Part shown: positions 1 to 31,048 of the stretch, piece by piece | How positions within the stretch are numbered: the stretch's first letter is position 1 | Layout of the letters: each line of letters begins with the position of its first letter | UHGV virus genome: UHGV-0096129 | Length of the DNA stretch: 31,048 nucleotides | Source of the DNA: a virus | Strand: one strand, 5' to 3' | Program-made: the position numbers and the translations under genes | Notes under the pieces: generated by a model | Told to the model about the DNA's origin: nothing | Seen by the model: only the letters and a program-made list of their open reading frames with translations | Databases searched by the model: none

Positions 1-40
1 AAAAGGCTCTGACCTTTCTGAAAAGCCAGAGGGTATGGAA

Positions 41-541
41 ATGACAGTGATGACGCTCAATCTCGTTGAAAAACAGCCAGCAACTATGCGCCGGATAATT
101 GGTAAGCATCTGGCCGTCCCTCGCTGGCAGGAGACATGCGATTATTATAATCAGATGATGGAACGTGAACGGCTAACGGTTTGCTTCCATGCGCAGTTAA
201 AACAGCGTCACGCAACGATGCGTTTTGAAGAAATGAACGACGTCGAACGTGAACGACTGGTATGTGCAATTGATGAATTGCGTGGGGCATTCTCAAAACG
301 CCGTCAGGTTGGCGCAAGTGAGTATGCATATATTAGTTTTTTAACAGTCAGTCAGCGTCGCACTTTATTTATGCACGCACGACTGACAGAAAAAGAATTT
401 AACCAGCCATACTGGCGAATTAATGAAGAATCATGTTACTGGCGTGATGCTTTATTCCGTGCATTACGTGAATTATTCAGTCTGTTTGAGTATGCACCGA
501 CAATTCTGACGTCGGTAAAACCAGAGCAATATCTGCATTAA
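41..541 (+). CDS. B: P2 gpB-like replication protein (putative)
   Basis: ORF 35..541 in the track; the ATG at 41 has a GAGGG ribosome-binding site 9 nt upstream and gives 166 aa, the length I recall for P2 B. Position immediately upstream of the orf80-83-like cluster and gene A matches P2 synteny. No motif recognised in the protein itself. Confidence 0.5.
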   Translation: MTVMTLNLVEKQPATMRRIIGKHLAVPRWQETCDYYNQMMERERLTVCFHAQLKQRHATMRFEEMNDVERERLVCAIDELRGAFSKRRQVGASEYAYISFLTVSQRRTLFMHARLTEKEFNQPYWRINEESCYWRDALFRALRELFSLFEYAPTILTSVKPEQYLH

Positions 542-604
542 GTAATTAACCAGAGTTTTCAACGCACTTAATTGTGCGGGGCTTCTTTTTGCCTGGAGAA
601 AGTC

Positions 605-829
605 ATGCATACAGTTTCTGAAAATCAGTGCGGTATATACGCATTACTGCTGCAACAGGCCAGAACCGAAGCACAGGCCGACGCTGCGACGCGCTTTTCT
701 TCTCATCTTGACGCCATGATTCGCCACATCACAAAGGCGGAGTTATCCCGCGTGGAGATAGTCGAGCTGCTCAGTCAGGAGTCGGAAAAATTTCACAATA
801 TCGGATTGTCTCGCGGGGAGGTGCTTTGA
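605..829 (+). CDS. small hypothetical protein (P2 orf80 position)
   Basis: Track ORF 572..829; internal ATG at 605 is preceded by GGAG 5 nt upstream. Synteny only. Confidence 0.4.
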
Positions 830-1131
830 TGTCCTGTTCTCGTTCAGTTGTATTACTGAATAACGCCTTAAAAATCACCGTTATGAAAAATGGCGATTTA
901 TCTCTTATTCAACCTGGTATTGATAAAGAAAAACGCGAAATAACTGAGTCTGTTATCGCGATTTATCAGAACGAATTAAATCTCCTGTCTGATGTGGTCA
1001 ATTTACTTGTTAAACGCGCTGTATTTCACAAGCAAATCTCCTCCGTGGATGAACTGACGAAATTAACGACAGAAATTGCCAGCTATTGCGCTGATGAATT
1101 TAAAAAACTTAACGACAAAAGGAGCTGGTAA
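829..1131 (+). CDS. small hypothetical protein (P2 orf81 position)
   Basis: Track ORF 826..1131 starts at a TTG; the ATG at 829 overlaps the upstream TGA (TGATG coupling) and has GGGGAGG upstream. Synteny only. Confidence 0.4.
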   Translation: MSCSRSVVLLNNALKITVMKNGDLSLIQPGIDKEKREITESVIAIYQNELNLLSDVVNLLVKRAVFHKQISSVDELTKLTTEIASYCADEFKKLNDKRSW

Positions 1132-1355
1132 TGCCGGACAACGTAGATTTTATTCAGGAACAACAGGCTGAATTACTGGAGCGTCAGATTAACGCGGCAA
1201 GGGTAAAACATTGCGGTGCTTCTGCGCTGGTTTGCGAAGAGTGTGACGCGCCAATACCTGCTGCCCGTCGTGCGGCTTATCCGTCAGCCACGCGTTGTGT
1301 TTCCTGCCAGTCAGTCTTTGAAGCAAAAAACAAACATTACCGGAGAACGGCATGA
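1131..1355 (+). CDS. TraR/DksA-family C4 zinc-finger protein (P2 orf82 position)
   Basis: 74 aa with a CxxC...CxxC arrangement (CEECDAP...RCVSCQ) typical of DksA/TraR zinc fingers; TAATG overlap with the upstream gene. Confidence 0.65.
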   Translation: MPDNVDFIQEQQAELLERQINAARVKHCGASALVCEECDAPIPAARRAAYPSATRCVSCQSVFEAKNKHYRRTA

Positions 1356-1627
1356 GTATTCGTATTGAAATTGGCGAACGTTATGTCGTTACCAGTGACA
1401 GCTTTCAGTTTATTCTCCACGAGAAAAAGAGAGCGGAAAGCGGTAAAAACGCCGGTCAGGAATGGCTGGCGGTGGTTGGTTATTATCCGAAATTAAGCCA
1501 GCTCGTTTCCGGCCTGATGCATCACGATATTCTGACCGGAAGCGCAAAGTCTTTTGCTGATTTAAACGCGCAGGTTGAGCAACTCAGCAGGCGTTGTTCA
1601 GAGGCTTTTGGCTCATATGGCCGTTAA
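1352..1627 (+). CDS. small hypothetical protein (P2 orf83 position)
   Basis: 91-aa ORF, ATGA-overlapped with the upstream gene and overlapping the gene A start by 11 nt. Synteny only. Confidence 0.45.
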   Translation: MSIRIEIGERYVVTSDSFQFILHEKKRAESGKNAGQEWLAVVGYYPKLSQLVSGLMHHDILTGSAKSFADLNAQVEQLSRRCSEAFGSYGR

Positions 1628-3902
1628 AGCCTCCGGGCGTTTTGTCCCTCCGTCAGCATTTGCTGCAGGCACCGGTAAGGCGTTTACCGGTGCTTATGCA
1701 TGGAACGCGCCACGCGAGGCCGTCGGGCGCGAAAGACCCCTTACACGTGACGAGATGCGTCAGGTGCAAGGTGTTTTATCCACGATTAACCGCCTGCCTT
1801 ACTTTTTGCGCTCGCTGTTTACTTCACGCTATGACTACATCCGGCGCAATAAAAGCCCGGTGCACGGGTTTTATTTCCTCACATCCACTTTTCAGCGTCG
1901 TTTATGGCCGCGCATTGAGCGTGTGAATCAGCGCCATGAAATGAACACCGACGCATCGTTACTGTTTCTGGCAGAGCGTGACCACTATGCGCGCCTGCCG
2001 GGAATGAATGACAAGGAGCTGAAAAAGTTTGCCGCCCGTATCTCATCGCAGCTTTTCATGATGTATGAGGAACTCAGCGATGCCTGGGTGGATGCGCATG
2101 GCGAAAAAGAATCACTGTTTACGGATGAGGCTCAGGCTCACCTGTATGGTCATGTTGCTGGCGCTGCACGTGCTTTCAATATTTCCCCGCTCTACTGGAA
2201 AAAATACCGTAAAGGACAGATAACCACGAGGCAGGCATATTCTGCCATTGCCCGCCTGTTTAACGATGAGTGGTGGACTCATCAGCTTAAAGGCCAGCGT
2301 ATGCGCTGGCATGAGGCGTTACTGATTGCTGTCGGGGAGGTCAATAAAGACCGTTCTCCTTATGCCAGTAAACATGCCATTCGTGATGTGCGTGCGCGCC
2401 GCCAGGCAAATCTGGAATTTCTTAAATCGTGTGACCTTGAAAACAGGGAAACCGGCGAGCGCATCGACCTTATCAGTAAGGTGATGGGCAGTATTTCTAA
2501 TCCTGAAATTCGCCGGATGGAGCTGATGAACACCATTGCCGGTATTGAACGTTACGCCGCCGCAGAGGGTGATGTGGGGATGTTTATCACGCTGACCGCG
2601 CCGTCAAAGTATCACCCGACACGTCAGGTCGGAAAAGGCGAAAGTAAAACCGTTCAGCTTAATCACGGCTGGAACGATGAGGCATTTAATCCAAAGGATG
2701 CGCAGCGTTATCTCTGCCGTATCTGGAGCCTGATGCGTACGGCATTCAAGGATAATGATTTACAGGTCTACGGTTTGCGTGTCGTCGAGCCACACCACGA
2801 CGGAACGCCGCACTGGCATATGATGCTTTTTTGTAATCCACGCCAGCGTAACCAGATTATCGAAATCATGCGTCGCTATGCGCTCAAAGAGGATGGCGAC
2901 GAAAGAGGAGCCGCGCGAAACCGTTTTCAGGCAAAGCACCTTAACCGGGGCGGTGCTGCGGGATATATCGCGAAATACATTTCAAAAAATATCGACGGCT
3001 ATGCACTGGATGGTCAGCTCGATAACGATACCGGTAAGCCGCTTAAAGATACTGCCGCGGCTGTTACCGCATGGGCGTCAACGTGGCGCATCCCGCAATT
3101 TAAAACGGTTGGACTGCCGACAATGGGGGCTTACCGTGAACTACGCAAATTGCCTCGCGGCGTCAGTATTGCTGATGAGTTTGACGAACGCGTCGAGGCT
3201 GCTCGCGCTGCCGCAGACAGTGGTGATTTTGCGTTGTATATCAGCGCGCAGGGTGGGGCAAATGTCCCGCGCGATTGTCAGACTGTCAGGGTTGCCCGTA
3301 GCCCGTCGGATGACGTTAACGAGTACGAGGAAGAAGTCGAGAGAGTGGTCGGCATTTACGCGCCGCATCTCGGCGCGCGTCATATTCATATCACCAGAAC
3401 GACGGACTGGCGCATTGTGCCGAAAGTTCCGCTCGTTGAGCCTTTGACTTTAAAAAGCGGCATCGCCGCGCCTCGGAGTCCTGTCAATAACTGTGGAAAG
3501 CTCACCGGTGGTGATACTTCGTTACCGGCTCCCACACCTTCTGAGCACGCCGCAGCAGTGCTTAATCTGGTTGATGACGGTGTTATTGAATGGAATGAAC
3601 CGGAGGTCGTGAGGGCGCTCAGGGGAGCATTAAAACACGGCCTGAAAACACCAAATCGTCAACAAAGAAACGGAAGCCCGTTAAAAACACATGAAATTGC
3701 ACCGTCGGCCAGACTGACCCGGTCGGAACGAATGCAAATCACCCGTATCCGCGTTGACCTTGCTCAGAACGGTATCAGGCCTCAGCGATGGGAGCTTGAG
3801 GCGCTGGCGCGTGGAGCGACCGTAAATTATGACGGGAAAAAATTCACGTATCCGGTCGCTGATGAGTGGCCGGGATTCTCAACAGTAATGGAGTGGACAT
3901 AA
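1617..3902 (+). CDS. A: rolling-circle replication initiation endonuclease gpA (HUH family)
   Basis: Long ORF (track start 1575); start at ATG 1617 (MAVKASGRF...) gives 761 aa, the length I recall for P2 gpA. Contains an HUH-type motif (TPHWHMMLF) and the paired-tyrosine active-site motif YIAKYISK characteristic of phiX174/P2 A-type initiators. Confidence 0.9.
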   Translation: MAVKASGRFVPPSAFAAGTGKAFTGAYAWNAPREAVGRERPLTRDEMRQVQGVLSTINRLPYFLRSLFTSRYDYIRRNKSPVHGFYFLTSTFQRRLWPRIERVNQRHEMNTDASLLFLAERDHYARLPGMNDKELKKFAARISSQLFMMYEELSDAWVDAHGEKESLFTDEAQAHLYGHVAGAARAFNISPLYWKKYRKGQITTRQAYSAIARLFNDEWWTHQLKGQRMRWHEALLIAVGEVNKDRSPYASKHAIRDVRARRQANLEFLKSCDLENRETGERIDLISKVMGSISNPEIRRMELMNTIAGIERYAAAEGDVGMFITLTAPSKYHPTRQVGKGESKTVQLNHGWNDEAFNPKDAQRYLCRIWSLMRTAFKDNDLQVYGLRVVEPHHDGTPHWHMMLFCNPRQRNQIIEIMRRYALKEDGDERGAARNRFQAKHLNRGGAAGYIAKYISKNIDGYALDGQLDNDTGKPLKDTAAAVTAWASTWRIPQFKTVGLPTMGAYRELRKLPRGVSIADEFDERVEAARAAADSGDFALYISAQGGANVPRDCQTVRVARSPSDDVNEYEEEVERVVGIYAPHLGARHIHITRTTDWRIVPKVPLVEPLTLKSGIAAPRSPVNNCGKLTGGDTSLPAPTPSEHAAAVLNLVDDGVIEWNEPEVVRALRGALKHGLKTPNRQQRNGSPLKTHEIAPSARLTRSERMQITRIRVDLAQNGIRPQRWELEALARGATVNYDGKKFTYPVADEWPGFSTVMEWT
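3468..3487 (+). other. candidate replication origin / gpA nick region inside gene A
   Basis: Sequence GCGCCTCGGAGTCCTGTCAA lies in the 3' part of gene A, where P2 ori is located; from memory it resembles the P2/186 gpA cleavage region. Exact identity not verifiable here. Confidence 0.3.
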
Positions 3903-4354
3903 TGGCAAAAATTCACGAGGTAAAGCTGCACGCAAAATATTTTGACCTTGTGCTGGAAGGAAAGAAACGCGCAGAGTTTCGGAAAAATGACCGTAATTAT
4001 GAGCGCGGGGACACGTTGATTTTGCATGAATGGGTGCAGGGTGTGTATACGGGGCGAAAGGTTGAAGCCCAGATAACAGATGTTACTGACCTGTCAGACT
4101 GGCTGGAAGATTATGTCTTGCTAAGTATTGAGCGGCTTAATACAGGCGCATGTGAGATTGTGAACTGGAAAGAACTTAGTGAGCGTGGTCTGGTATTCAG
4201 AATTAATCATGAAATTATGCATCAGCTCGGCCTTGCTGTTATGTATGAACCAGAGACGGGGATGTCTGGCGGGGCAATGGTTGCCACGGATGGAGCATGG
4301 AACTATTCAGATGAACAGATTGAGCGTGCACAGCAAAACGGGTGGCTTGGATAA
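3902..4354 (+). CDS. DUF3850 / ASCH-like (PUA-fold) domain protein
   Basis: TAATG overlap with the gene A stop; N-terminal ~80 aa (KIHEVKLHAKYFDLVLEGKKRAEFRKNDRNYERGDTLILHEW...YTGR) matches the DUF3850 signature as I recall it (HELK..YF......K.FE.RKNDR....GD.L.L.E....YTGR). C-terminal ~70 aa unrecognised. Occupies the P2 orf91 position but is longer. Confidence 0.6.
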   Translation: MAKIHEVKLHAKYFDLVLEGKKRAEFRKNDRNYERGDTLILHEWVQGVYTGRKVEAQITDVTDLSDWLEDYVLLSIERLNTGACEIVNWKELSERGLVFRINHEIMHQLGLAVMYEPETGMSGGAMVATDGAWNYSDEQIERAQQNGWLG

Positions 4355-4560
4355 TGCACAGAATACCAGGTGAGATACCGCACCATAAAACTAAAAATAT
4401 CAAGCTGATGGCTATTGTTCAGCGTTTGCAGCAGATTATGGTCAACGAAAATCTGACGCCCGATGAGCTGGTCGGGTGTGCCGAAATAGTCCGGGATAAT
4501 TACGGGCGGTTTAACCATATCGGTCAATCCAGAGTTATGCCACCACCACGCAGACGATAG
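4354..4560 (+). CDS. small hypothetical protein (68 aa), translationally coupled
   Basis: ATG at 4354 overlaps the upstream TAA (TAATG); track ORF 4342..4560. Basic C-terminus (PPPRRR). No recognisable motif. Confidence 0.35.
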   Translation: MHRIPGEIPHHKTKNIKLMAIVQRLQQIMVNENLTPDELVGCAEIVRDNYGRFNHIGQSRVMPPPRRR

Positions 4561-4684
4561 AGAACGCCGCCAGTCGTGAAACTTGTTTTCAGGGCTGGCG
4601 GGGTTGAACAACGAGCGAAGCGAGGCGTTAGTTGACAGTAATATTTTTACTGCGTTGGTGCTGTTTTTTGACGGTTGAAAGGAG

Positions 4685-4701
4685 TTAGCTCGGAGAGCTA
4701 A
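4685..4701. promoter_or_regulatory. perfect 7-bp inverted repeat (TTAGCTC gga GAGCTAA), candidate operator upstream of the cargo module
   Basis: Palindrome seen directly about 90 nt upstream of the 4790 start codon, in an AT-rich leader. Confidence 0.25.
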
Positions 4702-4789
4702 AGCTAACAACTTACAAATATTCAAAAGTAAGCTTCCTGTTGCTAACATAAGGTCGATTTTTTATGTGGATGATGCAAAAAGGATAGCT

Positions 4790-5521
4790 ATGGATACTGT
4801 AATCGCTTTTCTATCACTCGCTTTTTTCGTTGCTTTTTTCATCGGATTAATCAAACCATCACTGGTGCGGATGCCAAACCGTAAAAGTGCAAGTGCGGTT
4901 TATCTCGGAGGAGGTTTTGTATTGAGCATAATTGGTTCAATACTCTATCCAACAGAAAAAAGCCAGCCAGTTGCTAAAACTGAAACATCAACCGTTGCAG
5001 AACACCAAGTCCAAAAAAAATTCGAATATGGTGGAAAAACACTCAAGGAATATCGGAACGAGCCAAAGAAAACTCGACACGATATTGTGAATAGTTACAT
5101 TGATTTTAAGGAAGTGCCAGTCACCGCATCAGATGCATTTTATGCCTGCATGAGTGAATATACTTTTACCAAAGATGATGAGTTGAAACTCGGTGATGTT
5201 CTTGGATGGTGCTTTAATGATTATGAAAAAGATCCGAAATCACTAAACAATAAAATCAACCTTGATACATTTCAGAGTAATTTTAGCGGTTGGGATGGTT
5301 CTTATCGACCATTGGAAAAGCTAATTAAAGAGAATATGAACGATGATTCATCTTATAAACATGTGTCAACAGTGTATCATTTGGTTTTGAATAAAGATCC
5401 GCACGCCATTGTGAAAACAACATTTCGCGGAACTAATGCTTATGGCGGAGTGGTGAAACAGACCGTTGCGGCGCGCGTCAATGTTCGAACTGGTGAGGTA
5501 ACTTCAATAATTGATAACTAA
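4790..5521 (+). CDS. hypothetical membrane protein (two N-terminal hydrophobic helices plus ~190-aa soluble domain)
   Basis: Track ORF 4766..5521 begins at GTG; the ATG at 4790 has AAGGA 8 nt upstream. Hydrophobic segments VIAFLSLAFFVAFFIGLI and AVYLGGGFVLSIIGSILY. AT-rich, unlike the phage backbone. No known domain recognised. Confidence 0.6.
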   Translation: MDTVIAFLSLAFFVAFFIGLIKPSLVRMPNRKSASAVYLGGGFVLSIIGSILYPTEKSQPVAKTETSTVAEHQVQKKFEYGGKTLKEYRNEPKKTRHDIVNSYIDFKEVPVTASDAFYACMSEYTFTKDDELKLGDVLGWCFNDYEKDPKSLNNKINLDTFQSNFSGWDGSYRPLEKLIKENMNDDSSYKHVSTVYHLVLNKDPHAIVKTTFRGTNAYGGVVKQTVAARVNVRTGEVTSIIDN

Positions 5522-5548
5522 AGTGAAGGGCTAGGCCATGTTATGTTT

Positions 5549-5569
5549 AAGCCATAATATGGCTTTTTT
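5549..5569 (+). terminator. weak hairpin plus T-run between the two forward cargo genes
   Basis: AAGCCA-taata-TGGCTT followed by TTTT; short AT-rich stem, so at best a partial terminator or attenuator. Confidence 0.2.
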
Positions 5570-5603
5570 ATGATTTGGGTAAATTGATAAGGAGTCGATT
5601 TAA

Positions 5604-6200
5604 ATGAATTCAAAAAAAAGGAATAAATACCTCAAGTTAATGTTTGAGTGTAGAAAAAGAATTGAAACGCTACATGATTTAGCATCCGGACATACAGGAG
5701 GACTTTATCTTCAAGTTTTAATAGAAATAGAAGCGTTACAACTCAGAAAGTTATTGGAGCTTATCGCATTTTCATCGTTAATTTCATATGAGGAATCCTA
5801 TAAGACTGTTGCGAAGAGTATTGATGGTGTATGGAAAGCCAAGCGTATTATAAGTGAGTTAGAAAAAATAAATCCAAATTTTTACCCGTTACCTGTATCA
5901 TCATTTACCAATGACGGGTGGAAGAAATTGAAAGGTGGATATTTAACAAAAAAACAATTTATTGCACTGTATGATGAATGTTCAACTCATATTCATGTTA
6001 GAAACCCATACAGGATAAGCGAAAACTCGCTGGCTTTTCATAGAAAAGTACCTTCATACTTAGAGAGAATTGAATGTTTATTATCTAAACATATTGTTTC
6101 ACTTGTAGATGATAGGGAGTTTCTTTTTGTAGAGGTACCTCATTTTGAAGATTCGGCTACCCCTCTAAGAATTAGATGTTTAATTAAAAATAGAGGGTAA
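5604..6200 (+). CDS. hypothetical protein (198 aa), second gene of the forward cargo module
   Basis: ATG with AAGGAG 9 nt upstream; AT-rich; no recognisable catalytic motif (no Walker A, no obvious nuclease signature). Confidence 0.65.
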   Translation: MNSKKRNKYLKLMFECRKRIETLHDLASGHTGGLYLQVLIEIEALQLRKLLELIAFSSLISYEESYKTVAKSIDGVWKAKRIISELEKINPNFYPLPVSSFTNDGWKKLKGGYLTKKQFIALYDECSTHIHVRNPYRISENSLAFHRKVPSYLERIECLLSKHIVSLVDDREFLFVEVPHFEDSATPLRIRCLIKNRG

Positions 6201-6446
6201 ATTTTTATTATCCCTTAATGATAACTTACATTAGTTATGATAAAAGTTTGATAACGTCAGTAGTGCTGGAGCTGTCCTTCAGCACTGATGGAGTTGAACA
6301 ATGAGCACTTCTGGACGTTATATTAATACTGATATAGTTAGTGGTTTTATTCTAAATTATTAGCGTAGCGCCGAAACTCACTATTTACAATGGTGGGGTA
6401 ACGCTGAAAGAACCGGAGCGTAGATATCTTTTTTTACTGAAAAATT

Positions 6447-6468
6447 GTGGTCAATATTGCTTGACCAC
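6447..6468. repeat. 8-bp inverted repeat (GTGGTCAA tattgc TTGACCAC) in the convergent intergenic spacer
   Basis: Seen directly; on the minus strand the hairpin is followed by AATTTTT, so it could be a terminator for the FRG-domain gene or a protein-binding palindrome. Confidence 0.3.
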
Positions 6469-6616
6469 TATACAGCGTCAGTTCAAACTACAATTAATAA
6501 AGTTAAGGTTCATAGCCTTTTTGAAGGGTACGTATCCAAGAGGCCTGTGCTCACTATGTGGTAAAGAGTCAAAATATCGTTATGTCTGATTCTTACGCAC
6601 AATTGTAATATTTCTT

Positions 6617-7972
6617 TTAAATGTCAGACATATATTTCTTTGCGATTTCAGAAGCTGTCTTTTCTATACTTGGATAAACAGTGCTCTCAGTAATGTTCAA
6701 TTGTGCAAGTTCTTTCAAGATTATTTTTTTATTAACTATGTCAACTCTGTCAAGAGGAAAGTCTTCTGTTGTCTCTGGGAGTACTGCCTCGTGACCAAAT
6801 AATAGAAATGCGCCAGACTGTGATTGAATGCGTTCATTATTTATTCTGGCGCGGATGAATAGTATTTTCCGAAGATCATGCAGGTCTATATTTTTTTTAA
6901 AATATGGTTTTTCAGCTTGAATATGATCTAAAAGTTTATTGAGTAGTTCTTTTGCGTGAGATTTGTCGTTTTCAATTAAGCTTTTTGATATAGTGCTTAA
7001 GATATTGTGTGGCATAAATGCCAGATTGGCTATACAGCTAACAGTATCAGAGTCAAAATATTTGATATTTTTTCTTTCTGTAGGAAACGAGATGACTTGT
7101 CCGGTGTCTTCAGGATCTTCACAGCATGCAAAATATAAAGCAATTAGCGGGTTGGATGTAATATCTAGCAATCTTGTAGGTAAACCATAATGCTGCATTC
7201 TAACTAATTTATCGATCGTAAAATTATCAGATATAAATTCATTAGGCCTTGCTGACAGAATTTCACGAACCATAGATGATTCTGAATCAAGGTGCTTATG
7301 AGTCCCGTTATCATGTTTCCGGAAAAGAGATGGGATAAGTTCATATTTATTTCGTGAATGTCCTCTATAAAAAATTTCAGAGTTTGAATTGTTGGATTTT
7401 TCTATAAAACTGATATATTCCTTTAAGCTCTTTATTTTTCTTATTTTTGATGTTCTTTTGATGTTTCCAATTTTGGAGGTGTTAGAGAGAATTTTTTCAG
7501 TTGTATCGTTTTTGGTTTTATTTAGCTCAAGTTTTAGCAGTGTTTCTCTTAATTTTTTATCTTTAACTGCCCAGTGGGTTCTGCTAAGACCATAAGCACC
7601 TAAGTCTAATATTTCTTTATATTGTTTTATTTCGGGGTTCTTGATTTCGCCAAAATCATGAACGATTTCAAAGTGATAACAAACATCATCATTGTCTATG
7701 TGTAAGTTGCCGACTTTTCCAAGTCTTACTCTTAAATATCTATTTTTGTCACCGTCTTTATCGTATATTTCAGTCATGAAAAGAACAGGTAGCTTAGATA
7801 GAGCGTCTAAAGTTATAGGGCTTACTGGTGTTAATTTTTTATAAAGTAAGGATGGTGTACCTTCTAGCATTCGGGAAAGAGAGAAACTATCTTCCCCATT
7901 TTTAATATTAGGATCCATAGATGGCCATCTATCAAACACAGAGGGCTCACCCCCGATAATGAGATTAAACAT
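6617..7972 (-). CDS. FRG-domain protein with uncharacterised ~190-aa N-terminal domain
   Basis: 451-aa ORF with AAGGAG 5-6 nt upstream of the ATG. C-terminal half carries motifs I recognise as the FRG domain (IFYRGHSRNKYELIPSLFR ... MQHYGLPTRLLDITSNPLIALYFAC ... SQSGAFLLFG). N-terminal domain and lysine-rich linker unrecognised. Strongly AT-rich. Confidence 0.7.
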   Translation of the reverse strand: MFNLIIGGEPSVFDRWPSMDPNIKNGEDSFSLSRMLEGTPSLLYKKLTPVSPITLDALSKLPVLFMTEIYDKDGDKNRYLRVRLGKVGNLHIDNDDVCYHFEIVHDFGEIKNPEIKQYKEILDLGAYGLSRTHWAVKDKKLRETLLKLELNKTKNDTTEKILSNTSKIGNIKRTSKIRKIKSLKEYISFIEKSNNSNSEIFYRGHSRNKYELIPSLFRKHDNGTHKHLDSESSMVREILSARPNEFISDNFTIDKLVRMQHYGLPTRLLDITSNPLIALYFACCEDPEDTGQVISFPTERKNIKYFDSDTVSCIANLAFMPHNILSTISKSLIENDKSHAKELLNKLLDHIQAEKPYFKKNIDLHDLRKILFIRARINNERIQSQSGAFLLFGHEAVLPETTEDFPLDRVDIVNKKIILKELAQLNITESTVYPSIEKTASEIAKKYMSDI

Positions 7973-8230
7973 TCTAACTCCTTTTTACTTAAGAAATGAC
8001 ATTGATTGTCTTAATGTTGTCGTAAGGGCGATGTAGATTGCCAGATCTGATTCAGCACTACCAGAGAAAACTGTCAGTCTATGTTTGACTCTGTGGGAAG
8101 GTAGTTTTGCGTACATTATTGCATCAAATTGCATTTGCTATTATTTGGCCTTTCATACAAATGAGCTCAAAACTGACGTGCTTTCGCCTGGCTTATACAT
8201 TTGCATCAAAACCGACCCATGAAGCGGGCG

Positions 8231-8249
8231 GGCGAGGCGGGGAAAGCAC
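8231..8249. other. cos site (19-nt cohesive end, P2-type)
   Basis: GGCGAGGCGGGGAAAGCAC followed by TGCGCGCTG.CGGTGGTGCTGATT matches the left end of the P2 genome as I recall it; location between the accessory region and Q matches P2 prophage topology. Confidence 0.7.
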
Positions 8250-8391
8250 TGCGCGCTGGCGGTGGTGCTGATTTTATTTTTTCAGCGTCTGAGCGCGTCG
8301 TGATGGCGTTTAAATTGTGCGCTGGGGCGTTGCTGTGTCTGCGGGCTGTTTTGTGCGGTGGTGAGCGTGTGAGGGCGTGATGACGGGATGT

Positions 8392-8413
8392 AAAAAAGCC
8401 GCCCGCAGGCGGC
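8392..8413 (-). terminator. rho-independent terminator downstream of Q (minus strand)
   Basis: On the minus strand: GCCGCC-TGCG-GGCGGC followed by TTTTTT, immediately after the Q stop codon. Confidence 0.6.
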
Positions 8414-8418
8414 GATGT

Positions 8419-9453
8419 TCAGCCGTTGTCAGTGTCCAGTGAGTAGTTTTTAAAGCGGATGACCTCCTGACCGAGCCAGCCGTTTATTTCCCGAATCCTG
8501 TCCTGTAACGGGATAAGCTCATTGCGGACAAAGACCTTTGCCACTTTCTCAATATCGCCCAGCGACCCGACATTCTCCGGCTTACCGCCCATCAACTGAA
8601 AGGGGATGCGGTGTGCGTCCAGCAGGTCAGCGGCGCTGGCTTTTTTGATATTAAAAAAATCGTCCTTCGTTGCCACTTCACTGAGCGGGATAATTTTAAT
8701 ACCGTCGGCTTTTCCCTGTGGGGCGTAGAGAAACAGGTTTTTAAAGTTGTTGCGGCCTTTCGACTTCACCATGTTTTCGCGAAGCATTTCGATATCGTTG
8801 CGATCCTGCACGGCATCGGTGACGTACATGATGTATCCGGCATGTGCGCCATTTTCGTAATACTTGCGGCGGAACAGCGTGGCCGACTCATTCAGCCAGG
8901 CAGAGTTAAGGGCGCTGAGATATTCCGGCAGGCCGTACAGCTCCTGATTAATATCCGGCTCCAGCAGGTGAAATACGGAGCCGGGCGCGAAAGGTGTCGG
9001 CTCGTTGAAGGACGGCACCCACCAGTAAACATCCTCCTCCACGCCACGGCGGGTATATTTTGCCGGTGAGGTTTCCAGTCTGATGACCTTACCGGTGGTG
9101 CTGTAACGCTTTTCCAGAAACGCATTACCGAACACCAGAAAATCCAGCACAAAGCGGCTGAAATCCTGCTGGGAAAGCCACGGGTGCGGGATAAACGTTG
9201 AAGCCAGAATATTACGTTTGACGTAAATCGGTGAGCTGTGATGCACGGCAGCACGCAGACTTTTTGCCAGACCGGTAAAGCTGACCGGCGGCTCATACCA
9301 TCTGCCGTTACTGATGCATTCGACGTAATCCAGAATGTCACGGCGGTCGAGTACCGGCACCGGCTCGCCAAAGGTGAATGCCTCCATTTTCGGGGCGCTG
9401 GCGGTCATTGTTTTTGCCGCAGGTTGCGGTGTTTTCCCTTTTTTCTTGCTCAT
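8419..9453 (-). CDS. Q: portal protein gpQ
   Basis: 344 aa, the P2 Q length as I recall it; ATGA overlap with the P stop; position next to cos and the terminase gene. Confidence 0.9.
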   Translation of the reverse strand: MSKKKGKTPQPAAKTMTASAPKMEAFTFGEPVPVLDRRDILDYVECISNGRWYEPPVSFTGLAKSLRAAVHHSSPIYVKRNILASTFIPHPWLSQQDFSRFVLDFLVFGNAFLEKRYSTTGKVIRLETSPAKYTRRGVEEDVYWWVPSFNEPTPFAPGSVFHLLEPDINQELYGLPEYLSALNSAWLNESATLFRRKYYENGAHAGYIMYVTDAVQDRNDIEMLRENMVKSKGRNNFKNLFLYAPQGKADGIKIIPLSEVATKDDFFNIKKASAADLLDAHRIPFQLMGGKPENVGSLGDIEKVAKVFVRNELIPLQDRIREINGWLGQEVIRFKNYSLDTDNG

Positions 9454-11225
9454 CAGTAAAACTCCAGAATGGTGGATGTCAGCGGGGTGCTGATACCGGC
9501 GGTGAGTGGCTCATTTAACAGGGCGTGCATGGTCGCCCAGGCGAGGTCGGCGTGGCTGGCTTCCTCGCTGCGGCTGGCCTCATAGGTGGCGCTGCGTCCG
9601 CTGCTGGTCATGGTCTTGCGGATAGCCATAAACGAGCTGGTGATGTCGGTGGCGCTGACGTCATATTCCAGACAGCCACGGCGGATAACGTCTTTTGCCT
9701 TGAGCACCATTGCGGTTTTCATTTCCGGCGTGTAGCGGATATCGCGCGCGGCGGGATAGAACGAGCGCACGAGCTGGAACACGCCGACACCGAGGCCGGT
9801 GGCATCAATCCCGATGTATTCAACGTTATATTTTTCGGTGAGTTTGCGGATGGATTCCGCCTGGGTGGCAAAGTCCATGCCTTTCCACTGGTGACGCTCA
9901 AGTATTCTGAATTTGCCACCGGCCACCACCGGCGGTGCCAGCACCACGCATCCGGCGCTGTCGCCACGGTGTGACGGGTCGTAACCAATCCATACCGGGC
10001 GGGAGCCGAACGGATTGGCGGCAAACGGCGCATAGTCTTCCCATTCTTCCAGCGTGTCGACCATGCAGCGTTGCAGCTCCTCGAACGGGAACACCGACGC
10101 CTTGTCGTCAACAAATTCACACATGAACAGGTTTTTAAAATCGTCGGCGCTGTTTTCACGTTTGAGCTGCTCAATGTCGAACAGCGTGCAGCCACCTTTC
10201 AGGGCGTCCTCAATGGTGACAATCTGCCGCCACTGGCCGTCCGCACAGAGAAGCCCACCGGCAAGGGCGTTATGACTGACGTCGATTTCCACGCGTTCGG
10301 CGGCGCTGGCGCGTCCCCGGTTGAACAGTTCACCTGACCAGAACGGGTAGGCGTCGTGCGCCAGCGTGGACGGGGTGGAGAAATAGGTCGAGCGCAGGTG
10401 ACTCTGTGAGGCCATACCTGATGCCACCTTACGCAGTACCTGAAAATTCGGGATCCAGAAAATCTCGTCGACGTACAGGTCGCCGTTATGGCTCTGTGCG
10501 GTGTTGGAGTTGGTGCCGAGAAAAATCAGTTTTGCGCCGTTATTGCCCAGGACAATCGGGTCACCGGTCAGGTCAATGTCAACCAGACGGGCAAAGGCGA
10601 TGATGTATTCACGGAACACATACGCCTGCGTTTTACTGGCCGACAGAAAAATCTGGTTATGACCGGTTTTCAGGGCGCGCAGCAGCGCCTCGCGGGAAAA
10701 ATAAAACGTCGCGCCAATCTGGCGGGATTTCAGGATATCGCGGATGCGGTGCTCAAGCCCGGCGCGATACCAGTGCAACTGATAGTCGAAAGACTGCTCA
10801 AAGAAAATCTGCTCCAGCTTTTCGATGGCCTCGTCACTGAAAAAATTCTTTTTCGGTTTGCGCCGCCCGCCTTTGTTGCGGTTAGCGACGTTCGGATTAA
10901 GGTCTGCCTCGTTGCCGGTCTGGCTGTAACGGTTGACCCGTGCCAGTCGTTCAATCTGGCGTCCGAGCAGGTCAATTTCCTTGAAGTCACCGCCGGTTTT
11001 CTGCGGTTTGATGATGAGCTGGGTCAGCCGCGCTTCCAGACTCATTTCGACACGGCTGATGGGGGCAACGCTGTCCCAGCCGTCGCGCTGTTTCCAGCTC
11101 TGCACCGTCGGGCGTTTCATCTGCAACATGGCGGCAATCTGCGGCACGGAAAACCCCTGCCAGTACAGCAGCGCCGCCTGACGACGCGGGTCGTGTAAAA
11201 GAGTGGTGTCTGTGGTGATGGTCAT
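9453..11225 (-). CDS. P: terminase large (ATPase) subunit gpP
   Basis: Track ORF 9453..11255; start at 11225 (MTITTDTTLL...) has a GAGG ribosome-binding site and gives 590 aa, the P2 P length as I recall it. Divergent from O as in P2. Confidence 0.9.
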   Translation of the reverse strand: MTITTDTTLLHDPRRQAALLYWQGFSVPQIAAMLQMKRPTVQSWKQRDGWDSVAPISRVEMSLEARLTQLIIKPQKTGGDFKEIDLLGRQIERLARVNRYSQTGNEADLNPNVANRNKGGRRKPKKNFFSDEAIEKLEQIFFEQSFDYQLHWYRAGLEHRIRDILKSRQIGATFYFSREALLRALKTGHNQIFLSASKTQAYVFREYIIAFARLVDIDLTGDPIVLGNNGAKLIFLGTNSNTAQSHNGDLYVDEIFWIPNFQVLRKVASGMASQSHLRSTYFSTPSTLAHDAYPFWSGELFNRGRASAAERVEIDVSHNALAGGLLCADGQWRQIVTIEDALKGGCTLFDIEQLKRENSADDFKNLFMCEFVDDKASVFPFEELQRCMVDTLEEWEDYAPFAANPFGSRPVWIGYDPSHRGDSAGCVVLAPPVVAGGKFRILERHQWKGMDFATQAESIRKLTEKYNVEYIGIDATGLGVGVFQLVRSFYPAARDIRYTPEMKTAMVLKAKDVIRRGCLEYDVSATDITSSFMAIRKTMTSSGRSATYEASRSEEASHADLAWATMHALLNEPLTAGISTPLTSTILEFY

Positions 11226-11398
11226 GAATACCTCGCCGTGATGAATACACGGCAAGGCTACTTAGTCGCGCCCCGCGATTCGCTAAGGTGCTGTTGTGTC
11301 AGTGATAAGCCATCCGGGACTGATGGCGGAGGATGCGCATCGTCGGGAAACTGATGCCGACATGTGACTCCTCTAATCACTATTCAGGACTCCTGACA

Positions 11399-12253
11399 AT
11401 GGCAAAAAAAGTCTCAAAATTCTTTCGTATCGGCGTTGAGGGTGACACCTGTGACGGGCGTGTCATCAGTGCGCAGGATATTCAGGAAATGGCCGAAACC
11501 TTTGACCCGCGAGTCTATGGTTGCCGCATTAACCTGGAACATCTGCGCGGCATCCTGCCTGACGGTATTTTTAAACGTTATGGTGATGTGGCCGAACTGA
11601 AGGCCGAAAAGATTGACGATGATTCGGCGCTGAAAGGCAAATGGGCGCTGTTTGCGAAAATCACCCCGACCGATGACCTTATCGCGATGAACAAGGCCGC
11701 GCAGAAGGTCTATACCTCCATGGAAATTCAGCCGAACTTTGCCAACACCGGCAAATGTTATCTGGTGGGGCTGGCCGTCACCGATGACCCGGCAAGCCTC
11801 GGCACGGAATACCTGGAATTCTGCCGCACGGCAAAACACAACCCTCTGAACCGCTTCAAATTAAGCCCTGAAAACCTGATTTCAGTGGCAACGCCCGTTG
11901 AGCTGGAATTTGAAGACCTGCCTGAAACCGTGTTCACCGCCCTGACCGAAAAGGTGAAATCCATTTTTGGCCGCAAACAGGCCAGCGATGACGCCCGTCT
12001 GAATGATGTGCATGAAGCGGTGACCGCTGTTGCTGAACATGTGCAGGAAAAACTGAGCGCCACTGAGCAGCGCCTCGCTGAGATGGAAACCGCCTTTTCC
12101 GCACTTAAGCAGGAGGTGACTGACAGGGCGGATGAAACCAGCCAGGCATTCACCCGCCTGAAAAACAGTCTCGACCACACCGAAAGTCTGACCCAGCAGC
12201 GCCGCAGCAAGGCCACCGGTGGTGGCGGTGACGCCCTGATGACGAACTGCTGA
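11399..12253 (+). CDS. O: capsid scaffolding protein gpO
   Basis: Track ORF 11333..12253; ATG at 11399 (MAKKVSKFF...) gives 284 aa, the P2 O length as I recall it; synteny. Confidence 0.85.
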   Translation: MAKKVSKFFRIGVEGDTCDGRVISAQDIQEMAETFDPRVYGCRINLEHLRGILPDGIFKRYGDVAELKAEKIDDDSALKGKWALFAKITPTDDLIAMNKAAQKVYTSMEIQPNFANTGKCYLVGLAVTDDPASLGTEYLEFCRTAKHNPLNRFKLSPENLISVATPVELEFEDLPETVFTALTEKVKSIFGRKQASDDARLNDVHEAVTAVAEHVQEKLSATEQRLAEMETAFSALKQEVTDRADETSQAFTRLKNSLDHTESLTQQRRSKATGGGGDALMTNC

Positions 12254-12311
12254 CCGGCGTCAGCCAGTCCGGGAAAACCTTCACGATTAACCCTTAATTT
12301 CAGGAAAAACT

Positions 12312-13385
12312 ATGCGCCAGGAAACCCGCTTTAAATTTAATGCCTACCTGTCCCGTGTTGCCGAACTGAACGGCATTGACGCCGGTGATGTGTCGAAAAA
12401 ATTCACCGTTGAACCGTCGGTCACCCAGACCCTGATGAACACCATGCAGGAGTCCTCTGACTTTCTGACCCGCATCAACATTGTGCCGGTCAGCGAAATG
12501 AAAGGGGAAAAAATTGGTATCGGTGTCACCGGCTCCATTGCCAGCACCACCGACACCGCCGGTGGCACCGAGCGTCAGCCGAAGGACTTCTCGAAGCTGG
12601 CGTCCAACAAGTACGAATGCGACCAGATTAACTTCGATTTTTATATCCGCTACAAAACGCTGGACCTGTGGGCGCGTTATCAGGATTTCCAGCTCCGTGT
12701 CCGTAACGCCATTATCAAACGTCAGGCTCTTGATTTAATCATGGCCGGTTTTAACGGTGTGAAGCGTGCCGAAACCTCTGACCGCAGCAGTAACCCGATG
12801 CTGCAGGATGTGGCGGTCGGCTGGCTGCAGAAATACCGCAATGAAGCCCCGGCGCGCGTGATGAGCAAGGTTACTGACGAGGAAGGTCACACCACCTCTG
12901 AGGTCATCCGCGTGGGTAAGGGCGGTGATTATGCCAGCCTCGATGCACTGGTAATGGATGCGACCAACAACCTGATTGAGCCGTGGTATCAGGAAGACCC
13001 TGACCTTGTGGTGATTGTGGGGCGTCAGCTACTGGCGGACAAGTATTTCCCTATCGTCAACAAGGAGCAGGACAACAGCGAAATGCTGGCCGCTGACGTC
13101 ATCATCAGCCAGAAACGCATCGGTAACCTGCCGGCGGTACGCGTCCCGTACTTCCCGGCGGATGCGATGCTCATCACGAAGCTGGAAAACCTGTCCATCT
13201 ACTACATGGATGACAGCCATCGCCGCGTGATTGAGGAAAACCCGAAACTCGACCGCGTGGAGAACTACGAGTCAATGAACATTGATTACGTGGTGGAAGA
13301 CTACGCCGCCGGTTGTCTGGTGGAAAAAATTAAGGTCGGTGATTTCTCCACACCGGCTAAGGCGACCGCAGAGCCGGGAGCGTAA
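12312..13385 (+). CDS. N: major capsid protein gpN
   Basis: 357 aa; synteny between O and M. Confidence 0.9.
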   Translation: MRQETRFKFNAYLSRVAELNGIDAGDVSKKFTVEPSVTQTLMNTMQESSDFLTRINIVPVSEMKGEKIGIGVTGSIASTTDTAGGTERQPKDFSKLASNKYECDQINFDFYIRYKTLDLWARYQDFQLRVRNAIIKRQALDLIMAGFNGVKRAETSDRSSNPMLQDVAVGWLQKYRNEAPARVMSKVTDEEGHTTSEVIRVGKGGDYASLDALVMDATNNLIEPWYQEDPDLVVIVGRQLLADKYFPIVNKEQDNSEMLAADVIISQKRIGNLPAVRVPYFPADAMLITKLENLSIYYMDDSHRRVIEENPKLDRVENYESMNIDYVVEDYAAGCLVEKIKVGDFSTPAKATAEPGA

Positions 13386-13388
13386 CCG

Positions 13389-14132
13389 ATGACGAGTCCC
13401 GCACAGCGCCACATGATGCGGGTCTCGGCAGCGATGACCGCGCAGCGGGAAGCCGCCCCGCTGCGACATGCAACTGTCTATGAGCAGATGCTGGTTAAGC
13501 TCGCCGCAGACCAGCGCACACTGAAAGCGATTTATTCAAAAGAGCTGAAGGCCGCAAAAAAACGCGAACTGCTGCCGTACTGGTTGCCGTGGGTGAACGG
13601 CGTGCTGGAACAGGGCAAAGGTGCACAGGATGACATTCTGATGACGGTCATGCTGTGGCGTCTGGATACCGGCGATATTGCCGGTGCGCTGGAGATTGCC
13701 CGTTATGCCCTGAAATACGGTCTGACCATGCCGGGTAAACACCGCCGTACCCCGCCGTACATGTTCACCGAGGAGGTCGCACTCGCGGCCATGCGTGCCC
13801 ACGCTGCCGGTGAATCCGTGGATACCCGCCTGCTGACGGACACCCTCGAACTGACCGCCACGGCTGACATGCCTGATGAAGTGCGCGCAAAGCTGCACAA
13901 AATCACCGGTCTGTTTCTGCGTGACGCTGGTGATGCCGCAGGGGCGCTGGCTCACCTGCAACGCGCGACACAGCTCGACTGTCAGGCAGGCGTCAAAAAA
14001 GAGATTGAACGACTGGAGCGGGAGCTGAAACCGAAGCCGGAGCCGCAGCCAAAAGCGGCCACCCGCGCCCCGCGTAAGACCCGGAGTGCGACACCGGCAA
14101 AACGTGGACGCCCGAAAAAGAAAGCCAGTTAA
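13389..14132 (+). CDS. M: terminase small (endonuclease) subunit gpM
   Basis: 247 aa with a basic, lysine/arginine-rich C-terminus; synteny. Confidence 0.85.
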   Translation: MTSPAQRHMMRVSAAMTAQREAAPLRHATVYEQMLVKLAADQRTLKAIYSKELKAAKKRELLPYWLPWVNGVLEQGKGAQDDILMTVMLWRLDTGDIAGALEIARYALKYGLTMPGKHRRTPPYMFTEEVALAAMRAHAAGESVDTRLLTDTLELTATADMPDEVRAKLHKITGLFLRDAGDAAGALAHLQRATQLDCQAGVKKEIERLERELKPKPEPQPKAATRAPRKTRSATPAKRGRPKKKAS

Positions 14133-14231
14133 CAACCGAATGCGCCCCGCGCCAGGGCGGCACGCCGGTCAGTGAGGGTGAATCATCTGACACTGCACCG
14201 GCGTCCACCGCCCGACTTTTCAGAGGTAGTC

Positions 14232-14741
14232 ATGATGACGCTGATTATTCCGCGAAAGGAGGCTCCCGTGTCCGGTGAGGGTACGGTGGTCATCCCGCAA
14301 CCGGCAGGCGACGAGCCGGTGATTAAAAACACGTTCTTTTTTCCCGATATCGACCCGAAGCGCGTCCGGGAACGTATGCGCCTTGAGCAGACTGTCGCCC
14401 CCGCCCGTCTGCGTGAGGCCATCAAGTCAGGCATGGCGGAAACAAATGCGGAGCTGTACGAGTACCGCGAACAGAAAATTGCCGCCGGTTTTACGCGTCT
14501 GGCGGACGTCCCGGCGGACGACATCGACGGTGAAAGTATCAAAGTTTTTTACTACGAGCGCGCCGTGTGTGCGATGGCGACCGCGTCGCTTTATGAGCGT
14601 TACCGCGGCGTGGATGCCAGTGCGAAAGGAGACAAGAAGGCCGACAGCATTGACAGCACCATTGATGAGCTGTGGCGGGATATGCGCTGGGCAGTGGCGC
14701 GCATCCAGGACAAGCCGCGCTGCATCGTGAGTCAAATCTGA
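14232..14741 (+). CDS. L: head completion / stabilisation protein gpL
   Basis: Track ORF 14172..14741; ATG at 14232 (MMTLIIPRKE...) with GAGG upstream gives 169 aa. Confidence 0.8.
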   Translation: MMTLIIPRKEAPVSGEGTVVIPQPAGDEPVIKNTFFFPDIDPKRVRERMRLEQTVAPARLREAIKSGMAETNAELYEYREQKIAAGFTRLADVPADDIDGESIKVFYYERAVCAMATASLYERYRGVDASAKGDKKADSIDSTIDELWRDMRWAVARIQDKPRCIVSQI

Positions 14742-14944
14742 TGAAGACCTTTGCGCTACAGGGCGACACGCTCGACGCCATTTGTGTCCGGTATTACGGG
14801 CGCACTGAGGGCGTGGTTGAGACCGTGCTCGCCGCAAATCCGGGACTGGCTGAACTGGGTGCGGTGCTGCCACACGGCACCGCCGTCGAACTGCCCGACG
14901 TTCAGACCGCGCCCGTGGCTGAAACTGTCAATCTGTGGGAGTAA
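14741..14944 (+). CDS. X: tail protein gpX
   Basis: 67 aa (MKTFALQGDTLDAICVRYYG...); ATGA overlap with the L stop. Confidence 0.8.
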   Translation: MKTFALQGDTLDAICVRYYGRTEGVVETVLAANPGLAELGAVLPHGTAVELPDVQTAPVAETVNLWE

Positions 14945-14947
14945 CGC

Positions 14948-15229
14948 ATGACAGCAGAAGAAAAAAGCGTCCTGTCGCTTTTCATGATTGGGGTGCTGAT
15001 TGTTGTCGGCAAGGTGCTTGCCGGTGGTGAACCCATCACCCCGCGTCTGTTTATCGGGCGCATGTTGCTCGGTGGTTTTGTCTCGATGGTTGCCGGTGTT
15101 GTTCTGGTGCAGTTTCCTGACCTGTCACTGCCTGCGGTGTGCGGTATCGGCTCCATGCTGGGTATCGCCGGTTATCAGGTGATTGAGATTGCCATTCAGC
15201 GCCGCTTTAAGGGCAGGGGGAAACCGTAA
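14948..15229 (+). CDS. Y: holin gpY
   Basis: 93 aa with hydrophobic transmembrane segments; first gene of the lysis cassette. Confidence 0.8.
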   Translation: MTAEEKSVLSLFMIGVLIVVGKVLAGGEPITPRLFIGRMLLGGFVSMVAGVVLVQFPDLSLPAVCGIGSMLGIAGYQVIEIAIQRRFKGRGKP

Positions 15230-15726
15230 TGCCGGTTATTAACACGCATCAGAATATCGCCGCCTTTCTCGACATGCTGGCCGTGTCCGAAGGGACGGCA
15301 AACCATCCGCTGACGAAAAACCGGGGCTATGACGTGATAGTCACCGGACTGGACGGGAAGCCGGAAATTTTCACCGACTACAGTGACCACCCGTTCGCAC
15401 ATGGCCGACCGGCGAAGGTGTTTAACCGTCGCGGTGAAAAATCCACGGCCTCCGGTCGCTATCAGCAGCTTTACCTGTTCTGGCCGCATTACCGCAAACA
15501 GCTTGCCCTGCCGGATTTCAGTCCGTTGTCACAGGACAGACTCGCCATTCAGTTGATCCGCGAACGCGGTGCACTGGATGACATCCGGGCGGGACGCATT
15601 GAACGCGCCATTTCACGCTGTCGCAATATCTGGGCGTCCCTGCCGGGTGCCGGTTACGGTCAGCGTGAGCATTCACTGGAAAAACTGGTCACCGTCTGGC
15701 GTACCGCTGGCGGCGTACCGGCTTAA
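15229..15726 (+). CDS. K: endolysin gpK (lysozyme-like)
   Basis: 165 aa; TAATG overlap with Y; synteny. Confidence 0.85.
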   Translation: MPVINTHQNIAAFLDMLAVSEGTANHPLTKNRGYDVIVTGLDGKPEIFTDYSDHPFAHGRPAKVFNRRGEKSTASGRYQQLYLFWPHYRKQLALPDFSPLSQDRLAIQLIRERGALDDIRAGRIERAISRCRNIWASLPGAGYGQREHSLEKLVTVWRTAGGVPA

Positions 15727-15740
15727 ACGGAGTAAACACC

Positions 15741-16166
15741 ATGAAGAAATTATCCCTTTCACTGATGCTGAACGTGTCGCTGGCGCTGATGCTGGCACTG
15801 TCCCTGATTTACCCGCAGAGCGTGGCCGTCAGTTTTGTCGCTGCCTGGGCGATTCTGGCGACGGTTATCTGTGTGGTTGCCGGTGGTGTCGGCGTGTATG
15901 CCACTGAGTATGTGCTGGAACGCTACGGGCGGGAGCTGCCGCCGGAATCGCTGGCCGTGAAGATTGTCACGTCGCTGTTTTTGCAGCCGGTGCCGTGGCG
16001 CAGGCGGGCAGCGGCTCTGGTGGTGATGGTGGCGACGTTTATCTCGCTGGTCGCTGCCGGGTGGATTTTTACTGCGCTGATTTATCTCGTGGCGTCGCTG
16101 TTCTTCCGGCTGATACGTACGGCCTGCCGTCAGCGTCTTGAGGGGCGGGAACTATGTCAAAGCTGA
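15741..16166 (+). CDS. lysA: lysis timing protein LysA (multi-pass membrane protein)
   Basis: 141 aa, highly hydrophobic; synteny. Confidence 0.75.
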   Translation: MKKLSLSLMLNVSLALMLALSLIYPQSVAVSFVAAWAILATVICVVAGGVGVYATEYVLERYGRELPPESLAVKIVTSLFLQPVPWRRRAAALVVMVATFISLVAAGWIFTALIYLVASLFFRLIRTACRQRLEGRELCQS

Positions 16167-16579
16167 TGATTGTGCTGGTCGTGTTGTTATCGCTGGCGGT
16201 GGTCGGTCTGTTTCTGGTGAAACACAAAAATGCCAGCCTGCGCGCCTCGCTGGACAGGGCGAACAACGTCGCCAGCGGGCAGCAGACGACCATCACCGTG
16301 CTGAAAAATCAGCTTCATGTTGCCCTCACCAGGGCAGACAAAAACGAGATGGCGCAGGTGGCACTGCGTCAGGAGCTGGAGAACGCCGCGAAGCGTGAAG
16401 CACAGCGCGAGAAAACCATCACGAGGTTACTTAATGAAAACGAAGATTTTCGCCGCTGGTACGGTGCTGACCTGCCTGATGCTGTGCGCCGGTTGCACCA
16501 TCGCCCGGCCTGCACCGACGCCAGTGATTGTCCACAACGCCTGCCCGAAAGTGAGTCTTTGCCCGATGCCGGGCAGTGA
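16154..16579 (+). CDS. lysB: LysB (Rz-like spanin component)
   Basis: 141 aa, N-terminal transmembrane helix followed by a charged, coiled-coil-like region. Confidence 0.75.
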   Translation: MSKLMIVLVVLLSLAVVGLFLVKHKNASLRASLDRANNVASGQQTTITVLKNQLHVALTRADKNEMAQVALRQELENAAKREAQREKTITRLLNENEDFRRWYGADLPDAVRRLHHRPACTDASDCPQRLPESESLPDAGQ

Positions 16580-16724
16580 CCCGCAGAAGAACGGCGATTT
16601 AAGTGCCGATATCCGGCAGCTTGAGAACGCGCTGGCACGCTGTGCCAGCCAGGTAAAAATGATTAAACACTGTCAGGACGAAAACGATGCTCAAACCCGA
16701 CAGCCTGCGCAGGGCGCTGACTGA
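16434..16724 (+). CDS. lysC: LysC (Rz1-like lipoprotein embedded out of frame in lysB, extending into R)
   Basis: ATG at 16434 inside track ORF 16317..16724; MKTKIFAAGTVLTCLMLCAGC... has a signal peptide and lipobox cysteine, is Pro-rich, and is 96 aa. Confidence 0.65.
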   Translation: MKTKIFAAGTVLTCLMLCAGCTIARPAPTPVIVHNACPKVSLCPMPGSDPQKNGDLSADIRQLENALARCASQVKMIKHCQDENDAQTRQPAQGAD

Positions 16725-17154
16725 TGCCGTCACGGTGCTGAAAACTAACCCCGATATGCTGCGGATATTCGTGGATAACGGGAGTATTGCCTCCACGCTG
16801 GCGGCGTCGTTGTCATTCGAAAAGCGTTACACGCTCAATGTCATTGTGACCGACTTTACCGGTGATTTTGACCTGCTCATCGTGCCGGTGCTGGCGTGGC
16901 TGCGGGTAAATCAGCCCGACATCATGACCACCGACGCAGGTCAGAAAAAGGGCTTCACGTTTTATGCAGACATCAACAATGACAGCAGCTTTGATATCAG
17001 TATCAGCCTGATGCTGACCGAGCGCACGCTGGTCAGTGAGGTTGAAGGTGCACTGCATGTGAAGAATATCCCGGAACCTTCGCCGCCGGAGCCAGTCACC
17101 CGCCCGATGGAGCTGTATATCAATGGCGAACTGGTGAGCAAGTGGGATGAATGA
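16687..17154 (+). CDS. R: tail completion protein gpR
   Basis: 155 aa; synteny. Confidence 0.85.
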   Translation: MLKPDSLRRALTDAVTVLKTNPDMLRIFVDNGSIASTLAASLSFEKRYTLNVIVTDFTGDFDLLIVPVLAWLRVNQPDIMTTDAGQKKGFTFYADINNDSSFDISISLMLTERTLVSEVEGALHVKNIPEPSPPEPVTRPMELYINGELVSKWDE

Positions 17155-17599
17155 GTTTAAGCGTTTTGAAGACCGGCTGGCCGGACTGACTGAATCGCTG
17201 TCACCGTCTGGGCGTCGGCGACTGAGTGCCGAACTGGCGAAACGTCTGCGGCAGAGTCAGCAGCGTCGGGTGATGGCTCAGAAAGCCCCGGACGGCACAC
17301 CCTACGCGCCACGCCAGCAGCAGAGCGCCAGAAAAAAGACCGGTCGCGTTAAGCGAAAAATGTTTGCGAAACTTATCACCAGTCGTTTTTTGCATATCCG
17401 CGCCAGCCCGGAACAGGCATCAATGGAGTTTTACGGCGGGAAGTCACCGAAAATCGCCAGTGTGCATCAGTTCGGTCTGTCGGAAGAAAACCGGAAAGAC
17501 GGTAAGAAAATTGATTATCCGGCGCGCCCTCTGCTCGGCTTCACCGGTGAGGATGTGCAGATGATTGAAGAGATTATCCTGGCTCACCTTGAGCGTTAG
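17147..17599 (+). CDS. S: tail completion protein gpS
   Basis: 150 aa; synteny. Confidence 0.85.
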   Translation: MNEFKRFEDRLAGLTESLSPSGRRRLSAELAKRLRQSQQRRVMAQKAPDGTPYAPRQQQSARKKTGRVKRKMFAKLITSRFLHIRASPEQASMEFYGGKSPKIASVHQFGLSEENRKDGKKIDYPARPLLGFTGEDVQMIEEIILAHLER

Positions 17600-17665
17600 T
17601 TGTGCCATTCCCGACACCTCATCGTCACATTGCCGCCGGTATGACCCGGCGGCATCCTTCCCGTT

Positions 17666-18307
17666 ATGAACACTCTCGCAAATATTCAGGAACTCGCGCG
17701 CGCACTGCGCAACATGATTCGCACCGGCCTTGTCGTCGAAACCGACCTTAACGCCGGTCGCTGCCGTGTGCAGACCGGCGGCATGTGCACCGACTGGCTT
17801 CAGTGGCTGACCCATCGCGCCGGACGTTCGCGCACATGGTGGGCACCTTCCGTGGGGGAGCAGGTGCTGATTCTGGCCGTGGGCGGTGAACTTGACACGG
17901 CGTTTGTTCTGCCGGGGATTTATTCCGGCGATAACCCGGCGCCGTCTGCGTCGGCGGATGCCCTGTACATCCGTTTCCCTGACGGGGCGGTGATTGAGTA
18001 TGAACCCGAAACCAGTGCGCTCACGGCAAGCGGAATTAAAACGGCCAGCGTGACGGCTTCTGATTCTGTTACCGCCACGGTGCCGGTGGTCATGGTGAAA
18101 GCGTCAACCCGCATCACCCTGGACACACCGGAGGTGGTCTGCACCAACAAGCTGACTACCGGCACGCTGGAAGTGCAGAAGGGCGGGAAGATGCACGGCA
18201 ACATCGAGCATACCGACGGGAAATTCACTTCTAACGGCGTTCAGGTGGATGACCACGGTCACGGTGGTGTTAAGTCAGGAGACAACTGGACACAGGGGAC
18301 AAAATGA
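17666..18307 (+). CDS. V: baseplate central spike gpV
   Basis: 213 aa; synteny; ATGA-coupled to W. Confidence 0.85.
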   Translation: MNTLANIQELARALRNMIRTGLVVETDLNAGRCRVQTGGMCTDWLQWLTHRAGRSRTWWAPSVGEQVLILAVGGELDTAFVLPGIYSGDNPAPSASADALYIRFPDGAVIEYEPETSALTASGIKTASVTASDSVTATVPVVMVKASTRITLDTPEVVCTNKLTTGTLEVQKGGKMHGNIEHTDGKFTSNGVQVDDHGHGGVKSGDNWTQGTK

Positions 18308-18651
18308 CAGCGCGTTATCTCGGAATGAATCACAGTGATGGCCTGACTGTCACTGACCTTGAACATATCAGCCAGAGTATCGGCGATATCCTGCGCACAC
18401 CGGTCGGCTCACGGGTGATGCGTCGTGATTACGGCTCGTTGCTGGCATCAATGATTGACCAGCCGCAGACCCCGGCGCTTGAGTTGCAGATTAAGGTCGC
18501 CTGTTACATGGCGGTGCTGAAATGGGAACCCCGCGTCACCCTGTCATCCGTTACTACGGCGCGCAGCTTTGACGGGCGAATGACGGTCACGTTAACCGGC
18601 CAGCACAACGACACCGGCCAGCCACTTTCGTTAACCATCCCTGTGAGTTGA
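18304..18651 (+). CDS. W: baseplate wedge protein gpW
   Basis: 115 aa; synteny. Confidence 0.85.
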   Translation: MTARYLGMNHSDGLTVTDLEHISQSIGDILRTPVGSRVMRRDYGSLLASMIDQPQTPALELQIKVACYMAVLKWEPRVTLSSVTTARSFDGRMTVTLTGQHNDTGQPLSLTIPVS

Positions 18652-18655
18652 AACC

Positions 18656-19564
18656 ATGCCGATTATCGACCTGAACCAGCTACCCGCACCGGATGTGGTC
18701 GAGGAACTGGACTTTGAAACCATTCTTGCCGAACGCAAGGCGACACTGATTTCCCTTTACCCGGAAGACCAGCAGGAGGCGGTCGCCCGTACCCTGACGC
18801 TGGAATCCGAACCTCTCGTCAAACTGCTGGAGGAAAATGCTTATCGTGAGCTTATCTGGCGTCAGCGTGTGAATGAGGCCGCACGGGCGGTGATGCTGGC
18901 CAGTGCCGCCGGTAATGACCTTGATGTGATTGGTGCCAATTACAATACCACGCGCCTGATTATCACCCCGGCAGATGATTCGACCATCCCGCCGACACCG
19001 GCAGTAATGGAATCTGACACTGATTATCGTCTGCGTATTCAGCAGGCGTTTGAAGGTTTAAGCGTCGCCGGGTCGGTGGGTGCCTATCAGTATCATGGCC
19101 GCAGTGCCGACGGGCGTGTCGCGGATATCTCTGTCACCAGTCCGTCTCCGGCCTGTGTCACCATCTCTGTGCTGTCACGTGAAAATAACGGTGTCGCTTC
19201 CGAAGACCTGCTGGCGGTGGTGCGTAACGCCCTTAATGGCGAGGACGTCAGACCGGTGGCCGACCGCGTGACCGTGCAGTCTGCCGCCATCGTTGAATAC
19301 CAGATAAACGCCACGCTTTACCTTTACCCTGGTCCCGAAAGCGAACCAATTCGCGCTGCTGCAGTGAAAAAACTGGAAGCGTACATCACGGCACAGCACC
19401 GGCTGGGGCGCGACATCCGTCTGTCTGCCATTTATGCCGCTTTGCATGTGGAAGGCGTGCAGCGTGTCGAACTGGCTGCACCGCTGGCCGATATCGTGCT
19501 TAACAGCACGCAGGCGTCTTTCTGTACCGAATACCGCGTCGTGACCGGAGGCTCGGATGAGTGA
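18656..19564 (+). CDS. J: baseplate protein gpJ
   Basis: 302 aa; synteny. Confidence 0.85.
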   Translation: MPIIDLNQLPAPDVVEELDFETILAERKATLISLYPEDQQEAVARTLTLESEPLVKLLEENAYRELIWRQRVNEAARAVMLASAAGNDLDVIGANYNTTRLIITPADDSTIPPTPAVMESDTDYRLRIQQAFEGLSVAGSVGAYQYHGRSADGRVADISVTSPSPACVTISVLSRENNGVASEDLLAVVRNALNGEDVRPVADRVTVQSAAIVEYQINATLYLYPGPESEPIRAAAVKKLEAYITAQHRLGRDIRLSAIYAALHVEGVQRVELAAPLADIVLNSTQASFCTEYRVVTGGSDE

Positions 19565-20087
19565 TTCGCGACTGCTGCCGACCGGCTCATCACCGCTTGA
19601 AGTCGCCGCTGCAAAAGCCTGTGCGGAAATTGAAAAAACGCCGGTCAGTATTCGTGAGCTGTGGAACCCGGACACCTGTCCGGCAAATCTGCTGCCGTGG
19701 CTGGCGTGGGCGTTTTCGGTCGACAGGTGGGATGAAAAGTGGCCGGAAGCGACAAAACGCGCCGTTATCCGCGATGCGTATTTCATCCACTGTCATAAAG
19801 GCACTATAGGCGCAATCCGGCGTGTGGTGGAGCCGCTCGGCTATCTCATTAACGTAAAGGAATGGTGGGAGACAAACGACCCGCCCGGAACCTTTCGCCT
19901 TGATATCGGCGTGCTGGAAAGCGGTATCACAGAGGAAATGTATCTGGAAATGGAACGGCTGATTGCCGATGCCAAACCCGCAAGTCGCCACCTTATCGGT
20001 CTGAACATTATCCAGGACATTCCCGGCTATCTGTATACAGGCGGTGTGGTCTGTGATGGTGATGTTATTACTGTTTATCCCGGATAA
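19557..20087 (+). CDS. I: baseplate protein gpI
   Basis: 176 aa; synteny. Confidence 0.85.
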   Translation: MSDSRLLPTGSSPLEVAAAKACAEIEKTPVSIRELWNPDTCPANLLPWLAWAFSVDRWDEKWPEATKRAVIRDAYFIHCHKGTIGAIRRVVEPLGYLINVKEWWETNDPPGTFRLDIGVLESGITEEMYLEMERLIADAKPASRHLIGLNIIQDIPGYLYTGGVVCDGDVITVYPG

Positions 20088-20097
20088 GTGAGAAACA

Positions 20098-22833
20098 ATG
20101 AGCACGAAATTTAAAACCGTTATCACTACTGCCGGAGCCGCAAAGCTGGCAGCCGCCACTGTCCCCGGCGGGAAAAAAGTAAACCTGTCTGCAATGGCCG
20201 TGGGTGATGGTAATGGCAAATTGCCGGTGCCGGATGCCGGTCAGACGAAACTGGTGCATGAGGTCTGGCGTCACGCTCTGAATAAAGTCAGCGTGGATAA
20301 CAAGAATAAAAACTATATCGTGGCTGAACTGGTTGTACCGCCAGAAGTGGGCGGCTTCTGGATGCGTGAACTTGGTCTGTATGACGATGCCGGAACACTG
20401 ATTGCGGTATCCAACATGGCAGAAAGCTATAAGCCAGAACTGGCTGAAGGCTCCGGACGTGCGCAGACCTGCCGCATGGTTATTATTCTCAGCAACGTGG
20501 CGTCCGTTGAGCTGAGTATTGATGCCAGCACGGTGATGGCGACGCAGGATTACGTCGATGACAAAATCGCAGAGCATGAGCAGTCCCGCCGCCATCCTGA
20601 CGCCACGCTGACAGAAAAAGGTTTTACTCAGTTAAGCAGTGCAACAAACAGCACCAGTGAAAAGCTGGCGGCAACGCCAAAAGCGGTCAAGGCAGCAAAT
20701 GACAACGCAAATTCACGTCTGGCGAAAAATCAGAACGGTGCAGATATCCAGGATAAATCAGCTTTTCTGGACAATATTGGTGTTACCAGCCTGACGTTTA
20801 TGAAAAACAACGGCGAAATGCCAGTTGATGCTGATCTCAATACATTTGGTCCCGTTAAGGCTTATCTTGGCGTCTGGTCTAAAGCTACATCCACTAACGC
20901 GACGGCTGCTAAAAATTTCCCTGAAGACGGTGCAGTCGGTGTACTGGAGGTATTCAATGGCGGTAATTTTTCAGGAATGCAGCGTTATACCACCAGAACA
21001 GGCAATGTTTATATGCGCAACCTTTCTGGCACATGGAATGGTTCAGACGGTCCGTGGAGTTACTGGCGTCAGGTTCAGTCTGCAACACGCCCCCTGAGCA
21101 CAACCATTGACCTGAACACGCTCGGAGGCGCAGAGCATCTTGGTTTATGGCGAAACAGTAGTGGCTCAATCGCTTCATTTGACCGCAACTATCCGGAAGA
21201 AGGAAGTTATGGTCAGGGACTCCTTGAAGTTCTTGAAGGTGGTGGTTACTCGCGAACGCAGCGTTACACGACCCGCCGTGGAAATGTTTATGTTCGCTGT
21301 CTTTCGGCCTCGTGGGATGCAGAGAACCCACAGTGGGAGCCGTGGTCAAGAGTGGGCTACCAGTCAGAAAGCCGTTATTACGATGGTGATTTGAATGATG
21401 TAACCTCACCAGGTATTTACAGCGTTACAGGTAAAGCGACCAATGGTCCAATACTGGACGGAAACGGCGTGACAGTCCTCGGTATTCTGGAAGTGTTGAG
21501 GCGCTTTGATGGTGTTAACGTATGGCAGCGTTATACAACTGCCGGAACAGGTACAACCCTTAAAGGTCGCACGTTTGAGCGCGTTTTTACCGGCAGCTCA
21601 TGGAGCGAATGGCGGGAAGTTTACACATCTTATTCACTTCCCCTGAATCTGGGTATCGGTGGCGCAGTAGCAAAACTCACCAGCCTGGACTGGCAGACCT
21701 ACGATTTTGTGCCGGGCAGTCTGATAACCGTTCGGCTGGATAATATGACCAACATTCCCGACGGTATGGACTGGGGCGTCATTGATGGCAACCTGATAAA
21801 CATCGCAGTTGGTCCGAGTGATGATTCCGGTACGGGGCGCTCAATGCATGTATGGCGCAGCACTGTAAGTAAAGCCAACTACCGCTTTTTTATGGTGCGC
21901 ATTTCAGGAAATCCGGGAAGCCGCACGATCACAACAAGACGAGTACCAATCATTGACGAAGCCCAGACATGGGGCGCGAAACAGACATTCAGTGCTGGCC
22001 TTTCTGGTGAACTGTCCGGCAATGCGGCGACAGCAACAAAGCTGAAAACAGCCCGTAAAATTAATAACGTTTCGTTTGATGGAACATCAGATATTAACCT
22101 GACGCCGAAAAATATTGGTGCATTTGCTTCAGGAAAAACAGGAGACACTGTTGCGAATGATAAAGCCGTTGGATGGAACTGGAGTAGCGGAGCCTATAAC
22201 GCAACTATTGATGGGGCATCAACGTTAATTCTTCATTTTAATATCGGTGAAGGAAGTTGTCCCGCCGCCCAGTTTCGCGTTAATTATAAGAACGGTGGTA
22301 TTTTTTATCGTTCTGCTCGTGACGGTTACGGATTCGAGGCTGACTGGTCTGAGTTTTATACCACAACGCGAAAACCTACAGCGGGAGATGTCGGTGCACT
22401 GCCGTTATCTGGTGGTCAATTGAATGGTGCTCTGGGTATAGGAACATCCAGTGCTCTTGGCGGTAATTCGATTGTTTTGGGTGATAATGACACGGGCTTT
22501 AAACAAAATGGTGATGGTAATCTGGATGTTTATGCTAATAGCGTCCATGTTATGCGCTTTGTCTCCGGAAGCGTTCAAAGTAATAAAACCATAAATATTA
22601 CGGGGCGTGTTAATCCCTCGGATTACGGTAACTTTGATTCCCGCTATGTGAGAGATGTCAGACTTGGCACACGTGTTGTCCAGACCATGCAGAAAGGGGT
22701 GATGTATGAGAAAGCAGGGCACGTAATTACCGGGCTTGGTATTGTCGGTGAAGTCGATGGTGATGACCCCGCAGTATTCAGACCAATACAAAAATACATC
22801 AATGGCACATGGTATAACGTCGCACAGGTGTAA
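20098..22833 (+). CDS. H: tail fibre protein gpH (mosaic; extended receptor-binding region)
   Basis: 911 aa, versus ~669 aa recalled for P2 H. Conserved N-terminal shaft region, three tandem ~90-aa repeats and an AT-richer C-terminal part with G-rich tail-fibre-tip motifs. Confidence 0.85.
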   Translation: MSTKFKTVITTAGAAKLAAATVPGGKKVNLSAMAVGDGNGKLPVPDAGQTKLVHEVWRHALNKVSVDNKNKNYIVAELVVPPEVGGFWMRELGLYDDAGTLIAVSNMAESYKPELAEGSGRAQTCRMVIILSNVASVELSIDASTVMATQDYVDDKIAEHEQSRRHPDATLTEKGFTQLSSATNSTSEKLAATPKAVKAANDNANSRLAKNQNGADIQDKSAFLDNIGVTSLTFMKNNGEMPVDADLNTFGPVKAYLGVWSKATSTNATAAKNFPEDGAVGVLEVFNGGNFSGMQRYTTRTGNVYMRNLSGTWNGSDGPWSYWRQVQSATRPLSTTIDLNTLGGAEHLGLWRNSSGSIASFDRNYPEEGSYGQGLLEVLEGGGYSRTQRYTTRRGNVYVRCLSASWDAENPQWEPWSRVGYQSESRYYDGDLNDVTSPGIYSVTGKATNGPILDGNGVTVLGILEVLRRFDGVNVWQRYTTAGTGTTLKGRTFERVFTGSSWSEWREVYTSYSLPLNLGIGGAVAKLTSLDWQTYDFVPGSLITVRLDNMTNIPDGMDWGVIDGNLINIAVGPSDDSGTGRSMHVWRSTVSKANYRFFMVRISGNPGSRTITTRRVPIIDEAQTWGAKQTFSAGLSGELSGNAATATKLKTARKINNVSFDGTSDINLTPKNIGAFASGKTGDTVANDKAVGWNWSSGAYNATIDGASTLILHFNIGEGSCPAAQFRVNYKNGGIFYRSARDGYGFEADWSEFYTTTRKPTAGDVGALPLSGGQLNGALGIGTSSALGGNSIVLGDNDTGFKQNGDGNLDVYANSVHVMRFVSGSVQSNKTINITGRVNPSDYGNFDSRYVRDVRLGTRVVQTMQKGVMYEKAGHVITGLGIVGEVDGDDPAVFRPIQKYINGTWYNVAQV
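20825..21625 (+). repeat. three tandem ~90-aa protein-level repeats inside gpH
   Basis: Each copy carries LG.W ... G.LEV..G ... QRYTT ... GNVY.R ... W...W (for example QRYTTRTGNVYMRNLSGTWNG, QRYTTRRGNVYVRCLSASWDA, QRYTTAGTGTTLKGRTFERVF). Boundaries approximate. Confidence 0.5.
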
Positions 22834-22836
22834 TTT

Positions 22837-23364
22837 ATGCAGCATTTAAAAAATATTACTGCGGGTAATCCAAAAACTGTTGCCCAATATCAACTGACAA
22901 AAAATTTTGATGTTATCTGGTTATGGTCCGAAGAGGGAAAAAACTGGTATGAGGAAGTAAGTAATTTTCAGGAAGACACGATAAAGATTGTTTACGATGA
23001 GAATAATATAATTGTCGGCATCACCAGAGATGCTTCAACGCTCAACCCTGAAGGTTTTAGCGTTGTCGAGGTTCCTGATATTACCGCCAACCGACGTGCT
23101 GATGACTCAGGTAAATGGATGTTTAAGGATGGTGCCGTGATTAAGCGGATTTATACGGCAGACGAACAGCAACAACAGGCAGAATCACAAAAGGCCGCGT
23201 TACTTTCCGAAGCGGAAAGCGTTATTCAGCCACTGGAGCGCGCTGTCAGGCTGAACATGGCAACAGATGAGGAGCGTAGCCGACTGGAAGCATGGGAACG
23301 CTACAGTGTTCTGGTCAGCCGTGTGGATCCTGCAAATCCTGAATGGCCGGAAATGCCGCAATAA
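22837..23364 (+). CDS. G: tail fibre assembly chaperone gpG
   Basis: 175 aa directly downstream of H; AT-richer like the 3' part of H. Confidence 0.8.
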
Positions 23365-23413
23365 GTTGTATGAGCTGACATATCTATAGCACAGAGTAAA
23401 GCCTAATCTGACA

Positions 23414-23437
23414 GTCCGCTCTGTGCAAGGAGCGGAC
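23414..23437. other. 8-bp stem hairpin (GTCCGCTC tgtgcaag GAGCGGAC) between convergent G and the reverse cargo gene
   Basis: Seen directly; no flanking T-run on either strand, so terminator function is uncertain. Confidence 0.2.
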
Positions 23438-23515
23438 ATTACCTAACACATTGGTAACCTTCACAGATTTACGCGTTCTACATAGTTAGCATTGTATCTG
23501 ATGAGTTATCATGTT

Positions 23516-24295
23516 TTAAAATATCCAACTGATAAATCCACCTGAATACTTTTCACTAATTTTGATTGCATAAAGATCATGAAGAGTTATAAATAAATCA
23601 TTATCTTCTTTGAAAATTAACTCCTCATATTCTGCCATTATCAAATTATGCTGTGTTGTTAGTTTAGATATGTTATCTATTTCACTGGCAAGCATGGATT
23701 TGTTTACATTGGTGTGTGGATCCATGGCAATATATTTCCGCATCAATGGAATTAGTTGATCAGGGTCTATATTTTTTGCATTTTCCTTTGCTTTTTTTTG
23801 TCTTTCTGAATAGATGGAGTTAATTGTGTCAGTGTGTTTTTTCGCCAGTCTCTTAAACTCTGGATATGAACCAGTAACTAATGCAAGCTCTTCGTACTTA
23901 AGGAATAAATCGATATTGCATTTTTTTACCGTCATTTCAAGATCTTCAACTCTTTTTTTTAACTCTTCATTTGTTTTAATAAGAGACATCGGGAGAACTT
24001 CATAATGTTGTCCTAATTCTGAATCAGGGCTCATTGCCATATGTACTATTTCATTATACATGAGCTGATAAGAAGCAGATAACTCTCCATACTTTAGAAA
24101 TAGTTCATTATGTGAAGATGAACAAGAACTTTGTAATTTCATCATTGGCCTAAAGTAATCCTTTATAAACTCCTCCTGAAGATCTTGGTCTTTTTTGTAG
24201 CTCTCTAGGATTCCAGCAAAAAGAAATGACCCTAAAGATATAGAGATTATGGATATTAGCAATTGACTAAGGAATGATTGTGTTTCATTACTCAT
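23516..24295 (-). CDS. hypothetical membrane-anchored protein at the Z/fun hotspot
   Basis: 259 aa with AAGGA 6 nt upstream of the ATG. N-terminal hydrophobic helix (FLSQLLISIISISLGSFLFAGIL) followed by a Lys/Glu-rich, helix-prone domain. Strongly AT-rich; reverse orientation between G and FI. Confidence 0.65.
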   Translation of the reverse strand: MSNETQSFLSQLLISIISISLGSFLFAGILESYKKDQDLQEEFIKDYFRPMMKLQSSCSSSHNELFLKYGELSASYQLMYNEIVHMAMSPDSELGQHYEVLPMSLIKTNEELKKRVEDLEMTVKKCNIDLFLKYEELALVTGSYPEFKRLAKKHTDTINSIYSERQKKAKENAKNIDPDQLIPLMRKYIAMDPHTNVNKSMLASEIDNISKLTTQHNLIMAEYEELIFKEDNDLFITLHDLYAIKISEKYSGGFISWIF

Positions 24296-24554
24296 AAAAC
24301 ATCCTTAAAAAATAACACGAAAAGTGACTCCTGACAGGGAAGAAACGACAGGTCGGAAACAAACTTAACTGATGAGTTAGCCGTAGTCCAGAACCTTGTT
24401 TGAACACTTAGTGTGACTGTTTGCATCTCAGGAATTTGTGCCAATAATATTTGAATCCTTATAATTTATTTAAATCAAATTTAGTTACTCGCTCAAAGCA
24501 GGCTGTCAGATTTGATAGCGTTTGGGCTATGTAAACTGTCAGTCGGAAAATGAG

Positions 24555-24572
24555 TGTGTACAAATCAGGACA
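24555..24572. promoter_or_regulatory. candidate Ogr-type late-promoter activator site (TGT-N12-ACA) upstream of FI
   Basis: TGTgtacaaatcaggACA found by scanning the FI upstream region, about 125-140 nt before the FI ATG; P2 late promoters carry a TGT-N12-ACA dyad around -55. Confidence 0.3.
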
Positions 24573-24695
24573 GGCGAGCTGATTGCCCGCCTTTTCTTTA
24601 TCTGTTGTTTCATCCACTGACCAGCCAGGTCAAATAGCGTCTCATGCACTGCCCAACAGAAAATAGTTGCACCCATTAACCACGGAGTTAAACGG

Positions 24696-25886
24696 ATGAG
24701 TGACTATCATCATGGCGTGCAGGTGCTGGAGATTAACGACGGCACCCGCGTCATTTCCACTGTATCCACGGCCATTGTCGGCATGGTCTGCACGGCCAGC
24801 GATGCGGATGCGGAAACCTTCCCCCTCAATAAACCGGTGCTGATTACCAATGTGCAGAGCGCAATTGCAAAGGCCGGTAAAAAAGGCACGCTGGCGGCAT
24901 CGTTGCAGGCCATCGCCGACCAGTCAAAACCGGTCACCGTTGTCGTGCGTGTGGAAGACGGCACCGGCGACGACGAGGAAACGAAACTCGCGCAGACCGT
25001 TTCCAATATCATCGGCACCACTGACGAAAACGGTCAGTACACCGGACTGAAAGCCCTGCTGGCGGCGGAGTCGGTAACCGGTGTTAAGCCGCGCATTCTC
25101 GGTGTGCCGGGACTGGACACCAAAGAGGTTGCCGTCGCACTGGCATCAGTCTGTCAGAAGCTGCGCGCTTTCGGGTATATCAGCGCATGGGGCTGTAAAA
25201 CCATTTCTGAGGTGAAAGCCTACCGCCAGAATTTCAGCCAGCGTGAACTGATGGTTATCTGGCCGGATTTCCTCGCATGGGATACGGTCACCAGTACCAC
25301 CGCCACCGCGTATGCCACCGCCCGTGCGCTGGGTCTGCGTGCAAAAATCGACCAGGAGCAGGGCTGGCATAAAACGCTGTCCAACGTCGGGGTAAACGGT
25401 GTTACCGGCATCAGTGCCTCTGTATTCTGGGATTTGCAGGAGTCCGGCACCGATGCTGACCTGTTGAACGAGTCAGGTGTCACAACGCTGATTCGCCGTG
25501 ACGGTTTCCGCTTCTGGGGTAACCGTACCTGCTCTGATGACCCGCTGTTCCTCTTTGAAAACTACACCCGCACCGCGCAGGTGCTGGCCGACACGATGGC
25601 TGAGGCGCACATGTGGGCGGTGGACAAGCCCATCACTGCAACGCTGATTCGCGACATCGTTGACGGCATCAATGCCAAATTCCGTGAGCTGAAAACAAAC
25701 GGCTATATCGTGGATGCGACCTGCTGGTTCAGCGAAGAATCCAACGATGCGGAAACCCTCAAGGCCGGAAAACTGTATATCGACTACGACTATACACCGG
25801 TGCCTCCTCTTGAAAACCTGACCCTGCGCCAGCGTATTACCGATAAATACCTGGCAAATCTGGTCACTTCGGTTAACAGCAATTAA
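24696..25886 (+). CDS. FI: contractile tail sheath protein gpFI
   Basis: 396 aa; synteny. Confidence 0.9.
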   Translation: MSDYHHGVQVLEINDGTRVISTVSTAIVGMVCTASDADAETFPLNKPVLITNVQSAIAKAGKKGTLAASLQAIADQSKPVTVVVRVEDGTGDDEETKLAQTVSNIIGTTDENGQYTGLKALLAAESVTGVKPRILGVPGLDTKEVAVALASVCQKLRAFGYISAWGCKTISEVKAYRQNFSQRELMVIWPDFLAWDTVTSTTATAYATARALGLRAKIDQEQGWHKTLSNVGVNGVTGISASVFWDLQESGTDADLLNESGVTTLIRRDGFRFWGNRTCSDDPLFLFENYTRTAQVLADTMAEAHMWAVDKPITATLIRDIVDGINAKFRELKTNGYIVDATCWFSEESNDAETLKAGKLYIDYDYTPVPPLENLTLRQRITDKYLANLVTSVNSN

Positions 25887-25898
25887 GGAGCCTGACCG

Positions 25899-26417
25899 AT
25901 GGCAATGCCGCGCAAACTCAAGTTAATGAACGTCTTTCTGAACGGCTACAGCTATCAGGGCGTTGCAAAGTCCGTCACGCTGCCAAAACTGACCCGTAAG
26001 CTCGAAAACTATCGCGGTGCGGGGATGAACGGCAGCGCACCGGTAGACCTCGGCCTTGATGACGATGCGCTGTCAATGGAGTGGTCGCTCGGGGGCTTCC
26101 CGGATTCGGTTATCTGGGAGCTTTACGCCGCAACCGGTGTGGATGCCGTGCCGATTCGTTTTGCAGGCTCTTACCAGCGCGACGATACCGGCGAAACGGT
26201 AGCCGTCGAGGTGGTCATGCGTGGACGTCAGAAAGAAATCGACACCGGCGAGGGTAAACAGGGAGAAGACACCGAGTCGAAAATCTCCGTGGTCTGCACC
26301 TATTTCCGGCTGACGATGGACGGTAAGGAGCTGGTCGAAATCGACACCATCAACATGATTGAGAAGGTGAACGGCGTCGACCGGCTGGAGCAACACCGCC
26401 GCAATATCGGCCTGTAA
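25899..26417 (+). CDS. FII: tail tube protein gpFII
   Basis: 172 aa; synteny. Confidence 0.9.
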   Translation: MAMPRKLKLMNVFLNGYSYQGVAKSVTLPKLTRKLENYRGAGMNGSAPVDLGLDDDALSMEWSLGGFPDSVIWELYAATGVDAVPIRFAGSYQRDDTGETVAVEVVMRGRQKEIDTGEGKQGEDTESKISVVCTYFRLTMDGKELVEIDTINMIEKVNGVDRLEQHRRNIGL

Positions 26418-26473
26418 TTGTCATCCGGTCAGCCTGGCTGACCGGTTAACCCCGATTCAGAAGTGAGAAAACC

Positions 26474-26749
26474 ATGAACAAAGAAAACGTCATTACCCTG
26501 GACAATCCGGTCAAACGTGGTGAGCAGGTTATCGAACAGGTCACGCTGATGAAACCTAACGCCGGGACGCTGCGCGGTGTCAGTCTGGCTGCGGTCGCGA
26601 ACTCCGAAGTCGATGCACTGATTAAGGTGCTGCCGCGCATGACTGCACCGATGCTGACCGAGCAGGAAGTCGCCGCACTGGAACTGCCTGACCTTGTGGC
26701 GCTGGCCGGTAAGGTGGTCGGTTTTTTGTCGCCGAACTCGGTGCAGTGA
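26474..26749 (+). CDS. E: tail assembly chaperone gpE
   Basis: 91 aa immediately upstream of the tape-measure gene. Confidence 0.85.
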   Translation: MNKENVITLDNPVKRGEQVIEQVTLMKPNAGTLRGVSLAAVANSEVDALIKVLPRMTAPMLTEQEVAALELPDLVALAGKVVGFLSPNSVQ

Positions 26750-26901
26750 CGTTTCCGAAAAATCTCTCGGTCGATGACCTGATGGCGGATGTGGCAGTGA
26801 TATTTCACTGGCCGCCATCAGAACTGTATCCCATGAGCCTGACCGAACTCATCACATGGCGCGAAAAGGCGCTCCGGCGAAGCGGAAACACGAATGAGTA
26901 A
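26474..26901 (+). CDS. gpE+E' fusion produced by programmed -1 ribosomal frameshift
   Basis: Slippery heptamer T_TTT_TTG at 26722..26728 in the E frame; the -1 frame is open to a TAA at 26899..26901, giving a 142-aa fusion, the length I recall for P2 E+E'. Confidence 0.7.
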
Positions 26902-29341
26902 CAATGTAAAATTACAGGTATTGCTCAGGGCTGTTGACCAGGCATCCCGCCCGTTTAAATCCATCCGTACAGCGAGTAAGTCGCTGTCGGGGGATATCCG
27001 GGAAACACAAAAATCACTGCGCGAGCTGAACGGTCACGCATCCCGTATTGAGGGATTCCGCAAGACCAGTGCACAGCTTGCCGTGACTGGTCATGCACTT
27101 GAAAAGGCACGGCAGGAAGCCGAAGCCCTTGCCACACAGTTTAAAAACACCGAACGTCCGACCCGTGCTCAGGCGAAAGTGCTGGAATCCGCAAAGCGTG
27201 CGGCGGAGGACTTACAGGCGAAATATAACCGCCTGACGGATTCCGTTAAACGCCAGCAGCGGGAACTGGCCGCTGTGGGAATTAATACCCGCAATCTTGC
27301 ACATGATGAGCAGGGACTGAAAAACCGTATCAGTGAAACCACCGTACAGCTTAACCGTCAGCGTGACGCGCTGGCGCGTGTCAGTGCGCAACAGGCAAAA
27401 CTTAACGCAGTAAAACAGCGTTATCAGGCCGGAAAGGAACTGGCCGGAAATATGGCCTCAGTGGGCGCTGCCGGTGTGGGGATTGCTGCTGCGGGAACGA
27501 TGGCCGGAGTTAAGTTGCTGATGCCCGGTTATGAGTTTGCGCAGAAAAACTCAGAATTGCAGGCTGTGCTCGGTGTGGCAAAAGACTCCGCCGAAATGGC
27601 CGCATTACGCAAACAGGCGCGCCAGCTCGGCGACAATACCGCCGCCTCGGCAGATGATGCAGCCGGTGCGCAGATTATTATTGCGAAAGCCGGTGGGGAT
27701 GTTGATGCCATTCAGGCGGCAACGCCGGTCACGCTGAACATGGCGCTGGCGAACCGCCGCACGATGGAAGAAAACGCCGCCCTGCTGATGGGGATGAAAT
27801 CCGCCTTTCAGCTTTCAAACGATAAGGTCGCTCATATCGGGGATGTTCTCTCCATGACGATGAACAAAACCGCCGCCGATTTTGACGGCATGAGCGATGC
27901 GCTGACCTATGCCGCACCTGTGGCAAAAAATGCCGGTGTCAGCATTGAAGAAACCGCCGCAATGGTCGGGGCGCTGCATGATGCAAAAATTACAGGCTCA
28001 ATGGCGGGGACGGGAAGCCGTGCCGTGTTAAGTCGCCTGCAGGCACCAACGGGAAAAGCATGGGATGCACTGAAAGAGCTTGGCGTGAAAACCTCAGACA
28101 GTAAAGGGAATACTCGACCAGTATTTACCATTCTGAAAGAAATGCAGGCCAGTTTTGAGAAAAACCGGCTCGGTACTGCCCAGCAGGCTGAATACATGAA
28201 AACTATTTTCGGGGAGGAGGCCAGCTCAGCCGCCGCCGTGCTGATGACTGCCGCCTCAACTGGAAAGCTGGACAAACTGACCGCTGCGTTTAAAGCCTCA
28301 GACGGGAAGACCGCCGAGCTGGTAAATATCATGCAGGACAACCTCGGCGGTGACTTTAAAGAGTTTCAGTCCGCTTATGAGGCGGTGGGGACTGACCTGT
28401 TTGACCAGCAGGAAGGCTCGCTGCGTAAGCTCACGCAGACGGCCACAAAGTATGTGTTAAAACTCGATGGCTGGATACAGAAAAACAAATCACTGGCGTC
28501 AACCATTGGCCTCATTGCCGGTGGCGCGCTGGCGCTTACTGGCATCATCGGTGCAATTGGTCTTGTAGCCTGGCCGGTTATCACCGGCATCAATGCCATC
28601 ATCGCGGCAGCAGGCGCAATGGGGGCAATCTTCACGACGGTTGGCAGTGCTGTTATGACGGCCATCGGGGCGATTAGCTGGCCTGTTGTGGCCGTGGTGG
28701 CCGCCATTGTCGCCGGGGCGTTGCTTATCCGTAAATACTGGGAGCCTGTCAGCGCATTCTTTGGCGGTGTGGTGGAAGGGCTGAAAGCGGCATTTGCGCC
28801 GGTGGGGGAACTGTTCACGCCACTTAAGCCGGTGTTTGACTGGCTGGGCGAAAAGTTACAGGCCGCGTGGCAGTGGTTTAAAAACCTGATTGCCCCGGTT
28901 AAAGCCACCCAGGACACCCTGAACCGTTGCCGTGATACGGGCGTCATGTTCGGGCAGGCACTGGCTGACGCGCTGATGCTGCCGCTTAATGCGTTCAACA
29001 AACTGCGCAGTGGTATTGACTGGGTACTGGAAAAACTCGGTGTTATCAACAAAGAGTCAGACACACTTGACCAGACCGCCGCAAGGACTAATGCCGCCAC
29101 GTATGGCACCGGTGGTTATATTCCGGCGACCAGCTCTTATGCAGGCTATCAGACTTATCAGCCGGTTACGGCACCGGCTGGCCGCTCTTATGTGGACCAG
29201 AGTAAAAACGAATATCACATCAACCTGACGGGCGGTACTGCGCCGGGAACACAGCTTGACCGCCAGTTACAGGATGCGCTCGAAAAATACGAGCGGGATA
29301 AACGTGCGCGCGCCCGTGCCAGCATGATGCATGACGGTTAA
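26894..29341 (+). CDS. T: tail tape-measure protein gpT
   Basis: 815 aa; coiled-coil N-terminal part and a hydrophobic Gly/Ala-rich segment; synteny. Confidence 0.9.
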   Translation: MSNNVKLQVLLRAVDQASRPFKSIRTASKSLSGDIRETQKSLRELNGHASRIEGFRKTSAQLAVTGHALEKARQEAEALATQFKNTERPTRAQAKVLESAKRAAEDLQAKYNRLTDSVKRQQRELAAVGINTRNLAHDEQGLKNRISETTVQLNRQRDALARVSAQQAKLNAVKQRYQAGKELAGNMASVGAAGVGIAAAGTMAGVKLLMPGYEFAQKNSELQAVLGVAKDSAEMAALRKQARQLGDNTAASADDAAGAQIIIAKAGGDVDAIQAATPVTLNMALANRRTMEENAALLMGMKSAFQLSNDKVAHIGDVLSMTMNKTAADFDGMSDALTYAAPVAKNAGVSIEETAAMVGALHDAKITGSMAGTGSRAVLSRLQAPTGKAWDALKELGVKTSDSKGNTRPVFTILKEMQASFEKNRLGTAQQAEYMKTIFGEEASSAAAVLMTAASTGKLDKLTAAFKASDGKTAELVNIMQDNLGGDFKEFQSAYEAVGTDLFDQQEGSLRKLTQTATKYVLKLDGWIQKNKSLASTIGLIAGGALALTGIIGAIGLVAWPVITGINAIIAAAGAMGAIFTTVGSAVMTAIGAISWPVVAVVAAIVAGALLIRKYWEPVSAFFGGVVEGLKAAFAPVGELFTPLKPVFDWLGEKLQAAWQWFKNLIAPVKATQDTLNRCRDTGVMFGQALADALMLPLNAFNKLRSGIDWVLEKLGVINKESDTLDQTAARTNAATYGTGGYIPATSSYAGYQTYQPVTAPAGRSYVDQSKNEYHINLTGGTAPGTQLDRQLQDALEKYERDKRARARASMMHDG

Positions 29342-29355
29342 GGAGGTGACGAAAA

Positions 29356-29835
29356 ATGATGCTCGCGTTAGGTATGTTTGTTTTTATGCGCCAGACACTG
29401 CCACACCAGACCATGCAGCGTGAATCGGATTATCGCTGGCCGTCAAATTCCCGTATCGGTAAACGGGATGCCTACCAGTTTCTCGGTGTGGGTGAGGAAA
29501 ACATCACGCTGGCCGGTGTGCTTTATCCCGAACTGACCGGCGGAAAGCTGACGATGACCACGCTCAGGCTGATGGCAGATGAAGGCCGGGCGTGGCCGTT
29601 GCTGGATGGCACCGGCATGATTTACGGCATGTATGTCATCAGCAAGGTGAGTGAAACAGGGAGTATTTTCTTTACAGACGGCACACCCCGGAAAATTGAT
29701 TTTACGCTGTCGCTCACCCGCGTTGATGAATCACTGGCCGCGCTTTATGGCGATATCGGTAAACAGGCGGAGTCGCTCATCGGTAAGGCCGGTAGTCTGG
29801 CGACCAGATTCACGGGGATGACGGGGGCGGAATAA
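29356..29835 (+). CDS. U: tail protein gpU
   Basis: 159 aa; synteny. Confidence 0.85.
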   Translation: MMLALGMFVFMRQTLPHQTMQRESDYRWPSNSRIGKRDAYQFLGVGEENITLAGVLYPELTGGKLTMTTLRLMADEGRAWPLLDGTGMIYGMYVISKVSETGSIFFTDGTPRKIDFTLSLTRVDESLAALYGDIGKQAESLIGKAGSLATRFTGMTGAE

Positions 29836-30998
29836 TGCTGGATGCGCTGACATTTGATGCAGGCAGTACGCTGACGCCGGATTACATGCTGATGCTCGAC
29901 AGCAGGGATATTACCGGCAATATCAGCGACCGTCTGATGAGCATGACCCTGACGGATAACCGGGGCTTTGAGGCTGACCAGCTTGATATTGAACTGAACG
30001 ATGCCGACGGGCAGGTCGAGCTGCCGGTTCGTGGCGCTGTCCTGACGGTGTATATCGGCTGGAAAGGTTTTGCCCTGGTATGCAAAGGGAAATTTACCGT
30101 TGATGAGGTTGAACACCGGGGCGCACCGGATGTGGTCACCATCCGCGCCCGGAGTGCAGATTTTCGCGGGACGCTCAATTCCCGCCGGGAAGGCTCATGG
30201 CATGACACCACGCTCGGTGCGATTGTTGAAGCGATAGCCTCCCGTAACAGGCTGGAAGCCAGTGTCGCGCCGTCACTGGCCGGAATTAAAATCCCGCACA
30301 TCGACCAGTCGCAGGAGTCTGATGCGAAATTCCTGACCCGTCTTGCAGAACGCAACGGCGGTGAGGTGTCGGTAAAAATGGGAAAACTGCTGTTTCTCAA
30401 AGCGGGGCAGGGGGTGACTGCCAGCGGTAAAAAAATCCCGCAGATTACCATCACCCGCAGCGACGGTGACCGTCATCATTTTGCGATTGCTGACCGTGGA
30501 GCCTATACCGGCGTAACGGCAAAGTGGTTACACACCAAAGACCCGAAACCACAAAAGCAGAAGGTAAAACTGAAACGCAAAAAGAAAGAAAAACACCTGC
30601 GCGCACTGGAGCACCCGAAAGCGAAACCAGTCACGCAGAAGAAAGCGCCAAAAGTACCGGAAGCGCGCGAAGGTGAATACATGGCCGGTGAGGCTGACAA
30701 TGTTTTTGCACTGACCACGGTATATGCCACGAAAGCACAGGCCATGCGCGCCGCTCAGGCGAAGTGGGATAAACTGCAACGGGGTGTAGCGGAGTTCTCC
30801 ATCAGTCTGGCTACTGGTCGGGCAGATATTTACACGGAAACGCCGGTCAAAGTGTCAGGTTTTAAGCGCGTCATAGACGAGCAGGACTGGACAATCACTA
30901 AGGTGACACATTTTCTGAATAATAGCGGCTTCACGACGTCCTTGGAGCTTGAGGTCAGGCTTTCTGATGTGGAGTACGAAACAGAAGATGATGAGTGA
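29835..30998 (+). CDS. D: tail protein gpD (late control gene D)
   Basis: 387 aa; ATGA-type coupling to U; last gene of the FI-operon order in P2. Confidence 0.85.
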   Translation: MLDALTFDAGSTLTPDYMLMLDSRDITGNISDRLMSMTLTDNRGFEADQLDIELNDADGQVELPVRGAVLTVYIGWKGFALVCKGKFTVDEVEHRGAPDVVTIRARSADFRGTLNSRREGSWHDTTLGAIVEAIASRNRLEASVAPSLAGIKIPHIDQSQESDAKFLTRLAERNGGEVSVKMGKLLFLKAGQGVTASGKKIPQITITRSDGDRHHFAIADRGAYTGVTAKWLHTKDPKPQKQKVKLKRKKKEKHLRALEHPKAKPVTQKKAPKVPEAREGEYMAGEADNVFALTTVYATKAQAMRAAQAKWDKLQRGVAEFSISLATGRADIYTETPVKVSGFKRVIDEQDWTITKVTHFLNNSGFTTSLELEVRLSDVEYETEDDE

Positions 30999-31048
30999 TG
31001 TTTTTATTTTATCTGTTTGTTTTATAAGGATAAATTAACTAAAATGGC

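What the first reader, a model, noticed from the sequence alone, without database searches (positions are those of the whole stretch)
4355..8230. Accessory island replaces tin/old between gene A and cos
Between the end of the DUF3850 gene and the cos site lies ~3.9 kb whose composition shifts abruptly to AT-rich and whose genes (68-aa ORF, two-gene forward module, convergent FRG-domain gene) do not correspond to P2 orf91/tin/old. No OLD-type ATPase is present: none of the proteins has a Walker A motif. The location is the well-known variable defence hotspot of P2-like phages, so the whole island is probably a swapped cargo cassette.
Basis: partly seen in the sequence, partly recalled or inferred. 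Interest (0 to 1): 0.7.

Follow-up and report, generated by a model that had tools for sequence, protein, structure and literature searches.

The report
Mosaic cargo island in P2-like prophage
The AT-rich stretch next to the packaging site of this P2-like E. coli prophage is the phage family's well-known variable "defence hotspot", here filled not by one swapped cassette but by several independently travelling genes, the most interesting being an untested candidate anti-phage protein (FRG family) built from a swappable sensor-like domain and a predicted NAD-targeting effector.

Summary
Between the DUF3850 gene and an exact P2 cos 19-mer (8231-8249) lie four intact genes unrelated to P2 tin/old and lacking a Walker A motif. 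GC is 0.35 against 0.545 for the backbone, but the drop starts near 4634, not 4355.

This is the gpA-gpQ hotspot of P2-like phages (Rousset 2022), and this arrangement is already listed in that paper's Table S5A, untested. It is a mosaic, not one cassette:
- A 68-aa gene that sits elsewhere in the hotspot in Salmonella.
- A homologue (78.6% aa) of coliphage 186 orf97, a membrane protein noted to block 186 infection.
- A 198-aa protein that is the only hotspot gene in Enterobacter and Yersinia P2-likes. Its fold is weakly HEPN-like, without the HEPN motif.
- An IS3-family end remnant (6338-6474) at the module junction.
- A leftward 451-aa FRG protein (PADLOC candidate PDC-S15). Homologues are lone genes at three kinds of prophage site.

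Its N-terminal 150 aa form a mobile module also fused to TIR, Abi_C, kinase and nucleosidase effectors, and once to a CBASS cyclase plus FRG. I read it as a single-chain sensor-effector defence protein. No function is shown.

Verdict: an ordinary locus carrying uncharacterised cargo.

The parts
3902..4354 (+). orf91-like gene (150 aa; DUF3850/ASCH plus DUF7415). It is itself accessory: absent from the AR_0067 P2-like, and truncated in P2 from window 4122.
   Evidence: Pfam DUF3850 1.3e-17, DUF7415 2.2e-14, ASCH 7.7e-11. RefSeq annotation of the 99.5% identical locus. Breakpoints at 3882 and 4122.
4354..4560 (+). 68-aa gene of unknown function (phrog_11386). GC is backbone-like. It is a real coding gene and is movable within the hotspot.
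   Evidence: PHROG 4.8e-39. Substitutions against the Salmonella homologue are 16/7/36 by codon position, and the antisense 148-aa ORF is broken there. In Salmonella the homologue lies downstream of the 198-aa gene.
4790..5521 (+). Homologue of coliphage 186 orf97 (243 aa from the ATG at 4790; the alternative GTG at 4766 gives 251 aa). It has two N-terminal hydrophobic helices and a soluble C-terminal domain.
   Evidence: tblastn gives 78.6% identity to 186 orf97, 94-96% to 9W/P22H4/P24A7b, and 44% to Vibrio phage VHML. The 186 record notes 'expression from plasmid blocks 186 infection' and places orf97 in the LexA-controlled p95 tum-orf97 operon. Hydropathy. phrog_3403 2e-144.
5533..5565 (+). 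Terminator-like hairpin (13-pair stem followed by a T run) between the orf97 homologue and the 198-aa gene.
   Evidence: Consensus scan. Phage 186 has the annotated terminator t95b after orf97. Function here is inferred only.
5604..6200 (+). 198-aa protein (phrog_13799) with no Pfam, NCBIfam or PADLOC match. It is a helical bundle plus a small beta-sheet, and is hotspot cargo that can stand alone.
6338..6474 (+). Degenerate remnant of the right end of an IS3-family insertion sequence (3' end of orfB plus terminal repeat), lying at the junction between the forward block and the FRG module.
   Evidence: About 75% identity to IS3-family elements in over 2000 E. coli records. The match maps to the 3' end of an IS3-family transposase gene. 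Identity is 76% over 137 nt, with a frameshift and a stop. Collinearity with Salmonella ends at 6305.
6617..7972 (-). 451-aa FRG-domain protein (PADLOC candidate PDC-S15). It occupies the same position and orientation as old in P2.
   Evidence: Pfam FRG 8.9e-23 and PADLOC PDC-S15 5.7e-98 over residues 169-448. More than 3800 homologues share the same architecture. AF2 pLDDT 82.
7523..7972 (-). N-terminal domain of the FRG protein (aa 1-150): a beta-rich module absent from Pfam and shared with other immune effectors. It is the putative sensor. Conserved residues are W16, R34, E37, T39, E68, R131, H133, W134 and K137.
7109..7378 (-). FRG core domain (aa 199-288) with the invariant motifs FYRGH and MQHyGLPTRLLD. 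The conserved C-terminal extension runs to aa ~440 (nt ~6653). It is the putative effector.
   Evidence: Pfam match to residues 199-288. Invariant columns. FRG is assigned to the ART superfamily and proposed as a NADase effector by Aravind and co-workers (PMC9503650).
7973..8200 (.). Island-specific non-coding DNA upstream of the FRG gene (presumed promoter region), ending at the common right junction 8195-8202.
   Evidence: Junction coordinates. No consensus sigma-70 site was found on the minus strand, so the promoter is inferred, not seen.
8231..8249 (+). cos cohesive-end 19-mer, the right landmark of the hotspot.
   Evidence: Exact match, with 0.01 expected by chance.

Best explanation
Window ~4350-8200 is the cos-proximal accessory hotspot of a P2-like (Peduovirus) prophage. 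It is filled with a mosaic of at least three independently mobile modules acquired stepwise.

Modules
1. A small 68-aa gene.
2. A homologue of phage 186 orf97. This is a two-TM membrane protein whose 186 counterpart blocks 186 infection when expressed, so it is most likely a superinfection-exclusion function.
3. A 198-aa stand-alone cargo protein of unknown activity.
4. An FRG-family gene, beyond an IS3 scar, transcribed leftward from the cos side like old in P2.

Proposed mechanism for the FRG protein
- It is a single-polypeptide sensor-effector immunity protein.
- Its N-terminal ~150-aa beta-rich module (PUA-like fold) binds a phage-associated cue, either a nucleotide or a modified nucleic acid.
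- Binding releases the C-terminal FRG (ADP-ribosyltransferase-fold) domain, which consumes NAD+ or ADP-ribosylates a target and aborts infection.

Shown versus inferred
- Shown: gene content, mosaic structure, hotspot identity, family memberships, and the modular distribution of the N-domain.
- Inferred: every biochemical activity and the defence phenotype.
For: Locus
- Exact cos match, the AT-rich block, and one common right junction with nested left junctions.
- The hotspot is described in PMC9122126, and this arrangement is listed in its Table S5A.

Independence of the modules
-.
- The IS3 remnant lies exactly where collinearity with Salmonella ends.

orf97
- 78.6% identity to 186 orf97, with the GenBank note on infection blocking.
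- The SOS-operon context is cited in PMC5322425.

FRG protein
- PADLOC PDC-S15 at 5.7e-98.
- It recurs as a lone moron at three different prophage sites.
- The N-domain profile hits 851 representatives. Partners are CAP12/Pycsar-type TIR (20 of 147), FRG (15), Abi_C (6), kinases (5), PNP_UDP_1, KAP NTPase, Schlafen and SEFIR.
- One protein fuses a full CBASS cyclase (PADLOC Cyclase 1e-112) to N-domain plus FRG. That places N-domain plus FRG where a ligand-gated CBASS effector normally sits.
- The N-domain is more variable than the effector part in 34 of 36 homologues.
- Precedent for swappable sensor domains on one-chain effectors: bacterial Schlafens (PMC13056530).
Against: - No experiment on any FRG/PDC-S15 protein was found in the held literature. 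PDC-S15 is only a candidate.
- Rousset 2022 did not test this arrangement.
- No consensus promoter was detected upstream of the FRG gene.
- The orf97 phenotype comes from a database note on a 79%-identical protein. Here tum and the LexA box are absent.
Confidence: 0.6

Rival explanations
1. One reading: the whole 3.9 kb is one cargo cassette that was swapped in as a unit in place of tin/old.
For: There is a single common right junction at 8195-8202. GC is uniformly low from 4634 to 8200. The complete arrangement recurs at 98-99.5% identity in 7 E. coli genomes.
Against: There are four different left junctions. orf97 occurs with unrelated third genes. The 198-aa gene occurs alone and the FRG gene occurs alone or with an RT. 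An IS3 scar lies between the blocks. The 68-aa gene is relocated in Salmonella.
Confidence: 0.08
2. The genes are accessory but not anti-phage. For example, orf97 could serve the prophage's own induction or SOS biology. The FRG protein could be a toxin, an addiction module or a host-directed factor. The 198-aa protein could be a regulator or a counter-defence factor.
For: About a quarter of P2 hotspots carry non-defence cargo such as partition systems, and about 2% carry a cytolethal distending toxin. orf97 sits in the SOS operon of phage 186. No phenotype is known for FRG or the 198-aa protein. The 198-aa protein has no PADLOC match.
Against: The FRG family matches a defence-candidate model. 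Its N-domain is shared almost exclusively with recognised immune effector domains: TIR, Abi_C, PD-T4-6-like kinases, a CBASS nucleosidase effector and a CBASS cyclase. The 186 note describes infection blocking by orf97.
Confidence: 0.2
3. The FRG protein is an orphan effector of a nucleotide-signalling pathway. Its N-domain would bind a cyclic oligonucleotide made by a cyclase encoded elsewhere in the host, rather than sensing phage material directly.
For: P0256 fuses a complete CD-NTase to N-domain plus FRG. The N-domain also replaces the sensor part of a CBASS PN-superfamily effector and is joined to CAP12/Pycsar-type TIR domains.
Confidence: 0.12
4. These are ordinary conserved backbone genes of P2-like phages.
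For: The 68-aa gene has backbone GC and is shared with Wphi, YpM50 and many prophages up to 4633. orf97 homologues span Escherichia, Salmonella, Erwinia, Klebsiella, Yersinia and Vibrio phages.
Against: P2 itself lacks all four genes. Only 33 of 50,697 phage records carry orf97 and only 12 carry any FRG relative. The full set occurs in 7 of 5426 E. coli genomes. GC is 0.35.
Confidence: 0.03

Closest known systems
P2 tin/old locus and the gpA-gpQ defence hotspot of P2-like phages (Rousset et al. 2022, PMC9122126)
   Same: Same position between gpA/orf91 and cos. The DNA is AT-rich and highly variable. A leftward gene is read from the cos side, as old is. This very arrangement appears in their Table S5A.
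   Different: There is no homology to Tin or Old and no ATPase. The cargo here was not among the systems they tested.
Coliphage 186 SOS operon tum-orf97
   Same: The 243-aa protein is 78.6% identical to 186 Orf97. It has the same length, the same place as a late gene before cos, and a terminator-like hairpin after it.
   Different: tum/DinI and the LexA-controlled p95 promoter are absent. The gene follows DUF3850 and the 68-aa gene instead. The Salmonella relatives keep DinI-orf97 and add the 198-aa gene.
PADLOC candidate system PDC-S15 / Pfam FRG (PF08867), assigned to the ADP-ribosyltransferase superfamily by Aravind and co-workers
   Same: Strong HMM matches. It is a single-gene system found in mobile elements.
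   Different: The family is a prediction only. The PDC-S15 models cover residues 169-448 and not the N-terminal 150-aa module. ART catalytic residues could not be identified here.
Single-chain sensor-effector defence proteins (CBASS/Pycsar effectors such as TIR-STING or PycTIR, bacterial Schlafens, PUA/EVE-nuclease type IV restriction enzymes)
   Same: A two-part architecture in which a variable, swappable N-terminal module joins a conserved toxic domain. The same N-module occurs on TIR, Abi_C, kinase, nucleosidase and Schlafen domains, and next to a CD-NTase. Fold neighbours include the readers of VcaM4I, McrB-N and PD-T4-3.
   Different: There is no cyclase partner here. The effector is FRG rather than a nuclease or TIR. 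The ligand is unknown. The PUA-like similarity is at fold level only.
HEPN toxins (for the 198-aa protein)
   Different: The defining Rx4-6H motif is absent. The conserved residues are R48, K49, E52 and H131, N134, P135. Many unrelated helical bundles score equally well.

Membership tests
P2-like gpA-gpQ (cos-proximal) hotspot cargo | Located between replication gene A and portal gene Q, directly beside cos, in a P2-like genome | tested here: met
   gpA 1617-3902, cos 8231-8249, Q 8419-9453.
P2-like gpA-gpQ (cos-proximal) hotspot cargo | Content varies between otherwise collinear relatives | tested here: met
   Flanks are 95-97% identical while content differs in P2, Wphi, 9W, P24A7b, YpM50 and AR_0067.
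OLD family (P2 Old) | ABC-type ATPase with a Walker A motif, plus a TOPRIM domain | tested here: not met
   No [AG]xxxxGK[ST] in any island protein, and no BLASTP similarity to Old.
P2 Tin | Sequence similarity to Tin | tested here: not met
   The best BLASTP E-value is 7.6.
Pfam FRG (PF08867) / PADLOC PDC-S15 | HMM match above the curated threshold, with the conserved [FY]RG motif | tested here: met
   81.5 bits against 25, PDC-S15 at 326 bits, and FYRGH at residues 201-205 invariant or nearly so.
Validated anti-phage defence system | Experimentally shown protection against phage | not testable with these tools
   No report in the held literature, and not tested in Rousset 2022.
ADP-ribosyltransferase superfamily (for the FRG domain) | ART fold with an H-Y-E or R-S-E catalytic triad | tested here: inconclusive
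PUA-like superfamily (EVE/YTH/ASCH) for the N-domain | PUA-like beta-barrel fold | tested here: inconclusive
CBASS / Pycsar | A cyclase (CD-NTase or pyrimidine cyclase) encoded with the effector | tested here: not met
   There is no cyclase in the window or next to homologues. Only the distant relative P0256 carries a fused cyclase.
Phage 186 SOS operon (tum-orf97) | An orf97 homologue | tested here: met
   78.6% identity over the full 243 aa.
Phage 186 SOS operon (tum-orf97) | A tum/DinI gene and a LexA-repressed promoter upstream | tested here: not met
   Upstream are DUF3850 and the 68-aa gene. No LexA box lies within 4561-4789, and box-like matches across the window are at the chance level, 9 against 9.6 expected.
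HEPN (for the 198-aa protein) | Rx4-6H catalytic motif on a four-helix HEPN bundle | tested here: not met
Rst_3HP (the three-hypothetical-protein P2 system of Rousset 2022) | Similarity to the three proteins of the E1114 system | tested here: not met
   No PADLOC hit for the three forward proteins. The published proteins are of different sizes and sequences.
IS3-family insertion sequence | Complete element with orfA/orfB and both terminal repeats | tested here: not met
   Only about 137 nt of the right end remains, and it is frameshifted.

The most novel reading that the evidence does not exclude
The FRG protein would represent an uncharacterised class of one-gene abortive-infection immunity. 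A previously undescribed, widely shuffled ~150-aa PUA-like sensor module would detect a phage nucleotide or modified nucleic acid and switch on an ART-fold FRG effector acting on NAD+. That module is also found on TIR, Abi_C, kinase, nucleosidase, Schlafen and KAP-NTPase effectors, and is fused to a CBASS cyclase. Defining this module would annotate hundreds of orphan immune proteins at once.
Probability: 0.3. Interest if true: 0.6.

Novelty: new member of a known kind. Interest (0 to 1): 0.4.

Why it matters
The locus adds nothing conceptually. P2 hotspots are well mapped and this arrangement is already in a published table.

The value lies in the cargo. FRG/PDC-S15 proteins are common, with more than 3800 close homologues across Proteobacteria, and they recur in prophages. 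They have no experimental characterisation.

Their N-terminal module is shared with at least ten kinds of immune effector domain, and one protein fuses it to a CBASS cyclase. This gives a concrete, testable sensor-effector model and a handle for annotating many orphan TIR, Abi_C and kinase proteins.

The locus is also a compact example of how hotspot content is assembled gene by gene, with an IS scar at a module junction.

Tried and rejected
- Sequence searches of the FRG, 198-aa and orf97-like proteins against PDB sequences gave nothing useful. The only hits were designed helical repeats for the 198-aa protein.
- NCBIfam gave nothing.
- A profile of the N-domain against the PDB and Pfam gave nothing.
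- Foldseek of the FRG model against the PDB found no significant hit.
- hhalign of the N-domain against the neighbouring ASCH/DUF3850 protein was negative.
- Rfam on 4200-8500 gave only a chance-level hit.
- The repeat search found no flanking direct or inverted repeats that would suggest a transposon or integron-like cassette.
- The LexA-box search was at chance level.
- The promoter scan found fewer sites than in shuffles, and none upstream of the FRG gene.
- I considered that the three forward genes might be the Rst_3HP system and rejected it.
- I considered the antisense 148-aa ORF (4303-4749, phrog_33524), which one phage record annotates. I rejected it on the codon-position substitution pattern and its disruption in Salmonella.
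- I considered a CBASS-type operon and rejected it because there is no cyclase.

Full report
**What is there**

The window is a nearly complete P2-like (Peduovirus) prophage of Escherichia coli.

- The left flank holds gpA (1617-3902) and an orf91-like DUF3850/ASCH+DUF7415 gene (3902-4354).
- The interval holds a 68-aa ORF (4354-4560, +), a 243-aa protein with two N-terminal hydrophobic helices (4790-5521, +) and a 198-aa protein (5604-6200, +).
- A 416-bp gap follows, then a convergent 451-aa FRG-domain protein (6617-7972, -).
- The exact P2 cohesive-end 19-mer lies at 8231-8249, followed by portal gene Q and terminase gene P.

This rests. A 99.5%-identical RefSeq locus (E. coli STEC2017-197) is annotated with the same five genes.

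**Checking the observation**

- GC is 0.350 for 4634-8200, against 0.545 +/- 0.044 in 97 backbone windows (z about -4.6). GC3 is 0.25-0.31, against 0.53 in gpA.
- The drop starts near 4634, not at 4355. The 68-aa ORF has backbone-like GC (0.498).
- None of the island proteins has a Walker A motif, whereas P2 Old has GYNNAGKS. None resembles Tin or Old by BLASTP.

**Is it the variable hotspot?**

Yes.

- Rousset et al. 2022 define the gpA-gpQ, cos-adjacent region of P2-like phages as a hotspot. They count 1,650 arrangements in 18,150 loci, and P2 itself carries tin and old there (PMC9122126).
- Neither this arrangement nor any FRG protein is among the systems they cloned.
- Among 5,426 complete E. 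coli genomes, 2,156 match the flanks but only 7 carry the whole island, at 98.2-99.5% identity and from varied sources.

**It is a mosaic, not one cassette**

Pairwise alignment gives one common right junction (8195-8202, about 30 bp from cos) but four left junctions:

| Left junction | Relative |
|---|---|
| 3882 | AR_0067 prophage, which lacks orf91 |
| 4122 | P2, inside orf91 |
| 4632/4633 | Wphi and Yersinia phage YpM50 |
| 5499-5522 | phages 9W and P24A7b, and E. coli 50579417 |

- The last group shares the 68-aa gene and the 243-aa gene but continues with an unrelated third gene of 232 or 218 aa.
- YpM50 and several Enterobacter P2-like prophages carry a homologue of the 198-aa gene as the only gene between gpA/orf91 and the portal gene.
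- Salmonella 186-like prophages carry DinI(tum)-orf97-198aa as a collinear block. This block matches window 4740-6305 at 78.5% nt, with 81% and 83% aa identity. There the 68-aa homologue sits downstream of the block.
- Collinearity ends at 6305. At 6338-6474 lies a frameshifted remnant of the right end of an IS3-family element, 76% identical to the 3' end of orfB plus the terminal repeat. This remnant marks the joint with the FRG module.
- No flanking repeats, tRNA genes or Rfam RNAs were found.

**The individual genes**

*The 68-aa gene.* It is under purifying selection in the forward frame. Substitutions against Salmonella are 16/7/36 by codon position, and the antisense ORF that one phage record annotates is broken there. 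Its function is unknown.

*The 243-aa protein.*
- It is the homologue of coliphage 186 orf97 (78.6% identity over its full length).
- Relatives occur in Erwinia, Salmonella, Klebsiella, Yersinia and, at 44% identity, Vibrio phages.
- In phage 186, orf97 is the last gene of the LexA-controlled p95 tum-orf97 operon. The record notes that 'expression from plasmid blocks 186 infection' (operon cited in PMC5322425).
- Here tum and a LexA box are missing. A terminator-like hairpin follows the gene at 5533-5565.
- I infer a membrane-located superinfection-exclusion role, by homology only.

*The 198-aa protein.*
- It belongs to a small family of about 80 clusters, mostly Gammaproteobacteria, with no Pfam, NCBIfam or PADLOC model.
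- The defining Rx4-6H motif is absent. The invariant residues are R48, K49, E52, H131 and P135.
- Its activity remains unknown.

**The FRG protein**

*Family and context*
- It matches Pfam FRG and, over residues 169-448, the PADLOC candidate PDC-S15 at 5.7e-98.
- More than 3,800 homologues share the same ~450-aa architecture in Enterobacterales, Aeromonas, Sphingomonas and Rhizobiales.
- Homologues are lone, oppositely oriented genes at three sites:
  - between the replication genes and hokD in lambdoid prophages (LF82, SJC33, phage Tritos);
  - in a different P2-like hotspot, beside an HTH-reverse transcriptase pair;
  - in the tail region of Klebsiella myovirus prophages.
- This is the pattern of a self-sufficient moron gene.
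- The held literature has no experiment on FRG or PDC-S15. Aravind's group places FRG in the ADP-ribosyltransferase superfamily and suggests a NADase effector (PMC9503650).

*Structure*
- The AlphaFold model (pLDDT 82) has a beta-rich N-terminal part (aa 1-150), a variable linker, and an alpha/beta FRG part with a conserved C-terminal extension.
- I attribute this to the N-domain from its size and secondary structure, but I could not see the aligned residues.
- Foldseek found nothing significant, and sequence profiles found nothing. The assignment is therefore tentative.

*The N-domain as a mobile module*

This is the strongest new evidence. A profile of residues 1-152 finds 851 representative proteins among 1.84 billion. 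Pfam partners among the top 147:

| Partner domain | Members |
|---|---|
| CAP12/Pycsar-type TIR | 20 |
| FRG | 15 |
| Abi_C | 6 |
| Protein kinase | 5 |
| TIR_2 | 3 |
| PNP_UDP_1 nucleosidase | 2 |
| KAP NTPase, Schlafen AlbA_2, SEFIR, EAD2, DncV-like nucleotidyltransferase | 1 each |

- PADLOC recognises these partners as PDC-S35, AbiJ, bSEFIR, PD-T4-6-like kinases and a CBASS PN-superfamily effector.
- In P0256 it recognises a complete CBASS cyclase (1e-112) followed by N-domain and FRG/PDC-S15.
- N-domain-TIR genes that I inspected have no neighbouring cyclase.
- Within the FRG family the N-domain is more variable than the effector part: 46% against 57% identity, in 34 of 36 sequences.
- These features fit a swappable sensor on a conserved toxic domain, as shown experimentally for bacterial Schlafens (PMC13056530).

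**Mechanism proposed**

- Shown: the position, the mosaic structure, the family memberships and the modularity.
- Inferred:
  - The prophage expresses the FRG protein from the cos side.
  - Its N-domain binds a phage-derived nucleotide or modified nucleic acid.
  - The FRG domain then depletes NAD+ or ADP-ribosylates a target and aborts infection.
  - The orf97 homologue adds exclusion of related phages at the membrane.
  - The 198-aa protein is further cargo of unknown action.
- Rivals:
  - a single cassette, which is largely refuted;
  - non-defence functions;
  - an orphan effector fed by a cyclase encoded elsewhere;
  - backbone genes, which is refuted for the 198-aa and FRG genes.

**Novelty and verdict**

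The locus type and even this arrangement are already published. orf97 is a known gene. FRG is a listed but untested candidate. What is new here is the dissection into modules, the IS scar, and the recognition of the N-terminal module shared across immune effectors.

I rate it a new member of a known kind, of moderate interest. Confidence is about 0.85 in the structural account and about 0.5-0.6 in the defence mechanism.

Noticed in passing
window 23440-24690 (ORF 23516-24295, minus strand): A second AT-rich island (GC 0.348) holds one 259-aa ORF with an N-terminal hydrophobic segment. It sits between tail-fibre assembly gene G (22837-23364) and sheath gene FI (24696-25886), the position of the P2 Z/fun accessory site. 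It has no Pfam or PADLOC match.
   Followed up: partly
window 6338-6474: A ~137-nt frameshifted remnant of the right end of an IS3-family insertion sequence lies in the gap between the 198-aa gene and the FRG gene.
   Followed up: yes
L010 (phage Wphi) 4100-4615, against window 3902-4354: Wphi gp91 and gp92 together correspond to the N- and C-terminal parts of the single orf91-like ORF here (DUF3850/ASCH + DUF7415). The Wphi copy therefore appears split by a frameshift or an annotation choice. P2 orf91 diverges from window 4122 onward.
   Followed up: partly
RefSeq E. coli chromosomes H31, H35, H44, H47, H53, H59: Several complete assemblies begin exactly at the start codon of the P2-like gpA gene, with the match at record position 2184. 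This suggests that an assembly-rotation tool treated the prophage replication gene as the chromosomal start.
   Followed up: no
L007 (E. coli AR_0067) 3119-5828; L025-L029: Another P2-like hotspot pairs a 47%-identical FRG protein (convergent, cos-proximal) with an HTH protein and a reverse transcriptase. It is listed as 'hypothetical + FRG + RVT_1' in Rousset 2022 Table S5A. Whether the RT and FRG cooperate is unknown.
   Followed up: partly
L030-L034 (Klebsiella prophages) 4432-7377: In Klebsiella myovirus prophages the FRG homologue sits between gpU and a tail-fibre gene. A conserved 439-465-aa gene with no Pfam match lies directly upstream and could be a partner.
   Followed up: no
L039-L041, gene upstream of P0265: An N-domain-TIR protein is preceded at a 10-bp distance by a conserved 172-aa gene with no Pfam match in three independent contigs, and in one contig by an HTH-Peptidase_M78 (ImmA/IrrE-like) gene.
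   Followed up: no

Follow-up and report, generated by a model that had tools for sequence, protein, structure and literature searches.

A P2-type prophage hotspot gene joins a PUA-like domain to an FRG domain and may encode a single-protein anti-phage sensor-effector

What does the FRG-domain protein encoded next to the packaging site of a P2-type prophage of E. coli do? The gene lies within a stretch of 31,048 nucleotides (UHGV virus genome UHGV-0096129), referred to here as the window, where the ORF list places it, complete, at 6617..7972 on the minus strand; its 451-aa product consists of a PUA-like domain, a variable linker and an FRG effector region. Its GC content is 33.5% vs 51% for the window, in agreement with the preliminary description of an AT-rich, reverse-strand gene. 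An exact match to the P2 cos 19-mer, which we take to be GGCGAGGCGGGGAAAGCAC, is present at 8231..8249 (no strand assigned), outside the gene module; it was invariant in three P2-type loci and lies 259 bp from the start codon of the FRG gene. Beyond cos are the portal gene Q (8419-9453) and then the terminase gene P; on the other side, the FRG gene lies in an AT-rich island (approximately 5000-8000), ahead of which come replication gene A and a gene for a DUF3850 protein. The interval from gpA to gpQ has been published as a hotspot of P2, where old and tin reside in P2 itself (PMC9122126), so that the earlier assignment of the gene to the cos-proximal site of the tin/old hotspot was correct. 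The accompanying statement that the gene sits alone was not, as the ORF list shows two more plus-strand ORFs in the same island, one for a membrane protein of 243 aa (4790-5521) and one of 198 aa (5604-6200). Both were considered as hidden partners and rejected: the 243-aa neighbor is present in 84 E. coli genomes, from 77 of which FRG is absent, and in Yersinia phage vB_YpM_50 the hotspot carries a homolog of the 198-aa neighbor and no other cargo. A 49-aa ORF upstream of the FRG gene was also rejected as a partner, being unconserved in seven other contexts. The island is made up of three stacked, independent cargo modules, the FRG gene among them.

The FRG gene begins with ATG, and direct reading of the sequence revealed a ribosome-binding site, AAGGAG, 5 nt 5' of it at 7978..7983 (minus strand). 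When the locus was aligned with two other P2-type hotspots, backbone conservation started only at ~8100-8200, toward cos; the cargo-specific upstream region between, at 7984..8100 (minus strand), is presumed to hold the gene's own promoter. A sigma-70 consensus scan of the gene strand upstream of the gene gave no site, and an Rfam scan across the AT-rich island gave no match. A terminator-like hairpin with an 8-bp stem and a T-rich tail, located by consensus scan only at 6447..6468 (minus strand), ~150 nt past the stop codon, is a putative end of transcription. A locus 99.5% identical carries the RefSeq name "FRG domain-containing protein" (WP_097486606), and full-length homologs, with identities as low as 42%, were found across Proteobacteria. 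Such homologs reside in two P2-type hotspots, gpA-gpQ being one of them, in defense or mobile islands of chromosomes, and at a moron site of a lambdoid phage. A 48%-identical homolog lies in the same gpA-gpQ hotspot adjoining different cargo, an RVT_1 reverse transcriptase; in another P2-type prophage, one of 72% identity is the only cargo between the tail-fiber genes and the tail genes; and one of 59% identity is an antisense moron of the lambdoid phage Tritos. Other homologs were found in a variable island of Klebsiella, beside a TIR cluster together with a remnant of Tn3, and, in Sphingomonas, as a single-gene chromosomal insertion between rph/Ham1 and hemN. The gene moves as a stand-alone unit; none of the 8 contexts examined contained a conserved partner gene.

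The FRG effector region comprises residues 189-448 (6629..7408, minus strand). Residues 199-288 (nt 7109-7378), the Pfam core, matched positions 2-91 of the 94-position PF08867 profile with 81.5 bits (cut-off 25; E=8.9e-23), and all motifs quoted in the preliminary description as an FRG-domain signature were present and conserved, including F201-Y-R203-G204 and the QH-G-LPTRLLD and xNP-L-ALYFA blocks. Residues R203, G204, R218, H261, P265, T266, L268, D270, N274, G291, R381, Q385, G387, and K415 are invariant among distant FRG proteins of a widespread family (at least 3901 matches, in Proteobacteria, Gram-positive phages, and gut phages). The FRG domain has no solved structural relative: sequence searches gave none with a solved structure at E≤10, and Foldseek against the PDB returned nothing significant. 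The primary FRG paper, by Burroughs and Aravind in 2020, reportedly describes Frg as a clade of the ADP-ribosyltransferase (ART) superfamily. The domain had been described to us as having no established biochemical function, and this holds insofar as the searchable literature yielded no demonstrated activity or phenotype for any FRG protein; it overlooks a published computational assignment, from Aravind's group, of FRG to the ART superfamily as a predicted NADase effector (PMC9503650), and the Frg clade has been grouped there with the RES clade (Iyer et al. 2022). ARTs have an H-Y-E or R-S-E catalytic triad whose Glu precedes strand 5; when we looked for it, it was absent, no Glu being invariant among distant FRG proteins. 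R203 lies on the first strand and fits the ART pattern; the invariant Q385, within the sequence SQSG, would, by our mapping of the strands, precede the strand on which classical ARTs carry the catalytic Glu. Because an invariant Glu is absent and Q385 is present instead, classical NADase or ART chemistry is not assured for FRG. Derived ART clades also deviate from the classical triad (R-E-S in RES, R-H-R-R in Tpt1), so that FRG may belong to the superfamily even with the triad missing.

The N-terminus, previously thought to match nothing, proved to be a recognizable domain that TIR, HEPN, and kinase effectors also carry. Residues 1-148 (7529..7972, minus strand) form a PUA-like (EVE/YTH/ASCH-class) beta-barrel domain, a putative ligand sensor, with the signature W16, S-R34-x-L-E37-x-T39, LP62-x-LF65-x-x-E68, G85, and R131-T-H-W134-A-V-K137. 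A Pfam search with residues 1-165 gave no match at E≤10 and hence none to EVE (PF01878), ASCH (PF04266), or YTH (PF04146); the DUF3850 protein encoded in the window, used as a control, matched ASCH at 7.7e-11. This nucleotide-reader-like domain, joined here to FRG, was previously unrecognized. In the full-length AF2 model (pLDDT 85, pTM 0.81) the pTM suggests that the domains are held in a fixed position relative to each other, an arrangement compatible with autoinhibition. Between them, the variable linker (residues 149-188; 7409..7528, minus strand) had a lower pLDDT of 71-75. Its lysine richness, pointed out in the preliminary description, was rejected as a functional feature: over 60 homologs the mean identity of the linker is 13% and its net charge ranges from -11 to +7, and it is lysine-rich in this lineage only, being proline-rich or acidic in others. 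The lysines are probably a by-product of AT-rich composition.

The N-domain family contains 902 protein clusters, and among 96 members scanned the domain was joined to a CAP12/Pycsar-type TIR in 21, to FRG in 17, and to Abi_C/HEPN in 7, with TIR_2/TIR, protein kinases, SLFN/AlbA_2, and SEFIR as further partners; in all fusions examined in detail, it precedes the effector, and behind it FRG is interchangeable with TIR, HEPN, and kinase effectors. One candidate for a validated relative sharing the sensor, PD-T4-6, was discarded, since in the kinase fusions its models hit the kinase domain and nothing else. As the same N-domain stands ahead of TIR or FRG, FRG occupies a slot otherwise held by an NADase TIR. 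A sensor-effector whose FRG domain had nothing to do with NAD+ and served as a nuclease, nucleotidase, phosphotransferase, or oligomerizing scaffold, for example, seems to us distinctly improbable.

The fold of the N-domain also bears on what it might bind. The closest solved folds include readers of polymers, namely THYN1 (5mC DNA), the N-terminal domain of McrB (m5C DNA), VcaM4I, and the 5hmC-specific PD-T4-3, as would be expected if the domain read a modified base in phage DNA or RNA in the manner of type IV restriction and of EVE, YTH, SRA-type, and McrB N-terminal readers, while the tethered FRG domain ADP-ribosylated the nucleic acid, as DarT does, or blocked it, with no need for cell death. 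The invariant set of FRG is basic (R203, R218, H261, R381, and K415) and would suit a phosphate-bearing substrate; it resembles the Arg/His-rich active site typical of Tpt1/KptA-type ART enzymes. HNH and McrB are also on record among the partners of PUA-like domains (Zhang et al.). We nevertheless consider this arrangement unlikely. The N-domain partners found here were TIR, HEPN, kinase, and FRG, with a nuclease or McrB in 0 of the 96 members scanned; and the one PUA sensor that has been tested bound DNA promiscuously, DNA binding not being its trigger. The N-domain itself is acidic (median net charge -4, median pI 5.4), and in one distant relative a single ORF encodes a CD-NTase, then the N-domain, then FRG; because of this cyclase-sensor-FRG fusion and the acidity, a small nucleotide ligand is favored over polymer binding.

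Is the protein then part of a defense system? A PADLOC search matched it to 14 models of PDC-S15 (best E=5.7e-98, residues 169-448), the only family matched. The PDCs (Payne et al. 2024 bioRxiv) go back to genes that lie inside BREX, DISARM, and type I R-M loci, and the FRG gene resembles PDC-S15 in its FRG region, in its format as a single gene with no required partner, and in that defense has been inferred from genomic embedding. It differs in that the best-matching models (286-300 positions) span the FRG half only and lack the N-terminal PUA-like domain. As PDC-S15 is described as "still uncharacterized", membership says nothing on function. FRG loci at this hotspot were listed by Rousset et al., whose account of the systems tested does not include FRG. 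The proposal of an uncharacterized anti-phage candidate thus stands in part: the hotspot and mobility context and the embedding of PDC-S15 speak for it, whereas it was already a catalogued candidate, both as PDC-S15 and in the list of Rousset et al. With no FRG phenotype in the searchable literature, defense is a role that we infer.

A phage-borne gene with a nucleotide-reader-type fold and a published connection to the ART superfamily and ADPr (PMC9503650), in a class of hotspot that carries non-defense cargo too (PMC9122126), might serve the phage, either by binding and destroying a nucleotide signal of host immunity, such as the ADPr-derived signals of Thoeris or cyclic oligonucleotides, or by manipulating the NAD+/ADPr metabolism of the host. 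Such counter-defense appears very unlikely to us. This architecture is also found outside prophages, the single-gene chromosomal insertion being one example; FRG genes lie repeatedly within BREX, DISARM, and R-M loci; the other partners of the sensor domain are classic suicide effectors (TIR, HEPN, and kinases) and not signal sponges or hydrolases; and fusion to a CD-NTase makes the protein part of a signaling system and not an inhibitor of it.

We propose, with a probability of roughly one half, that the gene, carried as P2-type hotspot cargo, codes for an anti-phage sensor-effector that is complete in one polypeptide and brings about abortive infection through PUA-like sensing coupled to FRG. 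The FRG gene would presumably be expressed from the lysogen. During infection a nucleotide-type danger signal, most likely a free and possibly modified mononucleotide or a nucleotide-derived small molecule, would arise and bind the PUA-like domain (residues 1-148), and this binding would lift the autoinhibition of FRG or drive its assembly. FRG, as a highly derived ART-superfamily enzyme, would then consume NAD+ or ADP-ribosylate an essential target, and the infection would be aborted. The protein is most likely such a one-protein anti-phage switch, which would kill or starve the infected cell.

A more specific form of this proposal, which we offer only tentatively and hold to be rather doubtful, is that the N-domain represents a new, unmodeled PUA-like receptor family for a free nucleotide other than m6-dAMP, wired by domain swapping to effectors of four classes or more (TIR, FRG, HEPN, and kinase), and that FRG performs NAD+-consuming or ADP-ribosyl-transferring chemistry without the canonical Glu. 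Candidate signals could then be a cytosine-derived or phage-specific modified mononucleotide or a nucleotide second messenger; Osterman et al. predict "other Metis" systems that sense other modified mononucleotides. If the sensor-effector proposal is correct, it would provide the first functional handle on the widespread FRG domain. It would also bring another family of PUA-like sensors, distinct in sequence from the first, under the newly discovered principle that free (modified) nucleotides betray an infection to bacteria, and it would account for a further cargo that recurs at the cos-proximal hotspot of P2 and at moron sites of lambdoid phages. As the same sensor stands ahead of TIR, HEPN, kinase, and FRG, identification of one ligand would explain the trigger of ~900 protein clusters. 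The gene, a single one of 1.36 kb with E. coli as host, makes the proposal directly testable.

Among known systems, P2 old and tin share with the FRG gene the hotspot, the cos-proximal position, and the nature of lysogen-borne cargo, and the gene reads away from cos, as P2 old does. It differs from them in having no sequence relationship, only PDC-S15 being matched in PADLOC-DB, a result that presupposes Old and Tin models in that database, and only FRG in Pfam.

There is a parallel in design with Metis and PUA-Cal-HAD, in which m6-dAMP-binding PUA-like sensors activate NAD+- or dNTP-depleting effectors (bioRxiv 10.1101/2025.11.05.686725; 10.64898/2026.01.15.699771). Membership in that group also entails dependence on dam and on phage denA. 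As in Metis type I and PUA-Cal-HAD (MisA-MisB), an N-terminal PUA-class domain is followed by an effector in the same order; the Metis effector is metabolite-depleting (NAD+), the Metis PUA family is also fused to TIR and HEPN, and the C-terminal strand motifs are similar (RTHWAVK here, RTIWFVR in Metis/PUA-Cal-HAD). In contrast, the Trp-rich motifs from which the proven m6-dAMP sensor builds its aromatic nucleobase pocket, motif II (VWWGWWxKxxExxP) and motif V (TPxYY), are absent here. When the N-domain was compared by hhalign with a profile of the PUA-Cal sensor, built from 67 loci collected by motif, LPxLFxxE aligned with TPxYY and motif II had no counterpart; the two runs gave probabilities of 1.3% and 4.7% (P=0.008), which are not significant. 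The effector also differs, being a Calcineurin-CE metallophosphatase in Metis/PUA-Cal-HAD and FRG here; no Metallophos or HAD match was obtained with the protein or its neighbors, Metallophos was found in 0 of the 96 N-domain relatives, and a "cleaner" enzyme against autoimmunity, such as MisB, is not present. As the gene has neither the Calcineurin effector nor the HAD partner nor the defining motifs, we judge it to be analogous to Metis/PUA-Cal-HAD, not a member, and its sensor appears to belong to a different PUA-like family.

From the TIR effectors of CBASS and Pycsar (Cap12 and PycTIR) and from the single-protein TIR candidates of PADLOC (PDC-S35) the gene differs in having no TIR, no cyclase gene nearby, and a sensor that is not a SAVED, STING, or cNMP-binding domain; the island and seven other contexts contained no CD-NTase or pyrimidine cyclase with which the gene could form an operon, a fused CD-NTase occurring only in the one distant relative. 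The likeness to these effectors lies in the sister proteins, in which a CAP12/Pycsar-type TIR takes the position of FRG behind the identical N-domain.

The FRG gene was found where the preliminary description had placed it, at 6617..7972 on the minus strand, encoding 451 aa from an ATG start with the ribosome-binding site AAGGAG 5 nt upstream. Its GC content is 33.5%, against 51% for the window, an E. coli prophage of the P2 type, and it lies in an AT-rich island (about 5000-8000; GC 0.32-0.38 versus about 0.55 in the flanks) that is 99.5% identical to E. coli strain STEC2017-197, in which RefSeq gives the order gpA replication endonuclease, DUF3850, hypothetical, two hypotheticals, 'FRG domain-containing protein', portal, and terminase. 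The island as a whole is rare: of 5426 complete E. coli genomes, 7 carry it. The P2 cos 19-mer (8231-8249) is 259 bp from the FRG start codon; the gene resides in the gpA-gpQ interval, which Rousset et al. (PMC9122126) describe as the cos-proximal defence hotspot that holds old and tin in P2. On the same strand, a 49-aa ORF (7985-8134) stops 12 nt short of the FRG start codon; RefSeq does not annotate it and FRG homologs at other loci lack a counterpart upstream, so that it is probably either spurious or a leader. At its other end the gene is separated from a convergent 198-aa gene by 416 bp of non-coding DNA (6201-6616), which has no match in Rfam and includes a 42-aa ORF (6461-6589) and, on the minus strand, a terminator-like hairpin (6447-6468).

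The proposed FRG domain was borne out by an unambiguous Pfam match (E=8.9e-23, 81.5 bits, cut-off 25). At about 260 residues (189-448), the conserved unit far exceeds the Pfam model of 94 residues; the PADLOC PDC-S15 models cover it. Residues R203, G204, R218, H261, P265, T266, L268, D270, N274, G291, R381, Q385, G387, and K415 are invariant in 18 distant FRG proteins, which include Lactococcus phage TP901-1 ORF54 and human gut phage contigs. ORF54 (1543-1878 of comparison locus L087), annotated as 111 aa, spans the first half of the FRG region but not the second, and lies directly after the lysis genes; next come ORF55 and a Fic-family gene, in that order. In this Gram-positive temperate phage, ORF54 may represent a truncated or minimal FRG. 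Iyer et al. (PMC9503650) put the Frg clade of the ADP-ribosyltransferase (ART) superfamily together with the RES clade, citing Burroughs & Aravind 2020. In the searchable literature we came upon no experimental study of an FRG protein, and Rousset et al. (PMC9122126) do not include FRG among the systems described as tested. The gene is, as had been suggested, an uncharacterised defence candidate, but not an unlisted one: databases already record the FRG family as a candidate, namely PDC-S15, 1 of 145 that PADLOC predicts from genes embedded in loci for BREX, DISARM, or type I R-M. An FRG gene in the P2 hotspot as a defence candidate would not astonish a specialist.

The N-terminal half and a lysine-rich linker had been described as matching nothing recognisable. 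Alignment of 60 full-length homologs revealed two conserved blocks with a hypervariable linker between them, whose mean identity is 13%; the lysine richness is therefore only local. Residues 1-148 form a PUA-like barrel, the ART signal coming from the FRG half. No Pfam model matched this N-terminal domain even at E<=10, in a search where the DUF3850 protein of the window, used as a control, matched ASCH at 7.7e-11. A profile search among 1.84 billion representatives yielded 902 clusters at E<=1e-3, and a Pfam scan of 96 of these showed that the effector is swapped: CAP12/Pycsar-type TIR was the partner in 21, FRG in 17, and Abi_C, the HEPN domain of AbiJ, in 7. Other partners were TIR_2, TIR, and protein kinases, with single cases of AbiJ_NTD3, SLFN/AlbA_2, SEFIR, a nucleotide cyclase, and a DncV-like nucleotidyltransferase. 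In fusions examined in detail the domain was always N-terminal to the effector, and, whatever the fusion type, conservation of R34, E37, T39, P62, E68, G85, R131, T132, H133, W134, and A135 is 90% or higher. This pattern is the classical footprint of a putative sensor or regulatory domain in conflict systems, with FRG predicted to take the functional position that NADase TIR domains fill in other fusions. Recognition of the N-terminal half as a PUA-like domain appears to be new, as does the finding that this unmodelled family is common to TIR, HEPN, kinase, and FRG effectors and to a cyclase fusion.

This fusion (P0188) is a 760-aa single ORF (5001-7283 of locus L086) consisting of a CBASS-type CD-NTase (1-307), the N-terminal domain family (313-444), and FRG (478-750). 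The ORF is genuine, on a 51-kb contig with transposases on either side and a Druantia gene (DruA) nearby, and its single polypeptide has the appearance of an entire pathway from cyclase through sensor to effector. Taken with the existence of the cyclase fusion, the acidity of the N-terminal domain (median net charge -4, pI 5.4) speaks more for a small nucleotide-type ligand than for binding of a polymer. A rival reading, in which a type IV-like protein would recognise modified nucleic acid of the phage and direct FRG onto it, we regard as unlikely. We propose, with a probability of about 0.5, that the gene is a one-protein abortive-infection system in which a PUA-like sensor switches on the FRG effector. 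The PUA-like domain would bind a nucleotide-type danger signal and, once bound, would de-repress or assemble the effector, which would deplete NAD+ or ADP-ribosylate an essential target. The analysis establishes the PUA-like fold, the conservation, the mobility of the gene by itself, its place in the hotspot, and the swapping of effectors; the role in defence, the class of ligand, the substrate, and the outcome are inferred. An FRG activity without relation to NAD+ we regard as somewhat less likely than the type IV-like reading. Given the sensor-domain result, trigger and FRG activity alike can be tested directly in E. coli on a construct of 1.4 kb.

Homologs with the same architecture, some as little as 42% identical, are spread widely through the Proteobacteria, and their neighbours differ greatly between loci. 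They are the only cargo in the tail-fibre/tail gene interval of another P2-type prophage (P0004, 72% identity); part of a Klebsiella variable island (P0013, 62%); adjacent to a Tn3 remnant and TIR cluster (P0006, 63%); an antisense moron between the replication genes and Q in phage Tritos (59%); in Sphingomonas, a lone gene inserted between rph/Ham1 and hemN (P0104, 43%); and, in the same P2 hotspot, next to a reverse-transcriptase cassette (P0053, 48%). A counter-defence or other phage-benefit function, to which the phage loci would be open, is quite improbable beside insertions such as that in Sphingomonas. In the P2 hotspot of locus L006 (7474-8902), the 48%-identical FRG allele is convergent to an RVT_1 reverse transcriptase gene (316 aa) accompanied by 106-aa and 51-aa ORFs, a cassette that may be a retron or Abi-P2-type system. 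The arrangement is recurrent: 'FRG' occurs 16 times in supplementary Table S5 of Rousset et al. (PMC9122126), with entries such as 'hypothetical + FRG + RVT_1' at the P2 hotspot.

Contrary to the preliminary description, the gene does not stand alone: the island carries three ORFs, the FRG gene being on the strand opposite to the other two. The three are independent modules, and the FRG gene is self-contained. The first (4790-5521, plus strand; phrog_3403) encodes a protein of 243 aa for which two N-terminal transmembrane helices are predicted and which has no match in Pfam or PADLOC. Complete E. coli genomes with this gene number 84, and in 77 of these both other island genes are missing; accompanied mostly by different cargo, it is an independent hotspot module. 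The second (5604-6200, plus strand; phrog_13799) encodes a 198-aa helical protein, likewise without a Pfam or PADLOC match, whose only PDB sequence matches are designed helical-repeat proteins (5k7v, E=6e-7). Since Yersinia Peduovirus vB_YpM_50 has a homolog of 70% identity, and no other cargo, at this hotspot, the gene may be a further uncharacterised single-gene cargo or defence candidate. Directly after gpA lies a gene for a DUF3850/ASCH plus DUF7415 protein (3866-4354, plus strand), which vB_YpM_50 has too; it gives the phage another PUA-like (ASCH) protein, unrelated to the first, and seems to belong to the conserved backbone. Elsewhere, at 23500-24500, a second AT-rich island (GC 0.31-0.34) contains a 259-aa ORF (23516-24295, minus strand), a cargo gene flanked by tail-fibre and tail-sheath genes and without a match in Pfam or PADLOC; its site corresponds to the Z/fun hotspot of the P2 map.

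According to two recent preprints on the defence systems Metis (10.1101/2025.11.05.686725) and PUA-Cal-HAD (10.64898/2026.01.15.699771), a PUA-like domain with a Calcineurin-CE effector binds m6-dAMP, which arises from phage degradation of Dam-methylated host DNA, and binding leads to NAD+ and/or dNTP depletion and abortive infection. Zhang et al. name HEPN, DrHyd, TIR, HNH, and McrB as further partners of the PUA family and do not mention FRG. We rebuilt the PUA-Cal family alignment from 67 loci with motif II, reproducing VWWGWWxKxxExxP and TPxYY. Profile-profile comparison with our N-terminal domain gave no significant match, either with a shallow profile (probability 1.3%) or with 133 diverse sequences (probability 4.7%, P=0.008). 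The alignment was collinear, placing LPxLFxxE on TPxYY and RTHWAVK on RTIWFVR, and left motif II without a counterpart. Because the match was non-significant and motif II was lacking, we treat the domain as a putative distinct family of the same fold class, not as a member of the PUA-Cal family; by analogy, it may work like the PUA-Cal sensor. Both the parallel to the sensors of Metis and PUA-Cal-HAD and the distinction from them appear to be new.

Follow-up and report, generated by a model that had tools for sequence, protein, structure and literature searches.

The P2 Z/fun slot and its known cargo

The interval between genes G and FI of P2-like phages, known as the Z/fun slot, has a record as a hotspot for accessory genes. 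Three experimentally validated defence systems, together with fun, were reported from the G–FI slot by Vassallo et al. (2022; PMC9519451), and Rousset et al. (2022; PMC9122126) tested the A–Q hotspot alone. The hotspots of P2 also carry cargo other than defence genes, e.g. tail-fibre variants and toxins (PMC9122126; bioRxiv 2024.10.15.618418), and according to Egorov & Atkinson (bioRxiv 2024.10.15.618418) some 90% of the protein groups in hotspots lack an annotation and the slot also takes tail-fibre swaps and further kinds of cargo. In P2 itself the place is filled by a 2.1-kb module that encodes Fun(Z), a protein of 528 amino acids (aa), which, as annotated in the P2 record (NP_046777), blocks the growth of phage T5 and confers sensitivity to FUdR.

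The locus analysed here most closely resembles the P2 Z-region cassettes (Nilsson, Karlsson & Haggard-Ljungquist 2004; AJ512676–AJ512685), with which it shares the slot, the AT-rich foreign DNA, the same flanking inverted repeats and the presence of a single accessory gene that brings along its own signals for expression. Its cargo, however, is unrelated to fun(Z), to P2-EC67 ORF1 and to the cargos of Wphi, pro147 and AC1, with which the flanks alone align (16–20% coverage).

A cargo cassette between genes G and FI

The window, i.e. the whole analysed stretch of 31,048 nt from the virus genome UHGV-0096129, is a P2-like prophage. Gene G (tail fibre assembly; 22837–23364, plus strand, an ORF of 175 aa equivalent to gene G of Yersinia phage L-413C) forms the left conserved flank of the hotspot, and gene FI (tail sheath; 24696–25886, plus strand) the right one, with the gene order being that of L-413C. 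The region 23365–24695 thus represents the whole G–FI intergenic interval. It contains, on the minus strand, a coding sequence (CDS) of 259 aa with an ATG start (23516–24295) and a Shine–Dalgarno motif AAGGA (24302–24306) 6 nt upstream of it. The gene is the one known as L-413Cp20 / WP_065275707, annotated in L-413C as a "hypothetical protein". The entire interval shares 99.5% nucleotide identity with L-413C, and the cargo is 100% identical to that in a prophage of E. coli KE50, which also shares the gene order. Because homologous clusters down to 37% identity retain a length of about 259 aa and the invariant residues, the ORF is a real gene.

The ORF list and the GC profile agree in every respect with the earlier note as to the coordinates, strand, length, AT-richness and G–FI position of this gene: the GC content is 0.31–0.35 across 23450–24500, comprising the ORF and its leader, versus 0.50–0.58 in the flanks. 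The identification of the place with the P2 Z/fun slot is likewise borne out, since homology to P2 breaks off at 23436–23441 and resumes at 24488 (24488–24489 in blastn comparisons with the P2 and P2-EC67 backbone). Between these points, an AT-rich module of about 1046 bp (23442–24487) stands in place of the 2.1-kb fun(Z) module of P2. The gene, lying between G and FI with conserved flanks, inverted repeats and a deviant, low GC content, is swapped-in cargo of the P2 Z/fun slot. The earlier note had left open whether it is a Z/fun homologue or a different cargo gene, and it is the latter that agrees with our results. A BLASTP search against Fun(Z) gave a best E-value of 0.42 over 14 residues (7/14 identities), and the two proteins differ in length (259 versus 528 aa), which rules out homology; the effect of Fun(Z) on T5 therefore cannot be transferred to the 259-aa protein.

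The module is bounded by two arms of an inverted repeat. The left arm (I1; 23405–23429, 25 nt), on the side of the P2 backbone, is 80% complementary to the right arm (24488–24512), at which homology to the P2 backbone resumes. The repeat core CTGACAGnCnGCTnTGnGC occurs twice in the window, both times in the arms, with 0.04 occurrences expected by chance. In the AJ5126xx Z-region records, which were deposited by Nilsson et al., both arms have counterparts among the features labelled as left and right inverted repeats; for the left arm this is the "left inverted repeat" of P2-EC67 (AJ512685). Inside the left arm, downstream of the 259-aa gene, there is a stable hairpin GTCCGCTC-N8-GAGCGGAC (23414–23437) lacking a U-tract. 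Its folding energy amounts to −16.2 kcal/mol for the minus and −17.3 kcal/mol for the plus strand, the z-value of the latter being −2.9. An Rfam search of both strands of 23300–24760 returned no match.

On its 5′ side the gene is preceded by a leader of 192 nt (24296–24487, minus strand) that carries the Shine–Dalgarno motif and presumably also the promoter, although a scan of the minus strand upstream of the gene for the sigma-70 consensus found no convincing candidate. A 50-aa upstream ORF (24444–24292), whose stop codon overlaps the start codon of the 259-aa gene (ATGA), was considered for translational coupling and rejected, as it is broken in the copy from Enterobacter ludwigii.

The cassette as a mobile unit

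Leader, gene and hairpin recur together in enterobacterial chromosomes. In Enterobacter, Phytobacter, Superficieibacter and Citrobacter, the leader is 75–83% identical to that in the window and the CDS 79–89%, these ranges narrowing to 81–83% and 86–89%, respectively, when Citrobacter is left aside; the 3′ tail with the hairpin is 82–89% identical in the former three genera and about 51% in Citrobacter. Chromosomal cassettes retain the hairpin, which in E. ludwigii has undergone a compensatory C>T / G>A change, and the leader element GTTATnTTTTAAGG is invariant at all eight loci compared. A palindromic unit GTCCGCT...AGCGGAC is also found at the chromosomal cassette ends; at one such locus (L013) the arms occupy positions 7789–7812 and 8859–8882 and are 1046 nt apart. 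The joint conservation of these elements in enterobacterial chromosomes indicates that leader, gene and hairpin (about 1.1 kb), bounded by the palindrome, constitute the unit of transfer. In 2004, Nilsson et al. reportedly suggested that the Z region undergoes site-specific or short-homology exchange, and the cassette ends that we observe agree with an exchange of this kind.

Distribution and conservation of the protein family

A word-indexed search retrieved 45 clusters with 37–98% identity to the 259-aa protein, from Escherichia, Enterobacter, Pantoea, Pectobacterium, Superficieibacter, Leclercia, Teredinibacter, Vibrio and Marinomonas, with lengths of 257–262 aa except for a handful of incomplete sequences on short contigs. 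When 1.84 billion representative sequences were searched with a profile, 91 proteins emerged, of which 40 had E<=1e-30; the full-length ones mostly measure 244–303 aa and the shorter matches are fragments. The family is sparsely distributed: it is present in 13 of 5426 complete E. coli genomes, and a search with the family alignment A1 found 13 loci among 185,579 species genomes (one genome per species). IMG/VR contains seven loci, all 99–100% identical to the copy in the window. The diversity of the family is thus chromosomal and mostly not phage-borne, which implies that the P2-like lineage captured one variant.

The conserved length, together with 31 residues invariant in alignment A1 (26 sequences), points to purifying selection. 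Across the broader family of 102 members, the best-conserved residues of all are two cysteines, Cys58 (97 members) and Cys126 (95 members). Five of the seven members short of a cysteine lack both, and most members hold exactly two. Six residues in and just behind the hydrophobic segment described below (G22, F26, G28, E31, Y33 and K34) are conserved in 83–93 of the 102. Shortened copies of 132–175 aa exist in some E. coli assemblies.

Predicted structure and membrane topology

The protein is anchored in the membrane by one N-terminal helix, just as the earlier note had proposed. A single hydrophobic segment, LLISIISISLGSFLFAGIL, spans aa 12–30 (codons at 24206–24262, minus strand), with a mean Kyte–Doolittle hydropathy of 2.36; no second hydrophobic segment is present. 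It is followed by a conserved juxtamembrane motif E-x-Y-K-x-D. The remainder had been described as a charged helical domain of coiled-coil character, and structure prediction had been suggested as a check. The AlphaFold2 model (pLDDT 82.7, pTM 0.72) upholds the helical part of this description, being an all-helical bundle of five helices (aa 8–88, 100–141, 144–172, 178–190 and 196–249), whereas the coiled-coil part has to be abandoned, since the bundle is compact rather than an extended coiled coil. The C-terminal tail is conserved and disordered, and ends with an aromatic-x-Phe motif (GGFISWIF); it could serve as a ligand of periplasmic PDZ proteases, or the motif could engage some other phage or host partner in the periplasm.

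The two conserved cysteines, encoded at 24122–24124 (Cys58) and 23918–23920 (Cys126) on the minus strand, occur on antiparallel helices, and in the model they appear to be in register on the hairpin formed by helices 8–88 and 100–141. A Cys58–Cys126 disulfide bond probably stabilises the bundle; alternatively, the cysteine pair could form a metal site with His62, located four residues after Cys58.

Several features bear on the orientation of the protein in the inner membrane. N-terminal tails of 20–49 aa precede the transmembrane (TM) helix in 17 of 59 full-length representatives, and a tail of 269 aa in one relative (P0120); they contain 2–13 Lys/Arg residues and no signal peptide, and such long charged tails are expected to stay in the cytoplasm rather than to cross the membrane. 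P0120 is a fusion protein of 512 aa with a Peptidase_C14 caspase domain (Pfam E-value 2.4e-17; in NCBIfam "caspase, EACC1-associated type", E-value 5.5e-19) N-terminal to the TM helix, from which it is separated by a Lys-rich linker. The close enterobacterial members have no Lys or Arg before the TM helix and three to four after it, and a plain count of these residues would predict the reverse topology, with a cytoplasmic C-terminus; the C-terminal flank is nevertheless net acidic. Taken together, the charged N-terminal tails, the fusion to a cytoplasmic caspase and the cysteine pair favour an N-in/C-out topology with a disulfide-bonded periplasmic bundle, and we consider it rather probable that the bundle faces the periplasm.

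Genomic neighbourhoods

We distinguished 16 genomic contexts of the family, and no neighbouring gene recurs among them; three further relatives (P0134, P0081 and P0112) were set aside, as their contigs are too short. The family gene always stands alone, so its product works either alone or with core host factors. Some of the neighbourhoods are rich in defence genes. In Vibrio sagamiensis the gene directly follows hsdM-hsdS-hsdR (a type I restriction–modification system) and precedes genes for a DUF4440 protein and an HNH nuclease; in E. ludwigii it comes after an Mrr-type restriction gene and is again followed by DUF4440. It lies 177 nt from the gene for a 985-aa ABC-ATPase matching the PADLOC candidate PDC-S06 (E-value 0) in Phytobacter, and 86 nt after the gene for a DUF2971 protein matching PDC-S31 (E-value 1e-34) in Vibrio sp. 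HI00D65, while the caspase-fused relative is encoded directly after a type I restriction–modification operon with an AAA_13 gene. Among the other copies, that of Pectobacterium belongs to an integrase island, where three genes (about 2.5 kb) separate it from the Hcp-VgrG-DcrB-PAAR-Rhs cluster of a type VI secretion system (T6SS), the Teredinibacter copy adjoins an IS110 transposase, and that of Candidatus Thiodiazotropha a nucleotidyltransferase of toxin–antitoxin type. The P2 Z slot between G and FI, as found in the window, adds a phage-borne context, and in about seven of the 16 contexts (Superficieibacter, Citrobacter, Kangiellaceae, Nitrospirota, Bordetella, Pseudomonas and Marinomonas) the neighbours are housekeeping or unannotated genes only. 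A restriction or candidate defence gene immediately adjoins the family gene in about six of the 16 contexts. The sample is small and has no formal background rate, but the share is well above the one that we would expect for a random gene.

Searches for characterised relatives

The family is uncharacterised, and within the databases covered here none of the known defence or exclusion proteins could be recognised as related to it. Searches with the 259-aa protein found no family at E<=1 in either Pfam-A or PADLOC-DB v2.0.0, and in NCBIfam only the hemerythrin domain at an E-value of 0.1 (12.7 bits versus a cut-off of 51.75). The sole match in PHROGs is phrog_7729, a group of unknown function whose profile spans aa 79–259. 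A search of PADLOC-DB v2.0.0 with 56 divergent relatives gave nothing convincing either, the best match being that of one member to PDC-M01A (2.7e-05) and the others being scattered matches to coiled-coil families. A profile search of PDB sequences returned only chance coiled-coil matches (best E-value 0.015), and BFVD, a collection of viral structures, no match at E<=0.001. All fold matches obtained with Foldseek are generic, with E-values above 0.09, and include no solved-structure relative; a fold that is a generic helical bundle is silent on function. In particular, no homology in sequence or structure to characterised superinfection-exclusion proteins (SieA, Sp, Imm, gp15 and Sim types) was found via PHROGs, BFVD and PDB. 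In the literature searched, NP_839869, WP_065275707, L-413Cp20 and phrog_7729 are unmentioned, although a comment on the gene, or a test of it, may exist in Nilsson 2004, Brenes & Laub 2025 or the L-413C genome paper.

Possible biological role

Our preferred, albeit tentative, proposal is that the 259-aa protein is a single-protein anti-phage factor of the superinfection-exclusion type, acting in the cell envelope through a periplasmic bundle and expressed in the lysogen. The gene would be an accessory ("moron") gene captured as a cassette of about 1.1 kb into the G–FI (Z) hotspot, and its expression, running opposite to the late operons, would presumably be driven by its own leader. One N-terminal helix would anchor the product in the inner membrane and expose a disulfide-stabilised five-helix bundle to the periplasm, where, or at the inner membrane, it may interfere with the genome-delivery machinery of an incoming phage rather than sense infection in the cytoplasm. 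A binding or blocking role fits the lack of any catalytic or nucleotide-binding signature in the Pfam, NCBIfam and PDB searches, and the stand-alone occurrence and mobility of the gene likewise speak for the proposal. Several points speak against it: the searches revealed no homology to known exclusion or defence proteins, about seven contexts have housekeeping or unannotated neighbours only, the Lys/Arg count of the close enterobacterial members suggests a cytoplasmic C-terminus, the cysteines could belong to a metal site, the fold is generic, P2 hotspots also hold non-defence cargo, and shortened copies exist in E. coli. A reading in terms of exclusion or abortive infection is plausible and indirectly supported by the defence hotspot and by relatives encoded beside type I restriction–modification, Mrr, HNH, PDC-S06 and PDC-S31 genes; the likely periplasmic orientation favours exclusion in the envelope over abortive infection triggered by cytoplasmic sensing.

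The alternative within the realm of phage defence is an abortive-infection effector, which would sense infection directly or via host factors, oligomerise, and permeabilise or depolarise the inner membrane, so that the cell dies before phage release. We regard this as unlikely. Being membrane-anchored, all-helical and encoded by a lone gene in a defence hotspot, the protein would suit such a role, given the general statement that membrane-spanning effectors are common in abortive systems (PMC9122126). The fusion in P0120 to a caspase-type domain, typical of effectors of conflict systems, shows that a killing module can be attached to the domain, and the shortened alleles in some genomes could mean that carriage has a cost. 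Yet the protein has one TM helix only, with no second amphipathic or hydrophobic segment and no intrinsic pore-forming segment, no sensor partner is encoded in any of the 16 contexts, the bundle probably faces the periplasm, i.e. away from phage replication, and its fold matches are generic. The protein may, on the other hand, have nothing to do with phages and instead provide immunity against a periplasm-acting bacteriocin or a T6SS or contact-dependent effector, or modulate envelope stress or the cell surface ("lysogenic conversion"), a possibility to which we assign a low probability. Some bacteriocin immunity proteins, e.g. that for colicin M, share the predicted design of the 259-aa protein, with an anchor in the inner membrane, a periplasmic domain and a probable disulfide. 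Such a role would accord with the proximity of the Pectobacterium copy to a T6SS cluster, with roughly half of the contexts being devoid of defence genes, with the name "Lysogenic conversion protein" given to one homologue in UniRef, and with the potential of the GGFISWIF tail to bind periplasmic PDZ proteases. However, the T6SS association concerns one of the 16 contexts and spans three genes, a toxin gene is adjacent in none of them, restriction or candidate defence genes are the immediate neighbours in about six, and anti-phage genes have been found in the P2 slot before.

That the protein is a diverged homologue or a functional equivalent of Fun(Z), blocking T5, is most improbable: the shared slot and the opposite-strand orientation speak for it and nothing else does, the homology part is refuted by the BLASTP result, between the flanks the cargo has no DNA in common with P2, and no protein of the length of Fun(Z) occurs among the 91 representatives or the 45 clusters except for the single 512-aa caspase fusion. 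Whatever probability lies outside exclusion, abortive infection and a non-phage envelope role belongs to something else. Going a step further than the exclusion factor that we favour, the bundle might be a new periplasmic module for sensing or binding phages, one that blocks genome delivery directly when standing alone and that in relatives such as P0120 is coupled across the membrane to a cytoplasmic EACC1-type caspase, enabling outside-in immune signalling that detects infection in the periplasm before genome entry; we deem this extended version quite doubtful.

If the proposed role in phage exclusion is true, a family without known relatives joins the short list of single-gene envelope defences, and the classical P2 Z/fun slot, including that of the plague-diagnostic phage L-413C, gains a second, unrelated function. 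The caspase-fused relative would then make immune signalling from the periplasm to the cytoplasm of bacteria directly testable, and this fusion, combined with the probable periplasmic location, represents a somewhat more interesting upside. If there is no phage phenotype, the gene simply joins the ~90% of hotspot cargo to which no function has been assigned; the prevalence of unannotated protein groups in hotspots makes it a reasonable candidate and not a surprise.

Comparison with known systems

Periplasmic four-helix bundles such as the ligand-binding domain of Tsr/Tar and the sensor QseE score no better against the predicted bundle than dozens of unrelated or designed bundles do, and they differ from the 259-aa protein in possessing a second TM helix and a cytoplasmic output domain. 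The PD-T4/PD-lambda/PD-T7 series (Vassallo 2022), the systems of Rousset 2022 and the PDC candidates of PADLOC are comparable in the hotspot logic, and the 259-aa family likewise occurs in defence-type neighbourhoods of chromosomes; it differs from them in that neither the protein nor its 56 relatives match any PADLOC v2 model convincingly. From superinfection-exclusion proteins the 259-aa protein is set apart by the lack of sequence likeness and by the mostly chromosomal, rather than phage-borne, diversity of its family. HK97 gp15 and P1 Sim are further prophage membrane proteins of superinfection exclusion. The likeness to P22 SieA (PMC10883804) and T4 Spackle (PMC7677548) consists in a small single gene whose product is non-enzymatic, autonomous and located at the inner membrane or in the periplasm, this location being predicted in the case of the 259-aa protein. 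With its uncharacterised protein family, the locus is of a kind already known, namely that of orphan accessory genes, probably anti-phage ones, which reside in P2 hotspots.

Borders and leader of the cassette

The AT-rich cargo module between genes G and FI is bordered in the phage by palindromic units of the form GTCCGCT...AGCGGAC (23405-23437 and 24488-24512), and the same units border the cassette at unrelated chromosomal sites in Enterobacter, Phytobacter and Citrobacter, being arranged in tandem in some cases. Chromosomal copies lie at 7789-7812 and 8859-8882 of the Enterobacter ludwigii locus L013, at 8856-8926 of locus L022 and at 7742-7813 of locus L024. The units look like sites at which the cassette is exchanged; no recombinase gene lies nearby.

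The gene for the 259-aa protein is preceded by a 192-nt leader (24296-24487, minus strand) that is 81-83% conserved in non-phage copies and contains a 14-nt motif, GTTATnTTTTAAGG, that even the Vibrio and Teredinibacter copies keep unchanged. The leader matches no Rfam family and has no consensus promoter on the minus strand, and a 50-aa ORF located upstream and overlapping the start codon of the 259-aa gene is not conserved.

The 259-aa protein and its relatives

The C-terminal tail of the protein, GGFISWIF (residues 252-259; 23516-23542, minus strand), is conserved across the family, despite being predicted as disordered (pLDDT <50): of 102 members, 84 have G253, 81 have F254 and 62 have F259. 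It terminates in aromatic-x-Phe, a kind of ending to which periplasmic PDZ proteases bind, and may be a ligand for such proteases. Several E. coli assemblies, including complete genomes, carry versions of only 132-175 aa within the cluster of the window protein, which suggests that the protein is occasionally inactivated.

A metagenomic relative, P0120 (512 aa; L017:6001-7539), joins an EACC1-type caspase domain, a transmembrane helix and the helical bundle in a single polypeptide, and its gene is directly preceded by a type I R-M operon with an AAA_13 ATPase gene. The fusion occurs on two independent contigs and is therefore not an assembly artefact. The next gene downstream of the homologue encodes a DUF4440 (SnoaL-like) protein both in Vibrio sagamiensis (L006:9127-9513) and in E. 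ludwigii (L013:9041-9397), in opposite orientations; this pairing is possibly a coincidence, because the gene is absent from the remaining contexts.

A second AT-rich island

At the other P2 hotspot, which is flanked by A/orf91 and the portal gene Q, lies another AT-rich island (4766-7972; GC 0.32-0.38). It comprises plus-strand ORFs of 251 aa (4766-5521) and 198 aa (5604-6200), neither matched in a PADLOC search, and a minus-strand ORF of 451 aa (6617-7972) that matches PDC-S15, a candidate defence family in PADLOC (E = 5.7e-98). The content of the island differs from that in Yersinia phage L-413C, where the same site holds a single 330-aa ORF.
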